Source: Nanobdellota archaeon
Lineage (GTDB): Archaea; Nanobdellota; Nanobdellia; Pacearchaeales; GW2011-AR1
Reading direction: 5' to 3'
Assembly: GCA_021799535.1 (NCBI GenBank)
Contig: JAJZAH010000001.1
Span: forward strand, 32,254-96,253
DNA length: 64,000 nt
The notes under the pieces were generated by a model. That model had not been told where the DNA came from and did no database searches. It worked only from the letters and a program-made list of their open reading frames with translations. Every line of letters starts with the position of its first letter. Position 1 is the first letter of the stretch. A program made the translations under genes and the position numbers. Of this stretch, positions 1 to 64,000 are shown piece after piece.

Positions 1-774
1 ATCTTTTACAATCTTCTCGTTTTTATCCAAATTCCCAAAAGGGGCCCTGAATTGATAATATCCTTCAACTGAAGAACCATCCTTACTTTTTATTCTCAGC
101 TTAGCATAACTTTCAAATGCCTCTGGAAAAATTGATGGAACGTCTAATTGACCCAAGAAGTCAACGCCTACATTCTCCAAATTAACATAACTCACTTGCC
201 AAGAAAGAGTTGAATAATTATGATCCCCCCTAAATTTTTCCATCTCCTTCTTGAAATCATCCTTCCTCTTAAAGACCATCTTTGTAACTTTCCTGTCTAT
301 ACTCCCTTTTGGAAAATTAATTCCATTTAAATTCACTGTATCTCTGAAAGAACTAAATGCCCCAGATAAAAATCTATAAAGATAGATAGGAATTGTATGA
401 TTAGAAAATTTTGACTTCAGCTCTTCTATAACTTTATTCCTGTAAACAGCTTTAAGTTTGGATTCTTTTATACCAAAAAGCAAAGCTCCGTATCTCCTAG
501 AAACGCTTTGGAGTTTCTCATGAGAACTTTCTCCTAAAAGGCAATCAAAAAGATCCTGCTGCAGGGTGGATGGTTTCTGTAAATCTAGATAATTTTCCTT
601 AAAATCTTGGATTGTATCAGCATGAAAGTACCTCATCGCTCCCTGAACTTGAAGTCCTAATTCCTGCGGGAAAACTACCTTTTCACCTAGATAAATCCCT
701 TCAAAGTCCGTATCATTCGATAAGATGCTTTCCAATTTCTCCTCAACAAATTCTTCAGTTATTTCCTTCAGCAT
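1..774 (-). CDS. hypothetical protein, C-terminally truncated by the window edge
   Basis: Open frame from ATG at 772-774 (MLKEITEEFVEEKLESIL...) runs with no stop to position 1. No motif recognised. Confidence 0.5.
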   Translation of the reverse strand, partial: MLKEITEEFVEEKLESILSNDTDFEGIYLGEKVVFPQELGLQVQGAMRYFHADTIQDFKENYLDLQKPSTLQQDLFDCLLGESSHEKLQSVSRRYGALLFGIKESKLKAVYRNKVIEELKSKFSNHTIPIYLYRFLSGAFSSFRDTVNLNGINFPKGSIDRKVTKMVFKRKDDFKKEMEKFRGDHNYSTLSWQVSYVNLENVGVDFLGQLDVPSIFPEAFESYAKLRIKSKDGSSVEGYYQFRAPFGNLDKNEKIVKD

Positions 775-840
775 AGCGGAAAAAGAGGTAAATTATATTT
801 AAATCTTTCTATAGGTTACAACTTTAAAATGACACAAAAA

Positions 841-887
841 TAAGAAGAAAACAAAAATCCAAGCGGGAAACCCTTTCGGGCCCCCGC
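841..887 (-). terminator. GC-rich stem-loop followed by a T-rich tract, 3' of ftsZ
   Basis: GCGGG(863-867)/CCCGC(883-887) outer stem and CCC/GGG inner stem with a TTTC loop. On the minus strand it is followed by TTGGATTTTTGTTTTCTTCTTA. It lies about 35 nt after the ftsZ stop. Confidence 0.4.
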
Positions 888-920
888 CGAATTAAAAAAT
901 AAAGTTAAAAATTCTTTGGA

Positions 921-2000
921 TTAACCGTAAATGTCAATCCCCAGGTCAGACATTTCTCTTGAAACAGGCATTGAAGCCTCTTCAAGGTCTTTGCCAAGAA
1001 CGTAAGGGGATTTTACCCCAGTCATTATAGTAATGACACGAACTTTCCCGACAAAATCCTTCGCAATCCTAGCACCAATGATGACTTGTGCATCCTGACT
1101 AAGGTTTTCTGAAACTGTCCTACCGATAACATCAAATTCTTCTAACTTCAAATCAGGTCCGCATGTTATGTGCACCAAAGCTCCGCTAGCACCTTTGTAA
1201 TCCACATCAAGTAGAGGATGAGTAAGGGCTTGCTTAACTGATTCCTGCACACGGTCTGCAGCGTCTGATTCTCCGATTCCTATAACCGCAACTCCGCCGT
1301 TCTTCATAATAGCTGAAACATCAGCGTAGTCAAGGTTAATTAAAGAAGGCAATGTTATTGTCTCGACTATTCCTTTAACCATCGTAGATACAAGTTCATT
1401 CGCCACCGCAAAAGCTTGTTCCAATGGGAGTTGTCCTGCAATATCAACTAATCTGTTGTTATCGAGAACTATGCATGTGTCTGTCGCTTCTCTTAATTCC
1501 TGCAATCCAAATTCTGCTTTGTCTATTCTTGCTTTTTCAGATTCAAATGGCATCGTCACAACACCAATTACTACTGCTCCTGTCTCTTTAGCAAGCTGTG
1601 CTACAACTGGCGCTGATCCTGTTCCTGTTCCTCCGCCTTCACCGGCAAGGACAAAAACCATATCAGAATTGCTTACTGCTTTTTTAAGATCAACCAAGGA
1701 CTCTTTTGCTGCTTCTCTCCCTCTGGTTGGTTTCCCACCTGCGCCAAGTCCTCTTGTCAATTCCTTTCCTAAAAGAATTTTCTCATCAGCCTTGGTCACA
1801 CTGAGGTGAAGAGCATCTGTGTTAGCCGCATAAATGGTAGCTCCGTTGATCCCTTTGTTAAAAAGCCATGTAACCATATTGGATCCGCAACCGCCCATTC
1901 CTACAACCTTAATAGCAGCTTTTCCCGCTTTAAGCTCGTCGAAATTTATGCTGTGCGTCTCTGCGTTCTGGATTGCTTCCTTTGCAAAATCAAGTACCAT
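921..2000 (-). CDS. ftsZ: cell division protein FtsZ
   Basis: Tubulin/FtsZ signature GGGTGTGSAPVVAQ, plus GGCGSNMV and GLGAGGKPTRGREAA. The start at 2000 is chosen because AAGGAGGAAC lies 8 nt upstream; the ORF-track start at 2060 adds 20 non-conserved residues. Confidence 0.95.
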   Translation of the reverse strand: MVLDFAKEAIQNAETHSINFDELKAGKAAIKVVGMGGCGSNMVTWLFNKGINGATIYAANTDALHLSVTKADEKILLGKELTRGLGAGGKPTRGREAAKESLVDLKKAVSNSDMVFVLAGEGGGTGTGSAPVVAQLAKETGAVVIGVVTMPFESEKARIDKAEFGLQELREATDTCIVLDNNRLVDIAGQLPLEQAFAVANELVSTMVKGIVETITLPSLINLDYADVSAIMKNGGVAVIGIGESDAADRVQESVKQALTHPLLDVDYKGASGALVHITCGPDLKLEEFDVIGRTVSENLSQDAQVIIGARIAKDFVGKVRVITIMTGVKSPYVLGKDLEEASMPVSREMSDLGIDIYG

Positions 2001-2199
2001 ATTTTGTTCCTCCTTTTTATTTCTCTTTCTCTTTGCTACGCAAAGCTCCCTATATTGCAAGAATTAATTGAACTCTCTTTAAATATATTTATGTTAGTAA
2101 ATATATTTTCAGCCCGTACATGGTAAAAAACCACTAGATATATTTAGACTAGCAGGGATATTTTCAAGTGACTTTCGAAAGATACTTCAAATCAGTTTT

Positions 2200-2418
2200 T
2201 CAGAGCAGATCCTCATCCCACCCTTCAATTGATTCCGTTTTATCCTCTTCAGGCTCAATTTTGACATCAGAAAATTCTTTTAAGTGAAGCTTTGAAATCG
2301 CCACGTTTATGTCATAATCAAAAAATCCCCTTGCAAGGAGTTGCTCTTTTATCTCCTCAATCGAAAGCCCCCTCTCAAGATTGGATAAGATATACTTTCC
2401 AAGGTCATTTTTATCCAT
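2200..2418 (-). CDS. hypothetical small protein
   Basis: 72-aa ORF in the same orientation as its neighbours. No motif recognised. Confidence 0.4.
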   Translation of the reverse strand: MDKNDLGKYILSNLERGLSIEEIKEQLLARGFFDYDINVAISKLHLKEFSDVKIEPEEDKTESIEGWDEDLL

Positions 2419-2438
2419 TTTATATTAAGGATCGCAGA

Positions 2439-3014
2439 TTATAAAAGACTTACTAAATTAGATAAGTCTCTTATTAATTTCCAGCCTTTCTTTATTTTGA
2501 GATTGCTTTTCTCAGCAAGGAGTTTTATGGGTTCCTGACTGACCGGCACCCTTCCATTATCTATAACTGGAAGTTCAAGCTTTTCCGTACCTCTGAGTTC
2601 AATTACTATATTTTTCCCCATGCTTATTGCACCTGAATTCTTCCATCCGGATCCAAAGCCGGCATCAAGCAGTTTCCTGGCACTGTCAAAATCTCTACAG
2701 ATCACATGAATAATTGGAGGATCAACTTTGAATTTTACAGAATACTCTTTACTTACCCTTCTAATTTCAGAGTTTAGCTCGTTAAACCTGACACGATCAT
2801 GGCTGACCCACAAAGAGAGCCTCCTGTCCTTTGCAGGCTTGTCTACCATGAGGAGAGCTCTGCCAGAGCAGGAAGACGTCGTATAGTAATCTGTTTTCCT
2901 ATTTATCTTTCCGCAAAGAGCCTCTATTTTTTCGTCCCATTTTCCAACAGAAGACTTGTCTCCTTTCTTAAGAACATCGCTTTTACGCTGTTCAAAATTA
3001 GCTTCAGGCATCAA
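2439..3014 (-). CDS. taw3: tRNA wybutosine/wyosine-synthesizing protein 3 (Taw3/TYW3 family methyltransferase)
   Basis: Contains the family-typical YYTTSSCSGR block and is about 190 aa long. Confidence 0.7.
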   Translation of the reverse strand: MMPEANFEQRKSDVLKKGDKSSVGKWDEKIEALCGKINRKTDYYTTSSCSGRALLMVDKPAKDRRLSLWVSHDRVRFNELNSEIRRVSKEYSVKFKVDPPIIHVICRDFDSARKLLDAGFGSGWKNSGAISMGKNIVIELRGTEKLELPVIDNGRVPVSQEPIKLLAEKSNLKIKKGWKLIRDLSNLVSLL

Positions 3015-3040
3015 AAAATAAACTAAAATTCAATTTAATT

Positions 3041-3706
3041 CTATTCCCTCTTCAAAATCTCGGCCGTAATCCCTTCCTGAGAGCAAAGCTCCTTGAATTC
3101 TTCAGCATCTTTTTCAGTTCCGACCACAGTCCCCCAATGCATTGGAATAGCAATCCCTGGTTTTATTATCTTGGCAGCCTCAGCCGCTTCCTCAGCGCTC
3201 ATCGTGAACCTGCCCCCGACAGGAAGAAGGGCAACAAATTTTTTGTCTGGTTGGTTATAACCCGTGAGTTTCTGCATTTCAGGTATCACATCAGTATCTC
3301 CGGCATGATAAATAATCACATCATTTGTTTTAACAATATACCCCACAAGATCCTCCTCTTTTGTGTGAAATGTCTTGTCAATATTGTACGCGGGAATAGT
3401 GGAAACTTTTACAGTTCCGAGGTCAACTTCCTGATTGGGGGAAACAACCTCCATCCTTATAGGCACCTGAAAACGCGCAATCTTACTCTGCGAATCGGCA
3501 GTCATGATTATTTTCGTCCCTTCCTTTACAATTTTTCCAATATCTTCGAAACTGCAATGGTCATAATGCCCGTGTGTAATCAGAATAAGATCAGCTTTTG
3601 GAAGATCTTCTCTTATTTTAAAAGGATCTATATAGATTATTTTTGAATTTTGTATCAAAAATCCTGAGTGGCCAAGCCAATGCAGATCCACTTCCCCTAT
3701 TTTCAT
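3041..3706 (-). CDS. metallo-beta-lactamase fold hydrolase (UPF0173-like)
   Basis: HWLGHSGF and ITHGHYDHC (HxHxDH) metal-binding motifs. The start is moved to MKIGEV (ATG at 3704-3706). Confidence 0.75.
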   Translation of the reverse strand: MKIGEVDLHWLGHSGFLIQNSKIIYIDPFKIREDLPKADLILITHGHYDHCSFEDIGKIVKEGTKIIMTADSQSKIARFQVPIRMEVVSPNQEVDLGTVKVSTIPAYNIDKTFHTKEEDLVGYIVKTNDVIIYHAGDTDVIPEMQKLTGYNQPDKKFVALLPVGGRFTMSAEEAAEAAKIIKPGIAIPMHWGTVVGTEKDAEEFKELCSQEGITAEILKRE

Positions 3707-3760
3707 AATCCTGTAAAACAAAAAACGCTTTTTAAGGCTTTATATTTAAAATTTATCTTA

Positions 3761-4822
3761 TCAGTCATCTTCCAGAACTCTCTTTTTGAAAATTTCAGCA
3801 TCTTCAGACCTTACCTGTGCGGCCGCAGCAGGAATGTGTCCCCCCCCATTGGCATCCTCAAGCCCTTCTATCCCTTTTTTCATAAGTTCACCCATATCAA
3901 TTTTCCCGTTCGAGCTTCTCGCACTAAATCTGACTAAATTTTTTGCCTTCATCATGAAAAGGATATTTTTATCCGGATCTGCTCCGCCAATCAAGGTCGC
4001 AACGTAGCTCAGTATATCAAAGGGCGATTTCACTTCATAAAAATAAATTTCCCTTTTCGGAAAATACTTCCGGCTTTTCGGGAAGTCATCCACAACCCTG
4101 TAAACCTCTTTTTCAATTATTTCGTGGGTTTCGGAAATCTCCTCCAAGTTCTTTTCTTTTAAAAGATTGTAAACATATCTGGGATCACTCTTGTAATAGA
4201 TAAGTGCCGATGAAATCTTCCTCGCATTTATTCCAGGAACAGAAGAAGAAATTGTATCAGGCTCGGCTTCAGGATAGAAAGACTGCAAAAACCTGAGATT
4301 TTTCTCTGATCTGAACGAATAATCCGCAAATATCGCCGCACATACAAGCCAACCCCACTCTTCTGAATCAAGGAAGTCCTCGCCAAGGATAAAAGTGATG
4401 AGTCCCGTGCAGTCCTGAGAGACCACCTTTATGATGTTAGATTTATCAATAAGCTTGTCCCCTATGGGATGATGGTCTATCAAAAAAACCCCCATCTCAT
4501 TCCTCATTTCCTCAAAGCCCTCATAATCAATGCCTTCTATATTTATGTCGCTTATTATCACTTTGGTTATATCTTTGTCTTTTAATTTAACAAGAACCTC
4601 TTTTGCCATATCCGACTTTATCTCAAGAAAATCAATATAATCCACTTTTATCCTTTTAGCTTCAAGTATCTTTTCCAAAAAAAGCCCCGAGGAGAGCCCA
4701 TCAAGGTCATTATGCGTCAAAACCGCGACTTTGTCTTTAAGACCTATTGAGTCCAAAAATTTGAAAAAATCCTCTTTTGAGCCAAGGATATAATCAACAT
4801 TCATTTTCAAAGTAGCCTGCAA
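3761..4822 (-). CDS. DHH/DHHA1 family phosphoesterase (NrnA/RecJ-like), paralog 1
   Basis: THNDLDGLSSG (DxD), LIDHHP (DHH) and NGGGHIPAAAA (DHHA1 GGGH). Confidence 0.8.
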   Translation of the reverse strand: MQATLKMNVDYILGSKEDFFKFLDSIGLKDKVAVLTHNDLDGLSSGLFLEKILEAKRIKVDYIDFLEIKSDMAKEVLVKLKDKDITKVIISDINIEGIDYEGFEEMRNEMGVFLIDHHPIGDKLIDKSNIIKVVSQDCTGLITFILGEDFLDSEEWGWLVCAAIFADYSFRSEKNLRFLQSFYPEAEPDTISSSVPGINARKISSALIYYKSDPRYVYNLLKEKNLEEISETHEIIEKEVYRVVDDFPKSRKYFPKREIYFYEVKSPFDILSYVATLIGGADPDKNILFMMKAKNLVRFSARSSNGKIDMGELMKKGIEGLEDANGGGHIPAAAAQVRSEDAEIFKKRVLEDD

Positions 4823-4894
4823 TCCTTTTTAAAATTTGGTAATATTGCATGAGAGAATAATTAAGTTTATAACCTGATAATCTCTTAAGTTGGC

Positions 4895-5128
4895 ATGGCA
4901 ATAATAGAATCTGAAAATTATATCAATGCATTGAAGAGGACTAAGCCCAGGGATATAAAAATAGCCTCTTATGGCGGCCACGCTTTGCTGAAAGGTCAGG
5001 ATAACAAGTGCTCGAAATGCAAAAAAGACCTGAGAGCGGGATATTATAAGATGGTGGTAGATCCTGCAACCAAAGAAAAGAAGGCTATATGCTCTGATTG
5101 CTTGGTTCAGATACCTGAAAGAAGATAA
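4895..5128 (+). CDS. hypothetical protein with a possible zinc ribbon
   Basis: 77-aa ORF with CSKC...CSDC cysteine pairs. Confidence 0.4.
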   Translation: MAIIESENYINALKRTKPRDIKIASYGGHALLKGQDNKCSKCKKDLRAGYYKMVVDPATKEKKAICSDCLVQIPERR

Positions 5129-5269
5129 TTCTGAAAAATCAGCTCAAGAATAACAAAGCCAGATTGCCCGCAAAAGGGATAGAATCCTGAAAGTTTTAAA
5201 CCGTTGGATAAGCAAAAACAACAAAGAGATTTCAAAAAAATAAAGAAAATTTAATGAGAGGAATTACAT

Positions 5270-5374
5270 TTAGTACTCTTCGTCATCACCGCTGTCCCAG
5301 TTGTCCCCGTTGTCTTCATTTTCCCCTTCAAATTCCTCTTCTTTGGGTTCCTGTTTCTTTTTTGGTTTAGGCAT
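5270..5374 (-). CDS. very small acidic protein (34 aa), hypothetical
   Basis: MPKPKKKQEPKEEEFEGENEDNGDNWDSGDDEEY. A GGAGGT Shine-Dalgarno-like motif lies 8 nt upstream of the ATG. The ORF is below the track cutoff. Confidence 0.3.
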   Translation of the reverse strand: MPKPKKKQEPKEEEFEGENEDNGDNWDSGDDEEY

Positions 5375-5714
5375 TTAAAATACCTCCAATTTAATTAACC
5401 CTAATTCAGGGTCGGAGTTTTTAAAGTTTGCTGCACAAGCCGAAGTGACAGAAAGACAGGGAAAAGTTTAAAAGGGAAAATTAAAGGATTTTGTAGAATC
5501 TATTTGATTTTCTTATCCATACCAAAAGTATTCAAGTACATTCTTGATAAGTAGTCTGTAAGAGGTAAGACCTTGCTTTTTCAGAAAAGAAGGCGAGAAA
5601 AATGAAATCAAATTTACTGGAATTGTTATGAAAAATGGCTGAAAAGAATTCTTTATGTTTTCCTCCTTAGAATTTTAGACTCGAGGTTAACAAAATCCTC
5701 CAAACATTAAAAGC

Positions 5715-6149
5715 CTAATTGTCTTCAACATGAAAAGTGAACCTGTATCTGTCCTTTCCCACACGTCTTATTTTGTCGACTATAAATCTCCCAATTTCAA
5801 AGGTATTACTAACGTGCGGATCTCCGCAAGGACGCGAATCAAAGTCTCCAATCGAGACGATTCTTATTTTTCCTGTTCCCTCTGGGATCCTAAGATTTTC
5901 AACGTCCTCAACTTCTCCGCGATCAAAAATTTTTATTTCAACATCCATACCCCTTTGGATTATGCTATTCACTTCAAGGTTTAGTCCGTTTACGTCAAGC
6001 CCCCTTAAATCTTGGGAGGAGATGAGTTCTATCTCGCCATAATCTTCAAAAAATTTTGCAATCCTTACAGTTATATCAGAAATTTTATTTTGTATAAAGC
6101 GGGTCATTATATGCTCCCCGCTTTGCAATCTCCCTTCGCCTGGTTTCAT
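5715..6149 (-). CDS. AlaX-S-like tRNA_SAD domain protein (putative trans-editing deacylase)
   Basis: The C-terminal RPCGDPHVSNTFEIGRFIVDKIRRVGKDRYRFTFHV parallels the CxxxH...GEIG...K.R block of free-standing AlaX. The N-terminal HxxxH position reads EHIMTR, so the second His is absent. Confidence 0.5.
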   Translation of the reverse strand: MKPGEGRLQSGEHIMTRFIQNKISDITVRIAKFFEDYGEIELISSQDLRGLDVNGLNLEVNSIIQRGMDVEIKIFDRGEVEDVENLRIPEGTGKIRIVSIGDFDSRPCGDPHVSNTFEIGRFIVDKIRRVGKDRYRFTFHVEDN

Positions 6150-6401
6150 GAATCCCGAAAAACAAACAAGTTTTATAAATTAATAGGTTAATAGGTAACA
6201 CCAGAACTCTTTGATTAATCACGCTCCGTACGGATTAATATTCACTCATTTTTTCAACGGATTAAGGATGTTCCATTCAATTAAATTAGACAATCTATCT
6301 CGTCTTAACAATTTCTTCAGCAGAGCACTGAGATTTAGTCCAGTGCAAAGCAGCTGATTTTGCAAAGCAAGAAATTTCTTCTATGGGTTTGATGGAAAAG
6401 A

Positions 6402-7727
6402 TTAATCTCCCATTCCCAGCTTCTCAATCAAGGCTGCAGCTTCAAGCATTTTTTGTTCATTAAATTTATCAGCCATTATCTGCATCCCAACAGGAACACC
6501 GTCGATTTTTCCTGCAGGTATAGAGATTGAACAATTTCCTGCAAGGTTTGACGGAATAGTGAGAGCGTCATAAGAATACATTTCTTCCACCGAGATTTTG
6601 CTCCCAATCTTGTGAGGTAGCCTTGAAACTGTCGGAGAGATTATAATGTCAAGGTCTCCGAATGCTTTTTGGTATTCTTCTTCTATAATTTTTTTCACTT
6701 TAAGTGCAAGGTGGTAATTTCTCCCTTCATGTTCTGCTTTTGTTATCTCGGCACCTCCAAGGATCCTTCTCAGTACCTCAGGGCCACATGCTTCTTCAAT
6801 CTTCTTGCCGTAACGTCTTCCATCAAGTTTCCTTGTCGCGGAGAAAAACTCTGTGTAAACGAGAGGGTAATAAGTTTCAATAGCAAGACCAACATGGGGG
6901 ATATTTATATGCCCTACAGTCCAACCGTATTTGCCAGAAGCTTCTTTCACTTTTTCATTGATTATTTTCTGTATCCTCTCATCCTGTATTTTAAAATCCA
7001 ATAGGCCAACTTTCAGTTTTTTTCCTTTTCCGATTTCTTTTAGGCTCAATTTCGGGCTTTCAGCACTGATTGGATCTCTTTCATCTTCCCCTTTTATGAC
7101 ATCAAGAAGAAGCGCCGCATCACGAACATCTCTTGCAATAGGCCCGATCTGGTCCAGGCTCATTGAGAGATCTATAAGCCCATATCTTGAGACTGTCGAA
7201 TAAGTAGGCTTTATGCCCACTACCCCGCAATGAGATGAAGGGTTTCTTATGGACCCTCCGGTATCCGAGCCAAGAGCCAGGTCACAGAATCCCGCAGCAA
7301 CAGCAGCAGCAGATCCAGAAGATGAACCTCCGGGAACAAGTTCAGGACTAACCGGATTTCTCACAGGACCAAAAGCGGAAGTTTCACCAGAAGACCCGCA
7401 TGCAAATTCATCGGAGTTCACCATGCCCATTATTAGTCCGTCCTCAGATCTTATCTTTTCTATAACTGTAGCATCGTAAGTTGAAAGATAATCTTCAAGA
7501 ACTCTAGAAGAGCACGAAGCATGAAGTCCAAGGACATTTATATTTGGTTTAATTGCAATTATATAACCTGCAAGTCTCCCTGCCTTTCTGCTTTTTATCT
7601 TCCCATCAATTTTTTTCGCTTCCCCGAGCAATTCTTTCTCCGGACGGAGCTCAAGAAAGATATTGAGTTCTTTATTTTTCTTTTTGATTCTCTCAAGATA
7701 AGTCTTTAATTTTTCAATTGTCGTCAT
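6402..7727 (-). CDS. gatA: Asp/Glu-tRNA amidotransferase subunit A
   Basis: Amidase signature GGSSSGSAAAVAAG plus GSDTGGSIRNPS. The protein is 441 aa. Confidence 0.9.
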   Translation of the reverse strand: MTTIEKLKTYLERIKKKNKELNIFLELRPEKELLGEAKKIDGKIKSRKAGRLAGYIIAIKPNINVLGLHASCSSRVLEDYLSTYDATVIEKIRSEDGLIMGMVNSDEFACGSSGETSAFGPVRNPVSPELVPGGSSSGSAAAVAAGFCDLALGSDTGGSIRNPSSHCGVVGIKPTYSTVSRYGLIDLSMSLDQIGPIARDVRDAALLLDVIKGEDERDPISAESPKLSLKEIGKGKKLKVGLLDFKIQDERIQKIINEKVKEASGKYGWTVGHINIPHVGLAIETYYPLVYTEFFSATRKLDGRRYGKKIEEACGPEVLRRILGGAEITKAEHEGRNYHLALKVKKIIEEEYQKAFGDLDIIISPTVSRLPHKIGSKISVEEMYSYDALTIPSNLAGNCSISIPAGKIDGVPVGMQIMADKFNEQKMLEAAALIEKLGMGD

Positions 7728-8092
7728 TTCCTCTCCTTGGGCTCAGGCATAGAGCAAAATTTAAACAGATCTTCATTGAATTTTTTCCTTGAACTCGCAG
7801 AGCATATGACTGTTAAAAAAACTTTTTTGCTGCCGTAAAAAATATCCGCGCGGCTGTTGTTCCTTGTAGCTCTCAAGCTTTCATGGTAATCTTTATACTT
7901 TTCAAAATGCCTCTTTTTATGAACTAGCTTATAATTTTTATCAAAAGATTCATCGTACATATCCAGCTTCAACCCAAATACTTCCCGTAACATCTTTGAA
8001 AGTTCTTCTACCATCAATTGTCTTTTATCAAACACATAATAATTGAAAGAGCCATCATTCCCAATAGAGTAAATCTTGAATTTTTTCACCAT
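7724..8092 (-). CDS. hypothetical protein embedded between gatC and gatA
   Basis: Start taken at MVKKFKIYSIGNDG (ATG at 8090-8092). Its stop overlaps the gatA start in ATGA at 7724-7727. No motif recognised. Confidence 0.5.
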   Translation of the reverse strand: MVKKFKIYSIGNDGSFNYYVFDKRQLMVEELSKMLREVFGLKLDMYDESFDKNYKLVHKKRHFEKYKDYHESLRATRNNSRADIFYGSKKVFLTVICSASSRKKFNEDLFKFCSMPEPKERK

Positions 8093-8123
8093 TTCTTCCT
8101 GTCCATTTTTAATTGATAACAAA

Positions 8124-8387
8124 TCATTTCCATGATTTTTTCTCCGCAATTATCGAATCCTTGCTTTTTTTAGGAGCATTAATGAGGATTTTTTCCCTGA
8201 AAGACTTGTCACAATAGGATTTTTTCCCCTCCATTCTGTATCCAAAACCTCTTTCAATCCAAGCCTCTTCAGGAAGATTTTTCACTTTCACAAGCTCTTT
8301 CTCGAATGAATCCATTATTTTCCTGGCTTCTGCTTTTATCTCTTCCCGATCTTTTTCAAAAAGCTCCCTGAACAAAAACCCCGTCAT
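8124..8387 (-). CDS. gatC: Asp/Glu-tRNA amidotransferase subunit C (probable)
   Basis: 87 aa with a GatC-like tail (...ILINAPKKSKDSIIAEKKSW), positioned upstream of gatA. Confidence 0.6.
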   Translation of the reverse strand: MTGFLFRELFEKDREEIKAEARKIMDSFEKELVKVKNLPEEAWIERGFGYRMEGKKSYCDKSFREKILINAPKKSKDSIIAEKKSWK

Positions 8388-8427
8388 GAAACTAGTTGTG
8401 CAATTGAATTTATAAGAATTTGGATGA

Positions 8428-9738
8428 CTAAGGCGTAAGCCTGTCTTTATCCCTTGGGAAAAGTACTACTTCACGTATATTTTGTAAGCCCAGAATAAGC
8501 ATCGTCAGCCTCTCAAGCCCCATACCCCAACCTGCATGAGGAGGTGCTCCGTACCTGAATGAATCTATGTAGCTTTTGAAATCGGCAGGGTCAAGTCCTC
8601 TTTCTTTCAGTTGCTTTTCCAAAATCTCAGGTATGTGAACTCTCTGACCGCCTGAGGTAATTTCCATTCCCTGATAAATTGCATCAAAACCTCCCGAAAG
8701 ACCATCGCCCTTAGGCATTATGTAAAAGGGCTTCCCTTTTATGGGCCAATCATGAACAAAAACAATCGTATCTGGGAAAAGTTCCCCCAGTTTCTTTTCA
8801 GCTTCAGTAGACAAATCATCTTCCCCGCAGTGGGCACCCTTGCTTTCAACAAGATTTTTCACATCGGCAAAGGTCATATACTTTGTTTTCGGAACTCTTA
8901 GCTTAACACCAATGATTTCGAGCTCTTTTGCATTCTCCTTCATAACTTTTTTTATTATGAATTGAACACATCTTGACAGCACATCCATCACCACAAACTC
9001 ATCAGCGAAAGCCTGCTCATAATCAAACTGTCTCGCTTCATTTAAATGCCTTACAGTATTGTGCTTTTCTGCCCTCCAAACAGTGAAAACTGCAAAAACT
9101 TTTTCCATAGAACAGGCAAGCATTTGCTTGTAAAGCTGGCAGCTTTGCGATAGAAATGCCTTTTTTTCAAAATATTTAGCTTCAAAAAGCTCTGTTCCTC
9201 CTTCAGAAGAGGATCCGATTATCGACGGAAATTGGGCTTCCATAGCACCATTAGATACCATAAATTCCCTGAAAGCCTGCAGAATGGTTGATTCAATCTT
9301 GAAAATGGCTTGTACTGGCCTCCTGTGGAGGTCAAGAAATCTGTAATCAAGTCTTTTAGGAAGTTCAGTTTTTGAGTATTCTGAAACATCTATGGGAAGA
9401 TCATCGGCTTTCGAAATTAATTTCATTTCATCAGGAACCACTTCCTTCCCCCCAGGGGCTTGATTCGAATCTTTTACTTTACCTTTAACATACACAACAG
9501 ATTCTCTTGAAACCCTGTCCATAAGGTCAAAAGAGTCATCACCAGCTTTGCCTTTAACTGCAGTTACTTGGACAGCCCCGGTAATATCCCTGAGCATAAG
9601 AAACCTTATTTTTCCAAGAGCACGCGTGTCATAAACCCATCCTGCAAGCTCCACCTCAACACCATCCTTCAGGTTAAGTATATCCGCAATGTAAGTCCTG
9701 TTCTTGTTGAACTCCCTGAAATCCAAATCGCTTCCCAT
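8428..9738 (-). CDS. aspS: aspartyl-tRNA synthetase, archaeal type
   Basis: Class IIb layout with an OB fold at the N-terminus, FRAE-type motif 2 (VWRAEKHNTVRHLNE) and motif 3 GWGMGLERLTMLILG...FPRD...LTP. Confidence 0.92.
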   Translation of the reverse strand: MGSDLDFREFNKNRTYIADILNLKDGVEVELAGWVYDTRALGKIRFLMLRDITGAVQVTAVKGKAGDDSFDLMDRVSRESVVYVKGKVKDSNQAPGGKEVVPDEMKLISKADDLPIDVSEYSKTELPKRLDYRFLDLHRRPVQAIFKIESTILQAFREFMVSNGAMEAQFPSIIGSSSEGGTELFEAKYFEKKAFLSQSCQLYKQMLACSMEKVFAVFTVWRAEKHNTVRHLNEARQFDYEQAFADEFVVMDVLSRCVQFIIKKVMKENAKELEIIGVKLRVPKTKYMTFADVKNLVESKGAHCGEDDLSTEAEKKLGELFPDTIVFVHDWPIKGKPFYIMPKGDGLSGGFDAIYQGMEITSGGQRVHIPEILEKQLKERGLDPADFKSYIDSFRYGAPPHAGWGMGLERLTMLILGLQNIREVVLFPRDKDRLTP

Positions 9739-9994
9739 ATCGAAAAAGAGCAGAGTACATTTATAAGAATTTCTATATGTAGGAAAAACTAAATGATAGA
9801 TTAATGAAGGAAAAACCTGGTGATAGATTACCTAACTAACCCAATTATAATCGGAGGACTTAGAAATTCCATCATTCTTAATATAAGTTAAGAAATCAGG
9901 TAGAGTCAACTTCGGAAAAATTAATTCACAAGTGTCGGAATTTCAGAAACAGGAATTCAGAAATTTTAATAAACCTGTTATCTTTTTTATTTTT

Positions 9995-11350
9995 ATGGCA
10001 AAGATAGGACTGGAAATCCACGGTTACATTGAAACAAAAGAGAAACTTTTCTGCGACTGTCCGTCCGACCATGGGAAAAAAGACGCAAGACCTAATACAA
10101 ACATATGCCCCGTTTGCACGGGTCAACCCGGCTCGAAACCTCTTATGCCAAATTACGAAGCGATAAAAAAAGCGGTCCAAATAGCACTCCTCTTAAAATG
10201 CAAGATAAATGAAAAAATGCCCTGGCAGAGGAAACATTATTCATGGCCCGACCTGCCAAAAGGATTCCAGAGCACATTCTCAGGATCTCATGCAATACCC
10301 AATGGTGAAAACGGAGAATTCATGGGCATAAAGATAAGAGAATGCCATCTTGAAGAGGATCCAGCAGCGTGGAACCCAGATACGGGGGAAGTCGATTACA
10401 ATCGTTCGGGAAGCCCCTTGATAGAGATTGTGACAGAGCCAGACTTCAAAGAAAGCGAAGAAGTTGCACAATGGGTAAAAAACCTCATCGTAGCATTAAG
10501 TTACATAAAAGCAATAGATAAAAAGTCAGGGATAAAGGCAGATGTCAATGTATCAATTCCCGGAGGAAAAAGAGTTGAGATGAAGAATATAAATTCTGTG
10601 AAGAAAATAAAAGAAGCTATAGATATTGAAATAGAAAGGCAGAAAAAAGAAGTTCCTGAAATCGAAGAGACAAGAATGTATGACGAAAGGTCAAAAACGA
10701 CAAAAATTATGAGAACAAAAGAAGGTGCTCAAGATTATAGATTTATAACCGATCCGGATCTTCCCGTTGTCAGCCTTTCAAAGGAGGAAATTTTAAAGAT
10801 AAAAGATTCTATCCCTGAAACCCCTCAGGAAAAACTCCAAAAACTCATCCGGATCCATGAAATAGACAAAAAAACTGCAGAGATCCTTACAAAGAAAATA
10901 GAGATAGTCGAGTTTTTCGAGGAAGTCACAAAAAAAATCCCAGCTGAATTTGCACTACCGTGGGTGACTGTCGAACTCTTAGGCACACTGAACTACAACA
11001 AAAAAGAACTTGATGATGTGGAGATCGAACCAGAACATTTCATAGAACTCTTAAAAGCAGTGAGAGAGAGAAAGATAACAGAACTCCGGGCAAAAGACAT
11101 TTTGAGAAGCTGGATCCCGAAATCATACTCTCCTCAAAAGGAGATCAGGAAAAGCTCTAAGATAGAAGATAAGGATGAAATTCTCACGCTTGCCAAAAAA
11201 GTAATCATTGAGAACAAAAAAGCTGTGGAGGATTTCAGACAAGGCGATAATAATACAATGAATTTCCTCATAGGCCAGGTGATGAAACTTTCAAACAAGC
11301 GTGCAGATTACAAAACTGCGAAAGAGACACTGGAAAAGCTTATGAGATAA
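9995..11350 (+). CDS. gatB: Asp/Glu-tRNA amidotransferase subunit B
   Basis: MAKIGLEIHGYIETKEKLFCDCP..., NICPVCTGQPGSKP, LEEDPA, and a YqeY-like C-terminal tail (FLIGQVMK). The ATG at 9995 is preferred to the GTG at 9932. Confidence 0.9.
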   Translation: MAKIGLEIHGYIETKEKLFCDCPSDHGKKDARPNTNICPVCTGQPGSKPLMPNYEAIKKAVQIALLLKCKINEKMPWQRKHYSWPDLPKGFQSTFSGSHAIPNGENGEFMGIKIRECHLEEDPAAWNPDTGEVDYNRSGSPLIEIVTEPDFKESEEVAQWVKNLIVALSYIKAIDKKSGIKADVNVSIPGGKRVEMKNINSVKKIKEAIDIEIERQKKEVPEIEETRMYDERSKTTKIMRTKEGAQDYRFITDPDLPVVSLSKEEILKIKDSIPETPQEKLQKLIRIHEIDKKTAEILTKKIEIVEFFEEVTKKIPAEFALPWVTVELLGTLNYNKKELDDVEIEPEHFIELLKAVRERKITELRAKDILRSWIPKSYSPQKEIRKSSKIEDKDEILTLAKKVIIENKKAVEDFRQGDNNTMNFLIGQVMKLSNKRADYKTAKETLEKLMR

Positions 11351-12790
11351 TCACTTCAAAAATTTCCTAATTATTCCCATCGCTTCTTCACCGGTTATTG
11401 AACCTTTAAATTCCCTCATGATAAGCCCCATGTAAGCGTTAGGTGAAAGTCCGGGTTTATCTTTCATAAGGTTCATTATCTTTTCTTCAACGTCAGCAAA
11501 ATCTTTCTTATCCAGTTTCACAGCCTCTTTTACAGGAACACCTGAAAAAACTTTCTCCAAAACAACTTTGACATCTTTTTCCTGTATCTTTTCCCTGTAC
11601 ACAGATTCAAGCATAAAGGCAAGAGTATCTTTTGATATTACCTTCTCAACGCGCTCTACAGACTTTCCGTTCTTCCTCGCAAGCTCTTTAGGGAAAGTTA
11701 TCAGCAGTTTTGAAATTAACAGAGGATTGCCATATACCTCATAAAGTTCCTTATAATCCTCAAGCTTCCCACTTTTCAGAATCATTTTCACCATTTCATC
11801 TGAAAGACCGTGATTTTTCAGTTCTTCCTCAATTTCACTCTTTAGTTTTGGGAGGTTTTTTTTCACCTCATTTATGAAATCCCTTGAAATCTCAAGAAGC
11901 GGCAAATCAGTTTCAGGATACATCCTTGCTGCTCCGGGCATCGGTCTCAGAAATTCGGTCTCCCCGTCTGGCAAGGCGTTTCTTACCTCCGCAGGATTTT
12001 TCTTCCCTTTTTCAGTGAAGCTCCTCTGGCGCTCCACCTCCAGTTCAAGACACTTTTCCATTATCCTGGGATCCTGAAAACCTTTTATCTCAACACGGTT
12101 TGAACCTTTTATTGAAACATTAAGATCCTGCCTTATCGTGCCTATGCCCCTTCTTACTTTTGTGCTCCTTAATATGTCTCCGATCTTCAAAGCAGCTTCT
12201 TTTACATGTGAAGGAGATTTTAAGTCAGGTCTTGTCGAAATTTCGACGAGCGGTATTCCAAGTCTGTCAAGACGATAAACAACCTCCTGGTCATTTTTTC
12301 CCATAGGTCTTGCAGAATCTTCTTCAAGATAAATTGAGTCAATCCCTACTTTCCCCTCCGCGGTCTCAATAAAACCATCACGGGCAATTGTCACAGTCCT
12401 CTGGAACCCTGATGTGACCGAGCCATTAACAATAGTCTTTCTCATAATTTGCGAAAGGGGGAAAATTTTGCAATTCATGAGCAAAGCAATTTCAAGAGCC
12501 ACCTTCAAAGCTTCCTTGTTTATCTCATGAGGCGGCTCTTCATCAATTTCTACAAGGCAGGTAGTGTCATAAGCTTGATAGAGATAATCTTTTCCGCCGC
12601 CCGCCTGGAATTTTGCAGCTTCATCAATTTCTCCAGATTCTCCGGCAACAACATGAAGCCTCCTCTTGATAATCCTAGCAGGTTCATCTGTCCTAAGCAC
12701 AGACGGACATTCACAAAAAAGCTTGTGCGTATCAAGCTGTTGATGGATTTCAAGCCCCGCTTTAAACCCGATTTCATCGTAATTTACCAT
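11351..12790 (-). CDS. gatE: Glu-tRNA(Gln) amidotransferase subunit E (short form)
   Basis: GLEIHQQLDTHKLFCECP, EIDEEPPH, SGFQRT, YLEEDSAR, YRLDRLGIPLVEI and GIGTIRQDLNVSI follow the GatE pattern. The protein is 479 aa. Confidence 0.85.
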   Translation of the reverse strand: MVNYDEIGFKAGLEIHQQLDTHKLFCECPSVLRTDEPARIIKRRLHVVAGESGEIDEAAKFQAGGGKDYLYQAYDTTCLVEIDEEPPHEINKEALKVALEIALLMNCKIFPLSQIMRKTIVNGSVTSGFQRTVTIARDGFIETAEGKVGIDSIYLEEDSARPMGKNDQEVVYRLDRLGIPLVEISTRPDLKSPSHVKEAALKIGDILRSTKVRRGIGTIRQDLNVSIKGSNRVEIKGFQDPRIMEKCLELEVERQRSFTEKGKKNPAEVRNALPDGETEFLRPMPGAARMYPETDLPLLEISRDFINEVKKNLPKLKSEIEEELKNHGLSDEMVKMILKSGKLEDYKELYEVYGNPLLISKLLITFPKELARKNGKSVERVEKVISKDTLAFMLESVYREKIQEKDVKVVLEKVFSGVPVKEAVKLDKKDFADVEEKIMNLMKDKPGLSPNAYMGLIMREFKGSITGEEAMGIIRKFLK

Positions 12791-12837
12791 GAAAGAAAAA
12801 GATTAGGGAGTTATTTAAAGGTTAAGCTCAAAGAGAA

Positions 12838-13623
12838 TCAGTGAAGTTTTGCTGGTTCAATTACCAAATCTCCAAGAATTTCATCAAGCCCATTATTAAC
12901 TTTACTTGCACAATAATCATAAAACTCTCTTTGCCCGTCAACATCGCCTCCCTTATAAGGAGGAAAAGTCCTGCACAAAAGGTCAAGATAAAAAGTGCCT
13001 TCACCTGCTGGAATAATGGCAGGAGGTATAAGTGAATCGTAAAGGATCCTGTCTTGAATCAATCTGGAGGTTCTCTTATTACCATCTTCAAAAGGCTGGA
13101 TTGCTGCAAGAGCTAAATGAGCAGTCAAGGCCGATTCTAAAGGTCCATAATCATTATGCATCATTTTTATACGTGAAATAGCATCTTTTACCTTAGAAGA
13201 GACTTTCTCAAAGCTAGGAGGGGTATAACCTGGGCAGTTTAATGTAACGTCCATTTCGCGATATTGATTAAAAGCTCCTTTTGATCCAAGAACAAGCTTG
13301 TTTACCTTTTTTATCACATCTTGGTTCAATTCTCCAACAAAATTCCCAAACTTCCCAATCTGATTAAGATAATACCAAGCGTTACTGACATTCTGAATTC
13401 CATGCATAGCAAGTTTTCTAAGAGCTTTTGATTGACTCCTTTCAGATAAAAGATCTCTTCTTAGTGCAGGATTCTCAATCCAAAAAGAATAAACATCCCC
13501 TATAGATCTCAACTCTTGAATCACCAGATTTTTTCTTCGATCATAGTACTCGGGGTTTGAGCTTATCTTCTCAAGTTTGGAGTTTACCTCCTCTTTCAAA
13601 ACGGGATTGATATAATTTTCCAT
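12838..13623 (-). CDS. Fic/Fido domain protein with a non-canonical active-site motif
   Basis: QPFEDGNKRTSR (nt 13063-13098) occupies the position of the Fic motif HPFx(D/E)GNGRxxR. Confidence 0.75.
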   Translation of the reverse strand: MENYINPVLKEEVNSKLEKISSNPEYYDRRKNLVIQELRSIGDVYSFWIENPALRRDLLSERSQSKALRKLAMHGIQNVSNAWYYLNQIGKFGNFVGELNQDVIKKVNKLVLGSKGAFNQYREMDVTLNCPGYTPPSFEKVSSKVKDAISRIKMMHNDYGPLESALTAHLALAAIQPFEDGNKRTSRLIQDRILYDSLIPPAIIPAGEGTFYLDLLCRTFPPYKGGDVDGQREFYDYCASKVNNGLDEILGDLVIEPAKLH

Positions 13624-13715
13624 GTATTTTTCAATAGGAGATTCTATATAAACCTTCCGATTTTGTAATCACTTATTAAAGACAACTTAATTCGACGGGT
13701 CCCTCTCACCGCTGT

Positions 13716-13752
13716 GGAAGAGAAAAGAATCCCTGCCTGTTTTTCTGGCAGG
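13716..13752 (-). terminator. hairpin plus T-rich tract between gatD and the Fic-like gene
   Basis: CCTGCC(13732-13737)/GGCAGG(13747-13752) stem. On the minus strand it is followed by ATTCTTTTCTCTTCC. Confidence 0.3.
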
Positions 13753-13935
13753 CAAACGAAGAGGTTGAAGAAGAAGTCAAAAAGAAAGAGCTAAGAAGTA
13801 TGGGAGCTGGAGTACTAAAGTTCAGCAAAGAAGACATAAAAATTTGAGGATGGATACTACCAGCGGCATGTTCTTTTCAGAATTCATAATGTTTTTATAA
13901 TAGTAACCACTGCTTCAACTCTTGGAATTCATAGA

Positions 13936-15210
13936 CTATTCAATTAGCCTTTTATTGATTTCACCTGCAAAATTCTCAAGCATCTTTTCTTTAATTTTAT
14001 CCTTGGATGAAGCCCACTCCTTGTGCCCCAAAACCCAGCCAAGCTTCACATATGCAGTTTCGGGAAGCATGTCTTCAAGATATATCATCCCAGTCTCAAG
14101 GAGTTCTCTTCCATTCGTATAAACGAAAGGATCAAGCCTTCCATAGATAGTCTGAGGTGCTGCACATACTATCAGCCCTTTTTTTTGCACTTCAGCAAGC
14201 TTTTTAGTCCATCCTTTCCTCGCTCTGGACGTCGGCGCATGGCCAAGCCCTGAAAGCTCCAAGACAATCCCTTTATAACCTTCATTTAGGTAATAATCAA
14301 GTACATTTGGATCCTGCCCCGGATAAACCTGCACAAGAGCCACTTTCTCTTCGAACTTTGTGTCTGCTTCGACTTTATTCTTGTTTCGGATATGGTAATG
14401 AGATAAAGACTGGATTTTATCCGAAAAAATCCTGGCGTAGGGCTCAGCGTTAACAACTTTGAAAGCGTCTCTGCGTGAAGTATGAAGCTTCCTCACTTTC
14501 GTTCCGGGCATCGCATAGCAAAAATCATCATCCGTCGTCGCATGACCTACAAGCATAACTTCAGCAATTTCCGAAATCGCAGCGAGAGCGGAAGCTTGCA
14601 GATTCAGGTTAGCATCAGAGCTTCCTCTGTCAACACTTCTTTGGGAATAAGTCAGGACTACGGGTTTATTGACATTTCCAAGAAAAAAAGAGAGTGCAGC
14701 GGAGGTATAATGTAGGAAGTCAGTCCCATGTGTGATGATTATCCCGTTTATGGACGGATCGTTTAAAAGATCAGCAGTGACTTTTGCTATCTTCTGCCAG
14801 TCTTTGTAATCCATGTCTTCAGACGCTTTCATGAAAGGGACTTCCACTTTCTTTACATTTACATTTTTGAAAAACTCCGGGTAAAATCGGAAAAGCATAT
14901 CTGGAGAAGTAAGCCAGTCAACACCGCCCTTCTGGGGATTCAGTCTGGCTGCAATAGTCCCGCCAGTTATTATCATAGCAACATCTAGCTTGTCTCCTGA
15001 AGGCCTCAAAGCAGATTCTTTTTTTCCTTCAGTTACTTTTTTTAGAACTCTTAGTTTAAGAACATCTTTTTTGTTAAATCCTATATCATAACCATTCTCA
15101 AGTTTTAGAAGAAAAGTTCCAACTTTGGGACTTGGAAGAAGAATTCCTTCATAAACTTCTTTCCCCATTTCAACTTCAACAAGATTCCCGAAATTATCTT
15201 CTATTTCCAT
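13936..15210 (-). CDS. gatD: Glu-tRNA(Gln) amidotransferase subunit D
   Basis: Asparaginase-like core (IITGGTIAA, ITHGTDF) after an N-terminal AANH-like beta domain. The 424-aa length is typical of GatD. Confidence 0.88.
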   Translation of the reverse strand: MEIEDNFGNLVEVEMGKEVYEGILLPSPKVGTFLLKLENGYDIGFNKKDVLKLRVLKKVTEGKKESALRPSGDKLDVAMIITGGTIAARLNPQKGGVDWLTSPDMLFRFYPEFFKNVNVKKVEVPFMKASEDMDYKDWQKIAKVTADLLNDPSINGIIITHGTDFLHYTSAALSFFLGNVNKPVVLTYSQRSVDRGSSDANLNLQASALAAISEIAEVMLVGHATTDDDFCYAMPGTKVRKLHTSRRDAFKVVNAEPYARIFSDKIQSLSHYHIRNKNKVEADTKFEEKVALVQVYPGQDPNVLDYYLNEGYKGIVLELSGLGHAPTSRARKGWTKKLAEVQKKGLIVCAAPQTIYGRLDPFVYTNGRELLETGMIYLEDMLPETAYVKLGWVLGHKEWASSKDKIKEKMLENFAGEINKRLIE

Positions 15211-15252
15211 TAAAAACTAAAACCTTGCAGGATTAAAAAGATTTTGTGTTTG

Positions 15253-15585
15253 CTAAATTTCAATTAATATCACGCTTAGAACACCCAGGCCTATTCCAAT
15301 CTTGTTCACTAAAGAGAGTTTCTCACCAAAGTACAAAACCCCGACAAGAGCAACAATCACAAGATTCAAAACAGTAAAAATAGAAATTGCTTTTGATAGA
15401 TATTCATATTTTAATGAAAAAGCCCAAAAGAGTGTCCCTGAAATATAAATAAGCATACCAGCATAAAAAAGAATATTTTTTCCATTGACAGACCATTCTT
15501 TGAAAAAGATGTCTCCCGCAATCTCAAGCAGGACGGCAAGGATAATGAAACCAAAAAAGATCAGTTTCATCATTAGGGAGTCCAT
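15253..15585 (-). CDS. small multidrug resistance (SMR/EmrE-like) family membrane protein
   Basis: 110 aa with four hydrophobic segments and a membrane-embedded Glu in TM1 (LLEIAGD). Confidence 0.55.
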   Translation of the reverse strand: MDSLMMKLIFFGFIILAVLLEIAGDIFFKEWSVNGKNILFYAGMLIYISGTLFWAFSLKYEYLSKAISIFTVLNLVIVALVGVLYFGEKLSLVNKIGIGLGVLSVILIEI

Positions 15586-15630
15586 GTCAAAAATAAGATT
15601 TCTGATTATTAAAGATTATTGGAATATTCA

Positions 15631-16767
15631 TTACAGCTTAACAATTCCGATTAGAAGTTCCCAAAGAACTCCGATTATAAAAACAAGTGAGATGAAAATT
15701 ATCACAAACCAGTTTAGAGGAACTGAATATTCAGGTTTTAGCTCCCCTTTTTCTTTTGCACCTTTTATTACAAAAAGGCTCAGAATACTGATTATCCCCC
15801 CTGAAACAACCCCTCCTATCGAAAGTATCTTTGTAAAAGAGAAGAACTGAAAGAAACTTAAGAGAACATAAATCAGAATTGGAACGGCTGAAACAAGTAT
15901 CCACGATTTCAGCTTCCTGAATCTATCGTCAAGCTGGAAATTTTCTTCGAGAGCATTACCAAGTGAGAAATGAGCGCTAAACATCGTGAAGATCCCAAAG
16001 ATAACAAAAACAGGCCCTAGCGCAAAAGTTGCAATCTCAGGGGCATTTATCCCAGTGATCCCTATAACTATAAAAGTGAAAATAAGATAAAGAAAAAATG
16101 AAATTATGGAGCCGGAGATTATCACCTTTTTTATGGAGATTTTGTCTTTTCTTAAGACTAAAGAAATTTCCGGAATTGCCTGAGCTGACTCGAGTGCAAA
16201 CAACACTACTCCAAAAGGTATCATAAAATTTCCAAGACTGAAATAATTAAGGTTGGAATAACTAATTTTCAATATAAAAAAGAAAAAGATCCCAGAAATG
16301 ATCGCCAAGATTGCTATCACACCGTACTTTTCATATTTTTTTAAAGCACTAGTACCTTTCCATAAAAGAAAAGACATGAATACTCCAAATAAAATGCCAA
16401 AGGGAACCCCATAGATTAAACTCCCGGTCAGGATAAAACTAAGGCTATCCCCTACCCCTTTCAGATAAGCAACTATCGCCGCGTAGATTCCAAAAACCAA
16501 CGCAAAATCAATTAATCTGCCCGCCCACTTCCCTACATATTTCCTCGCATAACCCGAAAGCTGATGAGGCTGTTTCGTCCTAAGGACAGTTTCACCTATA
16601 TACAGATTTATCAGGAGCACAATCCCGCCCAAAAAGACCAAATAAAAAATAGTAACATAAAAGCCTGATTTGGAAGTGACATAAGGTATCCCCAGAATTC
16701 CTGCTCCTACGCAAGTTCCTATAAGGACAGATAAAGCTGCAAGGTATTTTTTTGATTTGGAATCCAT
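15631..16767 (-). CDS. amino acid permease-like transporter (APC-type)
   Basis: Polytopic membrane protein with LIGTCVGAGILGIPY near the N-terminus. The start is set at MDSKSKK because the track's 23-aa extension is the antisense of a tRNA gene. Confidence 0.6.
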   Translation of the reverse strand: MDSKSKKYLAALSVLIGTCVGAGILGIPYVTSKSGFYVTIFYLVFLGGIVLLINLYIGETVLRTKQPHQLSGYARKYVGKWAGRLIDFALVFGIYAAIVAYLKGVGDSLSFILTGSLIYGVPFGILFGVFMSFLLWKGTSALKKYEKYGVIAILAIISGIFFFFILKISYSNLNYFSLGNFMIPFGVVLFALESAQAIPEISLVLRKDKISIKKVIISGSIISFFLYLIFTFIVIGITGINAPEIATFALGPVFVIFGIFTMFSAHFSLGNALEENFQLDDRFRKLKSWILVSAVPILIYVLLSFFQFFSFTKILSIGGVVSGGIISILSLFVIKGAKEKGELKPEYSVPLNWFVIIFISLVFIIGVLWELLIGIVKL

Positions 16768-16778
16768 CTTCACCTCTA

Positions 16779-16850
16779 CGAGCCTACTAGGAATCGAACC
16801 TAGATCTTCGGGGCCGAAACCCGAAATTCTGTCCATTAAACTATAGGCCC
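16779..16850 (-). tRNA. tRNA-Arg (anticodon UCG)
   Basis: Hand-folded cloverleaf. Acceptor GGGCCTA/TAGGCTC has one G-U pair. The D stem is GTTT/GAAT. The anticodon stem TCGGG/CCCGA carries the loop TT-TCG-GC. The T arm is CTAGG-TTCGATT-CCTAG. No CCA is encoded. Confidence 0.9.
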
Positions 16851-16980
16851 TTTTCTGTATTTTGTCTGCCTGTAGTTTTTGGGAGCTATTTCCATCTAAA
16901 CTATAGGCCCTTGTTTTTTCTTCTTGGAACTATAGTTTTTAGAGACTGCCTCCATATAAAACTATAGGCCTCATCTTAAT
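16851..16980. repeat. two tandem units of about 60-70 bp, each ending in a copy of the tRNA-Arg 5' end
   Basis: The tRNA 5' end is gtccattaaactataggccc (16831-16850). It recurs as tccatctaaactataggccc (16891-16910) and tccatataaaactataggcc (16961-16980). Each unit also holds the inverted partner cctgtagttttt (16869-16880) or actatagttttt (16929-16940). Confidence 0.75.
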
Positions 16981-17022
16981 TAATATTCATTGGATGGATT
17001 TAAATAATTTAATATTTTTGTT

Positions 17023-17910
17023 ATGGGAATGAAACGCCATCATAAGATAATTCTCGGAGGTTTCTCAACCCTTATAGTTATTTCATTAATTATAATCGCA
17101 ATATTATTAAACGGTGTTATATTAAAACAAAATCTTGAAAACGCTGCTTTGGATCAGAAAATATCCCGGCTGCAAAATGACACAAACGGAAAGATAAACG
17201 AACTTGCGACAGGGCTTATTGAAACAAGGCAATCGTTGAACAGCGAACTTGTTGGGATAAATCAAAATTTAAATACCACGAACGCAAAACTGAGTGAACT
17301 AAAAGCACAGGCAGGATCTGATTTCTCGGAAGTAATAAAAGAGGACCTCGGCTCCATAGTCATAATAAGAACTCTTAATGAACAGGGCTCAGGATTTTTC
17401 GTCGCAAATGGTTATGTCGCAACAAACGAGCATGTAATAGCCGGACAGAACAGCAATGTGTCCCAGGTAATCCAGGTTATAACAAGTGACAATAAAATTC
17501 ATACCGGGACCCTTGTGGGATATATAAAGGATCTTGACCTTGCATTGATAAAGACGGACACGGGATATGGATACTTGACCCTTCAAAACTCAAGCGAAGT
17601 AAATATCGGGGAAAAAGTCGTCGCAATAGGTACTCCTGAAGGCCTGAGCTTTTCCGCAACAGATGGGATCGTTTCGGCTGTGGGAAGAACAATTCAGGGA
17701 ACGATCGGAACATATGTACAGACGAACGCGCAGCTTAACCCCGGGAACTCCGGAGGACCGCTGATAGATCAAAATGGCGAAGTCATAGGAATGAATAATT
17801 TCAAATTGAATAATTCGGAAGGGATAGGTTTTGCCCTTGAATCAGATAAGATAAAACTTGGGGTAAACACAATAAGTGAGGAGCTAATGAACAAAACCCT
17901 CATAAATTAA
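17023..17910 (+). CDS. membrane-anchored trypsin-like serine protease (S1C/HtrA-like, no obvious PDZ)
   Basis: N-terminal TM segment, a coiled-coil stretch, His region ATNEHV, Asp region DLALIK and the serine motif GNSGGPL. Confidence 0.8.
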   Translation: MGMKRHHKIILGGFSTLIVISLIIIAILLNGVILKQNLENAALDQKISRLQNDTNGKINELATGLIETRQSLNSELVGINQNLNTTNAKLSELKAQAGSDFSEVIKEDLGSIVIIRTLNEQGSGFFVANGYVATNEHVIAGQNSNVSQVIQVITSDNKIHTGTLVGYIKDLDLALIKTDTGYGYLTLQNSSEVNIGEKVVAIGTPEGLSFSATDGIVSAVGRTIQGTIGTYVQTNAQLNPGNSGGPLIDQNGEVIGMNNFKLNNSEGIGFALESDKIKLGVNTISEELMNKTLIN

Positions 17911-17948
17911 CAACGAAACTTTTTAAATAAAGGCAATTTCAATAGGTA

Positions 17949-19406
17949 ATGGAAGAAAAAAGGCAGGGAGAAGGCCTAAATGTAAAGAAAGAAGAAAACT
18001 TTTCAGACTGGTTCAGTGAAGTTATAGAAAAAGCTGAGATAGTTGATTTGAGACTGGGAGTAAAGGGATTTATTGTCATAAGACCTTGGGGGGCACAGAT
18101 CATAGAGAATATGTTTGAACACCTGGAGAAGGAACTTCAGAGAAAAGGCCATAAACCTACCTTCATGCCATCTGTAATTCCAAAAGAGAACCTTACAAAA
18201 GAGAGCGAACACATAAAGGGATTTACACCTGAGGTATTTTGGCTTAAAAGCATAGGAGAGAATCAGGAACTTGCATTGAGACCCACATCAGAGACTGTCT
18301 ATACTCCAATGTTCAAACTTTGGGTCAGAAGCTGGAGGGATTTGCCTTTGAAACTTTACCAAAGAGCACACGTCTTCAGACTTGACACCAAAGCCACAAG
18401 GCCGTTGATTAGAGGAAGGGAATTCATATGGATAGAATGTCATGATGCCTTTGCATCAAAGGAAGAAGCGGAGAAGCAAGTTCAGGAGGATATAGACACG
18501 ACCGAAAAAGTTATGCACCAAATTTACGGAGTCCCATTTTTCCCCATGAAAAGGCCTGAATGGGACAAATTTGCGGGAGCTGAGTACACAGTCGGATCTG
18601 ATTGTTTCATGCCGGACGGAAAGTTGATACAACAACCATCAACGCACTTAATGGGACAAAAGTTCTCAAAAGCTTTTAATGCAAAATTCAAAAATAAAGA
18701 AGATAAAGAAGAATATCTCTGGACCACTGCATACGGACCAGCTGTCTCAAGGATACTGGCTTCGGTTATCGCAACACACGGGGATGATTCAGGACTCATA
18801 CTGCCTTTTTCAATTTCACCTATACAAGTTGTAATAATCCCCATATTTACAAATAAAAACAAAGAAGAGATTATGGAAAAAACGAGCAAGATAAAATCTC
18901 TCTTAGAGAAAAAAGACGTCAAAGTTCATGTCGACGATGAAGCAGAAAAAAGACCAGGCGAGAAATACCACTTGTGGGAACTGAAGGGAATACCGTTCAG
19001 GATTGAATTCGGAGAAAAAGAGATGAAAAGCGATGAAATTACTTTGTTCACAAGAGATACAAAAGAAAAGAAAAAAATCAAGATAGCGGACTTAAGCGAT
19101 ATAAAGAAAATGGGAGAAGAATTCGACAGGAGGCTGCGTGAAAAAGCTGATGATTTTTCTAAAGGAAGAATTTTAGACTGCAATGACAAAAAAGAGATAA
19201 AAAGAGCAATAGAGTCCGGGAAAATGGCAAGGGTGAACTTCTGCTCAACGGAAAAAGAGGGGATTAAATGTGCAGAAGCTGTGGAAACCCAGCTGGGGGG
19301 AGACGTCAGGGGCACCTTAGCAAACAAAGATGAGATTCCAAAAGGGGACTGCATAATCTGCGGGAAACCGGCAACAAAAGTCGTGTATATAGGAAAAAGT
19401 TATTAA
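17949..19406 (+). CDS. proS: prolyl-tRNA synthetase, archaeal/eukaryotic type
   Basis: LRPTSETVYTPMFKLWVRSWRDLPLKLYQ and FRLDTKATRPLIRGREFIW match class IIa motifs. The C-terminal Zn-binding domain ends in Tyr (...YIGKSY). Confidence 0.93.
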   Translation: MEEKRQGEGLNVKKEENFSDWFSEVIEKAEIVDLRLGVKGFIVIRPWGAQIIENMFEHLEKELQRKGHKPTFMPSVIPKENLTKESEHIKGFTPEVFWLKSIGENQELALRPTSETVYTPMFKLWVRSWRDLPLKLYQRAHVFRLDTKATRPLIRGREFIWIECHDAFASKEEAEKQVQEDIDTTEKVMHQIYGVPFFPMKRPEWDKFAGAEYTVGSDCFMPDGKLIQQPSTHLMGQKFSKAFNAKFKNKEDKEEYLWTTAYGPAVSRILASVIATHGDDSGLILPFSISPIQVVIIPIFTNKNKEEIMEKTSKIKSLLEKKDVKVHVDDEAEKRPGEKYHLWELKGIPFRIEFGEKEMKSDEITLFTRDTKEKKKIKIADLSDIKKMGEEFDRRLREKADDFSKGRILDCNDKKEIKRAIESGKMARVNFCSTEKEGIKCAEAVETQLGGDVRGTLANKDEIPKGDCIICGKPATKVVYIGKSY

Positions 19407-19732
19407 ATGCGGGAGTTCCTCCTGCAAAAATTTCCAGGGAGTTTAGTCTTCTTCAAAGATTATTGAGTTAAGTTCATCTTCAAGGGCAAAAGTCCTTTCA
19501 TACAAAGAACTCAACTCCTTTTCAATTTCCATCTTTTCGGCTTCCTTTTCCATTGTGCGCGTTATTTTCCACGCGACTCGGATTAACTAAGAATCATCTG
19601 CTCAATTTAATCCAAGCCGGGTGAATTAAATCAAGCTTAATTTAGGAGAGTAATAACTGGCTTAAAGCAATAATTCCATGATAAGGATGCCTCAAGTTTT
19701 TTACTCATAAAAATTGCAGGGCACTTTCCTTT

Positions 19733-20776
19733 TTAATCTTTTTGCTTCATGATGAAAAGAAGATTTTTTTCAAAAAGGTCTAACTGATCTTTGTCCATCT
19801 GGGCCCCGACCGCGTCTTTGTGACCACCATAAGTTGCAAGAGGGATATCTTTTATAGCTTTTTCAACAATATCCCGTGCATCTTTCCCTCTTATTGAAAG
19901 ATTGACCCTCGCCCCTTTCAGGAACGCAACAACAATAAACTTTTTTGGGAAGAAGAAACTAAGTTTGTTGGATAAATCTGCGCTCATCGAGATCTCTCCG
20001 GAATATCTAAAGAATAAAAGTCTTCCGGATTTGGTCCCATTTCTGGCTTTATCATAAAGTTTTTGCATTTTGTTATCAATGGTACTAAAGCGTCTATGGA
20101 ATGAAAGATTGTCCGGCCTTTCTTCAAGCACTTCATAAGGAGTTTTTGCATTGACGAGGAATTTTATCATTTTCACAACCATCGTCGTCCTGTCCTTTAA
20201 TCCGGCTCCCATCATCCTCGAGATTTTACCAATCTCGGAAAAATAAAAGATTTCAAATGGATCCTTTGATTTCATTCCCAAATCAGGGTATTCCTTCAAA
20301 AAAGCTGAATATTCAAAAGGAAAAAATCGGTCAGCAAGGCATCCGGCAACGAGTATCCAAAGGTCTGACTTGTCCCTTGTTATTTCATAACATATCCTTG
20401 TCACGGGTTCTGCTCCTCCGTCAGAAAAGAGAGGATTGTAATAGTATACCTCGGGAGGTATTTTTTCTTTGTCGTTCTCGTGGTGATCTATCCAGACAAC
20501 ATGGATATTTCTCTCTTTTGCAAGTGAGAAGAAATCATCGGAAACCCTTGGTTGGTCAAGGATAAAGATATAATCCGGATTGAATTCATCAACTTTCCTG
20601 AAATAGTCTTTATCAAGGGGGGAAGTTTTTATAGGCACGCCATTCCCTTTTTTATAGAACCTCCTCAGGAGCAAATAACCGCAAAGCCCGTCCTGATCAT
20701 TATCAAAATAAAAAAGGGGGTTTTGCGCTTTTTCAAGATGATCCCTTAGTCCATTGATTTCATCCTCATTGATCAT
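19733..20776 (-). CDS. DHH/DHHA1 family phosphoesterase, paralog 2
   Basis: FDNDQDGLCG (DxD), WIDHHEN (DHH) and YGGHKDAVGAQ (DHHA1). It lies directly downstream of disA on the same strand. Confidence 0.75.
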   Translation of the reverse strand: MINEDEINGLRDHLEKAQNPLFYFDNDQDGLCGYLLLRRFYKKGNGVPIKTSPLDKDYFRKVDEFNPDYIFILDQPRVSDDFFSLAKERNIHVVWIDHHENDKEKIPPEVYYYNPLFSDGGAEPVTRICYEITRDKSDLWILVAGCLADRFFPFEYSAFLKEYPDLGMKSKDPFEIFYFSEIGKISRMMGAGLKDRTTMVVKMIKFLVNAKTPYEVLEERPDNLSFHRRFSTIDNKMQKLYDKARNGTKSGRLLFFRYSGEISMSADLSNKLSFFFPKKFIVVAFLKGARVNLSIRGKDARDIVEKAIKDIPLATYGGHKDAVGAQMDKDQLDLFEKNLLFIMKQKD

Positions 20777-20822
20777 AAAGAATAAAACAAAGATCAGTAT
20801 AAAAGGTTTTTAGAGCGCGAGT

Positions 20823-21917
20823 TTAAAGTCCCTTTCCGAGGTTTATCTTCTCTTTCAGATTATAAATCTCTTCCCTAAAAAATGAAAGCATAGATTCGCT
20901 GCCAAGCACCTCAAGGAGCTCCTCATTGCTCGCACCAAGAATAGTAGAGAAATCATGAAAGTTTCCTATGAGCAAATCAACATACCTATCGAGAAGGTTT
21001 GTCTTCCCAAGCAGCCTGAGCCCTTTGGGAGAGATATTTTTATCATGCAGTTCCTCAAACAAAAGCCTCGAGATATTCATTGGCTCAAGCAGGAAATCAA
21101 AATCCATTTTTTCAAGGATCTCCAGAGAAGACGAATGATTAGGGCCAAAATAATCTTTTAGAATCATCTCTTCTTCTTTTTGGAGACCTCCCATCAGTTC
21201 TTTTAGCCTCATCTTAACAATAACCCCCTCTTGCCCGAGTTCAATAAGATACCTTTGCACAAGCTCCGAAATTCTTTTCATTATCTCGACTCTTTGAAGC
21301 ACAGAGCAGACATCATTTATCGTTGAATGTCTCCTGAGCTCAAGAGAATTGAGTTCTGACAATAGCTCGTCAAAAACATCCCTCTGCTTTTCAAGAATTT
21401 GGAGCGTTTCTGATGCTCTTCTCAGAATCTCGGAACTCCTCTGGAGCTGATAGCTGGAATTACCGTAAAACAGAGAAATTTTATTCTTTCTCTCTGAAAC
21501 TGCTATGACTATTGAATTTGTCTGCTTTGCAGTCCTTTCCGCAGCTTTATGTCTTGTCCCTGTTTCCTTTGTAGGGATGGAAACATCTGGAGATAAAAGT
21601 GTATTTGCATAAAGTATTTCTTTAGCATCCTTTGAAAGTATTATAGCTCCGTCCATTTTCGCAAGTTCAACAAGTTTCTGGGCGCTGAATTTTGTATTGA
21701 CCCTGAATCCTCCGTCGATCAAAGGTTCAACACCTCCATTATCAAGAACTATAAGAGCGCCCATCTTCGCATTAAGAAAATCATCAAGAGCGATCCTAAG
21801 GCTTGTGCCAGGAGCAACCATTTTAAGGACATCTATAAAATCTTTCTCCGGCTCGCCTTCTAAACTCTCCTTCGAGAAAGGAAGAAAAATCTCTTCTGGG
21901 TTTTGTATTTCAGCCAT
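20823..21917 (-). CDS. disA: DisA-type diadenylate cyclase (DNA integrity scanning protein)
   Basis: N-terminal DAC domain with MDGAIIL and TGTRHKAAERTAKQT, a helical linker and a C-terminal HhH region (...LLGKTNLLDRYVDLLIGNF...ILGASNEELLEVLG). The 364-aa length matches DisA architecture. Confidence 0.85.
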   Translation of the reverse strand: MAEIQNPEEIFLPFSKESLEGEPEKDFIDVLKMVAPGTSLRIALDDFLNAKMGALIVLDNGGVEPLIDGGFRVNTKFSAQKLVELAKMDGAIILSKDAKEILYANTLLSPDVSIPTKETGTRHKAAERTAKQTNSIVIAVSERKNKISLFYGNSSYQLQRSSEILRRASETLQILEKQRDVFDELLSELNSLELRRHSTINDVCSVLQRVEIMKRISELVQRYLIELGQEGVIVKMRLKELMGGLQKEEEMILKDYFGPNHSSSLEILEKMDFDFLLEPMNISRLLFEELHDKNISPKGLRLLGKTNLLDRYVDLLIGNFHDFSTILGASNEELLEVLGSESMLSFFREEIYNLKEKINLGKGL

Positions 21918-22088
21918 AAGTATCGCCTCTTTATCAGGAATCTTACTCCATGAGAGAAAAAATCTTCACTTCTATTTAAATATTTATCTGAACTGGATGT
22001 AACAAGAGTTTGTAAGCCCAAAATTTGAATGTATCCACCTCCACTGCTTAAATAAGCGCACTTATCAAACAAAACCAAAACACCAAAA

Positions 22089-22991
22089 TCAAAGAAACCT
22101 TGAGAATATAAGCGGCAAAGCAATAGTTGCATCACACAAAACATCCACATATTCAGCATCATGTTCCAGCTTCCCCCAACTTTTTCCTTCAACTAAAGGT
22201 GCCCCTGAAGAACCCCCCCCAGCTGGGGAATCTGTAGTTATCTGGATCCCATAGTTTGCAGCGGTCGAAAATTGGAGGCTCTGTTGTATAAAATTCTTCG
22301 GAACCCCTCCACCGATGTAGATTACTCCTTTCCTCTTTGAAACCCACGAAAAATCGATTATATCATTCATATCCTCAAAAGCTCCGACTTTTATTGTCTT
22401 TCCTGCAGCAAGTCTACCCCAAATCATCAAGCCTATCCCGGAATCTGCAAGCGAAGGGCAATAGATTGGGACGTTATTTTTATAGCAAGCCTTCAAAATA
22501 CTGTTTGAGTTATCTGGCAAAAGTTCTCCAATCTTTGAAAGAAGATCTTTTATCTTTGTGATATCTTTGAACAAATCCCAATTTAATGAGAAAAAGTTTT
22601 CAAGGTCTCCATACACATCATTTTTCATGAGAACATTATATATTCTGTCATAGCCTTCCTTGTTAAACTTCTCGTCATTCCAGGTATCACAGTGGTAATG
22701 ATTATGGCCGAGAGATTCCGCAAGGTCATGTGTGAGATTTGCACCTGTTGTTACAAGAACGTTTATATATTTTTTATTAATTAAGTCTATTATCAGCTGT
22801 TTCATGCCCCCGGGAACCATGGCTCCTGCAACGCCAAGGAACACCTTGCATTCTTTGTCTGAAAACATTTCCTCCGCAATCTTCGCAGCAAGACCTATCT
22901 TTCTTGCTCCAAACCCAGTCTTGGCCATTGCATCGACAAGGTCTTTCACTTTCATATCCTTAGATACTTTTATTGGGATGACTTTCTCCAT
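22089..22991 (-). CDS. dys: deoxyhypusine synthase
   Basis: GAMVPGGM, TTGANLTHD, IGGGVPKNFIQQ and EGKSWGK (catalytic Lys region). Confidence 0.88.
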   Translation of the reverse strand: MEKVIPIKVSKDMKVKDLVDAMAKTGFGARKIGLAAKIAEEMFSDKECKVFLGVAGAMVPGGMKQLIIDLINKKYINVLVTTGANLTHDLAESLGHNHYHCDTWNDEKFNKEGYDRIYNVLMKNDVYGDLENFFSLNWDLFKDITKIKDLLSKIGELLPDNSNSILKACYKNNVPIYCPSLADSGIGLMIWGRLAAGKTIKVGAFEDMNDIIDFSWVSKRKGVIYIGGGVPKNFIQQSLQFSTAANYGIQITTDSPAGGGSSGAPLVEGKSWGKLEHDAEYVDVLCDATIALPLIFSRFL

Positions 22992-23021
22992 AAAAAAAGG
23001 ATAGATGCACCCTTAAAAAAA

Positions 23022-23768
23022 CTATTGTTTCTCAAAAATCCGGCGAAGCTCTTTGTAAAATTCAGGGGATTGGTCATTACTACTTTTAAGGCTAAGATTC
23101 ATCTCGACAAGATCCAAAAATTTGAAACCCCCAAGCAGAGAAAGTTCATTAAAAAGATCGAAAAATCCTTTACTTAAACCCCCAGCTTCCGGATATCCTG
23201 TCTTGGAAATCAATGATGAGTCAAATACGTCAATGTCAAGGGAGACATAGAGAATTCCTGTCTTCGCAAATTTGATTATTTCATCTGTTCTTTTCCCAAA
23301 ATCATCTGAATAGATGAGGGATATACCTTTATCCTTAGCAAATTTTATCTCTTTTTTATCAATATTTTCAGAGTTTCTTCTCACTCCAGCAATAAGAATA
23401 TTTTCGGGTTTGAACCCTAACTCAACAACCGCCCTAACCCATTCTTCGTGGGTAGGCTCAGGCATAGGTTTCATAAGATCGGGATGTGCATCAAAAACAA
23501 TAAGTCTTGCCTGATTACCAAACTTCTCGAAAAAATTTCGGACAAGAGGAAAGCTTATAGAATGATCCCCCCCAAAAAAGAAAACCCTTCCATTATGGTT
23601 GAAATATTTTTTGGTCTTTTCAGATATCTCTGAAAGTTGTTCCAAGACATTCTTATTGTTGGTTTTTATTCTCTCAAAACTCTCAGGATCAGGAATGTAA
23701 TTAAGATTTAATTCACAACCTTTTGTTTTCCCCAGACCATTTATCCCTGGAACAAAAACACGTTTCAT
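23022..23768 (-). CDS. speB: agmatinase/ureohydrolase family protein (short form)
   Basis: Mn-binding motifs GGDHSIS, FDAHPDL and SLDIDVFD. Confidence 0.8.
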   Translation of the reverse strand: MKRVFVPGINGLGKTKGCELNLNYIPDPESFERIKTNNKNVLEQLSEISEKTKKYFNHNGRVFFFGGDHSISFPLVRNFFEKFGNQARLIVFDAHPDLMKPMPEPTHEEWVRAVVELGFKPENILIAGVRRNSENIDKKEIKFAKDKGISLIYSDDFGKRTDEIIKFAKTGILYVSLDIDVFDSSLISKTGYPEAGGLSKGFFDLFNELSLLGGFKFLDLVEMNLSLKSSNDQSPEFYKELRRIFEKQ

Positions 23769-23818
23769 GATGAGAATAGCATAATAATATTTTTAAAACC
23801 TCCAATCGTCAGAGTCCT

Positions 23819-24010
23819 ATGAATAAATGGTTGAAAATAACCTCTGGCTTGGCGGTTTTGATAATTGCCATTTATCTTATCCTGCCGGGAATGCCACTTT
23901 CTTCGTGGGGCTACGCAACGTTGGAACTTGTGAAGGGCGGAATAACTGTAGCAGTAATTTTGATGGGAATTGTATTAATAATTATTGGGATGAGCGAACT
24001 TAAGAATTAA
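23819..24010 (+). CDS. small membrane protein, hypothetical
   Basis: 63 aa with two hydrophobic segments. Confidence 0.35.
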   Translation: MNKWLKITSGLAVLIIAIYLILPGMPLSSWGYATLELVKGGITVAVILMGIVLIIIGMSELKN

Positions 24011-24015
24011 CTAAT

Positions 24016-24400
24016 TTAGAATAATTTTTCGACAAGCACTTCCAGAATTCCCAAGTTATTGGCAAAATGAAGATTATTATGGGAAAGGTTTCGATAATAG
24101 TTTAAAATTTGATTATACTTGATACCATCCACGCGATACATTATAAGAGGAACTTTTTTCAGACTATTTTCGTCTTCAGGAATACCCTCCCGCCAAACAC
24201 CCCATTGCAGTTTCTTGTCAAATCAGTCTGGAAAAAGTGACTTATAGCACCATCCAATGAAAAGTTCTCATTAAGAAAATGGAATATTCTAATCGGATCC
24301 TCAATATAGTCAAGTTTACCCTTTTTCTTATATTATCAGAATAATAATTTGGAATTTCTTCATAATCAAAAGCGAGTATTCTCTTTTTAGCATTTTCCAT
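24016..24400 (-). pseudogene. gene remnant broken by two frameshifts (family unknown)
   Basis: Three consecutive minus-strand reading segments in three frames. They read MENAKKRILAFDYEEIPNYYSDNIRK / GKLDYIEDPIRIFHFLNENFSLDGAISHFFQTDLTRNCNGVFGG / GIPEDENSLKKVPLIMYRVDGIKYNQILNYYRNLSHNNLHFANNLGILEVLVEKLF*. The first shift is at the AGAAAAAGGG run. Confidence 0.4.
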
Positions 24401-24448
24401 GAAAATATTTATTAGAATATTACTTTTAAATTTATGCGATATCCCAAA

Positions 24449-25072
24449 TCAAATTCCAAGAAAAATCAGAGTCCCTTCTATTATCGCAGCTATCACAAGA
24501 AGGGGAAGCACAACAAAAAAGTAGACAGAAGCCGATTTCTCAAGGAATCCCAGGAAAGTTTTCCATTTCCTCTTTGCGAAAATAAAAGTTGAGAATTTTA
24601 TTCCTAGACCAAATGATATGAATATTGCAGGCAACTCAAATATCCCATGGGGAAGAAGTCTCCACAGCGAAAGAATTCCGTCCTTTGATACACTTACATT
24701 CGAAGCAAAACCAAGGACAAACCCGTTAAGTATGGTCGAGAAAAAGGGAAAAATACCAAACACAAAACCGAAAAAGAGCCCGGCAAAGCCGGAGGTTGCA
24801 TTATTGCTGAAGATAAACGCGATAAGATCCATAATCCCAAGATCTTTTGTCCTTACCACAAGGCTCTCGAAATAGTTCAATATCTGAGATCTGAACGGCT
24901 CCGGGACAGGCACGAAAAAGCCAAGGAGTACAAAAAGAAAGAAAACCGCGATTGTGAAATAGATAAAATTTCTGGATTCCTTAAGATACTCAAATGCGAT
25001 TTCATACTGCCGCTCAATGGAACTTTTAAACTCCTTTCCCACGCTGTTTTTCTGCTTTTTTTTATTTCCCAT
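24449..25072 (-). CDS. SpoIIM/DUF95 family membrane protein
   Basis: Polytopic membrane protein with the family-typical LPHGIFELPA block. Confidence 0.65.
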   Translation of the reverse strand: MGNKKKQKNSVGKEFKSSIERQYEIAFEYLKESRNFIYFTIAVFFLFVLLGFFVPVPEPFRSQILNYFESLVVRTKDLGIMDLIAFIFSNNATSGFAGLFFGFVFGIFPFFSTILNGFVLGFASNVSVSKDGILSLWRLLPHGIFELPAIFISFGLGIKFSTFIFAKRKWKTFLGFLEKSASVYFFVVLPLLVIAAIIEGTLIFLGI

Positions 25073-25076
25073 GTTT

Positions 25077-25931
25077 TTACCTCAAAAGAGTCTGCCGTGA
25101 GAGCATGCTCACCTTATTTGGATATTTTTTTCTCAGGTAAAACCCGTAGGTAAGACCTATCAGCAAGCCTCCAAAGTGGGCTGAATTTCCTATGGGTAAA
25201 GGTATGAAAAGACCCACTATTACAAGAGGTATTATCGCAAGAATTGGAATTGCCCAAAAAGGCATCTCTATGGGAAGTGAAATTTTGTAAAGTCTTGGGT
25301 CAAATGAAAAAATTGCAAAGATCGACACAAAAATATAGACAGTAAATAAAATTCCAAGTGAAGCGACAAGCGTCGAATTGGGGTATACACTTCCTAAAAA
25401 CGACTCAAGGATAATCACAAAAAGCGGCCCTGCAACGAGACTTATCTTCTTGCTTGGAATGAGGACTGCAAGGACCCCGACGAGACCAAATATCGCTCCC
25501 GAAGCGCCAACCCCAACATCTATCGGATTTCCAAATAATTCGGCTCCAAGGGTACTATATCCGAAAAATCCCGAAAGCAATGCAAATATGAGTCCGGCAA
25601 ACAGGCCGGCAATCAGATAGAACCAGAAGTATCTTCTCCTTCCGATTATCTTTTCTAAAAGCATACCAACAAAAAAGAGAGAGATCATATTAAACAAGAT
25701 GTGCTCAAGACTCGCATGCATAAACATGCTTGTTAAAAAAGTCCATAAGTTCTGACCTTGAAGGACAAGAGAAGGCACAAGACCCACCTCGCTCCATAAT
25801 AAAACCCCTGCTGAAATTAATGAATAAAAAATAATGAAAAGCACCGAATTTAAAATTATAAGCCACCAAGTAACGCTCAGCTTCTCAAAAAGACTTCTTT
25901 TATGGTAGTGGGATAGTTGATAAATGTCCAT
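25077..25931 (-). CDS. rhomboid family intramembrane serine protease
   Basis: HASLEHILFNM, catalytic GASGAIFGL and AHFGGLLIG. Confidence 0.85.
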   Translation of the reverse strand: MDIYQLSHYHKRSLFEKLSVTWWLIILNSVLFIIFYSLISAGVLLWSEVGLVPSLVLQGQNLWTFLTSMFMHASLEHILFNMISLFFVGMLLEKIIGRRRYFWFYLIAGLFAGLIFALLSGFFGYSTLGAELFGNPIDVGVGASGAIFGLVGVLAVLIPSKKISLVAGPLFVIILESFLGSVYPNSTLVASLGILFTVYIFVSIFAIFSFDPRLYKISLPIEMPFWAIPILAIIPLVIVGLFIPLPIGNSAHFGGLLIGLTYGFYLRKKYPNKVSMLSRQTLLR

Positions 25932-25969
25932 TATGAAAAAACGCGTGAGACTTATTTAAATCTTCAGGA

Positions 25970-26734
25970 TTATCTTCTCTTTGCAAAATTTTTGACCTTG
26001 GATTTCCTGGTTCTTTGATGCGGCTTTACCTGAACTTTTACAGAGGATCTCTTGATTTTCGCGGCTTTGGAAGTTTTTCCTTTTGATTTTGCTTCAAATT
26101 TCTCCTTTTCTTTCTTTAGTTTCGCCCTCTTTTTCTTTTCTTCTTCTTTTTTCTTCTGCTTCTCTTTCTCCTCTTTTTTCATTTCTATATCCTTTTTCTT
26201 CGTCAGTTTAGCTTGCTCTTTTTCAAGTTCCAAGTTGACAACATCAAGTTTTTCATCTATCTTAGAGATAGACTTTTCAAGATCTTTTATCAGTTTTGAA
26301 TTATCCCTTATTGTGAAAACCTGTCCACACTCGTCACATGTAAAATCCATAAGAATAGCCTGATCCTCCCCGTATTCCAGATTACAAGATTCACAGATAT
26401 AGAATGTCTTCGAATTCCTGAGTGCGATCTCGTTTTGGATTTCTTTTTTAGTTTTAACCAGATGATCCCTGAGAAACTCAAGGCATTTCAGGATCTCAAA
26501 TCTCCAATAGTAAGTATACCATCCCTTCTTCTTGTCTTTTTTTCTGACTGACGAAACAAGTCCAAAATCTGAAATCTTATAAAGAATATTCCTCGTTTGG
26601 TTGATCGTGATACCAAGTTTTTTTGCAAGGACGAATTCGTTCACATATTTTGGGGTATTCAATAGATCAACAATACCTGTAGCGGATTTTCCAACGACAG
26701 AAACCACAACCTCTTCTAAAAGTTTATCGAGCAT
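25970..26734 (-). CDS. tfe: transcription factor E alpha (TFIIE-alpha homolog) with a long Lys/Glu-rich tail
   Basis: An N-terminal winged helix (...GWYTYYWRF...) is followed by a zinc ribbon CESC...CDEC. The C-terminal 90 aa or so are KE-rich. Confidence 0.7.
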   Translation of the reverse strand: MLDKLLEEVVVSVVGKSATGIVDLLNTPKYVNEFVLAKKLGITINQTRNILYKISDFGLVSSVRKKDKKKGWYTYYWRFEILKCLEFLRDHLVKTKKEIQNEIALRNSKTFYICESCNLEYGEDQAILMDFTCDECGQVFTIRDNSKLIKDLEKSISKIDEKLDVVNLELEKEQAKLTKKKDIEMKKEEKEKQKKKEEEKKKRAKLKKEKEKFEAKSKGKTSKAAKIKRSSVKVQVKPHQRTRKSKVKNFAKRR

Positions 26735-26765
26735 AAGGAAATTAAAAAAAATTAATTAAAATACC

Positions 26766-26830
26766 TTTCGGTTTTGTTCGAAGAAGAAAATCGCAGAAAG
26801 ACTGCGAGAATTTCTTTTCGGTTTTGTTCG
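26766..26830. repeat. 15-bp exact direct repeat flanking a short hairpin in the tfe / 26935 divergent intergenic region
   Basis: tttcggttttgttcg occurs at 26766-26780 and 26816-26830, each followed by a purine-rich (a/g)a(a/g)gaa...aaatc. The hairpin tcgcag-aaaga-ctgcga lies at 26791-26807. Confidence 0.6.
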
Positions 26831-26934
26831 GAGGAAAAATCATAAGATAGCTTTCAGTTTAAGAAAGAAGACATTAAGCCTTAGGGAATAACCTTTTTAA
26901 AGTATATACTCTAATATATATTTAAAGGTGTGAA

Positions 26935-27501
26935 ATGGCATTATTCTCAAAGAAGAGTGATCAAAAGGAGCCGGCAATACCCAAGTTGCCCGAGTTACCA
27001 AGTCTGCCTTCTCTCCCAGCACATTTCCCCGATATGGATTCTGCAGATTCAGACAGTGATATTCCAGAACTTCCAAGCTTTCCTTCAGGAGGGATGGGGG
27101 ACAAGTTCTCGAGAGATACTATAAAAAACGCAATATCGGGTGATGATGAAGACGAACCGGCAATAAGCCCTGACGAACTTATACCAAGACCCTCACTGCC
27201 CGTACCTCAAAAACCCATGCAGTTGGATAAGATGAAGCTGGTTGCACCGATGGAGAGACCGGAAAAAAGGACCATCCCACGGGAAACTGGACCAGTATTT
27301 GTAAGGATAGACAAATTTGAAGAAGCTCTTGAAGTTTTTAAGGAAACGAGAAAAAAGATAGAAGAAATAGAAAGTCTCCTGAGCCAAACTAAAGAGATAA
27401 AGCAAAAAGAAGAAGAGGAATTGTCAACTTGGGAAGAGGAAATCCAGGATATGAAACAGCAGATTGAGAAAGTTGACAGAGACATTTTCTCAAGGATATA
27501 A
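26935..27501 (+). CDS. hypothetical protein with a Pro-rich N-terminus and a coiled-coil C-terminus
   Basis: PELPSLPSLP and IPELPSFPSG repeats, then PVFVRIDKFEEALEVFKE... and a heptad-like KE-rich tail. Confidence 0.5.
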   Translation: MALFSKKSDQKEPAIPKLPELPSLPSLPAHFPDMDSADSDSDIPELPSFPSGGMGDKFSRDTIKNAISGDDEDEPAISPDELIPRPSLPVPQKPMQLDKMKLVAPMERPEKRTIPRETGPVFVRIDKFEEALEVFKETRKKIEEIESLLSQTKEIKQKEEEELSTWEEEIQDMKQQIEKVDRDIFSRI

Positions 27502-27938
27502 TGGGACGAAAGAAGACTTCTAAAAAAGAGGATTCGGAACAAAAAAAGACGAGCGAAAAAAGTTCGGTTCACATAAAGCTTGAAAATGAAGAGGCTGTCT
27601 TAAGCAAAAGAGATATACTCTCTTCTGAGATGAATCTTTTAAAGATAGAAAGAAACATACAGAATTACCAGAAGCTAAGAGGAGATGAAATGAAAGTAAA
27701 GCGCCTTATACAGAAAAAGGCAAGAGAGATTAGAATGAATATAAATAAACTTCAGGTGATGATACCCAGTCCAAAGATCCCAAGGATTCTGAAAAAGGAA
27801 ATTTCCATTTCTGAACCAGAAAAGATTGAAGAAAATGTCCATTTCAACTCTCCAAAAAGAAGAAGCACAGTAGAAAGCCAGCTTCTGGAAATCCAAGACA
27901 GACTGAACGAACTGCAGGGAAGAGGAATTGAAGAGTAG
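27501..27938 (+). CDS. hypothetical coiled-coil protein
   Basis: Its start overlaps the upstream stop (TAATG at 27499-27503). The sequence is charged and helical. Confidence 0.45.
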   Translation: MGRKKTSKKEDSEQKKTSEKSSVHIKLENEEAVLSKRDILSSEMNLLKIERNIQNYQKLRGDEMKVKRLIQKKAREIRMNINKLQVMIPSPKIPRILKKEISISEPEKIEENVHFNSPKRRSTVESQLLEIQDRLNELQGRGIEE

Positions 27939-27939
27939 T

Positions 27940-28584
27940 TTACTTCTGAAAGATTCCCACATATCCCACGCCTTTCTTCCGAAGTTTCAGAATTCTGAAT
28001 CCTGCTTTTGAAAACTGACTAACTAAATCACTTTTGTGAAATTGCTCCGAGACATCATCCCCTATCTCTCGGGGAAAATAAACTGTATTTCCGACGATCT
28101 TTTTTATTGGAATTTTTATTTTCTTGTAATACCTTATACGCTCATCAAAAGCATCCTCATTATAGGCGCTTGATATAAGAATTCCTCTTTTCTTCAAAAC
28201 ACGATGAATTTCTTTGAGAGTTTTCTCTTTCTTGTTTCCCAAATTTGAATAAAGACCAACTAAAATTGCATAGTCAAAAGAGTTTCTCTTAGCAGGCAGC
28301 CTGGAAGAATTTCCGACTTTCAAAGTAACTTTTTTATTATCTTTAAAATATTTTTTCGCGAGACTTATAACTTTTGGATTATGATCAATTCCAAGAATAA
28401 ATTTCGGATTACATTTAAGAGAGTATTCTATTGTCCGGCCATAACCGCACCCGATATCAATTATTTTCTTTCCGCGCTTGATATTTGAATAAATAATTGA
28501 CTTTTCTGAGTCAAAAAAGATCTTGAACAACTTAGAAAGTTTGGAGGTTATTTCCTCCCAATATTTGGCACTTGGAATTTCCAT
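27940..28584 (-). CDS. class I SAM-dependent methyltransferase
   Basis: Motif I IIDIGCGYGR and a post-I acidic residue (ILGIDHN). Confidence 0.75.
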   Translation of the reverse strand: MEIPSAKYWEEITSKLSKLFKIFFDSEKSIIYSNIKRGKKIIDIGCGYGRTIEYSLKCNPKFILGIDHNPKVISLAKKYFKDNKKVTLKVGNSSRLPAKRNSFDYAILVGLYSNLGNKKEKTLKEIHRVLKKRGILISSAYNEDAFDERIRYYKKIKIPIKKIVGNTVYFPREIGDDVSEQFHKSDLVSQFSKAGFRILKLRKKGVGYVGIFQK

Positions 28585-28664
28585 ATAAAATTAGTAGAGA
28601 AATAATTATTTATTAAATTTGCCTGAATACAAAAATTTAAAACAATCCTCTTTTTTGATTAAGT

Positions 28665-30422
28665 ATGAACAGGAAAGAACTTATCCAAAAGTATATTGAA
28701 TTTTTCAAAGAGAAAGGACATTTGGAAATCCCTGGAGCTTCATTGATCCCGGAAAATGACCCCACAGTGCTCTTCACGACTGCAGGCATGCATCCGCTGA
28801 TCCCTTTCCTTACTGGGCAAAAGCACCCGTTGGGAAGAAGGTTAGTTGATGTCCAGAGATGCATAAGGACAGGAGATATTGAAGATGTGGGGGATACAAC
28901 ACACCACACTTTTTTCGAGATGCTTGGCAATTGGTCATTGGGAGATTATTTCAAAAACGAAGCTATCGGATATTCATATGAATTCCTTACAAAGGTACTC
29001 AATATCCCAAAAGAGCGGCTTGCTGTAAGCGTATTTGCAGGAGACAAAGACGCCCCGAAAGACGAGGAATCTGCAAAAAAATGGAAAAGTCTTGGAATCC
29101 CAGAAAAAAGAATTGCATTCCTTCCAAAGAAGAATAATTGGTGGGGACCTGCAGGAGAAACTGGCCCATGCGGTCCTGACACTGAAATGTTTTACTGGAA
29201 GTTAAATTCAGAAAAAGCTCCGCAATCTTTTGACCCCGAAAATGAGAATTGGGTCGAGATTTGGAATGATGTCTTGATGCAGTATAACAAAGATAAAGGC
29301 GGGAAATATGAGGAAGCAAAACAAAAGAATATAGATACGGGAATGGGAGTCGAAAGAACTACTGCAGTTCTAAACGGTCTTGAAGACAACTACCTCGCAG
29401 ACATGTGGAAACCGATAATCGGGGAAATAGAGAAAATATCTGGAGAAAAGTACAAAGGAAACGAAAAGACTATGAGGATTATCGCAGACCACTTGAAAGC
29501 GGCAGTTTTCATGATCTCTGACGGTGTCGAGCCGTCAAACACAGAAAGGGGGTATGTCCTAAGAAGGCTAATAAGGAGAGCCGTAAAATATGGGAGAAAG
29601 CTAAACCTGAAAGATTTCACATCCGAAATCACAAAGCCAGTATTTGAGATTTATTCGGATTACAAATTGGATAAAGAAAAGATATCCGATAAACTCCTGG
29701 AGGAGGAAAAAAGATTCAATGAAACAATAGAAAAAGGGATGGGAATTTTCAGCAGACTGACAAAAGATAAAGAAGAGCTCTCGGGAAAAGAAGGATTTCT
29801 GCTCTATCAGTCATATGGTTTTCCGTTGGAGATGATTATTGAAGAAACTAAAGACAGGAAAATAAAGTTTGATCCAAAAGGATTCAAAGCAGAGTATGAA
29901 AAGCATCAGGAGCTCTCAAGAAGCTTATCAGCGGGTAAGTTCAAATCCGGACTCATAGACAATTCAAATAAGACAACAAGGCTCCACACAGCGACACATC
30001 TTTTAAATGAAGCACTTAGGCATGTGCTAAAAGACAAGGGGATCACGCAGAGGGGATCAAACATAACTTCTGAAAGATTAAGGTTTGATTTCAATTTCCC
30101 AAGAAAGCTCACAAAAGAGGAAATAAAAAAGGTCGAAAAGTGGGTGAACGATAAAGTGGAAAGAGACCTTCCCGTAAAGAGGGAAGAAATGAATCTTGAG
30201 GAAGCCATAAATTCCGGAGCACAGCACGAATTTGGGGCGAAATATCCTATTAGAATTTCGGTTTATACTGTTTATGATGAGAAGAATCCAGAGAAACCTG
30301 TAAGCAGAGAGATCTGCACAGGCCCGCATGTAGGCAGAACTTCAGAAGTCGGAAAGTTTAGGATAGTAAAAGAAGAATCCTCAAGCGCAGGGATACGAAG
30401 GATAAAAGCAGTTGTCGACTAA
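28665..30422 (+). CDS. alaS: alanyl-tRNA synthetase, bacterial-type, ending after the editing domain (no C-Ala)
   Basis: The N-terminus FTTAGMHP...RCIRTGDIEDVGDTTHHTFFEMLGNWSLGDYFK is the bacterial AlaRS pattern. The editing domain carries HTATHLLNEALR and EICTGPHV. The protein stops at ...SSAGIRRIKAVVD (585 aa). Confidence 0.9.
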   Translation: MNRKELIQKYIEFFKEKGHLEIPGASLIPENDPTVLFTTAGMHPLIPFLTGQKHPLGRRLVDVQRCIRTGDIEDVGDTTHHTFFEMLGNWSLGDYFKNEAIGYSYEFLTKVLNIPKERLAVSVFAGDKDAPKDEESAKKWKSLGIPEKRIAFLPKKNNWWGPAGETGPCGPDTEMFYWKLNSEKAPQSFDPENENWVEIWNDVLMQYNKDKGGKYEEAKQKNIDTGMGVERTTAVLNGLEDNYLADMWKPIIGEIEKISGEKYKGNEKTMRIIADHLKAAVFMISDGVEPSNTERGYVLRRLIRRAVKYGRKLNLKDFTSEITKPVFEIYSDYKLDKEKISDKLLEEEKRFNETIEKGMGIFSRLTKDKEELSGKEGFLLYQSYGFPLEMIIEETKDRKIKFDPKGFKAEYEKHQELSRSLSAGKFKSGLIDNSNKTTRLHTATHLLNEALRHVLKDKGITQRGSNITSERLRFDFNFPRKLTKEEIKKVEKWVNDKVERDLPVKREEMNLEEAINSGAQHEFGAKYPIRISVYTVYDEKNPEKPVSREICTGPHVGRTSEVGKFRIVKEESSSAGIRRIKAVVD

Positions 30423-30443
30423 GCAGAATCCGCAATAAAAATA

Positions 30444-31541
30444 TTAATAGTTTAAACCGTATTTTTTTCGCAGTGAACTCATCTGAGATTCTTGCAAAGG
30501 ATTAAGTGATCCTGAATTTATTATTTGGTTTGACAAACTGCCAAGAAGCTTCGCATCACTATAGTCAGAGATGTTTCCTGAAAGCGAAATGCCGTTTGAT
30601 ACCATTATTATCTGGGGGGTGCTTGAAAGCCTTTCAACACCATTATCTCCAAGATAAAGACCCTCACTAAAGGATATTGGGCTGGGCATTGTAGTCTCGA
30701 TAAAGCAATATCCCGTCCCCAAATAGCTATATTCAACGGGACATTTTATGCCGACAGATTCATGATCCTCGGATGGGAAGTAAAACAAAACAACTCCAAA
30801 ACCCATTTGTTTAAGCATATAAGCGAGAAGTTCAGACTTGCTTTCACAAGATCCATTGTCGTCCCCCAATACCTGATAAGGGTACTTCCCAACTTCAACT
30901 TTTGTTCCAAAAAATAAAGCAAAGTTCGACTGATTGCTGTAAGGAATATCCTGGACAAAACTCACAGCAGCTTTGGCTTGCATATCTTTTGAATTGGGGT
31001 AAAGATTTTCAATTTTTATGACAAGAGGCATAAGGAAAGATGACTGGACAGGATTGTCTATTTTAGCAAGCTTCAGGTCGCTGAGCCTCGGTGTCTCGTT
31101 GACGGGATAAACTTTGTAAGGCGAGAGATTTAAAAGGTAGTTGAGAACGGAATTTCTGAACCTAAAATCTAATGATCTGTTTACACCATCAAGGAGATAA
31201 TTAAAAACAAGGTTCTTAGATAAATTGTCATATTTAGACTCACAAGCAGTGCCGTTAAACTGGAAATTGTCCGGACACCCGCAGTAAGAATCATTCTCAA
31301 CCAAAGTCTGGTTCACACACAGATAAGGCTTTGTAAGCGAACATTGGCTGGAAAAGGTCCCGTCGCCGCAGAATTCATAATGGTATTTTTGAGGAGATGG
31401 AGAGTAAGAAAGGGCAGATAATAAAAAGACTACAAGAATAATCAAAATTCCCAAAACAAAATAAAAAATCTTCGAGGAAACGATCCTTTTAAGGAAAAAC
31501 TGTTTAATCGGAGCGATCTTTGCGGAGGCCACCTCATCCAT
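30444..31541 (-). CDS. membrane-anchored extracellular protein with a transglutaminase-like Cys/His core (putative)
   Basis: N-terminal TM segment, a Cys-rich region, and GSCESKSELLAYMLKQMGFGVVLFYFPSEDHESVGIKC, which resembles a transglutaminase-like C...H core. The start is set at MDEVASAK. Confidence 0.45.
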   Translation of the reverse strand: MDEVASAKIAPIKQFFLKRIVSSKIFYFVLGILIILVVFLLSALSYSPSPQKYHYEFCGDGTFSSQCSLTKPYLCVNQTLVENDSYCGCPDNFQFNGTACESKYDNLSKNLVFNYLLDGVNRSLDFRFRNSVLNYLLNLSPYKVYPVNETPRLSDLKLAKIDNPVQSSFLMPLVIKIENLYPNSKDMQAKAAVSFVQDIPYSNQSNFALFFGTKVEVGKYPYQVLGDDNGSCESKSELLAYMLKQMGFGVVLFYFPSEDHESVGIKCPVEYSYLGTGYCFIETTMPSPISFSEGLYLGDNGVERLSSTPQIIMVSNGISLSGNISDYSDAKLLGSLSNQIINSGSLNPLQESQMSSLRKKYGLNY

Positions 31542-31584
31542 AAAATAGATTAAGGAAAGTCTGTATAAAAAAGTATTGATAAAA

Positions 31585-32061
31585 TTACTCTTTGTTCCAA
31601 CCTTCGTTGACCTTCCCAAGGATGTAAGCGAGCCCGGGTTTGAAGGTATTTATCCAAGATTCATAAGATTTGTCTATAAATTCCCTTTCTTTCTCTTTGC
31701 TCCACTCAAGACCTATGAGAGAATACATACTTGAAAACCTCATCGCAAGCGTTATCAAATCCCAGATTTTCTTTCTTTCCTCAGAAGAATTAAAGAGCTT
31801 CGCTTCAGTCTGGCCGGCAAAAAAAGATGGGTTTGGCAGTAACAGACTGTTTAAGTATCCATGCCAATCCCTATAATAATCAACTATCCTTGCGCAAAGT
31901 TGCCTCGAAAATTTTTCGGACACGAAGCCTGTGGAGAGAACAAAATCTCTTATTGAAAATTCCATTTCAAGATCTTCAAAGCTTGGTTTAAACTTTAAAG
32001 TTTTTTTCGCCTCTTCGAAGCTTTTCTCAAGATCTTTCAGGATTTCTTTCTTGTCAATCAT
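31585..32061 (-). CDS. hypothetical protein
   Basis: 158-aa ORF with no motif recognised. Confidence 0.45.
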   Translation of the reverse strand: MIDKKEILKDLEKSFEEAKKTLKFKPSFEDLEMEFSIRDFVLSTGFVSEKFSRQLCARIVDYYRDWHGYLNSLLLPNPSFFAGQTEAKLFNSSEERKKIWDLITLAMRFSSMYSLIGLEWSKEKEREFIDKSYESWINTFKPGLAYILGKVNEGWNKE

Positions 32062-32106
32062 AAAAATTCTTGGGAATTGATGTTTTTAAAATTAAGGGAT
32101 AAAAGA

Positions 32107-32770
32107 TTAGACTTTCTGAAATAGATATTCCCAGTGCTCTGCAGTTACATCTGCAGTTGCACTTGGCCTACTTTGAAGTTTCTTGTATAAGATTTTATAT
32201 CCTCGAAATAAACTTTCAATTTCTTGATTAGTAAAGAAGTGATGTGGAATATCCCCATCAATCTGATTAGTATTCATCCTTGTGTTTTTTTCAATTTCAT
32301 ACCCGCTCGAAGCTCGGGGATCTTTGATTGAAGGAACCGCAAAAGCAAGGATTCCACCTGGTTTCAGGATATTTTTCATATCTTCGCACCATTTCACAAT
32401 TTGTTTTCTTAACCCATGTTCGACAACAAGGGTAGAGATTATCCCGTCAAAATAGTTTCTATTATAAGAAAAATCCCACACAGAATGAACAGAAGAATTT
32501 ACTTTATCAACAAAATTGTTCTCTTTAAGCAGTTCATGGAGAATATCAATTGCTTTTTGAGAAGCATCTATCGAAATAAACTTTCAAATTCTTATCCTTC
32601 AATGTATTACACAAAAATAGGGTATGTCGTCCTGTTCCACACCCACAATCAAGAACTTTAAGGGATTTCGCTTGACTCTCCGACAAGAATTTTGAAAACT
32701 CCTTAACCACAGGCATGACCTCTTTTTGTATTACTCCCTTCTCTTTGTAAATTGAATTCCAGTCTGCCAT
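32107..32770 (-). pseudogene. SAM-dependent methyltransferase interrupted by a single frameshift
   Basis: Motif I (LKVLDCGCGTGRHTLFL) is in the 32546-32770 frame. The continuation FISIDASQKAIDILHELLKENNFVDKVNSSVHSVWDFSYN...LKPGGILAF is in a different frame. The shift lies near 32580-32590 in a T-rich run. Confidence 0.65.
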
Positions 32771-32788
32771 GATTATAATGTGAAAAAA

Positions 32789-35782
32789 TTATTCAAACCA
32801 TATCCCGGGCATCCCGGGCTTGGCTTTTTTGGCACGGCCTTGAGGATCATACTTATTATTATCCTGCACGGAATAGATAAAGACTTCTTTGCCAAGTTCT
32901 TTTTCGAACCTCTTTTTGTCAAGATCTCCGATTTCAAACGGGAGAAAATAAAGATGAACTTTGGAAACTTTGTCACCACGACCTTCAAGCTTTCTCATTA
33001 TGGGAAGGACATAATTAATAACTTGGCTGTTTAGATTAACACCTGCTTTCTGATTAAGTTCCCCCTCTTTAAACTCCGGCCACTTCGAAGTCGAAATGAA
33101 ACTACTGTTTCCAAGCTTTTCCCAAAGCTCCTCGGCAATGTGGGGGCAAAACGGAGAGAGTAGTTTAAGGAAATCTTCAAGCACCTTCTTGCCAACTTCT
33201 TTCTCCTTTGAGAGCTCCTCAAAAAGCTCTCTCAGCGCAATTGTAACTTTCCTGTAATCAAAATTCTCAATGCGTTCTCCAAAGTATTTTATGGAATTGT
33301 TCATTTTAAGTTCTAATTCTTTGGAGGTTCTTCCCGGCTTAGTTTTGACAAAAAAGTCATAAATTCTCTTTATGAGCCTGAAGCTCCCTTGAATCCCTTT
33401 CTCACTCCAGTCAAAATCTTTATCAGGTGATGCGACAGAAACAAGAAAAAGCCTCAGTGAATCTGCCCCGTATTTGCTGATAGTATCAAGGGGATTGACA
33501 ACATTGCCCTTTGACTTACTCATCTTGTCACCACCTTCTCCATGAAGCATACCCTGATGGAAAAGCCTTACCGCCGGTTCATCAAATCTGATAAGACCGA
33601 GATCTCTCAGGAATTTGACGTAATACCTCGAATAGATTAGATGCATACAGGCATGCTCCGCGCCACCTATATAGATATCAGGAGGGCACCAGTACGATGC
33701 TTTCTCTTTATCAAAGATCTCTTTGTTATTATGCGGATCTGTATACCTCAAAAAATACCACGAGGAGTTCACAAAAGTGTCCATCGTATCGGTTTCGCGT
33801 TTTGCTTTTCCGTCGCATTTTGGACATTTAACATTTATCCATTTATCATTTGTAAGAAGAGGGTTGCCTTCGCCAAAACTTACGTTTTTTGGAAGTTTTA
33901 CTGGAAGGTCTTCATAAGAGACTGGAACAACGCCACACCTCTCACAGTGTACTACCGGAATAGGAGTCCCCCAATACCTCTGCCTTGAGATTCCCCAGTC
34001 TTTTAGTCTGAACTGGACCGACTTTTTGCCTGATCCCTGCTCTTTCAAAAAGTTCGTAATCTCTTCTTTTGCCTTTTCATTTTCAATGCCATTAAATCTT
34101 CCGGAATTTATCAGGGTTCCCTCCCCCGTGTAAGCTTCGGTCAAGTTCCCATCATTAAGCTCAAAATCAACAGGGTCTATAACTATCTTGATTGGAATCC
34201 CATACTTTTTTGCGAACTCATAATCCCTCTTATCGTGAGCTGGTACAGCCATCACCATTCCGCTCCCATAATCAGCGATAACAAAATTACCCATGTAAAT
34301 AGGAACCTTTTCACCATTGACAGGATTGATTGCATAAGATCCTGTAAAAGCTCCCTCTTTTTCAAGATCAGCAAGATCTTTCTCCGAAATTGATTTTAGT
34401 TTTTTAAGGAACCCCTCAACTTCTTTTTTATGATCAGATGTGACAAGCCTTTTCAGTTCTCTGTGATAAGGTGAAATCACGACAAAAGTCACCCCATAAA
34501 TTGTATCTGGTCTCGTCGTAAAGACGGGCCATTTTTCGCCAGCAAGAATTTCTGAAAGAAGTTCAGGAAATTTATCAATTAGGAAATGCCCGCGACCATT
34601 AAGTTCCAAAACTTTCCCACCCAAAGTATTGTGATATTCCTCAACACTTTTCAGGATATAGTTCTCATCATTATCTGAAGAGAAGATTATGACCTCGCCT
34701 ACAGAATCTTTCACAAGTGAATTAATGTCAAAGTCATAGAAAGTTTTCTTATAATCAACTCTCGCAAATTTACAAGGAGCGACTAAAATTAATTTTTTAA
34801 TCTTTGTTTTTGTCTCACCCAGCCACCTGACTAAAAAAGCCGCTCCTCTGCTGTGTCCAACAAGAATCGAATTTTTATCTATTTTTATCTTATCAAAAAT
34901 TTTTCTCCATTCTTCATAGGTCGCCTTTGAATCAACAGGCATTTGCGGGAATTTTGAATCGATATTTTTTTTAGCCAACTCACTTTTCAGCCAAGGCATC
35001 CAATGTTTATTATAATCTTTATCTTTCTCTGCATTTCCCCCATGAACAACCACCACTTTAGACGTTTGCGTCTCAACTTCAAAATCAATTTCTGTTCCAT
35101 AGCTTTTCCCGATCCAATGTTTCTGCATCGATTTCGTCGTTTCAGGCCAATTCATATTATCAAGGTTATCAAGAAGCTCATCAGCATAGTTTGTAAGCTT
35201 GAAAAACCACTGTTTTAGATATTTGGATTCAACAGAGGTCTTCTCATGCCTCCAGCATTTTCCATCGACAACTTGCTCGTTTGCTAAGACTGTTTTGCAT
35301 TCAGGGCACCAGTTCACAAGAGATTCTTTCTGATAGGCTAAGCCAGACTCGAGCATCTTTAGGAATATCCATTGATCCCATCTGTAATAATCCGGATTGG
35401 AAGTGTCCACAACCCTTCCCCAGTCATAAGTGAGGCCCAGCCTCTTTTGCTGTATCACAAAATTCTTGATTGAATTTTTTGTGTAATCTTGCGGATGCGT
35501 TCCTTCCTTTATTGCTGCATTCTCGGCAGGAAGACCTAGTGCATCGAAACCTATCGGATGAAGGACATTATAACCTTGCATAATCTTGTACCTCGCAATT
35601 ATGTCCCCAATGGTGTAGTTTAATGCATGACCCATATGAAGCCCTGAGCCTGAAGGGTAAGGGAACATTTCAAGAGAATAGAATTTTTTCTTCTTGGGAT
35701 CTTCTGAAACATAGAACGTCTCCTCATCGTTCCACCTCTTTTGCCATTTCTTCTCAATCTTAGAAAAATTAAATTCTGCCAT
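32789..35782 (-). CDS. leuS: leucyl-tRNA synthetase (bacterial-like layout) carrying an inserted alpha/beta serine-hydrolase domain
   Basis: Core LeuRS motifs are present: FYSLEMFPYPSGSGLHMGH, GFDALGLPAEN, the Zn module WCPECKTVLANEQV...GKCWRHE, CP1 editing TTRPDT...AVPAHDKRDYEFAKKYG, and KMSKSKGN. An extra segment of about 175 aa (residues ~241-415) carries GHSRG, SSDND and GRGHF. Confidence 0.93.
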   Translation of the reverse strand: MAEFNFSKIEKKWQKRWNDEETFYVSEDPKKKKFYSLEMFPYPSGSGLHMGHALNYTIGDIIARYKIMQGYNVLHPIGFDALGLPAENAAIKEGTHPQDYTKNSIKNFVIQQKRLGLTYDWGRVVDTSNPDYYRWDQWIFLKMLESGLAYQKESLVNWCPECKTVLANEQVVDGKCWRHEKTSVESKYLKQWFFKLTNYADELLDNLDNMNWPETTKSMQKHWIGKSYGTEIDFEVETQTSKVVVVHGGNAEKDKDYNKHWMPWLKSELAKKNIDSKFPQMPVDSKATYEEWRKIFDKIKIDKNSILVGHSRGAAFLVRWLGETKTKIKKLILVAPCKFARVDYKKTFYDFDINSLVKDSVGEVIIFSSDNDENYILKSVEEYHNTLGGKVLELNGRGHFLIDKFPELLSEILAGEKWPVFTTRPDTIYGVTFVVISPYHRELKRLVTSDHKKEVEGFLKKLKSISEKDLADLEKEGAFTGSYAINPVNGEKVPIYMGNFVIADYGSGMVMAVPAHDKRDYEFAKKYGIPIKIVIDPVDFELNDGNLTEAYTGEGTLINSGRFNGIENEKAKEEITNFLKEQGSGKKSVQFRLKDWGISRQRYWGTPIPVVHCERCGVVPVSYEDLPVKLPKNVSFGEGNPLLTNDKWINVKCPKCDGKAKRETDTMDTFVNSSWYFLRYTDPHNNKEIFDKEKASYWCPPDIYIGGAEHACMHLIYSRYYVKFLRDLGLIRFDEPAVRLFHQGMLHGEGGDKMSKSKGNVVNPLDTISKYGADSLRLFLVSVASPDKDFDWSEKGIQGSFRLIKRIYDFFVKTKPGRTSKELELKMNNSIKYFGERIENFDYRKVTIALRELFEELSKEKEVGKKVLEDFLKLLSPFCPHIAEELWEKLGNSSFISTSKWPEFKEGELNQKAGVNLNSQVINYVLPIMRKLEGRGDKVSKVHLYFLPFEIGDLDKKRFEKELGKEVFIYSVQDNNKYDPQGRAKKAKPGMPGIWFE

Positions 35783-36064
35783 AATTTAGCTAAATAAAAA
35801 GGGTTTAATAGATTTTTGTTTGCCGATAAATGAAACAGATAAATCTTGAGCACAAGGATATTTATTAAATGAAAAAATCCTATTTAAAAGATTCTACTAT
35901 ATTCTCTGTTAGCTTGCCAAAAATGCTATCCCCCTTGAGATAAGGAGCATACATATCTTCTATGAAATTTGACCTGCCTGATGCCCACAAGAAAATTCCT
36001 TTAATAGATTTTTGTTGAAAGCCGTCCAGGAAGATTTTAAATAGAACATCTGCCACCTCAATGC

Positions 36065-36592
36065 ATGGAAAATAAAGAAGAGTTTATCGCATATCTGACC
36101 GGGAATGTTCTCTCAAGCAACTCAAAAAAAGCATACACTCTTCTGAAAGCAGGATCTTTCGGAGAAATGAACGGAAGTAAGGTCATATACTCCCTATATG
36201 AAGGAATGTTCCTTTTGAAAAATCGGGGCATGATTATTCACTCAGGCAAAAGAGTCCTTGAAGAGGGGGAAGTAAATGAAAAATTTTCAAGGATTGAAAG
36301 AAAGTTCCCATTAAAGTATAAAATATACGAAGATTTAAGGGGAAAGGGTTTTATCGTCAAATCCGGAATAAAGTACGGATCGGATTTTTCTATTTATGAT
36401 AAAGGCAGAAAACCCGGAAAAGACCATTCATCATGGCTCCTATCCGCCGAAAGGTGGTCCGAAAAAATCAAAATGGAAGAATTAATATTAAAGAACAGGG
36501 TCGCGAACTCCACTAAGAAAAAGACTATTCTGGCAATTGAAAGCGGAGAAGGCGGGATAGTTTATTATGAAATGAGCTGGAAAAAGCTCTGA
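36065..36592 (+). CDS. endA: tRNA-splicing endonuclease
   Basis: Catalytic C-terminal domain GIKYGSDFSIYDKGRKPGKDHSSWLL. The protein is 175 aa. Confidence 0.8.
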   Translation: MENKEEFIAYLTGNVLSSNSKKAYTLLKAGSFGEMNGSKVIYSLYEGMFLLKNRGMIIHSGKRVLEEGEVNEKFSRIERKFPLKYKIYEDLRGKGFIVKSGIKYGSDFSIYDKGRKPGKDHSSWLLSAERWSEKIKMEELILKNRVANSTKKKTILAIESGEGGIVYYEMSWKKL

Positions 36593-36633
36593 ATTTTAAA
36601 AACATTTATAATTAAAACCTGATTATCCCCCCT

Positions 36634-37554
36634 ATGCCAATAAAAGATGCCGAAGCTGTAAAAAGAAAGATATTAGACTTCCTGGGAAATTCCGGTCCAA
36701 GCCTTCCCGTGCATATCGCAAGGGAGATCGGCTTGGATATGATTTTCACATCAGCGTTCCTGTCAGAATTAATCTCTCACGAAAAAATAAAAGCTTCCGA
36801 GATGAAAATAGGAACAAGCCCCGTGTATTTTATTCCGGGAAATGAAGAAGGTCTTGAAAAGTTCTCTGATTTTTTAAAAGGAAAAGAGCGTGAGACTTTT
36901 AACCTTCTAAAAAAAGAAGAGTTCCTGGTAGACTCCGAACAAGAACCTGCAATAAAAATAGCCCTCAGGAGCCTCAAAGACTTTGCAAAACCGTTCGAAA
37001 GAAACGGAAAATTGATATGGAGATATTTTACGGTAGGGGAAACAGAGTATGGAAAAAGTGCCTGTACAAAAGAAGAAGCCGCTCCTGAGAATACCTCTGA
37101 GGTTTACAACACCGGACCGGAAATTGACAAAGAACCGGAAATAAAAGCTAAATTCGTAACTTCTGACAAAAAAGAGACTGAACCAAAAAAAGAACAGGGT
37201 CTTCCAAAAAAGAGACCCCAAAAAAAGAAAGCGAAAATTGCGGGGAAGGAAAAAGATGATAGGTTCTTCAACAAAGTAAAGGAATTTCTTTCAAAAGACG
37301 GTTCGGAAATGACTGACATAATTGGATTTAGCAAAAAAGACTTTACAATTAAAGCAAAAAAAGGCGGAAAAGAATATTTAATTGTCGCTTACAATAAAAA
37401 GAAGATTACAGATAAAGATATCCTAAATGCCTATAAAAAATCAGAGGACTACGGGTTGGACTATTCAGTTTTGTCCATGGGAGATATTCCGAAAAAAGTA
37501 AAAAACTTTATGGATGCGGTGAAGAATATAGACTCGATTGGGAAGATTGAGTAA
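36634..37554 (+). CDS. hypothetical protein with an N-terminal winged-helix-like region and a Lys-rich linker
   Basis: ILDFLGNSGPSLPVHIAREIGLDMIFTSAFLSELISHEKI looks like a wHTH. The middle is KE/P-rich. The C-terminal globular part is unassigned. Confidence 0.5.
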   Translation: MPIKDAEAVKRKILDFLGNSGPSLPVHIAREIGLDMIFTSAFLSELISHEKIKASEMKIGTSPVYFIPGNEEGLEKFSDFLKGKERETFNLLKKEEFLVDSEQEPAIKIALRSLKDFAKPFERNGKLIWRYFTVGETEYGKSACTKEEAAPENTSEVYNTGPEIDKEPEIKAKFVTSDKKETEPKKEQGLPKKRPQKKKAKIAGKEKDDRFFNKVKEFLSKDGSEMTDIIGFSKKDFTIKAKKGGKEYLIVAYNKKKITDKDILNAYKKSEDYGLDYSVLSMGDIPKKVKNFMDAVKNIDSIGKIE

Positions 37555-37642
37555 TGTCCTTGGTGATTTCTAGCCGACAATGGACTTACCCACTTGCCCG
37601 GAAAAGCATAAGGTTTAAAAAAGAGATTTTGTACCTCTAACC

Positions 37643-37849
37643 ATGGGAAAGATAAAATCAAAACAGGTAAAAAGAGCTTCACATGAGCTTATGAATAACG
37701 GAATAGGTTTTCACGAAGAGTTCGGGAAGAATAAAATTATACTTGGAAGAGAGATGCCTTCGAAAAAGATGAGAAACAAGATGGCCGGATATTTATCAAG
37801 GTTTATGAAGCACAAGCACGAAGAATCAAAAAAGCTTGAGGCTAATTAG
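37643..37849 (+). CDS. rps17e: 30S ribosomal protein S17e
   Basis: MGKIKSKQVKRASHELM...MRNKMAGYLSRF matches the eS17 pattern. The protein is 68 aa. Confidence 0.85.
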   Translation: MGKIKSKQVKRASHELMNNGIGFHEEFGKNKIILGREMPSKKMRNKMAGYLSRFMKHKHEESKKLEAN

Positions 37850-37918
37850 ACAAAAGCCTGTTGAAAATCCTTTTAAACTTCTTATTTTTCATAGACTTAT
37901 CTTGGCAATTGGAAATTT

Positions 37919-37990
37919 GGCTCTGTAGCTCAGTGTCAGAGCGCTGCTCTCATGAGGCAGAGGTCGGGAGTTAAATTCTCCTCAGAGCCA
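37919..37990 (+). tRNA. tRNA with CAU anticodon (elongator Met, or Ile2 if C34 is modified)
   Basis: Hand-folded cloverleaf. The acceptor is GGCTCTG/CAGAGCC and the D arm is GCTC-AGTGTCA-GAGC. The anticodon stem CTGCT/GGCAG carries the loop CT-CAT-GA. The T arm is GGGAG-TTAAATT-CTCCT. It lacks the A1-U72 pair and the GGG/CCC stem of initiators. Confidence 0.9.
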
Positions 37991-38143
37991 TTATCATAAA
38001 GCAAAGCATGCACAAAAAATTGATGGCCCTGTAACAAATAAGAATTCTTGTATTAGCACAAAATCGCGCGAAAAGTTCAGAAAAAAAAGTAAAAACAAAT
38101 TAAAATCTCTCCAACCAAAAAGATCCGTCTATTGTCCTAAAAC

Positions 38144-38305
38144 CTACTTCTTTTTGCCTTTAGTAGATTTCTTTTTACCCTTTCTAGTTGGTTTTGCCAT
38201 TCTTTTAGCTTTTTTAACAGGCTTCATTCGGACTGCTTTTCTCCTTACAACCTTCCCGGACCTCTTCACTTTTTTTCCCTTAACAGTCCTGCCTTTACTT
38301 ACCAC
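38144..38305 (-). CDS. small, extremely basic protein (53 aa), hypothetical
   Basis: GTG start at 38303-38305 with a GAGGT motif 9 nt upstream. The sequence is VVSKGRTVKGKKVKRSGKVVRRKAVRMKPVKKAKRMAKPTRKGKKKSTKGKKK. The ORF is below the track cutoff. Confidence 0.4.
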   Translation of the reverse strand: MVSKGRTVKGKKVKRSGKVVRRKAVRMKPVKKAKRMAKPTRKGKKKSTKGKKK

Positions 38306-38541
38306 TATTTTTTAACCTCTTTTTAGTTCATGTATACCAAACGAAGTTTGGCCCAACGCAAAAATCGGATTTTGCATTGATAATTAATTTATGGGGGGAT
38401 TTCTTTAAATACTTTTTTATTTTTTTAAAAAATTTTGAAAAAAATTTTGAAAAAACTGAATTTACCGACGGAAAGAATAATTTTTATTAATTTAATAATT
38501 ACACATGAAATTTTTCAGATAATTTGAGCAAAAAAGAGTAT

Positions 38542-38955
38542 TTACTCACCCAAAACTTTTATCAAAATCTTTTTGTCCCTTTCACCGTCGAATTCAGCAT
38601 AGAATATTTCCTCCCATCTCCCAAGCTCAAGCTCAAAATTCTGGACTGAGACTACAACCTCACGGCCCATTATAATCCTCCAGATATGCGAAAACCCATT
38701 GTCCTCACCAGTCAAGTGGTGGTGATAATTGGAATCTTTCGGGGAAACTTTTTCTAAAAATTCCTTGAAGTCTTCAATGAGGCCAGGCTCATTGTCATTT
38801 ATGTAAACTGAAGAAGTTATATGCATGGGATTGACAAGGACTATCCCGTCCTGGACACCTGACTCTTTCACAGCTTGCCTGACTAAATCAGTAATTCTTA
38901 TGAAATCTATTCTTTTCTTTGTGTGGATTGTTATTTTCTTTGAATAAACTACCAT
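38542..38955 (-). CDS. YjbQ/UPF0047 family protein
   Basis: HITSSVYINDNEPGL...HHHLTGEDNGFSH...ELGRWEEIFYAEFDG is the YjbQ pattern. The start is set at MVVYSKK. Confidence 0.75.
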   Translation of the reverse strand: MVVYSKKITIHTKKRIDFIRITDLVRQAVKESGVQDGIVLVNPMHITSSVYINDNEPGLIEDFKEFLEKVSPKDSNYHHHLTGEDNGFSHIWRIIMGREVVVSVQNFELELGRWEEIFYAEFDGERDKKILIKVLGE

Positions 38956-39187
38956 CTTAACCCGACGACTTAAAAAAGTCAATAAGACTCCGCAATAAAA
39001 AAATATCCAATCTTTTTTAATCTTATAGATTCCCATAATCCTGTATTTTTTCAGGGGCCATGCAAACCTTTTTTTCTATTCTCTAAGAAGTAGCCGGCAC
39101 AGCCGTGATCTGTACCGGCCTGCCATTTCTACATTTGAAATGACTATGAAATAAACACAGAAGGAAACCGAATCCCTGTCTGTGAGA

Positions 39188-39259
39188 AGCGGAGGGCGGG
39201 AGTCGAACCCGCACAAATTCGCTCTGCAGGCGAACGCAGTGCCGTTGTGCCACCTCCGC
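39188..39259 (-). tRNA. tRNA-Cys (anticodon GCA)
   Basis: Hand-folded cloverleaf. The acceptor is GCGGAGG/CCTCCGC. The anticodon stem TTCGC/GCGAA carries the loop CT-GCA-GA. The T arm is GCGGG-TTCGACT-CCCGC and the discriminator is U. The ORF 39076-39261 is its antisense artefact. Confidence 0.9.
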
Positions 39260-39283
39260 ATGTAAAAGGGATAAGGAAAAATC

Positions 39284-39291
39284 TATTTAAA
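39284..39291 (-). promoter_or_regulatory. TATA-box-like element upstream of tRNA-Cys
   Basis: TTTAAATA on the minus strand, with its 3' edge 25 nt upstream of tRNA position 1. Confidence 0.35.
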
Positions 39292-39365
39292 GATTGTCAT
39301 GGAGATGCATCCCGCAAAGTTCAACAAAACACAAGCTTTAAAAAAGAGGCTGACAACTAAATAAC

Positions 39366-39734
39366 ATGGCAAAAAAATCCAAGCAGGAAACGCAAAAAGA
39401 TAAAGAAAAACGGGAGAAACCTAAGGAAAAACTCAGCCAAGCAGAATATGAAAAAAAAGTCAAAGAGCTCGGAAAAGAGGGGCTAACATCAGAGAAAATT
39501 GGCCAAAAGCTGAGAGATGATGGCATTCACCCGAAAGAATACTCAGGTAAGATATCAGAAGTATTGGGAGACCTGTATGTCAATCCTGATTTAAAAAATG
39601 TGGAAAAGAAACTGGAAAGAATCGAGAACCACTACAAAAAAAATTTGCAGGACAAAAAAGCCAAAAGGGAAAAAGACAGAGTTTTCTCTCAGGCAAGAAA
39701 GATAAGGAAATATCTTGGAATAGCCTTAAAATAG
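39366..39734 (+). CDS. rps15: 30S ribosomal protein S15 (uS15)
   Basis: EGLTSEKIGQKLRDDGIHPKEY and the C-terminal helical block ...HYKKNLQDKKAKREKDRVFSQARKIRKYL parallel archaeal S15P. Confidence 0.8.
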   Translation: MAKKSKQETQKDKEKREKPKEKLSQAEYEKKVKELGKEGLTSEKIGQKLRDDGIHPKEYSGKISEVLGDLYVNPDLKNVEKKLERIENHYKKNLQDKKAKREKDRVFSQARKIRKYLGIALK

Positions 39735-39763
39735 TCCGGATTCTTTCTTCTGAAAATTGAAAA

Positions 39764-41137
39764 ATGAGAAGTGATAGTTTGGAATCGCTTTTAAAAGAAA
39801 CAGCAGATTCGTTCTTGGAGAAGGTGAAAGGGCAAAGCGTAGAAGTTGTGAGCCATTTTGACAGCGACGGAGTAACTTCCGCCGCGATAATGGTGCAGAC
39901 CTTGAAAAGGCTTGACCAAAAATTCTCGCTTAGGATAATAAAAAGCTTGACAAAGGAGTTTGTATATTCATTGGATAAAGAAAAAACTGTAATATTCCTT
40001 GATTTAGCCTCCGGTAACCTTAAAAGCATTGGAGAAGCAAGATTAAAAAAAGTTTTTATAATAGACCACCATGAGGTCAATCCTGAAGACATACCCGATA
40101 ATGTAGAAATTGTAAATCCAGAAATCTGTGAAAAACAGAAAATCTCATCATCGGGACTGACTTATCTTTTCTGCAAAAAAATTGATGAAAGAAATAAAGA
40201 ATTTGCCAAGCTGGCAGTCATTGGTATGATAGGGGATATGCTTGACAAAGAGATGGGCGGATTAAATTATGGGATACTTGAAGAGGGGGATATACAAAAG
40301 AGAAGAGGCCTTTTAATTTACCCTTCAACAAGGCCAATAAATAAAGTTCTTGAGTTCTCATCCAGCCCTATAATCCCGGGGGTAACAGGAGACCCCTTGA
40401 GAGTTATTGAACTTTTAAGAGAAGCTGGATTAAAGCCGGAGAATGGAAGATACAAAAATCTGGTTGATCTAACTGAAGAAGAGATGGAAAATCTTGTCAC
40501 CTCAATAATACTGAGAAACCCTAAGAAAAAACATAAAGATCTCATAGGTGATTTGTTTCTTGTGAAGATGTTCGGCAAGCTTGAAGATGCAAGAGAAATA
40601 TCTGCAAAGATAAATGCATGTTCAAGAGCAGGAAAACCCGAGGTCGCACTTGGATTTTGCCTAGAAAACGCTGAAGCAAAAAAGAAAGCTGAATCTATAC
40701 ATACAAAATACAGGCAACAGCTGATTTCAGGAATAAAATACGCACAAAGCGAGGAGAAAATAAAAGGGAAAGGTTATGTGATATTAAACGCAAAAGACAG
40801 GATAAAAGACACCATGATAGGGACTATTTCAAGTATACTCGCAAGCTCCCCCGGTTATGAAGAAGGAACAACAATAATCGGGATGAGTTATGATGGAAAC
40901 AACAAAATAAAGATCTCAGGAAGGAATGTAGGAAAAGAGGGGAGAAATTTAAAGGAGCTCCTATCAGATGTCATGGAGTCATTTGACGGCGAAGTGGGAG
41001 GACACCATTCCGCAGCAGGATGTGTAATAGATATAGACGATGAAGAAGAGTTCATAAACAAGATAAGAAAACATCTTGAGATTGAAGTTGTAAAAATAGG
41101 TAGAGAGAATAATCTTCCGCCCCAGATCAGTTTGTGA
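39764..41137 (+). CDS. RecJ/GAN-like DHH-DHHA1 nuclease (Cdc45/RecJ family), paralog 3
   Basis: SHFDSDGVTSAA (DxD), IIDHHE (DHH) and VGGHHSAAGC (DHHA1). The protein is 457 aa and lies immediately downstream of rps15. Confidence 0.8.
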   Translation: MRSDSLESLLKETADSFLEKVKGQSVEVVSHFDSDGVTSAAIMVQTLKRLDQKFSLRIIKSLTKEFVYSLDKEKTVIFLDLASGNLKSIGEARLKKVFIIDHHEVNPEDIPDNVEIVNPEICEKQKISSSGLTYLFCKKIDERNKEFAKLAVIGMIGDMLDKEMGGLNYGILEEGDIQKRRGLLIYPSTRPINKVLEFSSSPIIPGVTGDPLRVIELLREAGLKPENGRYKNLVDLTEEEMENLVTSIILRNPKKKHKDLIGDLFLVKMFGKLEDAREISAKINACSRAGKPEVALGFCLENAEAKKKAESIHTKYRQQLISGIKYAQSEEKIKGKGYVILNAKDRIKDTMIGTISSILASSPGYEEGTTIIGMSYDGNNKIKISGRNVGKEGRNLKELLSDVMESFDGEVGGHHSAAGCVIDIDDEEEFINKIRKHLEIEVVKIGRENNLPPQISL

Positions 41138-41139
41138 GG

Positions 41140-41658
41140 TTAACATCCTGCTGCAACTGAAGAAGTGCATGCAGGGATGCTTGTTATGGAGTCAACAACT
41201 CCGCACTGAACATTTGAAATTCTTGGGGAAATCTGAATTTCTGTAGGAGTACCCTGAAATCCCGAGAGGCAATAAGTCTTTCCGGACTCATTAATAGGCC
41301 ATGTAACATTGGAAGAAGTTGCGGAGTTGTAATAATTAAGTCCGGTTATATTCTGAGGCTCATCGGTTAAATAGAAAGTCCTTGAGGAATTATCACTCGA
41401 AACAGCAACCAAAATAGACTGCATGGCAAGGTCATTTCTAGAGATTGATATCAGAACTTTCCCGGATGGTTGATAATAACAGGTATAATCCGGATTAAGG
41501 GATAATTTCCCTTGGACACCATTGCATGCCCCTGCATTGTTTAAGTTTGTCCTGACAAAAGTAACCACTACAGCTCCTATACCAGCTGCAGCTCCGACAG
41601 TCAAAAGTATCAGAAGAACGGTGCTAACAATCTGGCTCAAACCTTTCCTGTCATCCAT
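41140..41658 (-). CDS. archaeal type IV pilin-like protein (class III signal peptide)
   Basis: MDDRKG/LSQIVSTVLLILLTVGAAA is a short charged leader, a KG-L cleavage-type site and a hydrophobic helix. The C-terminus is Cys-containing. Confidence 0.7.
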   Translation of the reverse strand: MDDRKGLSQIVSTVLLILLTVGAAAGIGAVVVTFVRTNLNNAGACNGVQGKLSLNPDYTCYYQPSGKVLISISRNDLAMQSILVAVSSDNSSRTFYLTDEPQNITGLNYYNSATSSNVTWPINESGKTYCLSGFQGTPTEIQISPRISNVQCGVVDSITSIPACTSSVAAGC

Positions 41659-41659
41659 C

Positions 41660-42118
41660 TTAGCTTAAAGAAACTTCTTTTCCCTGCGAGTCAGGGCAAG
41701 TGTAAGTTTGATCTCCGCTCGATTGAGTCTTTCCTATAAGGACTGGTATAATTGTGAGACTCGTTGCACCAGTAGTATTCAGAGGACCCTGATAGACATC
41801 ACCTGGATTGAGCCCCACCTTCGGCCAAGAAGTGCTATTTCCTATAACAACTGTACTATACGACCCTGCTCCGGAAATTTTAGCTTTAAATTCATAAATT
41901 GGAACATTCCCCGTATTCGAAATTGAGATATTCCCAGACGAATAGCTTGCATCAAACTGAACATTATTGCAAACAAGCTGAACATTTTGTCCGCCAAATT
42001 TAGTGATGGCCTCTTGGGTTATTCCTCTAAGCCAAAGGAAAACTATCAGTCCAAGGACAATAACAATTGCAATCAGAAGTACGGTAGCTATTACGGGAGA
42101 CAACCCTCTCTTTTTCAT
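41660..42118 (-). CDS. archaeal type IV pilin-like protein (DUF1628-type N-terminus)
   Basis: MKKRG/LSPVIATVLLIAIVIVLGLIV is a canonical archaeal prepilin N-terminus. Confidence 0.8.
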   Translation of the reverse strand: MKKRGLSPVIATVLLIAIVIVLGLIVFLWLRGITQEAITKFGGQNVQLVCNNVQFDASYSSGNISISNTGNVPIYEFKAKISGAGSYSTVVIGNSTSWPKVGLNPGDVYQGPLNTTGATSLTIIPVLIGKTQSSGDQTYTCPDSQGKEVSLS

Positions 42119-42167
42119 GAGTCTTAAAAGCATCCGACGTTTTTAAATTTAGTTATGAAAACCAGAT

Positions 42168-42689
42168 TTACCCACTGAACACAAAAGACTGGCTTCCATC
42201 AGGATACTGTATAAGATAGTAAAAATTCTCCCCTTGATGAAAAGTAAAATTGTAATAAATTCCCCCAAGTACGAGAGAAACATTGTCTCCCGAGAGAGGG
42301 TAACGACTTTTAAAGACGCTCGTGTTTGATACAGCAAACGCTCCATAGCCCGTGTTTATGTACAAATCCGTTCCGGAAAGTTTGTTTCCCGAAAGGGTAA
42401 CGGTAGAGAGATTTCCATAAAGGAAAAAAGAATTCTTATCCAAACCCACTTCATTGACACAATCATCCGAGAAATTTGACAGAATTGCATCCTGGTCTGG
42501 CGGAAGAATCTGCTCACGCGAGAAGTAGTCCATAAGATAAGAGGATTCCGTATTAATATTATTCTGTTCTGCAGAGAATTTCGATGCTGAAGTGTAAGTG
42601 AGCTTGTTCGAATCGGTTATAAACCCGGCAAAAACTGCAGCAAGAATTATTACTGCTATAAAATAAAATTGCCCTTTTTTGCCCATCAT
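42168..42689 (-). CDS. pilin-like secreted protein (class III signal-peptide-like)
   Basis: MMGKKG/QFYFIAVIILAAVFAG. Confidence 0.55.
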   Translation of the reverse strand: MMGKKGQFYFIAVIILAAVFAGFITDSNKLTYTSASKFSAEQNNINTESSYLMDYFSREQILPPDQDAILSNFSDDCVNEVGLDKNSFFLYGNLSTVTLSGNKLSGTDLYINTGYGAFAVSNTSVFKSRYPLSGDNVSLVLGGIYYNFTFHQGENFYYLIQYPDGSQSFVFSG

Positions 42690-42730
42690 TATTATAAGAA
42701 AACCCGATTTATATTTATATAATTATTGAA

Positions 42731-42993
42731 AGCAGGCCAGGAAGATTGCAGGGAAAGCTCCAGAAATGGCTTCCTTTAAAGTCCCTCAGCTTTGCAACCC
42801 GCCAAGCACCCAAGCAAATGTTTAGGGTTGCTCCGATCAAGGCCTCACCCGGTTCGCAAGTGCAGGATCAAAGCGGACAAAGCGTCAACGGAAAATCAAA
42901 GACCATCCAAGGATCATCTCCACTTTCTGCCCGTCATCTGCCATAAAGCCCATTTGCATGAGGGAAGGGGCTAGCTTCCCGATCAAGCCTGCT
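42731..42993 (-). ncRNA. structured GC-rich RNA, most likely signal recognition particle (7S) RNA
   Basis: The segment is conspicuously GC-rich within AT-rich DNA. A terminal helix pairs AGCAGGC with GCCTGCT. Read on the minus strand it contains GAACC-GGGU-GAGG-CC-UUGAUC-GG-AGCA-ACCC, which is the SRP helix-8 pattern (xAGG / AGCA symmetric loop, AACC asymmetric loop). Two 5' hairpins have complementary loops, GCCC and GGGC, as in the Alu domain. A TATA box lies at the right distance on this strand. Confidence 0.55.
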
Positions 42994-43013
42994 AAAACAC
43001 GAGCGACATAAAG

Positions 43014-43022
43014 TATATAAAA
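43014..43022 (-). promoter_or_regulatory. TATA-box-like element upstream of the putative SRP RNA
   Basis: TTTTATATA on the minus strand, with its 3' edge 21 nt upstream of the first base of the terminal helix. Confidence 0.35.
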
Positions 43023-43592
43023 TTATTTATTTAGCCTCTTTCCGCGCATTAAGATCAGGAAAGAAAAAAGTACCAGCAAGACAAAAAAATCAAGGAGCAA
43101 TACAAAACCAACCAGGCTGTAAGACCCGGAAACAGAATGTCCTGAAACCCCCAGATTAGAAGGATTAGCAAGAGATGTATCCTTTCCAGAATAAGTAAAA
43201 AAAGTTATCCACAACCCAGCTCTTATCGGCTTTCCGCTCATCCTGTAAAGGAGAACTCCATGATAAATTCCGGGAGAATGAGAAATAAAGCACAATCTTT
43301 GCTCTAAGAGTCCTTTCACAGTAAGATTTTTGCTGAAAATTGAATTGATTCCAATCTCAGAACTCTTGAAGATATGGCTTGACAAATCGCGGCCAGATTC
43401 ACCTGCTCTTTCCCAGAATAACTCGCCTTGAAAGGTTTCCGGGGATGCAGAATTAATAAAAAATGTACCACAGACTTCCTCACCCGCCGGACCCTCAAGA
43501 TCTATCTGCGTAGGAGACAGGCTAAACCCTGCCGCACACGAAATTTGTAATGATAAAACCAAAAGAAGAAAGGAAAGTATAAAGGTTTTCAT
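43023..43592 (-). CDS. secreted protein with a C-terminal TM anchor, hypothetical
   Basis: Sec-type signal peptide MKTFILSFLLLVLSLQISCAAG and a C-terminal hydrophobic helix with a basic tail (...FLILMRGKRLNK). Confidence 0.5.
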   Translation of the reverse strand: MKTFILSFLLLVLSLQISCAAGFSLSPTQIDLEGPAGEEVCGTFFINSASPETFQGELFWERAGESGRDLSSHIFKSSEIGINSIFSKNLTVKGLLEQRLCFISHSPGIYHGVLLYRMSGKPIRAGLWITFFTYSGKDTSLANPSNLGVSGHSVSGSYSLVGFVLLLDFFVLLVLFSFLILMRGKRLNK

Positions 43593-43595
43593 TTT

Positions 43596-44078
43596 TCAAG
43601 AGGGGACAGCTGTGAAGATTATATCAGCAGATTCATTCTTTCCTTGAATAAGATTCCCATCATATTTCGTAAGGTCAAGGTATGCATAGATAGTCTGAGA
43701 TCTTTCTCCTCCAACACTCGAAGGCTTTGCAATCTGAACACTGAAATTGTTCAGCCCAACGGGAGTATCAGACGAAAGTCTCGCAAATTTAAGATTTGTG
43801 AGGATCCCTCCGGAGTAAGAATTATCAAGAGATACTTTTATTGTAATATCAACCGTCCCGGTATTCTTGAGTTCAAAAGACTCTTTTTCAGAGATATATC
43901 CTGAAGTAACGTTTCGGAAAATTAAGTCATCGGGAACAGAAATTCCAACTTCAGCGGGGGAGAGTTGGGCAGTTACATGAGTGATGCCTGAGGAAGATGC
44001 TGCAACAAAACCCAAGCTTAACAAAGCAAGCGAAAAAAAGAGCAACTTTCGGGAAATTTTAACGGGATGCATAACCAA
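43596..44078 (-). CDS. secreted beta-rich protein, hypothetical
   Basis: Signal-peptide-like LLFFSLALLSLGFVAASSS followed by a Ser/Thr/Asn-rich sequence. Confidence 0.5.
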   Translation of the reverse strand: MVMHPVKISRKLLFFSLALLSLGFVAASSSGITHVTAQLSPAEVGISVPDDLIFRNVTSGYISEKESFELKNTGTVDITIKVSLDNSYSGGILTNLKFARLSSDTPVGLNNFSVQIAKPSSVGGERSQTIYAYLDLTKYDGNLIQGKNESADIIFTAVPS

Positions 44079-44091
44079 AAAACAATGAAAC

Positions 44092-44388
44092 TCAATTAAT
44101 AAACATTATTGCAACCCAAAAGTATTTTTCCGGATTATTAAGATTAAGATCAAACCCCAACAGAATTTTTATCTTTATGTGCTTCTTAGGAATTATGACT
44201 CTCTCCAGCGTCCCATTCCCGTCGCTGTCGAAAAAAAGCGTGTCGAGGGATCTATCTCCCATGTTTGATTTTCCGACCGCGAAAGCGTCGCGGTCAACCC
44301 TGACCTTTCCACTAAAAGAGTCATAACCAGACACATGAAAAAAACCGATAAGACCCCACCAAATGCCGTCTTTCATCGGACCCCGCAT
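44092..44388 (-). CDS. hypothetical protein
   Basis: 98-aa ORF co-oriented with the two secreted-protein genes. No motif recognised. Confidence 0.35.
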   Translation of the reverse strand: MRGPMKDGIWWGLIGFFHVSGYDSFSGKVRVDRDAFAVGKSNMGDRSLDTLFFDSDGNGTLERVIIPKKHIKIKILLGFDLNLNNPEKYFWVAIMFIN

Positions 44389-44638
44389 ATGGTAATAAAT
44401 CTCTAAGACCTCTCAAAATGATCCGGCTCCAAATACCAGGCTTTTATGAACAGTATATTTTTTCATAAACTTTAGCGTCAAAAACATGATCGCGAGTATT
44501 TGGGCTTCCCGAAACTGCGGCTCCAAGGACTATTGGTAAAAGATGATACCACCTTAATCTCATTTTCGTAAAAATCCTGCAAGATTAATAAAGATTTTTA
44601 CAGTCCTAAAGAGTCTCAAAAGAGAATTGAAGGAGAAA

Positions 44639-45376
44639 TTAGTAGGTGTTCCAGTACACCAGTTTTCCGAAATTGTCGCGCACAAAAATTGAGTCGCCGG
44701 TTTCTGTCCACACATAATCTTTGCCCCAGTCCGACGGAACAAGAGAGACCTCTTCGCCTGCCAACAGGGATTTATCAGAAAAACGATAATTTTTCCTCCC
44801 TTCATCCTTGACTGACCAACCAGTTATGTTAAGATCATAATTACAGGTATTCTTCAATATTACAACTTGATTCCTAGTATCCCACTTCTCGACTGAAAGA
44901 CATGTGTCATTTGACCTGTTACAGAGATTCATTCCTTTCTCAAGACAGTCCTGCCATGCATCAGCAAAATTTCCGTAATAAGGATCCTTCCCATTTGGAA
45001 AATAGACATTTGAATATCCAAGCTTCACTGACTCAAGGTTCACATTTTCATTATTAAAAAAGACATAAGCAAGCTCACGGCCATAAAGATCCATCCTGTC
45101 TTTACCAAAGACAAGGGTAACGTTTTTCTTTTCTATCTTGCTTTTCAAAAAGTCCATAGCGGCATCATGCCCGATTTCGCCTTTTTCTGGAGAGTTTATA
45201 CCGAGAAATCTCACGGAGTGGTTGCTTATTATAGCAGTGTCGCCATCCACTACCCTCTCGACAAAACCAACATTGGGGTTCTGGAATGAATCTTCAAGAA
45301 AAGAATTTACTAAAGGGTAATTTATCATAAAAACAGACATCAAAAGAAGAACAAGAGCTAACCTTTCTCTTTGCAT
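44639..45376 (-). CDS. secreted thermonuclease (SNase-like) fused to a lamin-tail-like domain
   Basis: N-terminal hydrophobic leader and the SNase block VVDGDTAIISNHSVRFLGINSPEKGE. The C-terminal LNITGWSVKDEGRKNYRFSD...GDSIFVRDNFGKLV resembles an LTD. Confidence 0.8.
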   Translation of the reverse strand: MQRERLALVLLLMSVFMINYPLVNSFLEDSFQNPNVGFVERVVDGDTAIISNHSVRFLGINSPEKGEIGHDAAMDFLKSKIEKKNVTLVFGKDRMDLYGRELAYVFFNNENVNLESVKLGYSNVYFPNGKDPYYGNFADAWQDCLEKGMNLCNRSNDTCLSVEKWDTRNQVVILKNTCNYDLNITGWSVKDEGRKNYRFSDKSLLAGEEVSLVPSDWGKDYVWTETGDSIFVRDNFGKLVYWNTY

Positions 45377-45424
45377 CCCTTTTTACATGAAAAAACTTTT
45401 ATAATCTTTACTCTAATATGTTCT

Positions 45425-45727
45425 ATGAGTAAAAAATCTTTTTATGAAAAATGCTACGCGGTTTTAAGGAAAGTCCCAAGGGGCAGGGTCACAACTTACA
45501 AAGAGATAGCAAAAGCTCTTGACTCAAAGGCATACCGCGCTGTTGGAACTGCAATGAACAAAAACCCTTATGCACCAAAAGTGCCGTGCCATAGGGTCGT
45601 CAATTCAGACGGCAAAGTCGGAAAATTTGCAAGCGGAGAAAGAAAGAAGATCAGACTCCTTACAGAAGAAGGAGTCGAGATAAAAAACGGACGAATTGAT
45701 CTGGGAAAATTCAGGTATAGATTCTAA
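45425..45727 (+). CDS. ogt: methylated-DNA-protein-cysteine methyltransferase, C-terminal DNA-binding/active-site domain only
   Basis: VPRGRVTTYKEIA and the active site PCHRVV. The start is set at MSKKSFYE. Confidence 0.8.
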   Translation: MSKKSFYEKCYAVLRKVPRGRVTTYKEIAKALDSKAYRAVGTAMNKNPYAPKVPCHRVVNSDGKVGKFASGERKKIRLLTEEGVEIKNGRIDLGKFRYRF

Positions 45728-45797
45728 ATAGGCACCATGCATCCATAATCTTTTTAAGGAAAATTCGGATTTGACTTGTAAGGTGTTCTTAAAAAAA

Positions 45798-46643
45798 ATG
45801 AATGAGATTGTCATGCAGGATGAACTCTTTGGAAAAGAAATAGAGATTAGATTTTACGACCTCAATCTCGAAACGGCCAAAAGGGTATTTGAAAAGACTT
45901 ATCTTGAAGCCCTCAGACTCCAGAGAGTATTCAATTTTTTTGATGATGGCAGCGAGCTTTCCAAGCTGAACAGAAAAAGGAAAGCAAAGGTTTCAAAAGA
46001 CCTTCTAAATGTGATAACTGATTCGCTGAAATTCTCAGAGATGACAAAAGGGGAATATGATATAACGCTTGGAAAAAGGATATTAAATAGAAAAAAAGGA
46101 AAGAAAGACATACGCATTTCATCGTCCTACCGGGATGTCTTAGTTGAGGGAGATCGAATAAAACTTAAAAACAAAGACGCGACAATCGACTTGGGAAGTA
46201 TTGCAAAAGGATTCATAACAGACAAGCTTTCAGAGCTCATAAAAAAAGAGGGGGTAAAGGAATTTATAATAAACTCGAGAGGAGACTTAGTTTTCTCAGG
46301 TTGTATGACACACATTATAGGAATTGCAAATCCAAGAAACAAGAAAAAGAATATCCACTTGATAAAGATGAAAGACAAAGCAGTTGCAACCTCGGGAGAC
46401 TACAACCAATATTATAAGGAATACAAGAAATCACATATACTAAACCAAAAAGATGTGATTTCCGCTACCGTCATTGCTGGGACTCTTGAAGAGGCTGACG
46501 TCCTTTCCACTGCAATTTTCGTTTCTGATGAAAAGATCAGAAGAAGAATCATTATGGAAAATCCCGAGGCAAAGTTTTTCCTGGTAAAAGAGGACTTAAG
46601 TGAAGAAATGCACAACGGATTTGAAGAGGCGATTTATGAATAG
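45798..46643 (+). CDS. apbE: ApbE family FAD:protein FMN transferase
   Basis: DLGSIAKGF, ATSGDY and EADVLSTA are ApbE-type blocks. The ATG at 45798 is preferred to the TTG at 45771. Confidence 0.8.
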   Translation: MNEIVMQDELFGKEIEIRFYDLNLETAKRVFEKTYLEALRLQRVFNFFDDGSELSKLNRKRKAKVSKDLLNVITDSLKFSEMTKGEYDITLGKRILNRKKGKKDIRISSSYRDVLVEGDRIKLKNKDATIDLGSIAKGFITDKLSELIKKEGVKEFIINSRGDLVFSGCMTHIIGIANPRNKKKNIHLIKMKDKAVATSGDYNQYYKEYKKSHILNQKDVISATVIAGTLEEADVLSTAIFVSDEKIRRRIIMENPEAKFFLVKEDLSEEMHNGFEEAIYE

Positions 46644-47952
46644 CAGAGCAAAAAAGATCATTGGCTGGTCAATGATAGGAATCATCTCCCTCATCCCTGT
46701 CCTCTTGCTTTTTACACTCGGCCCGGAATATGCTGATTTCTCTGGATACTCAGGTATAACTCAAGGCCTGGGAGAAATAACAGGACTTGTCGGAATAACC
46801 TTGTTCGCCATAACTTTTATACTCTCAACGAGGATAAGATTCATAGAGGAGGCCTTTGGAGGGTTGGATAAAGTTTATATCGCGCATGGAATTCTGGGCG
46901 GAACTGCATTCATACTGATCCTTTCGCACCCTGTCTTTCTTGTACTAAAATATATCCCATCCTATATCCAGTTGGCTTCAACTTATCTTCTTCCAAGTGT
47001 CTATTGGTCAGTCAATTTTGGGATTATTGCGATAGCCGGTCTTATAATCTTAATTTTTATCACGCTCTTTACAAGGATTAAATACCATACTTGGAAGTTC
47101 ACGCATGAATTTCTGGGGCTAGTTTTTGTTTTTGCAGTTTTACATGCACTTTTGGTAAGAGGAAGTATCTCAAAAGATTATATCTTCCATGGATATTACA
47201 TTTATATTGGCATTGTATCTGCGATGGGAATATTTGCGTTCTTATACAGCCTTTTCATAAAAGAGAGGATAATGAAAAATGCCACTTATTTAATATCCAA
47301 GATAAACCACAAGAAAGACATTTGGGAAATTGAAATGACTCCTGAACACAAACCAATAAATTACCAGTCCGGACAGTTCATATTTGTAAGATTCTACAAT
47401 GAAAAACTGTCAAAAGAAGCACATCCTTTTTCAATAGCATCTAAATCAAATTCAAAAAACATAAAGCTAATGGTAAAATCGCTTGGGGATTTTACTACAA
47501 GGCTAGAGAACCTCAGAATCAAAGACAAGGTGTCTATAGAAGGACCATATGGTAGATTTAATTTCAGGAACCAGAAGAATCATAATCAAATATGGATTGC
47601 GGCAGGGATCGGCATAGCTCCTTTCCTTGGAATGGTAGAGGAGCTCGAGAACTCTCCTGATTTCAAAGTGGATCTTTATCACACAGCAAAAGATCAATCA
47701 GAGTTGATAGGATATAACTTCTTGAAATTATTCTCTTCAAAGCTCAAAAATTTCAGGTACATCCCATGGAGCTCAGGGGGGAACAAAAGAAGAATAGATA
47801 CAAAAGAGATTTCTCGACTAAGCGGAGATCTAATGGAAAAAGATTTTTTCTTGTGTGGACCCGAAAACTTCAAAGAAGATATGATTGAACAATTGGTTAA
47901 TGTCGGGATCAAGAAATCACATGTTCATGAGGAGGTGTTTAATTTCAGATGA
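46636..47952 (+). CDS. ferric-reductase-like (NOX/FRE-type) membrane flavoprotein
   Basis: Six hydrophobic helices with conserved His residues are followed by an FNR-like module (HPFSIAS, GPYG, AAGIGIAP, CGP). Its start overlaps the apbE stop. Confidence 0.75.
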   Translation: MNSRAKKIIGWSMIGIISLIPVLLLFTLGPEYADFSGYSGITQGLGEITGLVGITLFAITFILSTRIRFIEEAFGGLDKVYIAHGILGGTAFILILSHPVFLVLKYIPSYIQLASTYLLPSVYWSVNFGIIAIAGLIILIFITLFTRIKYHTWKFTHEFLGLVFVFAVLHALLVRGSISKDYIFHGYYIYIGIVSAMGIFAFLYSLFIKERIMKNATYLISKINHKKDIWEIEMTPEHKPINYQSGQFIFVRFYNEKLSKEAHPFSIASKSNSKNIKLMVKSLGDFTTRLENLRIKDKVSIEGPYGRFNFRNQKNHNQIWIAAGIGIAPFLGMVEELENSPDFKVDLYHTAKDQSELIGYNFLKLFSSKLKNFRYIPWSSGGNKRRIDTKEISRLSGDLMEKDFFLCGPENFKEDMIEQLVNVGIKKSHVHEEVFNFR

Positions 47953-48209
47953 GATTTAAGAGATTGAAATTTTTTGTTGCAGTTGCGTTGGTCATGTTCA
48001 TTCTAGTAGTTGGTAGCATAATAATACTCGGCTCTATCCAGGCAGAAAGGAACCATAATAATCCCCAGCAGCAATTAACCACTATCCTCACAAAAGGGAG
48101 TCAGATAAATCCCTCCCCCACTGCAGCACAGAATCAAAACCAGCAAGCCGCACCAGTACAGCAGCCCCAAGTAATATTTAATCCGATGATCAGAACCATG
48201 GCTTCTTAA
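47949..48209 (+). CDS. small single-pass membrane protein with a Gln/Pro-rich tail
   Basis: ATGA overlap with the upstream gene. It has a TM helix followed by a low-complexity Q/P-rich region ending in ...IRTMAS. Confidence 0.45.
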   Translation: MRFKRLKFFVAVALVMFILVVGSIIILGSIQAERNHNNPQQQLTTILTKGSQINPSPTAAQNQNQQAAPVQQPQVIFNPMIRTMAS

Positions 48210-48210
48210 G

Positions 48211-49020
48211 TCAGACTTTATGAAAATTTTCAGCAGATTTGAAAGAATTTATCCAATCTTCCATGGATTCCGGCTTCTTCGTGAAAAGATGCTGAACGCA
48301 GGGAGAGGTACTACCATTAGAATAAACCCACGCAGCCTTAAGGGTAATACATTTTCTGTCACATCCAAAACAACCCAAGCCCCGATTTTCCTGGTGACCG
48401 GTATATCTTCCTGATAAACTTCCTTTAGGAAATACTTTTTCAGATTTATTAAGAAAATTTTGATAGTCTGCATAATCTTTATCGAAAAAGTCCGGGAAAA
48501 TTTTGACTTTCAGTCCTGCTGAGATATAAAAACCAAGAAATTCCATATCAACATAAGGATCCAACGATGAATAGACACTTTGTATGTCTGCACTCATCCT
48601 AACTGCCTTATTCCTTAATCTTTCATCTTTTTTGTAGGCGCTTATGTGCATGCAGTCTACAACCTTAGTTAACTTATCTTCCAACTCTCTTTTGAAATAC
48701 CCATTAGATACAAGAGTCGTCCTACACTTATTGTCTTTCGCGAATTCAAGAAACGACACAAGATTTTTATGGAGAGTGGGTTCGCCTCCACTAAAATAAA
48801 CTTGCAGAGGATATTTGCCTTCAAAAAAATTAGAGTATGCTTCTATCGCACTGAAAACTGTTTTTTCCTCTATAAAACTGAATGTCTCATGCACCTTTCT
48901 TTGGAAATCATTGAGACAAAAAGAGCAGTCCAAATTACATTTGTCAGTAACTAGAATCCTCAGCTTTAATTCATCACGATGCATCTGTTTGTCAAGTTCC
49001 ATTTTGATTTGCAAATTCAT
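48211..49020 (-). CDS. radical SAM protein
   Basis: CNLDCSFC (CxxxCxxC) and FSGGEPTL. The start is set at MNLQIK because the longer ORF is the antisense of a tRNA gene. Confidence 0.75.
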   Translation of the reverse strand: MNLQIKMELDKQMHRDELKLRILVTDKCNLDCSFCLNDFQRKVHETFSFIEEKTVFSAIEAYSNFFEGKYPLQVYFSGGEPTLHKNLVSFLEFAKDNKCRTTLVSNGYFKRELEDKLTKVVDCMHISAYKKDERLRNKAVRMSADIQSVYSSLDPYVDMEFLGFYISAGLKVKIFPDFFDKDYADYQNFLNKSEKVFPKGSLSGRYTGHQENRGLGCFGCDRKCITLKAAWVYSNGSTSPCVQHLFTKKPESMEDWINSFKSAENFHKV

Positions 49021-49070
49021 AATCCCACGACTTATAAATACTCTGGTGATGAAACTACTCTTATAAAGAA

Positions 49071-49154
49071 TGTGAGGGACAGGATTCGAACCTGCGAAAG
49101 GCAAAAGCCACAGGATCTTAAGTCCTGCCCGTTTGACCACTCCGGCACCCCCAC
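49071..49154 (-). tRNA. tRNA-Leu (anticodon UAA), class II with a long variable arm
   Basis: Hand-folded cloverleaf. The acceptor is GTGGGGG/CCCTCAC. The anticodon stem CAGGA/TCCTG carries the loop CT-TAA-GA. The variable arm is GGC-TTTT-GCC and the T arm is GCAGG-TTCGAAT-CCTGT. Confidence 0.9.
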
Positions 49155-49413
49155 ATTATTTAGATGACGGTGAGTTCTTTTTGAACTTTCCGGCATCCCC
49201 GCATGATTAACGAGTGCTGGTCGCGCCATTTTGTTTAGCATCGTCCGACACCGCAACACGGACAAAAAAATTAACCGGAGGAAACTTAAAAATTTACCTA
49301 TTTTAAGGGGAGATGAAAGAAAGAATTAAAAAGATTATAAGGCGATTCTGGAAAAAGTGTAATTTGTCAGTGGTAAAAAGGAAAAGATTTTTAAATCGAC
49401 GGGCCCAAAAGAA

Positions 49414-50238
49414 GTGATGACGAAGTTAAGAAATGCTCTTTATAGTTCATTAGCCGTACCCTTAATCTTTTATGGGTGCTCCAATAATCAAAAGACAAGC
49501 GATGAGAAAAAACAAGGTGTGGAGACTACAAATAAAGTGATGATCTTAAAAACACCTCCTCCGGAGATCTATGATACAAAAACCGAAATGTTCCTGGAAA
49601 AGAAAGGCGGAATCGATGAGAAAGTGATAAATGAGTATATAAAGTATTTTGATAAAAGCGATGCCCCATTTTATAAAACTGTAGACAGCGTTGAAGAGAC
49701 ATCCAAATTTTATGAAACCAAGGAGAACGATGGAATTCTTTCAGAATTAGGAATGTATGTCAATATGATTCATAATTTCAGAATAATCAAAGAAGCGGAT
49801 GAAGCAAAAATTGAAGACTTAAAAAAGGAATATGCCCCACTGAAAAAATTGCTGATCAGGTTAGACAGGATACACGAAAAAGATCCTAGAGATAACTACG
49901 AAGAATTTGAAAAAATGTATGACTTAATCGGAAGAGATGTCGATCCCAGCTATAAAAAAACTGACATAGGTGTGGAAGAGGTAATCTCCGGAAAAGGGGG
50001 GGTTTGCAGAGATATAGTCGCTGCATATTACCCGCTTCTTGCTTATTACGGATTTGACGTTTCTTTCAAAGAGGGAGGGATAGGAAAAGCTCTTCACGTA
50101 TGGCTTCATGCAAGAATAAAAGACAAGGAATTTGATTTGGATCCGACCTGGTACGCGCCAATGATCCCTCTCGAAGACAGGATTGGGAATAGCTGCGAAG
50201 TCCACGTTTTGAAGGATAAATTCACCACAAGAAGATGA
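49414..50238 (+). CDS. transglutaminase-like (Cys-His-Asp) lipoprotein-like protein
   Basis: Lipobox-like PLIFYGC at the N-terminus and the core GGVCRDI...HVWLHARI...DLDPTW. Confidence 0.65.
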   Translation: MMTKLRNALYSSLAVPLIFYGCSNNQKTSDEKKQGVETTNKVMILKTPPPEIYDTKTEMFLEKKGGIDEKVINEYIKYFDKSDAPFYKTVDSVEETSKFYETKENDGILSELGMYVNMIHNFRIIKEADEAKIEDLKKEYAPLKKLLIRLDRIHEKDPRDNYEEFEKMYDLIGRDVDPSYKKTDIGVEEVISGKGGVCRDIVAAYYPLLAYYGFDVSFKEGGIGKALHVWLHARIKDKEFDLDPTWYAPMIPLEDRIGNSCEVHVLKDKFTTRR

Positions 50239-50472
50239 TTATTTCTTCTCATCAAAAATTACACCAAGTTCCTTGAGCCTTGAAAGGTGCATGGAGATTA
50301 TCTTCTCTACATTTTGAACAACTCTCAGAAGCTCTATCCTTTCAGCGGCAAGAGTGTTTAACGCGCCTTCATGGAATCCTATTTCAGATTCTTTGTTCAT
50401 CAAGGGAGCTTCTTTTCGTTCCTTATCTTTTTTTGAAAGTGCTTTCTCAAGATTATCTTTATTTATTTCCAT
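50239..50472 (-). CDS. hypothetical protein
   Basis: 77-aa helical ORF. Confidence 0.4.
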   Translation of the reverse strand: MEINKDNLEKALSKKDKERKEAPLMNKESEIGFHEGALNTLAAERIELLRVVQNVEKIISMHLSRLKELGVIFDEKK

Positions 50473-50735
50473 TTTTCAGTTCCTCCTTTCAATCTTCTCT
50501 CAAGATTGATATGACGCCCAAGCTTATTGCCAAGAATCATCTTAGATGTCTTGGAATAAACCGGAAAGTATGTTTTAAAAGAGTAATTCTCCCCGCAAGA
50601 TCTGTAATTTATGAGGTCTTTTTCATAAAAAAATCTTTTAGGAGGGCCTTTAAGGAGCGAGTTATTGAAAAACATGAAGTCGTTTCCGCCAACAAGCGCG
50701 AGAAGAATAAAGTAAGAATTAACGAAGCCGTTCAT
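50463..50735 (-). CDS. hypothetical protein
   Basis: 90-aa ORF that overlaps the downstream ORF by 10 nt. Confidence 0.35.
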   Translation of the reverse strand: MNGFVNSYFILLALVGGNDFMFFNNSLLKGPPKRFFYEKDLINYRSCGENYSFKTYFPVYSKTSKMILGNKLGRHINLERRLKGGTEKWK

Positions 50736-50765
50736 TTGAAAGACATGCCTGAAGCCTATTTAAAA

Positions 50766-50981
50766 TTAATGCCTTTCTCCTTGAAGAGAACTGTAAACAA
50801 CATAAAAGACAATCCCCGAAACAAACCCCCAGAGGACATTAGCATATAGTGGAAGCTTTGAATGACAGCTGGTAGGATAAGTCAGGAAACAGAAAATAAA
50901 AACAAATTGCAAGATGTAAAAAACCACGACAGCTAACACTACAGAAAGCAAAGTTTTCAGAAAAGTGACTCTAAAGTTCAT
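50766..50981 (-). CDS. hypothetical two-TM membrane protein
   Basis: 71-aa ORF with two hydrophobic segments. Confidence 0.35.
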   Translation of the reverse strand: MNFRVTFLKTLLSVVLAVVVFYILQFVFIFCFLTYPTSCHSKLPLYANVLWGFVSGIVFYVVYSSLQGERH

Positions 50982-51008
50982 ACAAATAGAAGGAAAGGGG
51001 CATTTAAA

Positions 51009-51938
51009 TTATTTTTTATGCCCTAATTCTTGGTGGTATTTTTCAGCCTCAAGCGCTGCCTGGCATCCTGCTCCCGCAGCAGTTATTGCCTGCTTATAAA
51101 TATGATCTTGGACATCGCCTGCCGCAAAAACCCCCGGAAGACTTGTCCTTCTCCTTCCGTCAGTTTTTATGAAACCAAATTCATCAAGCTCAACAAGCCC
51201 ATTAAAAATACCAATATTGGGTACATGGCCTATTGCAAGAAAAACTCCATCAATTTTGCGCTCAGAAATCTCGCCTGTTTTTGTGTTCTTTACCATTACA
51301 CTTTTTAACGGAGGTCCACCGGGAATTCCCACTATCTCCGAATTCCACATAAAATCAATCTTCGGGTTAGCCATGACTTTTTCTTGCATTATCTTGCTTG
51401 CCTTGAGCTCATCCCTCCTGTGGATTATGGTCACTTTTTTCGCAAATTTAGTGAGAAAATTTGCTTCCTCACAGGCACTGTCTCCGCCACCCACGACAAA
51501 TATCTCCTTCCCTTTGTAAAAAAATCCATCACAAGTCGCACAAGTGTGAAGGCCTCTCCCTTGAAAATTCTTTTCCCCAGGGATTCCGAGCCATCTTGCA
51601 GAAGCCCCCGTGGATATAATTACCATAGAAGATTTGTACACCTCTCTTCCAACAGACACTTCATACCCTTCTTTGATTTTTCTAAACCCGGTCACAATTT
51701 CTTCAATGATCCTAGCTCCAAATTTTTCAGCCTGTTTTTTCATGTTTTGCATAAGTTCAGGCCCCATAACACCCTCCGGGAATCCCGGAAAGTTCTCAAC
51801 AACCGTCGTGAGCATAAGCTGGCCACCTTCCTCAGAGCCGGTAAAGATCAAAGGTTCAAGCTCGGCTCTAGCAGCATATATCGCTGCAGTCCAGCCTGAA
51901 ACACCAGAACCGATTATAATAAGTTTCTCCATTTTCAT
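51009..51938 (-). CDS. trxB: thioredoxin-disulfide reductase
   Basis: GSGVSGWTAAIYAAR (FAD), redox-active CATCDG, GGGDSACEEA (NADPH) and GDV...QAITAAGAG. The start is set at MKMEKLIIIGSG. Confidence 0.9.
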   Translation of the reverse strand: MKMEKLIIIGSGVSGWTAAIYAARAELEPLIFTGSEEGGQLMLTTVVENFPGFPEGVMGPELMQNMKKQAEKFGARIIEEIVTGFRKIKEGYEVSVGREVYKSSMVIISTGASARWLGIPGEKNFQGRGLHTCATCDGFFYKGKEIFVVGGGDSACEEANFLTKFAKKVTIIHRRDELKASKIMQEKVMANPKIDFMWNSEIVGIPGGPPLKSVMVKNTKTGEISERKIDGVFLAIGHVPNIGIFNGLVELDEFGFIKTDGRRRTSLPGVFAAGDVQDHIYKQAITAAGAGCQAALEAEKYHQELGHKK

Positions 51939-52024
51939 ACGAATAGAGATTTCTTTAAATACCTTTGTTAGTATTGACGAAAACTGCGAGAATTTTACAG
52001 TTCCTGGGCTAAGCAAGAAGAAGT

Positions 52025-52552
52025 TTAGCAACTAACAGGTTGGGTGACTTGGGAATTCCCGCAAAGCGCATATGTCTGTGATCCATCCTGAACCTGGAGC
52101 TTTATAGGAACAATCTGAAGGGAGCATATTTTGGTTGAAGGGGGCAAATTAAAAGATTGATAGGTCTCCTTGCCTAATGTAAGGGCACTGAAGGTTTTAA
52201 AGAAAAAAATATAATTATTGGCGATTCTCCCGTCCTGACTCACCTTACTGCTGCTATTGAAATATTTTGACAGATCATAAGTTGCAATCGTCTGGTTAGG
52301 ATTTGTCGTTGCATGGAGGGTATATCCATTTAGGTCGAACTTCCCATTATTTTCAAATGTCAGGTTCAACTGACCGGAAGATTGACTGTAAGAATAAGAT
52401 TTTAAGAGCAATGAGACCCCCTCAGGGCATGAAACAGAGTCCGCGGGGACATAAGTTTTAAGGTAATTGTAAACAATCACACTTAATATCAAGCCAAAGG
52501 TTATCAGAAGCACATATCCTACAATAACACTTACACCCCTTTTATTCAGCAT
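52025..52552 (-). CDS. archaeal type IV pilin-like protein
   Basis: MLNKRG/VSVIVGYVLLITFGLILSVIV is a class III signal peptide. Confidence 0.7.
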   Translation of the reverse strand: MLNKRGVSVIVGYVLLITFGLILSVIVYNYLKTYVPADSVSCPEGVSLLLKSYSYSQSSGQLNLTFENNGKFDLNGYTLHATTNPNQTIATYDLSKYFNSSSKVSQDGRIANNYIFFFKTFSALTLGKETYQSFNLPPSTKICSLQIVPIKLQVQDGSQTYALCGNSQVTQPVSC

Positions 52553-52697
52553 TCAAGAAAAAAGCCCCCTAATTTTATAAACTTATTCAATGAACAGGGG
52601 CTTTACACAAAAAACTCTGACAAAAACGGATTACCGCCCTTGTTTAAGGCCAATAAGCCGACGAAACTCTTATAAGCGAAGTCCAAGTCTAATTTCT

Positions 52698-53399
52698 ATG
52701 GATATAGAGCCTGGAGATATACTCATATGCACTGTAGACAAAATAGTAGGAACAGTGGTATTTGTTGATATAGGAGGAACAGACAAGAAAGGCACCATAA
52801 TATTGAGTGAAGTTGCTGCAGGAAGAATAAGAAATCTCAGAGATTACGTCGTGCCAAAAAAGATCATAATATGCAAAGTCCTGAGAGTCATAAATGATCA
52901 CGTCGAGCTTTCATTGAGAAGAGTACGTGAAAAAGAAAAAAAAGAGGCGCTTGAAAAAAGCAAAGCTGAAAAGAGCTTCGTAAGTATATTGAAGTCCGTA
53001 TTAAAAGAAAAAACTTCTGAAGCCATAAAAAAGATCGAAGAAAATGGGACCGTTCCTGATTTTTTGGAAGAAGCCAAAAATGACTCAAAAGACCTAAAAA
53101 AGATAGTCGGGGAAGAAGATGCAAATAAGATATTAGAAATACTAAATAAGCAAAAAGAGAAAACAGTGTTCCTGAAAAAAGAGGTAAAGATTATATCAAA
53201 AAACCCAAACGGGCTAAGTATAATAAAAGGTGTCATCCCGGAAGAAAAAGGTGTAAAGGTAAAATATCTTGCAGCAGGTAGATATTCAATAAACTCTGAA
53301 GGGGAAAACCTAAAAAAAGCCGACCAAAAAATAAGAGAGGTCATAGAAAAGATCGAAAAGGCGTCGAAAAAGAAGGATATTGAATTCTCATATGAATAA
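52698..53399 (+). CDS. eif2a: translation initiation factor 2 subunit alpha (aIF2-alpha)
   Basis: N-terminal S1/OB block PGDILICTVDKIVGTVVFVDIGG...GTIILSEVAAGRIRNLRDYV...ELSLRRV. The start is set at MDIEPGD. Confidence 0.75.
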   Translation: MDIEPGDILICTVDKIVGTVVFVDIGGTDKKGTIILSEVAAGRIRNLRDYVVPKKIIICKVLRVINDHVELSLRRVREKEKKEALEKSKAEKSFVSILKSVLKEKTSEAIKKIEENGTVPDFLEEAKNDSKDLKKIVGEEDANKILEILNKQKEKTVFLKKEVKIISKNPNGLSIIKGVIPEEKGVKVKYLAAGRYSINSEGENLKKADQKIREVIEKIEKASKKKDIEFSYE

Positions 53400-53460
53400 C
53401 CGGAAATATCACTAAGAAAAGATGAGAAATCCTTAAATACCTCGATTTTTATAAAAAGGC

Positions 53461-53853
53461 ATGGAAAGCACCAAGTTCAAAGTTAAGCTTGTGGGGGTGA
53501 TATTTGACCCTAAAAAGAGGAAGGTCCTTATAGGAAAAGGGAAGGGGGAAAGGAGATATTCTTTTCTCGAGGGAGACCTTATACCCGACGAAGAACTTGA
53601 CAAAGAACTCAAGAGAATAACAAAGGAAAAAACTGGGTTTATAATTCATAATCTTGGGACGATATACTCGGAAAATGCATTAGAGAATAAAGAGGAACTT
53701 AAAATATACTTTTTGTGCGAGGCTACGGAAGGTGAGGAAAAAAAAGGGAAAGACATTGAAGAGATCATATGGATAAAACCTTCTGAGGTAGAGAAAAAAC
53801 TTGAAACGAAATTCCCCACTAGATTAAAGGAATTCATAACGGGGTTGGAGTGA
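53461..53853 (+). CDS. Nudix-fold protein with a partly degenerate Nudix box
   Basis: GDLIPDEELDKELKRITKEKTGF aligns to Gx5Ex7REUxEExGU, but the RE position reads RI and the EE position reads EK. Confidence 0.55.
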   Translation: MESTKFKVKLVGVIFDPKKRKVLIGKGKGERRYSFLEGDLIPDEELDKELKRITKEKTGFIIHNLGTIYSENALENKEELKIYFLCEATEGEEKKGKDIEEIIWIKPSEVEKKLETKFPTRLKEFITGLE

Positions 53854-53858
53854 TCTCC

Positions 53859-53990
53859 GTGAAGCTCAAAAAATGTCCAAAATGTCTGTCTTATTCTATG
53901 GAAGATGAATGCCCAAAATGCGACAATAAAACAAAAGAAGCTCATTACAAGTTCATAAAGGCAAAGCCAGAGTCAGTACGTAGCCCGTAA
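53859..53990 (+). CDS. nop10: H/ACA RNP protein Nop10
   Basis: (V)KLKKCPKCLSYSMEDECPKCDNKTKEAHYKFIKAKPE is a zinc ribbon plus tail typical of archaeal Nop10. The start is GTG with GGAG upstream. It lies near aIF2-alpha, as in many archaea. The ORF is below the track cutoff. Confidence 0.7.
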   Translation: MKLKKCPKCLSYSMEDECPKCDNKTKEAHYKFIKAKPESVRSP

Positions 53991-54032
53991 AGTCCGGGAA
54001 AACTTATATAAGGTAAGGCCCTACATTTTCAT

Positions 54033-55883
54033 ATGGATTCGGAAGAGAAAAATAGGATCCTATCTATTTTTGAAAAAAAGAAATATTCTGACACAGAAAG
54101 GGGGCTCATAAACAAGGCACTCTCATATATTATAGAAAAAGGCTCAGACAATGGTGAAAAGATTCTGGAAATTTCAAGATACCTCAGAGAAAAAGATGCA
54201 GGAGCGGATGCCATCATCGCAGGGATACTCATTTTAGACTACGAAGACGGGGATGAAAAAGAGGTAAAAGCTTCCTTTAATGAGAATGTGCTCCAAATCG
54301 TTCAAGAAGTAAAGAAAATCTCGGGAATAATGTCCAAATCCCAGGAAAAAAATGAATTTACAAGGGAAGTGATCATCTCCTCTGTAGAGAGAATCGAATC
54401 GATAATCCTTGAACTCATAATAAAACTAGTCACAATAAAATCTTCCCCGGATAAGGATCTTGCAAAAACGATAATAGATAATTATATCCCACTTGCAAAT
54501 AGACTTGGGTTCGAGAGAATAAGAAAAGAACTGGCAAACTATGCTTTCAAGGCTCTGAATCCGAAGAAATACGAAGAAATATCAAATTTTCTAAAAATGT
54601 CAGAAAAGGAAAGAGAAGTTTATATCAGAAAGATAATAGAGGAATTGAACGATGAGATAAAGAAGGAAATTCGTAATTTTGAGATAAAAGGAAGAGAAAA
54701 GCAGATTTACAGTATATATGAAAAGGCAGTGAACAGGAAAGTCCCCATAAACGAACAAAAAGATCATTTCGGAGTAAGAGTAATAACAGAATCTGTTGAG
54801 GACTGCTATAAAGTTTTTGAGATACTGAATGAAAGGTATGATGTCCTTGAAAAATCTTTCAAAGACTACATAAGGAACCCGAAAGACAACGGGTATCAGT
54901 CCATTCACTTTTGTATAAAGAAAGCCGACAAGATAATAGAAATCCAGGTAAGGACAAAAGAAATGGATGAATTTGCCGAAGAGGGGACTGCATCGCATTG
55001 GGCATACAAAAAAATAAACGGGGACATAAAATTTGAAAAGAAAACTGCCTGGTACAAAGAACTCCTTCGCCTTAAAGAAAAGAAAGGCTCTGTCCTTGAA
55101 GGATTAAAGATAGGATTATTCAAAGACAAAATATACTGTTATACCCCAAAAGGAAAAATGGTGCAGCTCGAATCTGGGGCGACCGCACTTGATTTTGCTT
55201 ACAGTATACATGCACAGATTGGTAATAGCTCCGTTGGCACTAAGATCAATGGAAAATTTGTGCCGTTAAAATCAGAGTTGAAAAACGGCGACACGGTGGA
55301 GATTATCACCAACAAATTCCAAAGACCAAGGAGGGAATGGTTAAAATATGTAAAAACAAAATATGCGAAAAAAATAATCGCTAAGGAGATCAAAAGAATA
55401 GAGAATATCCCTGTTCCAAAAATAAAAGGACTCTCAGAAAAAGAGTATGACGACGTGGAAGTTCCTGCAAAAATCCCTGAATTCCCAAACCACATTATAA
55501 ACTTTGCAAAATGCTGTAATCCCCTTCCAGAAGAGGATATAATTGGTGTATTAAGGTCATACAAAAGAGCTCTCATACACAAAAAAGGATGCGAAAGAAT
55601 CGGAGACGGAAAAAACAATGGGATTAAGGCTGAGTGGAAAGAGGTCCTAAAAAATCCGGTTAAGATATTTGTCAGCGCATCAGATAGGTCCGGAATACTT
55701 GCAGATATAATAAACACAATCTCAAGAAAAGGATTTAAGATAACTGAAGCAAACGGAAAACTTACAGGGAACAGCACTGCTGAGTGTTACTTCAAGGTCT
55801 CTGTAGGTGAAATCCGGGGTTTAAGGGAGATAATCTCAAGGATCCAAAAAATAAGAGATGTAAAAAAAATATGGTTTGATTAA
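54033..55883 (+). CDS. long RelA/SpoT homolog ((p)ppGpp synthetase; hydrolase domain degenerate) with TGS and ACT domains
   Basis: The synthetase motifs are present: GREKQIYSIYEKAVNR, DHFGVRVIT, GYQSIHFCI and EIQVRTKEMDEFAEEGTASHWAYK. The TGS domain reads IYCYTPKGKMVQLESGATALDFAYSIH...GDTVEIIT. An ACT-like domain sits at the C-terminus. The HD position reads AGILILDYEDG. Confidence 0.88.
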   Translation: MDSEEKNRILSIFEKKKYSDTERGLINKALSYIIEKGSDNGEKILEISRYLREKDAGADAIIAGILILDYEDGDEKEVKASFNENVLQIVQEVKKISGIMSKSQEKNEFTREVIISSVERIESIILELIIKLVTIKSSPDKDLAKTIIDNYIPLANRLGFERIRKELANYAFKALNPKKYEEISNFLKMSEKEREVYIRKIIEELNDEIKKEIRNFEIKGREKQIYSIYEKAVNRKVPINEQKDHFGVRVITESVEDCYKVFEILNERYDVLEKSFKDYIRNPKDNGYQSIHFCIKKADKIIEIQVRTKEMDEFAEEGTASHWAYKKINGDIKFEKKTAWYKELLRLKEKKGSVLEGLKIGLFKDKIYCYTPKGKMVQLESGATALDFAYSIHAQIGNSSVGTKINGKFVPLKSELKNGDTVEIITNKFQRPRREWLKYVKTKYAKKIIAKEIKRIENIPVPKIKGLSEKEYDDVEVPAKIPEFPNHIINFAKCCNPLPEEDIIGVLRSYKRALIHKKGCERIGDGKNNGIKAEWKEVLKNPVKIFVSASDRSGILADIINTISRKGFKITEANGKLTGNSTAECYFKVSVGEIRGLREIISRIQKIRDVKKIWFD

Positions 55884-56476
55884 AACAGGGTCTTTTGGAC
55901 AGAATTGGTTTTTATTTCTTTCTTTACAACCTCCATATCTTTCTCCCAAAGGGGGAGAAGCGCCTGCTTGTAAATTATCGCTGCAGGATGAAAAAGAGGT
56001 ATGAGTTTTACATCTGTGCCATTTAGCTTTATGACCCGAACTTTCCCATGAAGAGAAGTAATTCCAAGTTGTTTGTCCATAAGATCAACATTACACCCCG
56101 AAAGGAAGAATTTCGTCGCATAATTTCCGAGCGAACAAATAACTTTTGGTTTTATCTCTTTTATTTGTTCTAAAAGCCAGGGAGTATGGGCTTTTATCTC
56201 ATCAGACAAAGGGTCTCTGTTCTCAGGAGGCCGGCATTTCAGTATATTCGCAATATAAACGTCGTCCAAAGATAATCCAACTTTTCTTAGAAGTTCATCA
56301 AGATTCTTCCCTGCTTTTCCAACAAAAGGAATTCCCTGAAGATCCTCTTCCCTGCCAGGTGCTTCTCCAACAAAAAGAATGTTCGCATGAAGATTTCCTT
56401 TCCCCACGACAATGTTTGTGCAATTCTTGCAAATCTCAGTCTCCTTCACAAGTTTCACATATTCAGGCTCACCCAT
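55880..56476 (-). CDS. udg: uracil-DNA glycosylase, family 4
   Basis: GEAPGREEDLQGIPFVGKAGKNL, the N-terminal Cys pair (CKNC) and HPAAI. Confidence 0.88.
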   Translation of the reverse strand: MGEPEYVKLVKETEICKNCTNIVVGKGNLHANILFVGEAPGREEDLQGIPFVGKAGKNLDELLRKVGLSLDDVYIANILKCRPPENRDPLSDEIKAHTPWLLEQIKEIKPKVICSLGNYATKFFLSGCNVDLMDKQLGITSLHGKVRVIKLNGTDVKLIPLFHPAAIIYKQALLPLWEKDMEVVKKEIKTNSVQKTLF

Positions 56477-56524
56477 GGAAAATCAAAAACAAATCTTTTT
56501 AAATAAATTCCCTTTCGGATAAGA

Positions 56525-57103
56525 ATGGAAAGAACATTAGTACTGATAAAACCAGACGGAGTACAAAGAGGGTTAGTCGGAGAAATAATAAAAAGATTTG
56601 AAAACACGGGATTGAAAATTGTAGGCATGAAAATGGTTTATGCCGACGAAAAAAGGGCATCAAAACATTACACTGATGATGAATCGTGGCTAAAAAGTGT
56701 CGGGGAAAAGACGCTGAAGTCGGCGGAAAAAAGAGGCATTAAAATGGATAGAACAGCTCTGGAGCAGGGTAAATGGATAAGGGAGCTTCTTATGAGTTAT
56801 TTGACAATGAGCCCGCTTGTAGCTTTGGTTCTTGAAGGTAATGAAGCTGTCGGAAAGGTTAGGCTTATCACCGGGCCAACAAACCCCCAGGAAGCACCTC
56901 CCGGAACAATAAGGGGGGACTTTTCAGTTGATTCCTACCAATTAGGAGACCAACTCGAACGGCCCATACAGAACTTAATCCATGCATCGGAAAACCCAAA
57001 AGAAGCAGAGAGGGAAATAAAAGTATGGTTCAATAAAGAAGAGCTGCATTTTTTCAAGAGAGTTGATGAGGATTTAATTTATAGAAAGGGTAAAAAAGAA
57101 TAA
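56525..57103 (+). CDS. ndk: nucleoside diphosphate kinase (long form with internal insertions)
   Basis: ERTLVLIKPDGVQRGLVGEIIKRFE, TNPQEAPPGTIRGDF and NLIHASE (active-site His). At 192 aa it is longer than the usual ~150 aa. Confidence 0.88.
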   Translation: MERTLVLIKPDGVQRGLVGEIIKRFENTGLKIVGMKMVYADEKRASKHYTDDESWLKSVGEKTLKSAEKRGIKMDRTALEQGKWIRELLMSYLTMSPLVALVLEGNEAVGKVRLITGPTNPQEAPPGTIRGDFSVDSYQLGDQLERPIQNLIHASENPKEAEREIKVWFNKEELHFFKRVDEDLIYRKGKKE

Positions 57104-57118
57104 GCTCGAATCAAAACA

Positions 57119-57126
57119 TTTAATTA
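57119..57126 (+). promoter_or_regulatory. TATA-box-like element upstream of tRNA-Arg(GCG)
   Basis: TTTAATTA, with its 3' edge 25 nt upstream of tRNA position 1. Confidence 0.3.
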
Positions 57127-57150
57127 ACTTTCAAATTCTTAATTTATCGC

Positions 57151-57247
57151 GTCCCCATAGTTCAACGGACAGAACACTTCGTTGCGGAGCGGAAGATTCT
57201 TTTCGCACAAATTCGAAGAAATCGGGGTTCAATTCCTCGTGGGGATG
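57151..57247 (+). tRNA. tRNA-Arg (anticodon GCG) with a 25-nt intron after position 37
   Basis: Hand-folded cloverleaf. Acceptor GTCCCCA/TGGGGAT starts with a G1-U pair. The D arm is GTTC-AACGGACA-GAAC. The anticodon stem pairs CTTCG(57177-57181) with CGAAG(57214-57218). The loop TT-GCG-G is interrupted at 57188-57212 by an intron that forms its own hairpin (GCGGAAG...TTTTCGC). The T arm is CGGGG-TTCAATT-CCTCG. Confidence 0.8.
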
Positions 57248-57420
57248 TTCAATTATAAGCTAAATAAGAACCATTCAGAGTATCTTTTAGGGGAACCCCA
57301 ATCCCAGATTCACTCCATATATAAGACCCCTCAGGCGAAGAGATTTTCTGTTAGAATTTTAATTAAAGCTCGAAAGGGATATAAGCAGCAGTTGATGCGG
57401 AGTTTATTTTTTGCGTGAAG

Positions 57421-58449
57421 TTATTCTTTATCTTTTACCCCGTAATTAGTCACGTAGTATATAGCCTCTCCGTCAGGAAGGTTCGGACTGTCAATCAATT
57501 TTGCGACTCTTGAACCTTGCTTTGCACGCCTCAGATAAAGCCTGAAAGTCGATGCATGCCCGACTATATTTCCGCCTATTGCAGTAGTCGGATCCCCGAA
57601 AAGCTGCGCGGGATTTGCCATAACTTGGTTTGTCACATAAACAGCAAGGTTGTGTGTTTCCGCCAGTTTCATCAGGTCATGCATATATCTATTGAGTTTC
57701 TGTTGCCTGTCAGCAAGCTGTCCCCTTCCTGAGAACTCTGCTCTGAAATGGGCCGTAAGGGAATCAACAATTACTAATTTTATCGGTTCGCCTGACTTTA
57801 TAAGATCCCCTACTTTCTCTAAAAGAAGCATCTGATGATCAGAATTAAAAGCCCTGGCAACAAGAATATTTTTCAAGACCATTTCAGGATTTGCACCAAG
57901 ACCCTCAGCAATCTGCTTTATCCTTTGTGGTCTGAAAGTCCCTTCAGTATCTATATAGACAGATTTGCCTCCCGCCCCTCCCTGCTCAGAGGGAAGCTGA
58001 ACATTGACCGCAAGAGAAAGCCCCAGCTGTGTCTTGCCCGAGCCGTAAGCCCCAAAAGCCTCCGTTATAGCTCTTGATTCAATCCCCTTTCCACCCAGAA
58101 GTTCATCAAGATTTTTACTCCCTGTAGTAATATAAGATACACTTGCCCTTTTCTTTGCAAATTCCATCCCGTCGCTAAAGCCAAGTTCAAGAGCGTTTCT
58201 TGCAGCCTGTATCGCTTTTCTCGCAACGGCACTTGATATCCCCGCAGCATCCGCAAGTGAAGCCGGACTCATCACAGCAAGCCCCATCATGTCAAAAATA
58301 CCTGCGCTCTCAAGTTTTGAAAGAGCAGCGGGACCGATTCCAGGCAGATCAGTAAGCTCTAGAACTTTTTCATCTTTTCCCTTTCTCACTGGCTCTTCAT
58401 CTTCATCAGAAACAGCATCTTTTATCTCATCCACATCTTTCTTAGCCAT
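57421..58449 (-). CDS. radA: DNA repair and recombination protein RadA
   Basis: N-terminal HhH (LTDLPGIGPAALSKLESAGI), Walker A GAYGSGKTQ, Walker B LVIVDS and the loop regions. Confidence 0.95.
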   Translation of the reverse strand: MAKKDVDEIKDAVSDEDEEPVRKGKDEKVLELTDLPGIGPAALSKLESAGIFDMMGLAVMSPASLADAAGISSAVARKAIQAARNALELGFSDGMEFAKKRASVSYITTGSKNLDELLGGKGIESRAITEAFGAYGSGKTQLGLSLAVNVQLPSEQGGAGGKSVYIDTEGTFRPQRIKQIAEGLGANPEMVLKNILVARAFNSDHQMLLLEKVGDLIKSGEPIKLVIVDSLTAHFRAEFSGRGQLADRQQKLNRYMHDLMKLAETHNLAVYVTNQVMANPAQLFGDPTTAIGGNIVGHASTFRLYLRRAKQGSRVAKLIDSPNLPDGEAIYYVTNYGVKDKE

Positions 58450-58551
58450 GCAGAATGAAACTTGTTTTCATTTATAAAGTTTATAACGATTAAGAATATA
58501 TTTTCGAGTACGACTTGACAAATTTAAAAACTGCAAAGGCTTTCATAAATC

Positions 58552-59289
58552 ATGAAGAAACCCTACGAAAAGCTTGTGGGAAAAATCGGGAATCTTAAGA
58601 TTTGGATTGTTGACGGAAAATATGTCCGCGACAGATTAAATGAAGAGTTCACAAACTGCGGGGAACATTATCAATTCCACTTCATACCAAAAAATGAAAT
58701 GTGGCTTGACCGCGAGTTCGGGACAAAAGATGAGAAGTATTATATTGATTACATCCTTACAGAGTACGAGCTTATGTCCAAAGGAGTCCCATACGGGGAA
58801 GCGTTGAAGCAGGGAGATATAGTGCAAAAGAGGGAACGTGAAAAAGAGAAAGAGTTCATAAAGCTAAAGGGGCTGAAGGAGGGTAGAAGCTACAAACTTC
58901 TGGACAGAATACACAAAAGTTTAATAAAAGAATACAGCAATCACCTGAAGGTATGGATAGTCGATGGGAAAATTGTGCGCGGGATGTTCTTCATAGATTT
59001 TGTCGAGGGGGGACATGATAAAGTTTACTCCTTTATTCCCGAGGGAGAAATATGGATTGATGACGACATATCCAAGAAAGAGAGAAAATTTATCTTGCTG
59101 CACGAGGCTCACGAGAGGTATCTGATGTCAAAAGGCGAGAATTACCGAAGCGCACATTACAACTCCTCAAAGCTCGAGCACAAATACAGGCTTGGAAAGA
59201 AAGGCCTTGACAAAGAGCTTAAAAAAGAGATAAAAAGAAATGATCTTTTAATAAAAAAGAAGATGGAAAAAGGTTATCTTCACTATTAA
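58552..59289 (+). CDS. hypothetical protein made of two tandem homologous halves, the second carrying HExxH
   Basis: Half 1 reads KIWIVDGKYVR...FHFIPKNEMWLD...ILTEYELMSKGVPYGEA. Half 2 reads KVWIVDGKIVR...YSFIPEGEIWID...LLHEAHERYLMSKGENYRSA. HEAHE lies at nt 59101-59115. Confidence 0.55.
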   Translation: MKKPYEKLVGKIGNLKIWIVDGKYVRDRLNEEFTNCGEHYQFHFIPKNEMWLDREFGTKDEKYYIDYILTEYELMSKGVPYGEALKQGDIVQKREREKEKEFIKLKGLKEGRSYKLLDRIHKSLIKEYSNHLKVWIVDGKIVRGMFFIDFVEGGHDKVYSFIPEGEIWIDDDISKKERKFILLHEAHERYLMSKGENYRSAHYNSSKLEHKYRLGKKGLDKELKKEIKRNDLLIKKKMEKGYLHY

Positions 59290-59715
59290 CAGAAGATCCA
59301 TCACCTCAAATGATAAAAATATAAAACTCTCAATTCTCCCGCCGGTTTTCACAAAACCTCGGATACGAAGCCCGAAAGGATAAAATAACCTAAGTCCTTT
59401 TCTCGTCAGCAGATCTCCAAAAAGATGCACACTGTAACCGACCAAAAAACCAAGCGACACCGAAGGAACGTAAAGATAAAGAACAAAGTAGGCCGCAAAA
59501 AGGAAAATGAGGCTATGCATGATCCCTCGATGTCTCGTAAAAGCTGTAATGACCCTCGAAGAAAATCTCCTCCCGATTTTAGAGTTGTATGAATCAAGAT
59601 CAGGCAAAAAGGTTGCTCCTAGCACTGATAAGAGGAAAACAATGGGATTTCTAACTGAGCTTATTAGCAGAAGTCCAGCAAATAAAGACATAACAAGATG
59701 CGTTTTTGAAAGCAT
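59248..59715 (-). CDS. YdjM/DUF457-like membrane-bound metal-dependent hydrolase
   Basis: MLSKTHLVMSL..., LPDLDS, HRGIMHS and HLFGDLLT are His/Asp-rich motifs between TM helices. Its 3' end overlaps the convergent gene by 42 nt. Confidence 0.7.
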   Translation of the reverse strand: MLSKTHLVMSLFAGLLLISSVRNPIVFLLSVLGATFLPDLDSYNSKIGRRFSSRVITAFTRHRGIMHSLIFLFAAYFVLYLYVPSVSLGFLVGYSVHLFGDLLTRKGLRLFYPFGLRIRGFVKTGGRIESFIFLSFEVMDLLLIVKITFFHLLFY

Positions 59716-59798
59716 TTTTGTATAAAAGACAATTAATTAAAAAGATTTACCAAGATTACCTCATTTCGTAGGATCGTATACTGGAAAAGGCTATAAGT

Positions 59799-60719
59799 TT
59801 ATTCCAGTTCATCAATCAGCCGCTCAATATTAATATCTTGGACTGAATCGACTATGAGCTCTTGATTATTGAAATAAGAATTCATCCTTACATTTCCCCC
59901 GAAAACCATTTCTTTTCCTAAGATGCTTTCTTTCTGCTCTTTTATCTTATCGGGATTTCCATATTCAGTAAGTCCGAGCTTCTGGACCATTTCATGAAAA
60001 AGAACAGCCCGCGTATTTTCAGTCCCGTCATCAATTACAACATTCAAAATGGCCCTCTTCTCAGTAGGAACTCCCGCAGCGATTTCCTCCTCCGTGGCTT
60101 TTCTCCCTGTCTCCAAGTTTGCATTGAAAAAGCGCGGGTCAAATACTTGGACAATGAAAGCCCTCGTGTTAACTTTGTCCCCGACATTAAACTCTTTTAT
60201 GTCTTTTTTCTTTACAGGCTTCTCAACTTTTACGTTGGAAAATTCTTCATCTGAAAGCTTCAGTTCCGCAAAGCTGCCCATATGTACCTCCCCCTGCCTC
60301 ATATTTCCTGAAAGGACTTCGACGGACACCCCCTCTGTAATTGCACCTTTTTCTATCATATCAATATGATTAGCATCCCACAAGACAAGCTTTATATTTG
60401 AAGTGTCATCTGCCACAATCATGTTGCATACTTTCCCTTCCTCACCGTTCTTATTTTTGAAAGTTCTAATAGGATAAAGAGTAATGACTTTGCCTGTGAA
60501 ATGCACTTTCCTCATGCCAGGCAGAAGTTCATCAATTTTGAGCTTCTCATTATCAAAAGAAATCCCGAGCTCCGCAGCAATTACCTGAAGAGCACCCTCA
60601 CGGCTGATGAGGCCAGAAAGCTTGGATCGCTTAGCCTCGACGCGTCTATCAATTTCACCTTCTTCTATCCCAGAAAGCTTCGATAATTTCGACAAAATCT
60701 TTTCATAACTACCTTCCAT
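59799..60719 (-). CDS. rpa: replication protein A-like ssDNA-binding protein (OB folds)
   Basis: N-terminal helical domain (...LSGLISREGALQVIAAELGI) followed by the OB-fold pattern ...GKVITLYPIRTF.NKNGEEGKVCNMIVADDTSNIKLVLWD. Confidence 0.7.
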   Translation of the reverse strand: MEGSYEKILSKLSKLSGIEEGEIDRRVEAKRSKLSGLISREGALQVIAAELGISFDNEKLKIDELLPGMRKVHFTGKVITLYPIRTFKNKNGEEGKVCNMIVADDTSNIKLVLWDANHIDMIEKGAITEGVSVEVLSGNMRQGEVHMGSFAELKLSDEEFSNVKVEKPVKKKDIKEFNVGDKVNTRAFIVQVFDPRFFNANLETGRKATEEEIAAGVPTEKRAILNVVIDDGTENTRAVLFHEMVQKLGLTEYGNPDKIKEQKESILGKEMVFGGNVRMNSYFNNQELIVDSVQDINIERLIDELE

Positions 60720-60831
60720 TTCGTAAAAAGTTTAATACTCTTTTTAAGCATTTTGTAAATTTCAAAGAGATAATAAAATATGAATACCAAGAAAAATAAA
60801 GTTTTATAAACCAACCCGCGTTTTTTAAAAA

Positions 60832-61104
60832 ATGGCAGGCGTAAACGGAGCAAAATTCAAAATTATGCCGGATTCTCCTCAGGCAGATTTGAGAAAGATA
60901 GAGGAAAAAGCCAAGAAGATTGTCGAAAAGTTCGGCGGAACAAATAAAGAGTATACGGTAGAGCCAATTGCATTCGGCCTGAAGGCTCTAATAGTATTTT
61001 TCTTTTATCCTGACAGCAAGAGCACAGAAAGCTTAGTGGATGAGTTCCAAAAGATCGGAAATGTTTCTTCAGCAGAGCTCATCGACATGAGAAAAGTCGC
61101 ATAA
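60832..61104 (+). CDS. ef1b: elongation factor 1-beta (aEF-1beta)
   Basis: KFKIMPDSPQADL...EPIAFGLKAL...VSSAELIDMRKV. The protein is 90 aa. Confidence 0.88.
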   Translation: MAGVNGAKFKIMPDSPQADLRKIEEKAKKIVEKFGGTNKEYTVEPIAFGLKALIVFFFYPDSKSTESLVDEFQKIGNVSSAELIDMRKVA

Positions 61105-61148
61105 GCCATCAAAGGAAGATTAAAATACTTTCTTAACTAAGTGATATC

Positions 61149-61721
61149 ATGGCTAAAAATTTCAAAATAAGGCATGAGTTAAAAAGCTTAAGATTTGACA
61201 ATAAACTTATAAGTTGGGCAAAACAAAAAGATGAAAATTCATGTGGATACTGTTTAATTCACAATTCAAGTAATTACATAAATATTCCAAACTTCGAGGG
61301 AAGTCCAGAAGCAGTTTAAGATAAAATAAACTTAATAAGAGCCCAAAATGGTCAAGAGCTACTAAACCGGAACCAAAATTTGGCCTCCTCAGACTTAAAC
61401 AATTATTACAAAGAAAAAGGATTTGAAGTAAAAACTTTTTCAAACCCTCTTTTTGATAAAAAAGAGATAGAAGATATAATAAGAAAAAATAACTTTGATA
61501 TCATATACACCACTTCAAATATACATTACAGGGGAATTTCTAAAGGCAGCGGAAATTCTTTACACCTTTTAGATTCCTTTTATAGTTCTCCGCAAATAAT
61601 TACACCCGAAGAAGCAATCTCAAATGCCTACAGAAGTTTAGGGCAATTTGGGGGAAGATACAACGTCGTAGGGATAATTAAAAAACCCAATAAGAAGTTT
61701 GAAATTGCTTCTAGAAAATAA
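61149..61721 (+). pseudogene. papain-like (C39-like) cysteine-peptidase-like frame interrupted by one in-frame TAA
   Basis: ATG at 61149, then 56 codons (MAKNFK...AKQKDENSCGYCLIHN...PEAV), then TAA at 61317-61319. The same frame continues for 134 codons to 61721. The downstream part has no ATG; the track started it at TTG 61380. Confidence 0.5.
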
Positions 61722-61753
61722 ATCCTTATATAATCAGTATACTCTTCTAAAAT

Positions 61754-62389
61754 ATGCCGGAACTGAAAAAAGATCTCGAAAACATAAAGCAAAAACTTCT
61801 TGAGCATGCCAGGGTTAATTATGAACCCGAAAAAGCTGAAGAGTTTATATCCAGCATAGAATCAATGAATGGCGAAGAGTTTGTCGCATTCTTGAAAGAA
61901 CAAGGTCTGATAAAGGAAGAAAAAGGCCAGCAGTGCATATTCTGCTCCATTGTATTTGGAGACATCCCTTCTACAAAAATCGGTGCGAATGAAAAGGCAA
62001 TTGCAATACTTGATATAAATCCTGCCTCCCCCGGCCATGTCTTAATAATTCCAAAAGATCATGTAATCTCGAAAGAAAAAATCCCTGAAGAAGCAGGAAA
62101 ACTTGCTTTGGAAGTAAAAGAAAAACTTGAGAAAACATTCAAACCAAAGGATGTTGAAATAATTTCATCAAACGTGATGGGGCATGAGATCCTAAATGTC
62201 CTTCCTATTTACAAAGATGAGTCTCTCGGCTCAAAAAGAAAGAGATTATCTTCAGAAGAATTAGAAAAGATAAAGGAAGAGATTACCTCTGGAGCAAAAG
62301 AAGAAGTAAAATCTGAGCCGGAAAAAGAGGAATCTGAGTCAGAAGGAATAAATGAAAGAAATACCTGGCTTCCAAAGAGGTTTCCCTAA
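61754..62389 (+). CDS. HIT-family-like protein with an N-terminal extension and a degenerate histidine triad
   Basis: CIFCSIVFGDIPSTKIGANEKAIAILDINPASPGHVLIIPKDH is the HIT N-terminal pattern. The triad position reads GHEILNVLP (nt 62183-62206) instead of HxHxHxx. Confidence 0.7.
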   Translation: MPELKKDLENIKQKLLEHARVNYEPEKAEEFISSIESMNGEEFVAFLKEQGLIKEEKGQQCIFCSIVFGDIPSTKIGANEKAIAILDINPASPGHVLIIPKDHVISKEKIPEEAGKLALEVKEKLEKTFKPKDVEIISSNVMGHEILNVLPIYKDESLGSKRKRLSSEELEKIKEEITSGAKEEVKSEPEKEESESEGINERNTWLPKRFP

Positions 62390-63417
62390 AACCACAAAAG
62401 ATTGAAAAAATATCCGAAAAAACCGGTGAGATAAAAGACGATTAAAAGCACCATGCTTATAAGGAAAACAGGTGCAAAAGCAATCCCTCTCCTTATCAAA
62501 ACGGATTTTCTGGATTTCATCGAGAGTATATCTTCCTTACTCAAACCATCCCATGTAGCCTTTATAGTTTTCCTCCCAATTTTTACATCTTTATAAAGCC
62601 AGTCCCCAGGAGTCAGCTCAGATACCTTGACATTCTTTATCATGCACGATTCATCAACTGATTTTAGAAAAAGGTAAAAATACGGAAAGACGAAAAGGAA
62701 AACTCCAAAATACCCGAAAGAAGGATTAATAACCCCAAAAATTAAGAAGATGATTCCTGCGAGGCAATAACCAAATACTAGCTTTTTATGATCCGCAAAA
62801 GATTTGATGAAACTTTTCTTAAGCTTATCCAGATTGCTTAACCCTATGTAAGCACTTGCAAAAAGACCATAAAATGATCCTGAGACAAGAAAAATAAGTG
62901 TAAAAAGCAAGAGAATAGTAATGTTCAGCAGGGTATTGAAAAACAACGGTAAAACTGCACCAAGGGCAACCATCAGCTTTGTATCTCCTCCTGCAAAAGC
63001 TCTCCCGTAACTTAATAAATTGCCAATAACAAAAAAGATCCCCAATCCGATAATTCCCTGGTAAAAGAAAGAAAAGCTGCTCCCAGATAGAATGGCTGGG
63101 TCCGATAAATACAGCCAGATTACCCCCGCAAAAAAAGCAGAGACCGCAAAGAAGTACAATACCTCCTTATATCTCTTTTTGAATGAAGAATTAAAAAAAC
63201 TGATAAAAAGAAGGATACTAAACCCCAAAATTAAAATTGCCGGAAAGAACCCACTCCCGTCGCCGGAAAAGAAAGAATAGAAAAACCTCAAGGAAAGGGC
63301 AAAAATGGCAAGGCTGAAGTTGAGCCAGTTTGGAATTTCCTTGGATTTGATATCCGAAATTGTAGCAAAAATCACCCAGACGAGCGCAAGAAAAAATAGC
63401 ACTGCAATTTCAATCAT
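62386..63417 (-). CDS. type IV prepilin/preflagellin peptidase (A24 family, PibD/FlaK-like) with a C-terminal extension
   Basis: The first catalytic Asp lies in ISDIKSKEIPNWL and the second in FAGGDTKLMVALG (GxGDxK type). The protein is polytopic. Confidence 0.8.
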   Translation of the reverse strand: MIEIAVLFFLALVWVIFATISDIKSKEIPNWLNFSLAIFALSLRFFYSFFSGDGSGFFPAILILGFSILLFISFFNSSFKKRYKEVLYFFAVSAFFAGVIWLYLSDPAILSGSSFSFFYQGIIGLGIFFVIGNLLSYGRAFAGGDTKLMVALGAVLPLFFNTLLNITILLLFTLIFLVSGSFYGLFASAYIGLSNLDKLKKSFIKSFADHKKLVFGYCLAGIIFLIFGVINPSFGYFGVFLFVFPYFYLFLKSVDESCMIKNVKVSELTPGDWLYKDVKIGRKTIKATWDGLSKEDILSMKSRKSVLIRRGIAFAPVFLISMVLLIVFYLTGFFGYFFNLLWF

Positions 63418-63654
63418 GATTCATTTTGGGAAGACAAGTTTATAAAAATTGATTTTTACCGTCAGAAGAGGTTTCACTTAGGTCCTTGTGCGTACGGTTC
63501 CATGTTCTGAGCCTCCCGCCTGACTTATAAGGATGTTTCCTTTTCTCCTGCTTCTTACCTTTCCATTTATTCCGCCTTTCCCCTCTATCCATAAGGAAAA
63601 AAGAATAGGGAAGTTTAAAACACTTGCTAAAAATAGAAGAAAGTCCGTCAAGAA

Positions 63655-64000
63655 TCAGTTAATCACACACTTCTGACCTGCCGGAACATCACTTGCAATG
63701 GAGGTCACATCATATTTATACCCTGTAGAGGAAGAGGTTATTGTTCCATTCTTCCCGTCAATTATTATCTGTCCGCATTTTAAATTGCAATTTATTGTAG
63801 GGCAAGCCGGAATCCTATACTGGCTGAAAGTTTTCTCGCTTGAGAAGACTTCGCATGTTGATTTAACATTAAGATTATACTCATTTGCCCTGAGAGTTCT
63901 TGCAGCCTCGCAATAACTATATTGGCTGTTCACGGAACACGCAGAACTGCAGTCCTGAACAACACTGTCAACATTGCTTGGGTTCACAAGACCCTGTATG
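63655..64000 (-). CDS. Cys-rich secreted/pilin-like protein, N-terminus outside the window
   Basis: The frame stays open to the window edge (...IQGLVNPSNVDSV...). It has ten Cys residues in about 110 aa and sits next to the prepilin peptidase. Confidence 0.4.
   Translation of the reverse strand, partial: IQGLVNPSNVDSVVQDCSSACSVNSQYSYCEAARTLRANEYNLNVKSTCEVFSSEKTFSQYRIPACPTINCNLKCGQIIIDGKNGTITSSSTGYKYDVTSIASDVPAGQKCVIN

Follow-up and report, generated by a model that had tools for sequence, protein, structure and literature searches.

To our knowledge, proofreading by synthetases relies on few folds, namely CP1, INS/YbaK, AlaX/ThrRS-N2, DTD and PheRS B3/B4. CP1 is a hydrolytic module inserted in LeuRS, IleRS and ValRS, and its editing pocket is built from threonines and an aspartate and uses no protein nucleophile. 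Members of the INS/YbaK/ProXp superfamily of ProRS can be inserted in the synthetase, encoded nearby or free-standing and trans-acting; their distribution is patchy, and editing by INS/YbaK has been demonstrated. Another extra enzymatic domain on a class Ia synthetase is the GNAT domain of IleRS (NCBIfam NF040702). A separate set of hydrolases is formed by RBBP9 and YdeN (PF06821; structures 2qs9, 7oex, 9fcr and 1uxo), small free proteins of which RBBP9 is, as far as we know, the only characterised member. RBBP9 cleaves alpha-aminoacyl groups, forms an acyl-enzyme with amino acids and requires a free alpha-amine (PMC8866121), and it is reported to activate valacyclovir, the L-valyl ester of a nucleoside analogue (Shenoy 2020, as cited in PMC7730578). 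Here we describe a LeuRS, from a small archaeon of the DPANN/Pacearchaeota type, in which a predicted hydrolase of the RBBP9/YdeN type is nested inside CP1. The gene was found in the window, by which we mean the whole 64-kb stretch of DNA analysed, and its features are as follows:

32789..35782, minus strand: leuS, a complete ORF for a bacterial-type LeuRS of 997 aa (uninterrupted reading frame, TIGR00396, synteny, fold)
35627..35638, minus strand: HMGH (HIGH) signature of the synthetic site, residues 49-52 (motif position)
35075..35107, minus strand: first strand of the CP1 hairpin, KSYGTEIDFEV, residues 226-236, the 5' flank of the insert (predicted strand and alignment)
34535..35074, minus strand: additional segment of 180 aa when compared with insert-less orthologues, residues 237-416 (orthologue alignment)
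34574..35053, minus strand: PF06821 Ser_hydrolase match, residues 244-403, a minimal alpha/beta-hydrolase fold (Pfam profile and predicted fold)
35039..35044, minus strand: H247-G248, the HG motif after strand 1 (alignment)
34844..34858, minus strand: predicted nucleophile elbow GHSRG, with Ser311 (34850-34852) aligned to RBBP9 Ser75
34667..34669, minus strand: Asp372, predicted triad acid, aligned to RBBP9 Asp138
34586..34588, minus strand: His399, predicted triad base, aligned to RBBP9 His165
34046..34537, minus strand: remainder of the CP1 editing domain, residues 416-579 (PF13603 model positions 21-184)
34502..34519, minus strand: threonine-rich editing motif TTRPDT, in which T422, T423 and T427 align to T. 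thermophilus T247, T248 and T252
34223..34237, minus strand: HDKRD, in which D520 aligns to T. thermophilus D347, the conserved editing-site Asp
34145..34171, minus strand: second CP1 insertion hotspot, residues 538-546, empty in the window and filled by NUDIX or PF06821 in relatives (comparison with relatives)
33512..33526, minus strand: KMSKS signature, residues 753-757 (motif position and alignment of relatives)

The host protein has the marks of an ordinary bacterial-type LeuRS. It scores 914.3 bits against TIGR00396 (leuS_bact, cutoff 548.4) in two stretches with the insert between them, and the top Foldseek matches of its model are the bacterial LeuRS structures 1h3n, 6q89 and 4aq7. The gene order at the locus is YjbQ-S17e-306aa-EndA-leuS-...-AlaRS, and insert-less orthologues occupy the same single syntenic position, which suggests that this leuS is the housekeeping copy. 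In an alignment of 99 relatives, H49, G51 and H52 of HMGH and the zinc-binding residues C159, C162 and C176 are invariant, and so are the CP1 editing residues T422, T423, R424, D426 and T427 together with H516, D517, R519 and D520, whether the insert is present or absent. A role for the hydrolase as a substitute for a degenerate CP1 is thereby ruled out. The initial annotation had claimed that the whole LeuRS core, its editing motifs and KMSKS stay in frame around the insert, and all of these motifs are indeed present and in frame.

Aligned against insert-less orthologues, the extra segment takes the place of a 3-residue turn (DGK, NGQ and the like) and consists of a short linker, the PF06821 domain and a C-terminal helix (EFPELLxEI). 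It had initially been placed just before CP1, at 34538-35062 (residues 241-415). Those bounds do lie within the extra segment, which in full runs over residues 237-416, but the insertion point has to be moved: it is inside the first CP1 beta-hairpin, after about position 20 of the PF13603 model, where the turn at T. thermophilus residues 239-243 is replaced. Because the insert ends 5 residues before TTRPDT, we estimate a distance of roughly 15-20 A between the tethered Ser hydrolase and the CP1 pocket.

The insert alone (residues 241-415) matches PF06821 with 55.4 bits (E 9e-15, gathering cutoff 22 bits) over model positions 2-157 of 172, and it still scores 50.4 bits within the full-length protein. 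Its sequence also matches YdeN (1uxo, E 2e-7) and RBBP9 (2qs9 and 9fcr, E about 1e-4). The AF2 model of the insert alone (pLDDT 90.8, pTM 0.90) takes up the same fold, in that the seven best PDB matches are all RBBP9 (TM 0.82-0.86; 7oex, 2qs9, 9fcr) or YdeN (TM 0.88 and rmsd 2.1 A for 1uxo), while the best matches outside the family reach a TMq of up to 0.73. When scanned against Pfam and NCBIfam, the insert matches alpha/beta-hydrolase families only and none of the known editing folds (CP1, INS/YbaK, AlaX, DTD, ThrRS-N2). Profile match, predicted fold and intact triad together confirm, at the level of sequence and model, the proposal that a complete, autonomously folding serine-hydrolase domain of the YdeN/RBBP9 type sits inside this LeuRS. 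It shares with RBBP9 and YdeN the fold, the alignable Ser/Asp/His order and a size of about 175-190 aa, and differs from them in being only 19-23% identical, in being embedded in another enzyme where they are free, and in belonging to a distinct DPANN/CPR subfamily with the motifs HWxPW, FLVRWLxE and EFPELL.

We now consider whether this domain is likely to be an active enzyme. The GHSxG elbow, the Asp and the His follow one another as in YdeN/RBBP9, just as the initial annotation had read them, and Ser311 is matched by Ser in 78/80 inserts, Asp372 by Asp or Glu in 76/80 and His399 by His in 80/80. The Gly of the elbow is retained in 79-80 of 81 aligned site-1 inserts, and the HG motif (H in 79/81, G in 77/81) falls at the predicted oxyanion-hole position, the usual one in alpha/beta hydrolases. 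Across 80 divergent hydrolase-bearing LeuRS, no part of the insert is conserved better than its catalytic positions, and other family-conserved positions fall to 60-85%. Because the catalytic positions are the best kept although the inserts have a mean pairwise identity of 44%, the conservation has the pattern expected under selection for catalysis, and the insert is apparently catalytically competent. It might instead be a structural, tRNA-binding or protein-docking module whose triad is kept by recent descent only, which would agree with the 5 of 80 inserts that lack one aligned triad residue and with a pocket that is relaxed relative to free forms (the residue after the nucleophile Ser is Cys in 108 of 120 free forms and A, C, L or R in fusions). 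With Ser and His retained in 78-80 of 80 inserts despite such divergence, we regard a non-catalytic module as extremely unlikely.

Could the architecture be an artefact of assembly or gene calling? Independent ENA and JGI assemblies contain the identical LeuRS protein on a total of 11 contigs, the ORF is uninterrupted, no repeats are found at the insert junctions, and among the 120 closest LeuRS a search for the same insert finds 80, from many assemblies, with a hydrolase in that position. The chance of a chimera or a miscalled gene is thus practically nil, and we treat misassembly as ruled out. A protein search with the insert alone listed free-standing proteins only, with even the window's own LeuRS absent, a result that reflects ranking and not the rarity of fusions. 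As for novelty, the initial annotation knew of no described LeuRS of this kind, and our literature search likewise found no paper describing a hydrolase-in-LeuRS architecture; the architecture is not rare, however, since dozens of public sequence clusters share it under the names 'leucine--tRNA ligase' or 'class I tRNA ligase family protein', which label these hydrolase-bearing proteins as tRNA ligases only. This goes part of the way towards the common LeuRS feature that the initial annotation had named as grounds against its own claim.

The hydrolase is linked to LeuRS in more ways than one. The CP1-hairpin and pre-CP1 sites together account for 31 representative clusters with PF06821, and in DPANN archaea the same subfamily is found at three LeuRS sites besides the CP1 hairpin: we find PF06821 before CP1 in two LeuRS, in the second CP1 loop in six and after KMSKS in two. 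Overall, LeuRS makes up about 39 of 48 multi-domain representative clusters, with four or more insertion sites, a figure that is partly inflated because the query had LeuRS flanks. The same association is seen between separate genes. Free-standing PF06821 genes lie downstream of an insert-less leuS at five loci and upstream at three, at a spacing of 1-28 nt or with a 4 nt overlap, and a further one precedes an archaeal-type leuS by about 490 nt. By genome scan, about 7 of 25 free archaeal copies adjoin leuS, where chance would give roughly 2 per 1000 genes. The closest free-standing proteins to the window insert (P0001 and P0002, 61-63% identity) are both leuS-adjacent and have in common with it a subgroup-specific 2-residue deletion; within the 64-kb window itself there is no second PF06821 copy. 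Beyond LeuRS, PF06821 is inserted in one ValRS, and a PF06821 gene lies 16 nt downstream of a CPR IleRS gene. The several LeuRS sites, the ValRS insertion and the genes adjoining leuS support a functional tie between this subfamily and class Ia synthetases.

The reading that we favour, at a rough probability of 0.4, is that the insert is a dispensable aminoacyl-ester hydrolase tethered to LeuRS and working with the synthetase. As a portable deacylase, the hydrolase would serve class Ia enzymes in any of three forms, as a free protein, as the product of a gene beside that of the synthetase or as an insert in the synthetase, and it would strip the alpha-aminoacyl group from a LeuRS-made product that the CP1 pocket leaves uncleared. 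Candidate substrates are the 3' end of a mis-acylated tRNA, or an aminoacyl-adenylate or ester after its release. An extra proofreading or deacylase activity had already been suggested in the initial annotation, and the evidence speaks partly for and partly against it. We infer the activity, the aminoacyl-ester substrate and the action on LeuRS products, and prefer them because the chemistry of RBBP9 fits and because the hydrolase is repeatedly linked to LeuRS, ValRS and IleRS. Several points count against this deacylase. Nothing obviously needs replacing, since CP1 keeps its editing residues unchanged whether or not the insert is there, and Glu108, the alpha-amine anchor of RBBP9, has no clear equivalent in the insert alignment. 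The LeuRS sites are structurally non-equivalent, one of them lying after KMSKS, so that no single spatial arrangement with the CP1 pocket is needed.

It is useful to set the proposed deacylase beside the established editing modules. Like CP1, it is a hydrolytic module inserted in a synthetase, here nested in CP1 itself, and aminoacyl-ester hydrolysis would be common to both; unlike CP1, it has an unrelated fold and a predicted covalent Ser-His-Asp mechanism, and where CP1 is universal the hydrolase is dispensable and polymorphic. With INS/YbaK/ProXp the PF06821 module shares the inserted, nearby and free-standing forms and the patchy distribution, but there is no kinship in sequence or fold, so that editing by the insert would be an analogy. 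The GNAT domain of IleRS has the fold and chemistry of an acetyltransferase. If the insert does deacylate aminoacyl esters, a Ser-His-Asp alpha/beta-hydrolase would bring to class Ia synthetases a mechanistically different quality control by way of a covalent acyl-enzyme, and the RBBP9/YdeN family, so far poorly understood, would gain its first physiological context.

The association with the cognate synthetase, of the kind seen in trans-editing, is present but not exclusive, raising the question of what the hydrolase does elsewhere. The same subfamily occurs inside UvrB (two clusters), the Der/EngA GTPase, a GT2 glycosyltransferase and a YdjC-like protein, hosts in which tRNA editing makes no sense and which therefore count against a deacylase. 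They point to the main rival, which we hold to be somewhat unlikely: a passenger enzyme, that is, an autonomous hydrolase with a substrate unrelated to leucylation, which in the streamlined genomes of DPANN and CPR would ride in permissive loops at the surface of abundant housekeeping proteins, or beside their genes, for expression. LeuRS would then be the commonest host because CP1 tolerates insertions, and the CP1 loops do take unrelated modules at the same places, namely NUDIX and a 120-aa module. Fusion of the domain to NUDIX in two-domain proteins also fits a passenger, as does the finding that free-standing copies in CPR bacteria show no recurrent neighbour, the only synteny being that with leuS in archaea. 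What a passenger leaves poorly explained is the share of LeuRS among the multi-domain clusters, with the inflation mentioned above, the excess of free genes beside leuS, on both sides and with both LeuRS types, and the ValRS and IleRS links.

The distribution of the insert within populations bears on both of these readings. The LeuRS P0123, with the insert, and P0136, without it, show 98-99% protein identity, and their syntenic 15-kb loci are 99.1-99.2% identical at the DNA level; between such 99%-identical loci the difference is a clean 555-nt vs 9-nt polymorphism. The module is therefore dispensable, and the LeuRS-hydrolase architecture is widespread and often gained or lost. Quantitative comparison shows no co-divergence of insert and core, whose identities are uncorrelated (r = -0.06, 3003 pairs), and inserted and free forms interleave, the nearest neighbour being free-standing for 15 of 80 inserts. 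The nearest relative of the window LeuRS core, P0124, has no insert. A single ancient, vertically inherited insertion is not supported, given the insert-less forms nested among insert-bearing ones, this insert-less nearest relative, the uncorrelated identities and two divergent PF06821 subgroups at the same LeuRS site. The allele polymorphism and the lack of co-divergence disfavour a simple "second editing site", and together with the insert-less P0124 they weigh against the deacylase; the polymorphism, the missing co-divergence and the interleaving all suit a passenger.

The clean polymorphism, the zero correlation of insert with host and the interleaving also allow a further reading, in which PF06821 would be an unspliced, in-frame 'guest cassette' that recombines between permissive loops and free genes in DPANN and CPR, with LeuRS (four or more sites), ValRS, UvrB, Der and GT2 as hosts, and is kept for a useful hydrolase. 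We consider this unlikely; if true, the cassette would be a mobile element at the level of the domain, set apart from both inteins and transposons. The resemblance to inteins is one of population pattern only: both are in frame at conserved housekeeping sites, present or absent in near-identical alleles and decoupled from the host phylogeny. In contrast to an intein, the insert has a conserved enzyme fold and an intact active site and is predicted to be retained in the mature protein. An intein is in fact ruled out, since a profile search of the protein gives no Hint, intein, homing-endonuclease or LAGLIDADG match and splice-junction residues are missing (the first residues of the insert are ETQTSK and its last are EILAGE, with K as the next residue).

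Presence/absence polymorphism within a population also resembles that of defence or resistance genes, and PF06821 and NUDIX co-occur on LeuRS as well as in the two-domain proteins. By analogy, the hydrolase and the NUDIX of relatives might be antidotes that destroy aminoacyl-nucleotide mimics poisoning LeuRS, such as agrocin-84/TM84-like or microcin-C-like leucyl-adenylate analogues. The antidote would be comparable to MccF-type immunity, but fused to the target; LeuRS is a known target of such toxins, as PDB 3zgz and 5ah5, both among the fold matches, show. With analogy as its basis, no toxin genes seen and the non-synthetase hosts left unexplained, we judge an antidote very unlikely.

The chemistry of the family suggests one more alternative, a long shot in our view, in which an RBBP9-like aminopeptidase would supply substrate: working beside the synthetase, it would cut leucine or other hydrophobic residues from the N termini of peptides scavenged by organisms that are unable to make amino acids. 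RBBP9 is an aminopeptidase, but one that prefers aromatic residues (PMC8866121). LeuRS, ValRS and IleRS all handle hydrophobic amino acids, as substrate supply would have it; against it, there is no sign of channelling, the amino-acid site of LeuRS lies in the Rossmann core and not in CP1, and the UvrB, Der and GT2 hosts are again unaccounted for.

Whatever the function, the locus is a natural experiment in domain insertion, in which an essential enzyme accommodates a second enzyme of 180 aa at a distance of 5 residues from its editing motif, alleles with and without the insert occur in populations, and the same loops take NUDIX and other modules. This bears on the protein engineering of LeuRS and CP1, on how very small DPANN/CPR genomes combine functions, and on annotation, given that such proteins now carry tRNA-ligase names only.

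Two smaller observations concern composition and neighbourhood. The insert of one relative has a GC content of 0.327 vs 0.318 for the rest of its gene, with no signal of foreign composition, and the window insert is slightly AT-richer than its surroundings. Separately, in one organism only, a PF06821 copy lies between the tRNA-ligation genes RtcB and Archease.

The leucyl-tRNA synthetase (LeuRS) of the window is encoded by a single unbroken ORF of 997 aa (leuS) and is of the bacterial type, scoring 914 bits against TIGR00396 (cutoff 548) with the match in two blocks. Its Pfam matches are tRNA-synt_1, the editing domain CP1 (PF13603; residues 416-579, model positions 21-184) and Anticodon_1. 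As the initial annotation had it, the LeuRS motifs are kept in frame: HMGH, KMSKS, the zinc cysteines, TTRPDT and HDKRD are each present, and each is invariant in 99 relatives. A full-length AF2 model with these 99 relatives as input (pLDDT 88.1, pTM 0.74) finds its best PDB matches in the LeuRS of T. thermophilus, N. gonorrhoeae and E. coli. Alignment to the T. thermophilus enzyme equates T422, T423, T427 and D520 with T247, T248, T252 and D347, the residues of the post-transfer editing pocket; with its editing residues invariant in the 99 relatives, CP1 is fully intact. The nearest named relatives are Candidatus Pacearchaeota, Woesearchaeota and Nanoarchaeota MAGs. The gene order (YjbQ, S17e, a 306-aa protein, tRNA-splicing endonuclease, leuS, ..., AlaRS) is the same around orthologues that lack the insert, and the window gene is therefore the housekeeping leuS, not a stray paralogue.

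leuS, its neighbours and the tRNA genes of the window
16779-16850: tRNA-Arg(tcg)
32107-32481, reverse strand: 124-aa ORF with a GTG start, directly downstream of leuS, resembling a SAM-dependent methyltransferase in its C-terminal part; possibly truncated or with a mis-set start
32789-35782, reverse strand: leuS
36065-36592, forward strand: tRNA-splicing endonuclease homologue, divergently upstream of leuS, present in 12 fetched DPANN leuS loci
36634-37554, forward strand: 306-aa protein with no family assigned, divergently upstream of leuS, present in 9 fetched loci
37918-37991: tRNA-Met(cat)
39188-39259: tRNA-Cys(gca)
49070-49155: tRNA-Leu(taa), which could serve as cognate substrate for the window LeuRS in assays

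The claim that this LeuRS carries a complete YdeN/RBBP9-type hydrolase domain is borne out by the family match, the fold and the triad. Residues 241-415 (34538-35062) match PF06821 (Ser_hydrolase) with 55.4 bits (E 9e-15, gathering cutoff 22), and the proposed GHSxG elbow, Asp and His are Ser311 (GHSRG), Asp372 and His399, aligned with Ser75, Asp138 and His165 of RBBP9. Modelled alone, the insert is predicted to fold independently, with pLDDT 90.8 and pTM 0.90. Its sequence matches among solved structures are YdeN and RBBP9, and its seven best PDB fold matches are RBBP9 (7oex, 2qs9, 9fcr; TM 0.82-0.86) and YdeN (1uxo; TM 0.88, rmsd 2.1 Å); other esterases follow, with a query-normalised TM of up to 0.73 and a target-normalised TM of at most 0.65. 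What has to be corrected is the place, which had been given as just before CP1: alignment to insert-less orthologues and to T. thermophilus LeuRS puts the insert inside the first CP1 hairpin. The extra segment, residues 237-416, takes the place of a turn of three residues (DGK, NGQ or NDN, among others), which in T. thermophilus lies at residues 239-243; five residues separate the end of the segment from TTRPDT. Since strands 226-236 and 416-422 flank the domain in the full-length model, it sits at the tip of the first CP1 beta-hairpin (site 1). An intein was considered and rejected: the Hint motifs that are a feature of inteins are absent from the protein. Tested for membership, the LeuRS belongs to bacterial-type LeuRS and the insert to PF06821, and the insert lies outside every known editing fold, so that a role like that of an editing or trans-editing factor is at this point hypothetical.

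A misassembly is ruled out, because independent ENA and JGI assemblies contain the identical 997-aa protein on 11 contigs, of which three exceed 200 kb. Related genomes carry the insertion too: among the 120 best LeuRS relatives, 81 have an insertion of over 100 residues exactly at site 1, the hydrolase in 80 and a different 123-aa module in one (P0176), while the other 39 have a short turn there (three residues in 38, eight in P0238). In a wider search, a query spanning both junctions retrieved 149 sequences from 1.84 billion 50%-identity representatives. Most are free-standing hydrolases (101); LeuRS carry the domain at or beside site 1 in 31, in the second CP1 loop in 4 and after KMSKS in 2, two more are LeuRS fragments, one is a ValRS and the remainder are other hosts. 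Public records call the fused proteins only 'leucine--tRNA ligase', 'class I tRNA ligase family protein' or even 'isoleucine--tRNA ligase'. The suggestion that no such LeuRS had been described thus stands in part: full-text literature open without subscription yielded none, and the searchable papers hold no description of a CP1-nested alpha/beta-hydrolase that recurs across DPANN, varies in presence within populations and is accompanied by operon-linked free copies, but with 80 of 120 relatives sharing it the architecture is not unique. We rate the fusion as a synthetase bearing an accessory hydrolytic domain, a kind already known.

The module is dispensable, as a pair of nearly identical enzymes demonstrates: P0123 (1004 aa) has the insert, P0136 (822 aa) does not, and the two are otherwise 98-99% identical. 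Their 15-kb Pacearchaeota loci (L084 and L085) are syntenic at 99.1-99.2% DNA identity, and the sole structural difference is an in-frame one, 555 nt (L084 6715-7267) against 9 nt (L085 6715-6721; AATGGCCAA, coding NGQ), swapped exactly at the domain borders with undiverged flanks. At the empty site of L085, AATGGCC occurs twice, 10 nt apart, possibly by chance. The nearest core relative of the window LeuRS, P0124 (85% identity in one comparison, 81-94% in another), is likewise insert-less, and in a neighbour-joining tree of the core a few insert-less clades branch from within the insert-bearing forms. Across 3003 pairs, the identity of the inserts is uncorrelated with that of the cores (Pearson r = -0.06): the window insert has its closest counterpart in P0125 (74%), although the two cores share only 65%. 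For 15 of the 80 inserts the nearest neighbour is a free-standing protein, and two divergent PF06821 subgroups occupy site 1. Taken together, these sequence comparisons point to repeated gain, loss and replacement of the module. Because the DNA coding for the flanks GTEIDF and KWPVFTTRPDT is conserved, cassettes may plausibly be exchanged by recombination there.

The same hydrolase subfamily occupies three or more non-equivalent LeuRS positions beyond site 1, as well as other proteins.

PF06821 domains at other sites and in other hosts (P, homologous proteins or representative clusters; L, genomic loci)
In the CP1 loop of LeuRS: L019, L068, P0271, P0387, P0256, P0300
Before the whole CP1 model in LeuRS: P0329, P0278
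After KMSKS in LeuRS: P0281, P0195
Inside UvrB: P0282, P0378
Between the two G domains of Der/EngA: P0288
Inside a GT2 glycosyltransferase: P0262
Inside a YdjC-like protein: P0327
Two-domain proteins with NUDIX: P0260, P0276
In tandem: P0280

The subfamily thus behaves as a promiscuous guest domain. CP1 receives other guests as well: a second insertion hotspot, empty in the window LeuRS (34145-34171, residues 538-546), holds a NUDIX domain (PF00293) of about 130 aa in P0148, P0166, P0170, P0195, P0205, P0209, P0219 and P0223, often alongside a PF06821 insert, and P0195 (1379 aa) has three inserts altogether. At site 1, P0176 has only a module of about 120 aa (FKEMKFASYLLIEK...) that matches no Pfam family, and in P0162 this module precedes the hydrolase. 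Dispensability, the decoupling of insert from core, the foreign hosts, these other CP1 modules and the intact CP1 all complicate the reading of the domain as just a 'second editing site'. The main competing reading, an autonomous passenger enzyme lodged wherever the loops of abundant proteins permit, would suit the foreign hosts and is only somewhat less likely than the one favoured below, given the attachment to LeuRS. That PF06821 is a non-spliced, in-frame 'guest-domain cassette' moving among housekeeping proteins strikes us as improbable, and would be of high interest if true. An antidote to aminoacyl-nucleotide toxins, formed by the hydrolase together with NUDIX, would draw on their frequent co-residence and is a minor alternative.

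How closely is the hydrolase tied to LeuRS? The nearest homologues of the window insert are free-standing proteins of 166-231 aa from DPANN archaea and Patescibacteria. The two closest, P0001 and P0002 (61-63% identity), share a subgroup-specific two-residue deletion with the inserts of the window, P0122 and P0125, and the gene of each directly follows an insert-less leuS, overlapping it by 4 nt; L002 has a tandem pair of free PF06821 genes after leuS. A scan of GTDB with the insert profile, each species represented by a single genome, returned 80 loci (about 35 with archaeal titles), which were sorted by tblastn. Ten are site-1 fusions and two are second-CP1-loop fusions (L019, L068); four have a free gene abutting an insert-less leuS (upstream in L008 and L015, downstream in L014 and L016), and two have an extra free copy abutting an already fused leuS (L046, L057). 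Further look-ups place the P0043 gene 1 nt downstream and the P0008 gene 28 nt upstream of leuS. On the Woesearchaeota contig L049, a free gene (34-594) lies about 490 nt upstream of a leuS (1081-3819) of the archaeal type (TIGR00395, 816 bits); both LeuRS types are therefore in use among DPANN, each in the company of the hydrolase. Adjacency to leuS was found in none of the roughly 44 bacterial loci of the scan. Without a link to LeuRS in function or expression, it would be difficult to account for fusions at several independent sites and for free genes on either side of leuS of two unrelated types. Other class Ia synthetases are involved too: P0269 is a ValRS with an inserted PF06821 domain, and in Candidatus Yanofskybacteria (L036, MGKI01000011.1) a free gene (5992-6564) lies 16 nt downstream of a CPR IleRS. 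That IleRS (2305-5976, 1223 aa) itself has an inserted histidine-phosphatase (dPGM/CobC-like) domain at residues ~524-693.

The only characterised member of the family, RBBP9, cleaves off N-terminal aminoacyl residues by way of an acyl-enzyme at Ser75, and a free alpha-amine is an absolute requirement (PMC8866121). A reference title in PMC7730578 credits it with activating valacyclovir, the L-valyl ester of a nucleoside analogue. Valacyclovir is chemically similar to the aminoacyl-adenosine that terminates a charged tRNA. The RBBP9 chemistry and the linkage to LeuRS, ValRS and IleRS together favour an accessory aminoacyl-ester hydrolase, to which we give a probability of about 0.4: tethered to LeuRS roughly 15-20 Å from the CP1 pocket (an estimate from the five residues of strand), the domain would clear a LeuRS product that escapes CP1. 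It would be portable in the manner of INS, YbaK and ProXp, the portable factors that serve ProRS. Leucine supply through aminopeptidase action would equally use the RBBP9 chemistry; we consider it a minor alternative.

The hydrolase active site has been kept while much of the domain has changed. Among the 80 hydrolase-bearing LeuRS the inserts average only 44% pairwise identity, and His399 is kept in all 80, Ser311 in 78 and an acid at 372 in 76 (the full triad in 75); in the alignment of 81 site-1 inserts, 79-80 retain the elbow glycines and 77-79 the HG motif. Conservation drops to 60-85% in the inserts at other positions where the free-standing homologues hardly vary, and the residue following the nucleophile, Cys in 108 of 120 free proteins, is Ala, Cys, Leu or Arg in the fusions. 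The alignments agree with selection for catalysis and a pocket that drifts or has been retuned. A non-catalytic role of the inserted domain would accommodate the relaxed positions and, set against the retained triad, is a minor contender.

The P0045 gene, a free copy, is found between RtcB and Archease. In L092 (1695-4983) the string RtcB - PF06821 - Archease runs with a 1-nt gap and then a 4-nt overlap, in one organism only, and a LAGLIDADG_3 ORF lies just upstream of it.
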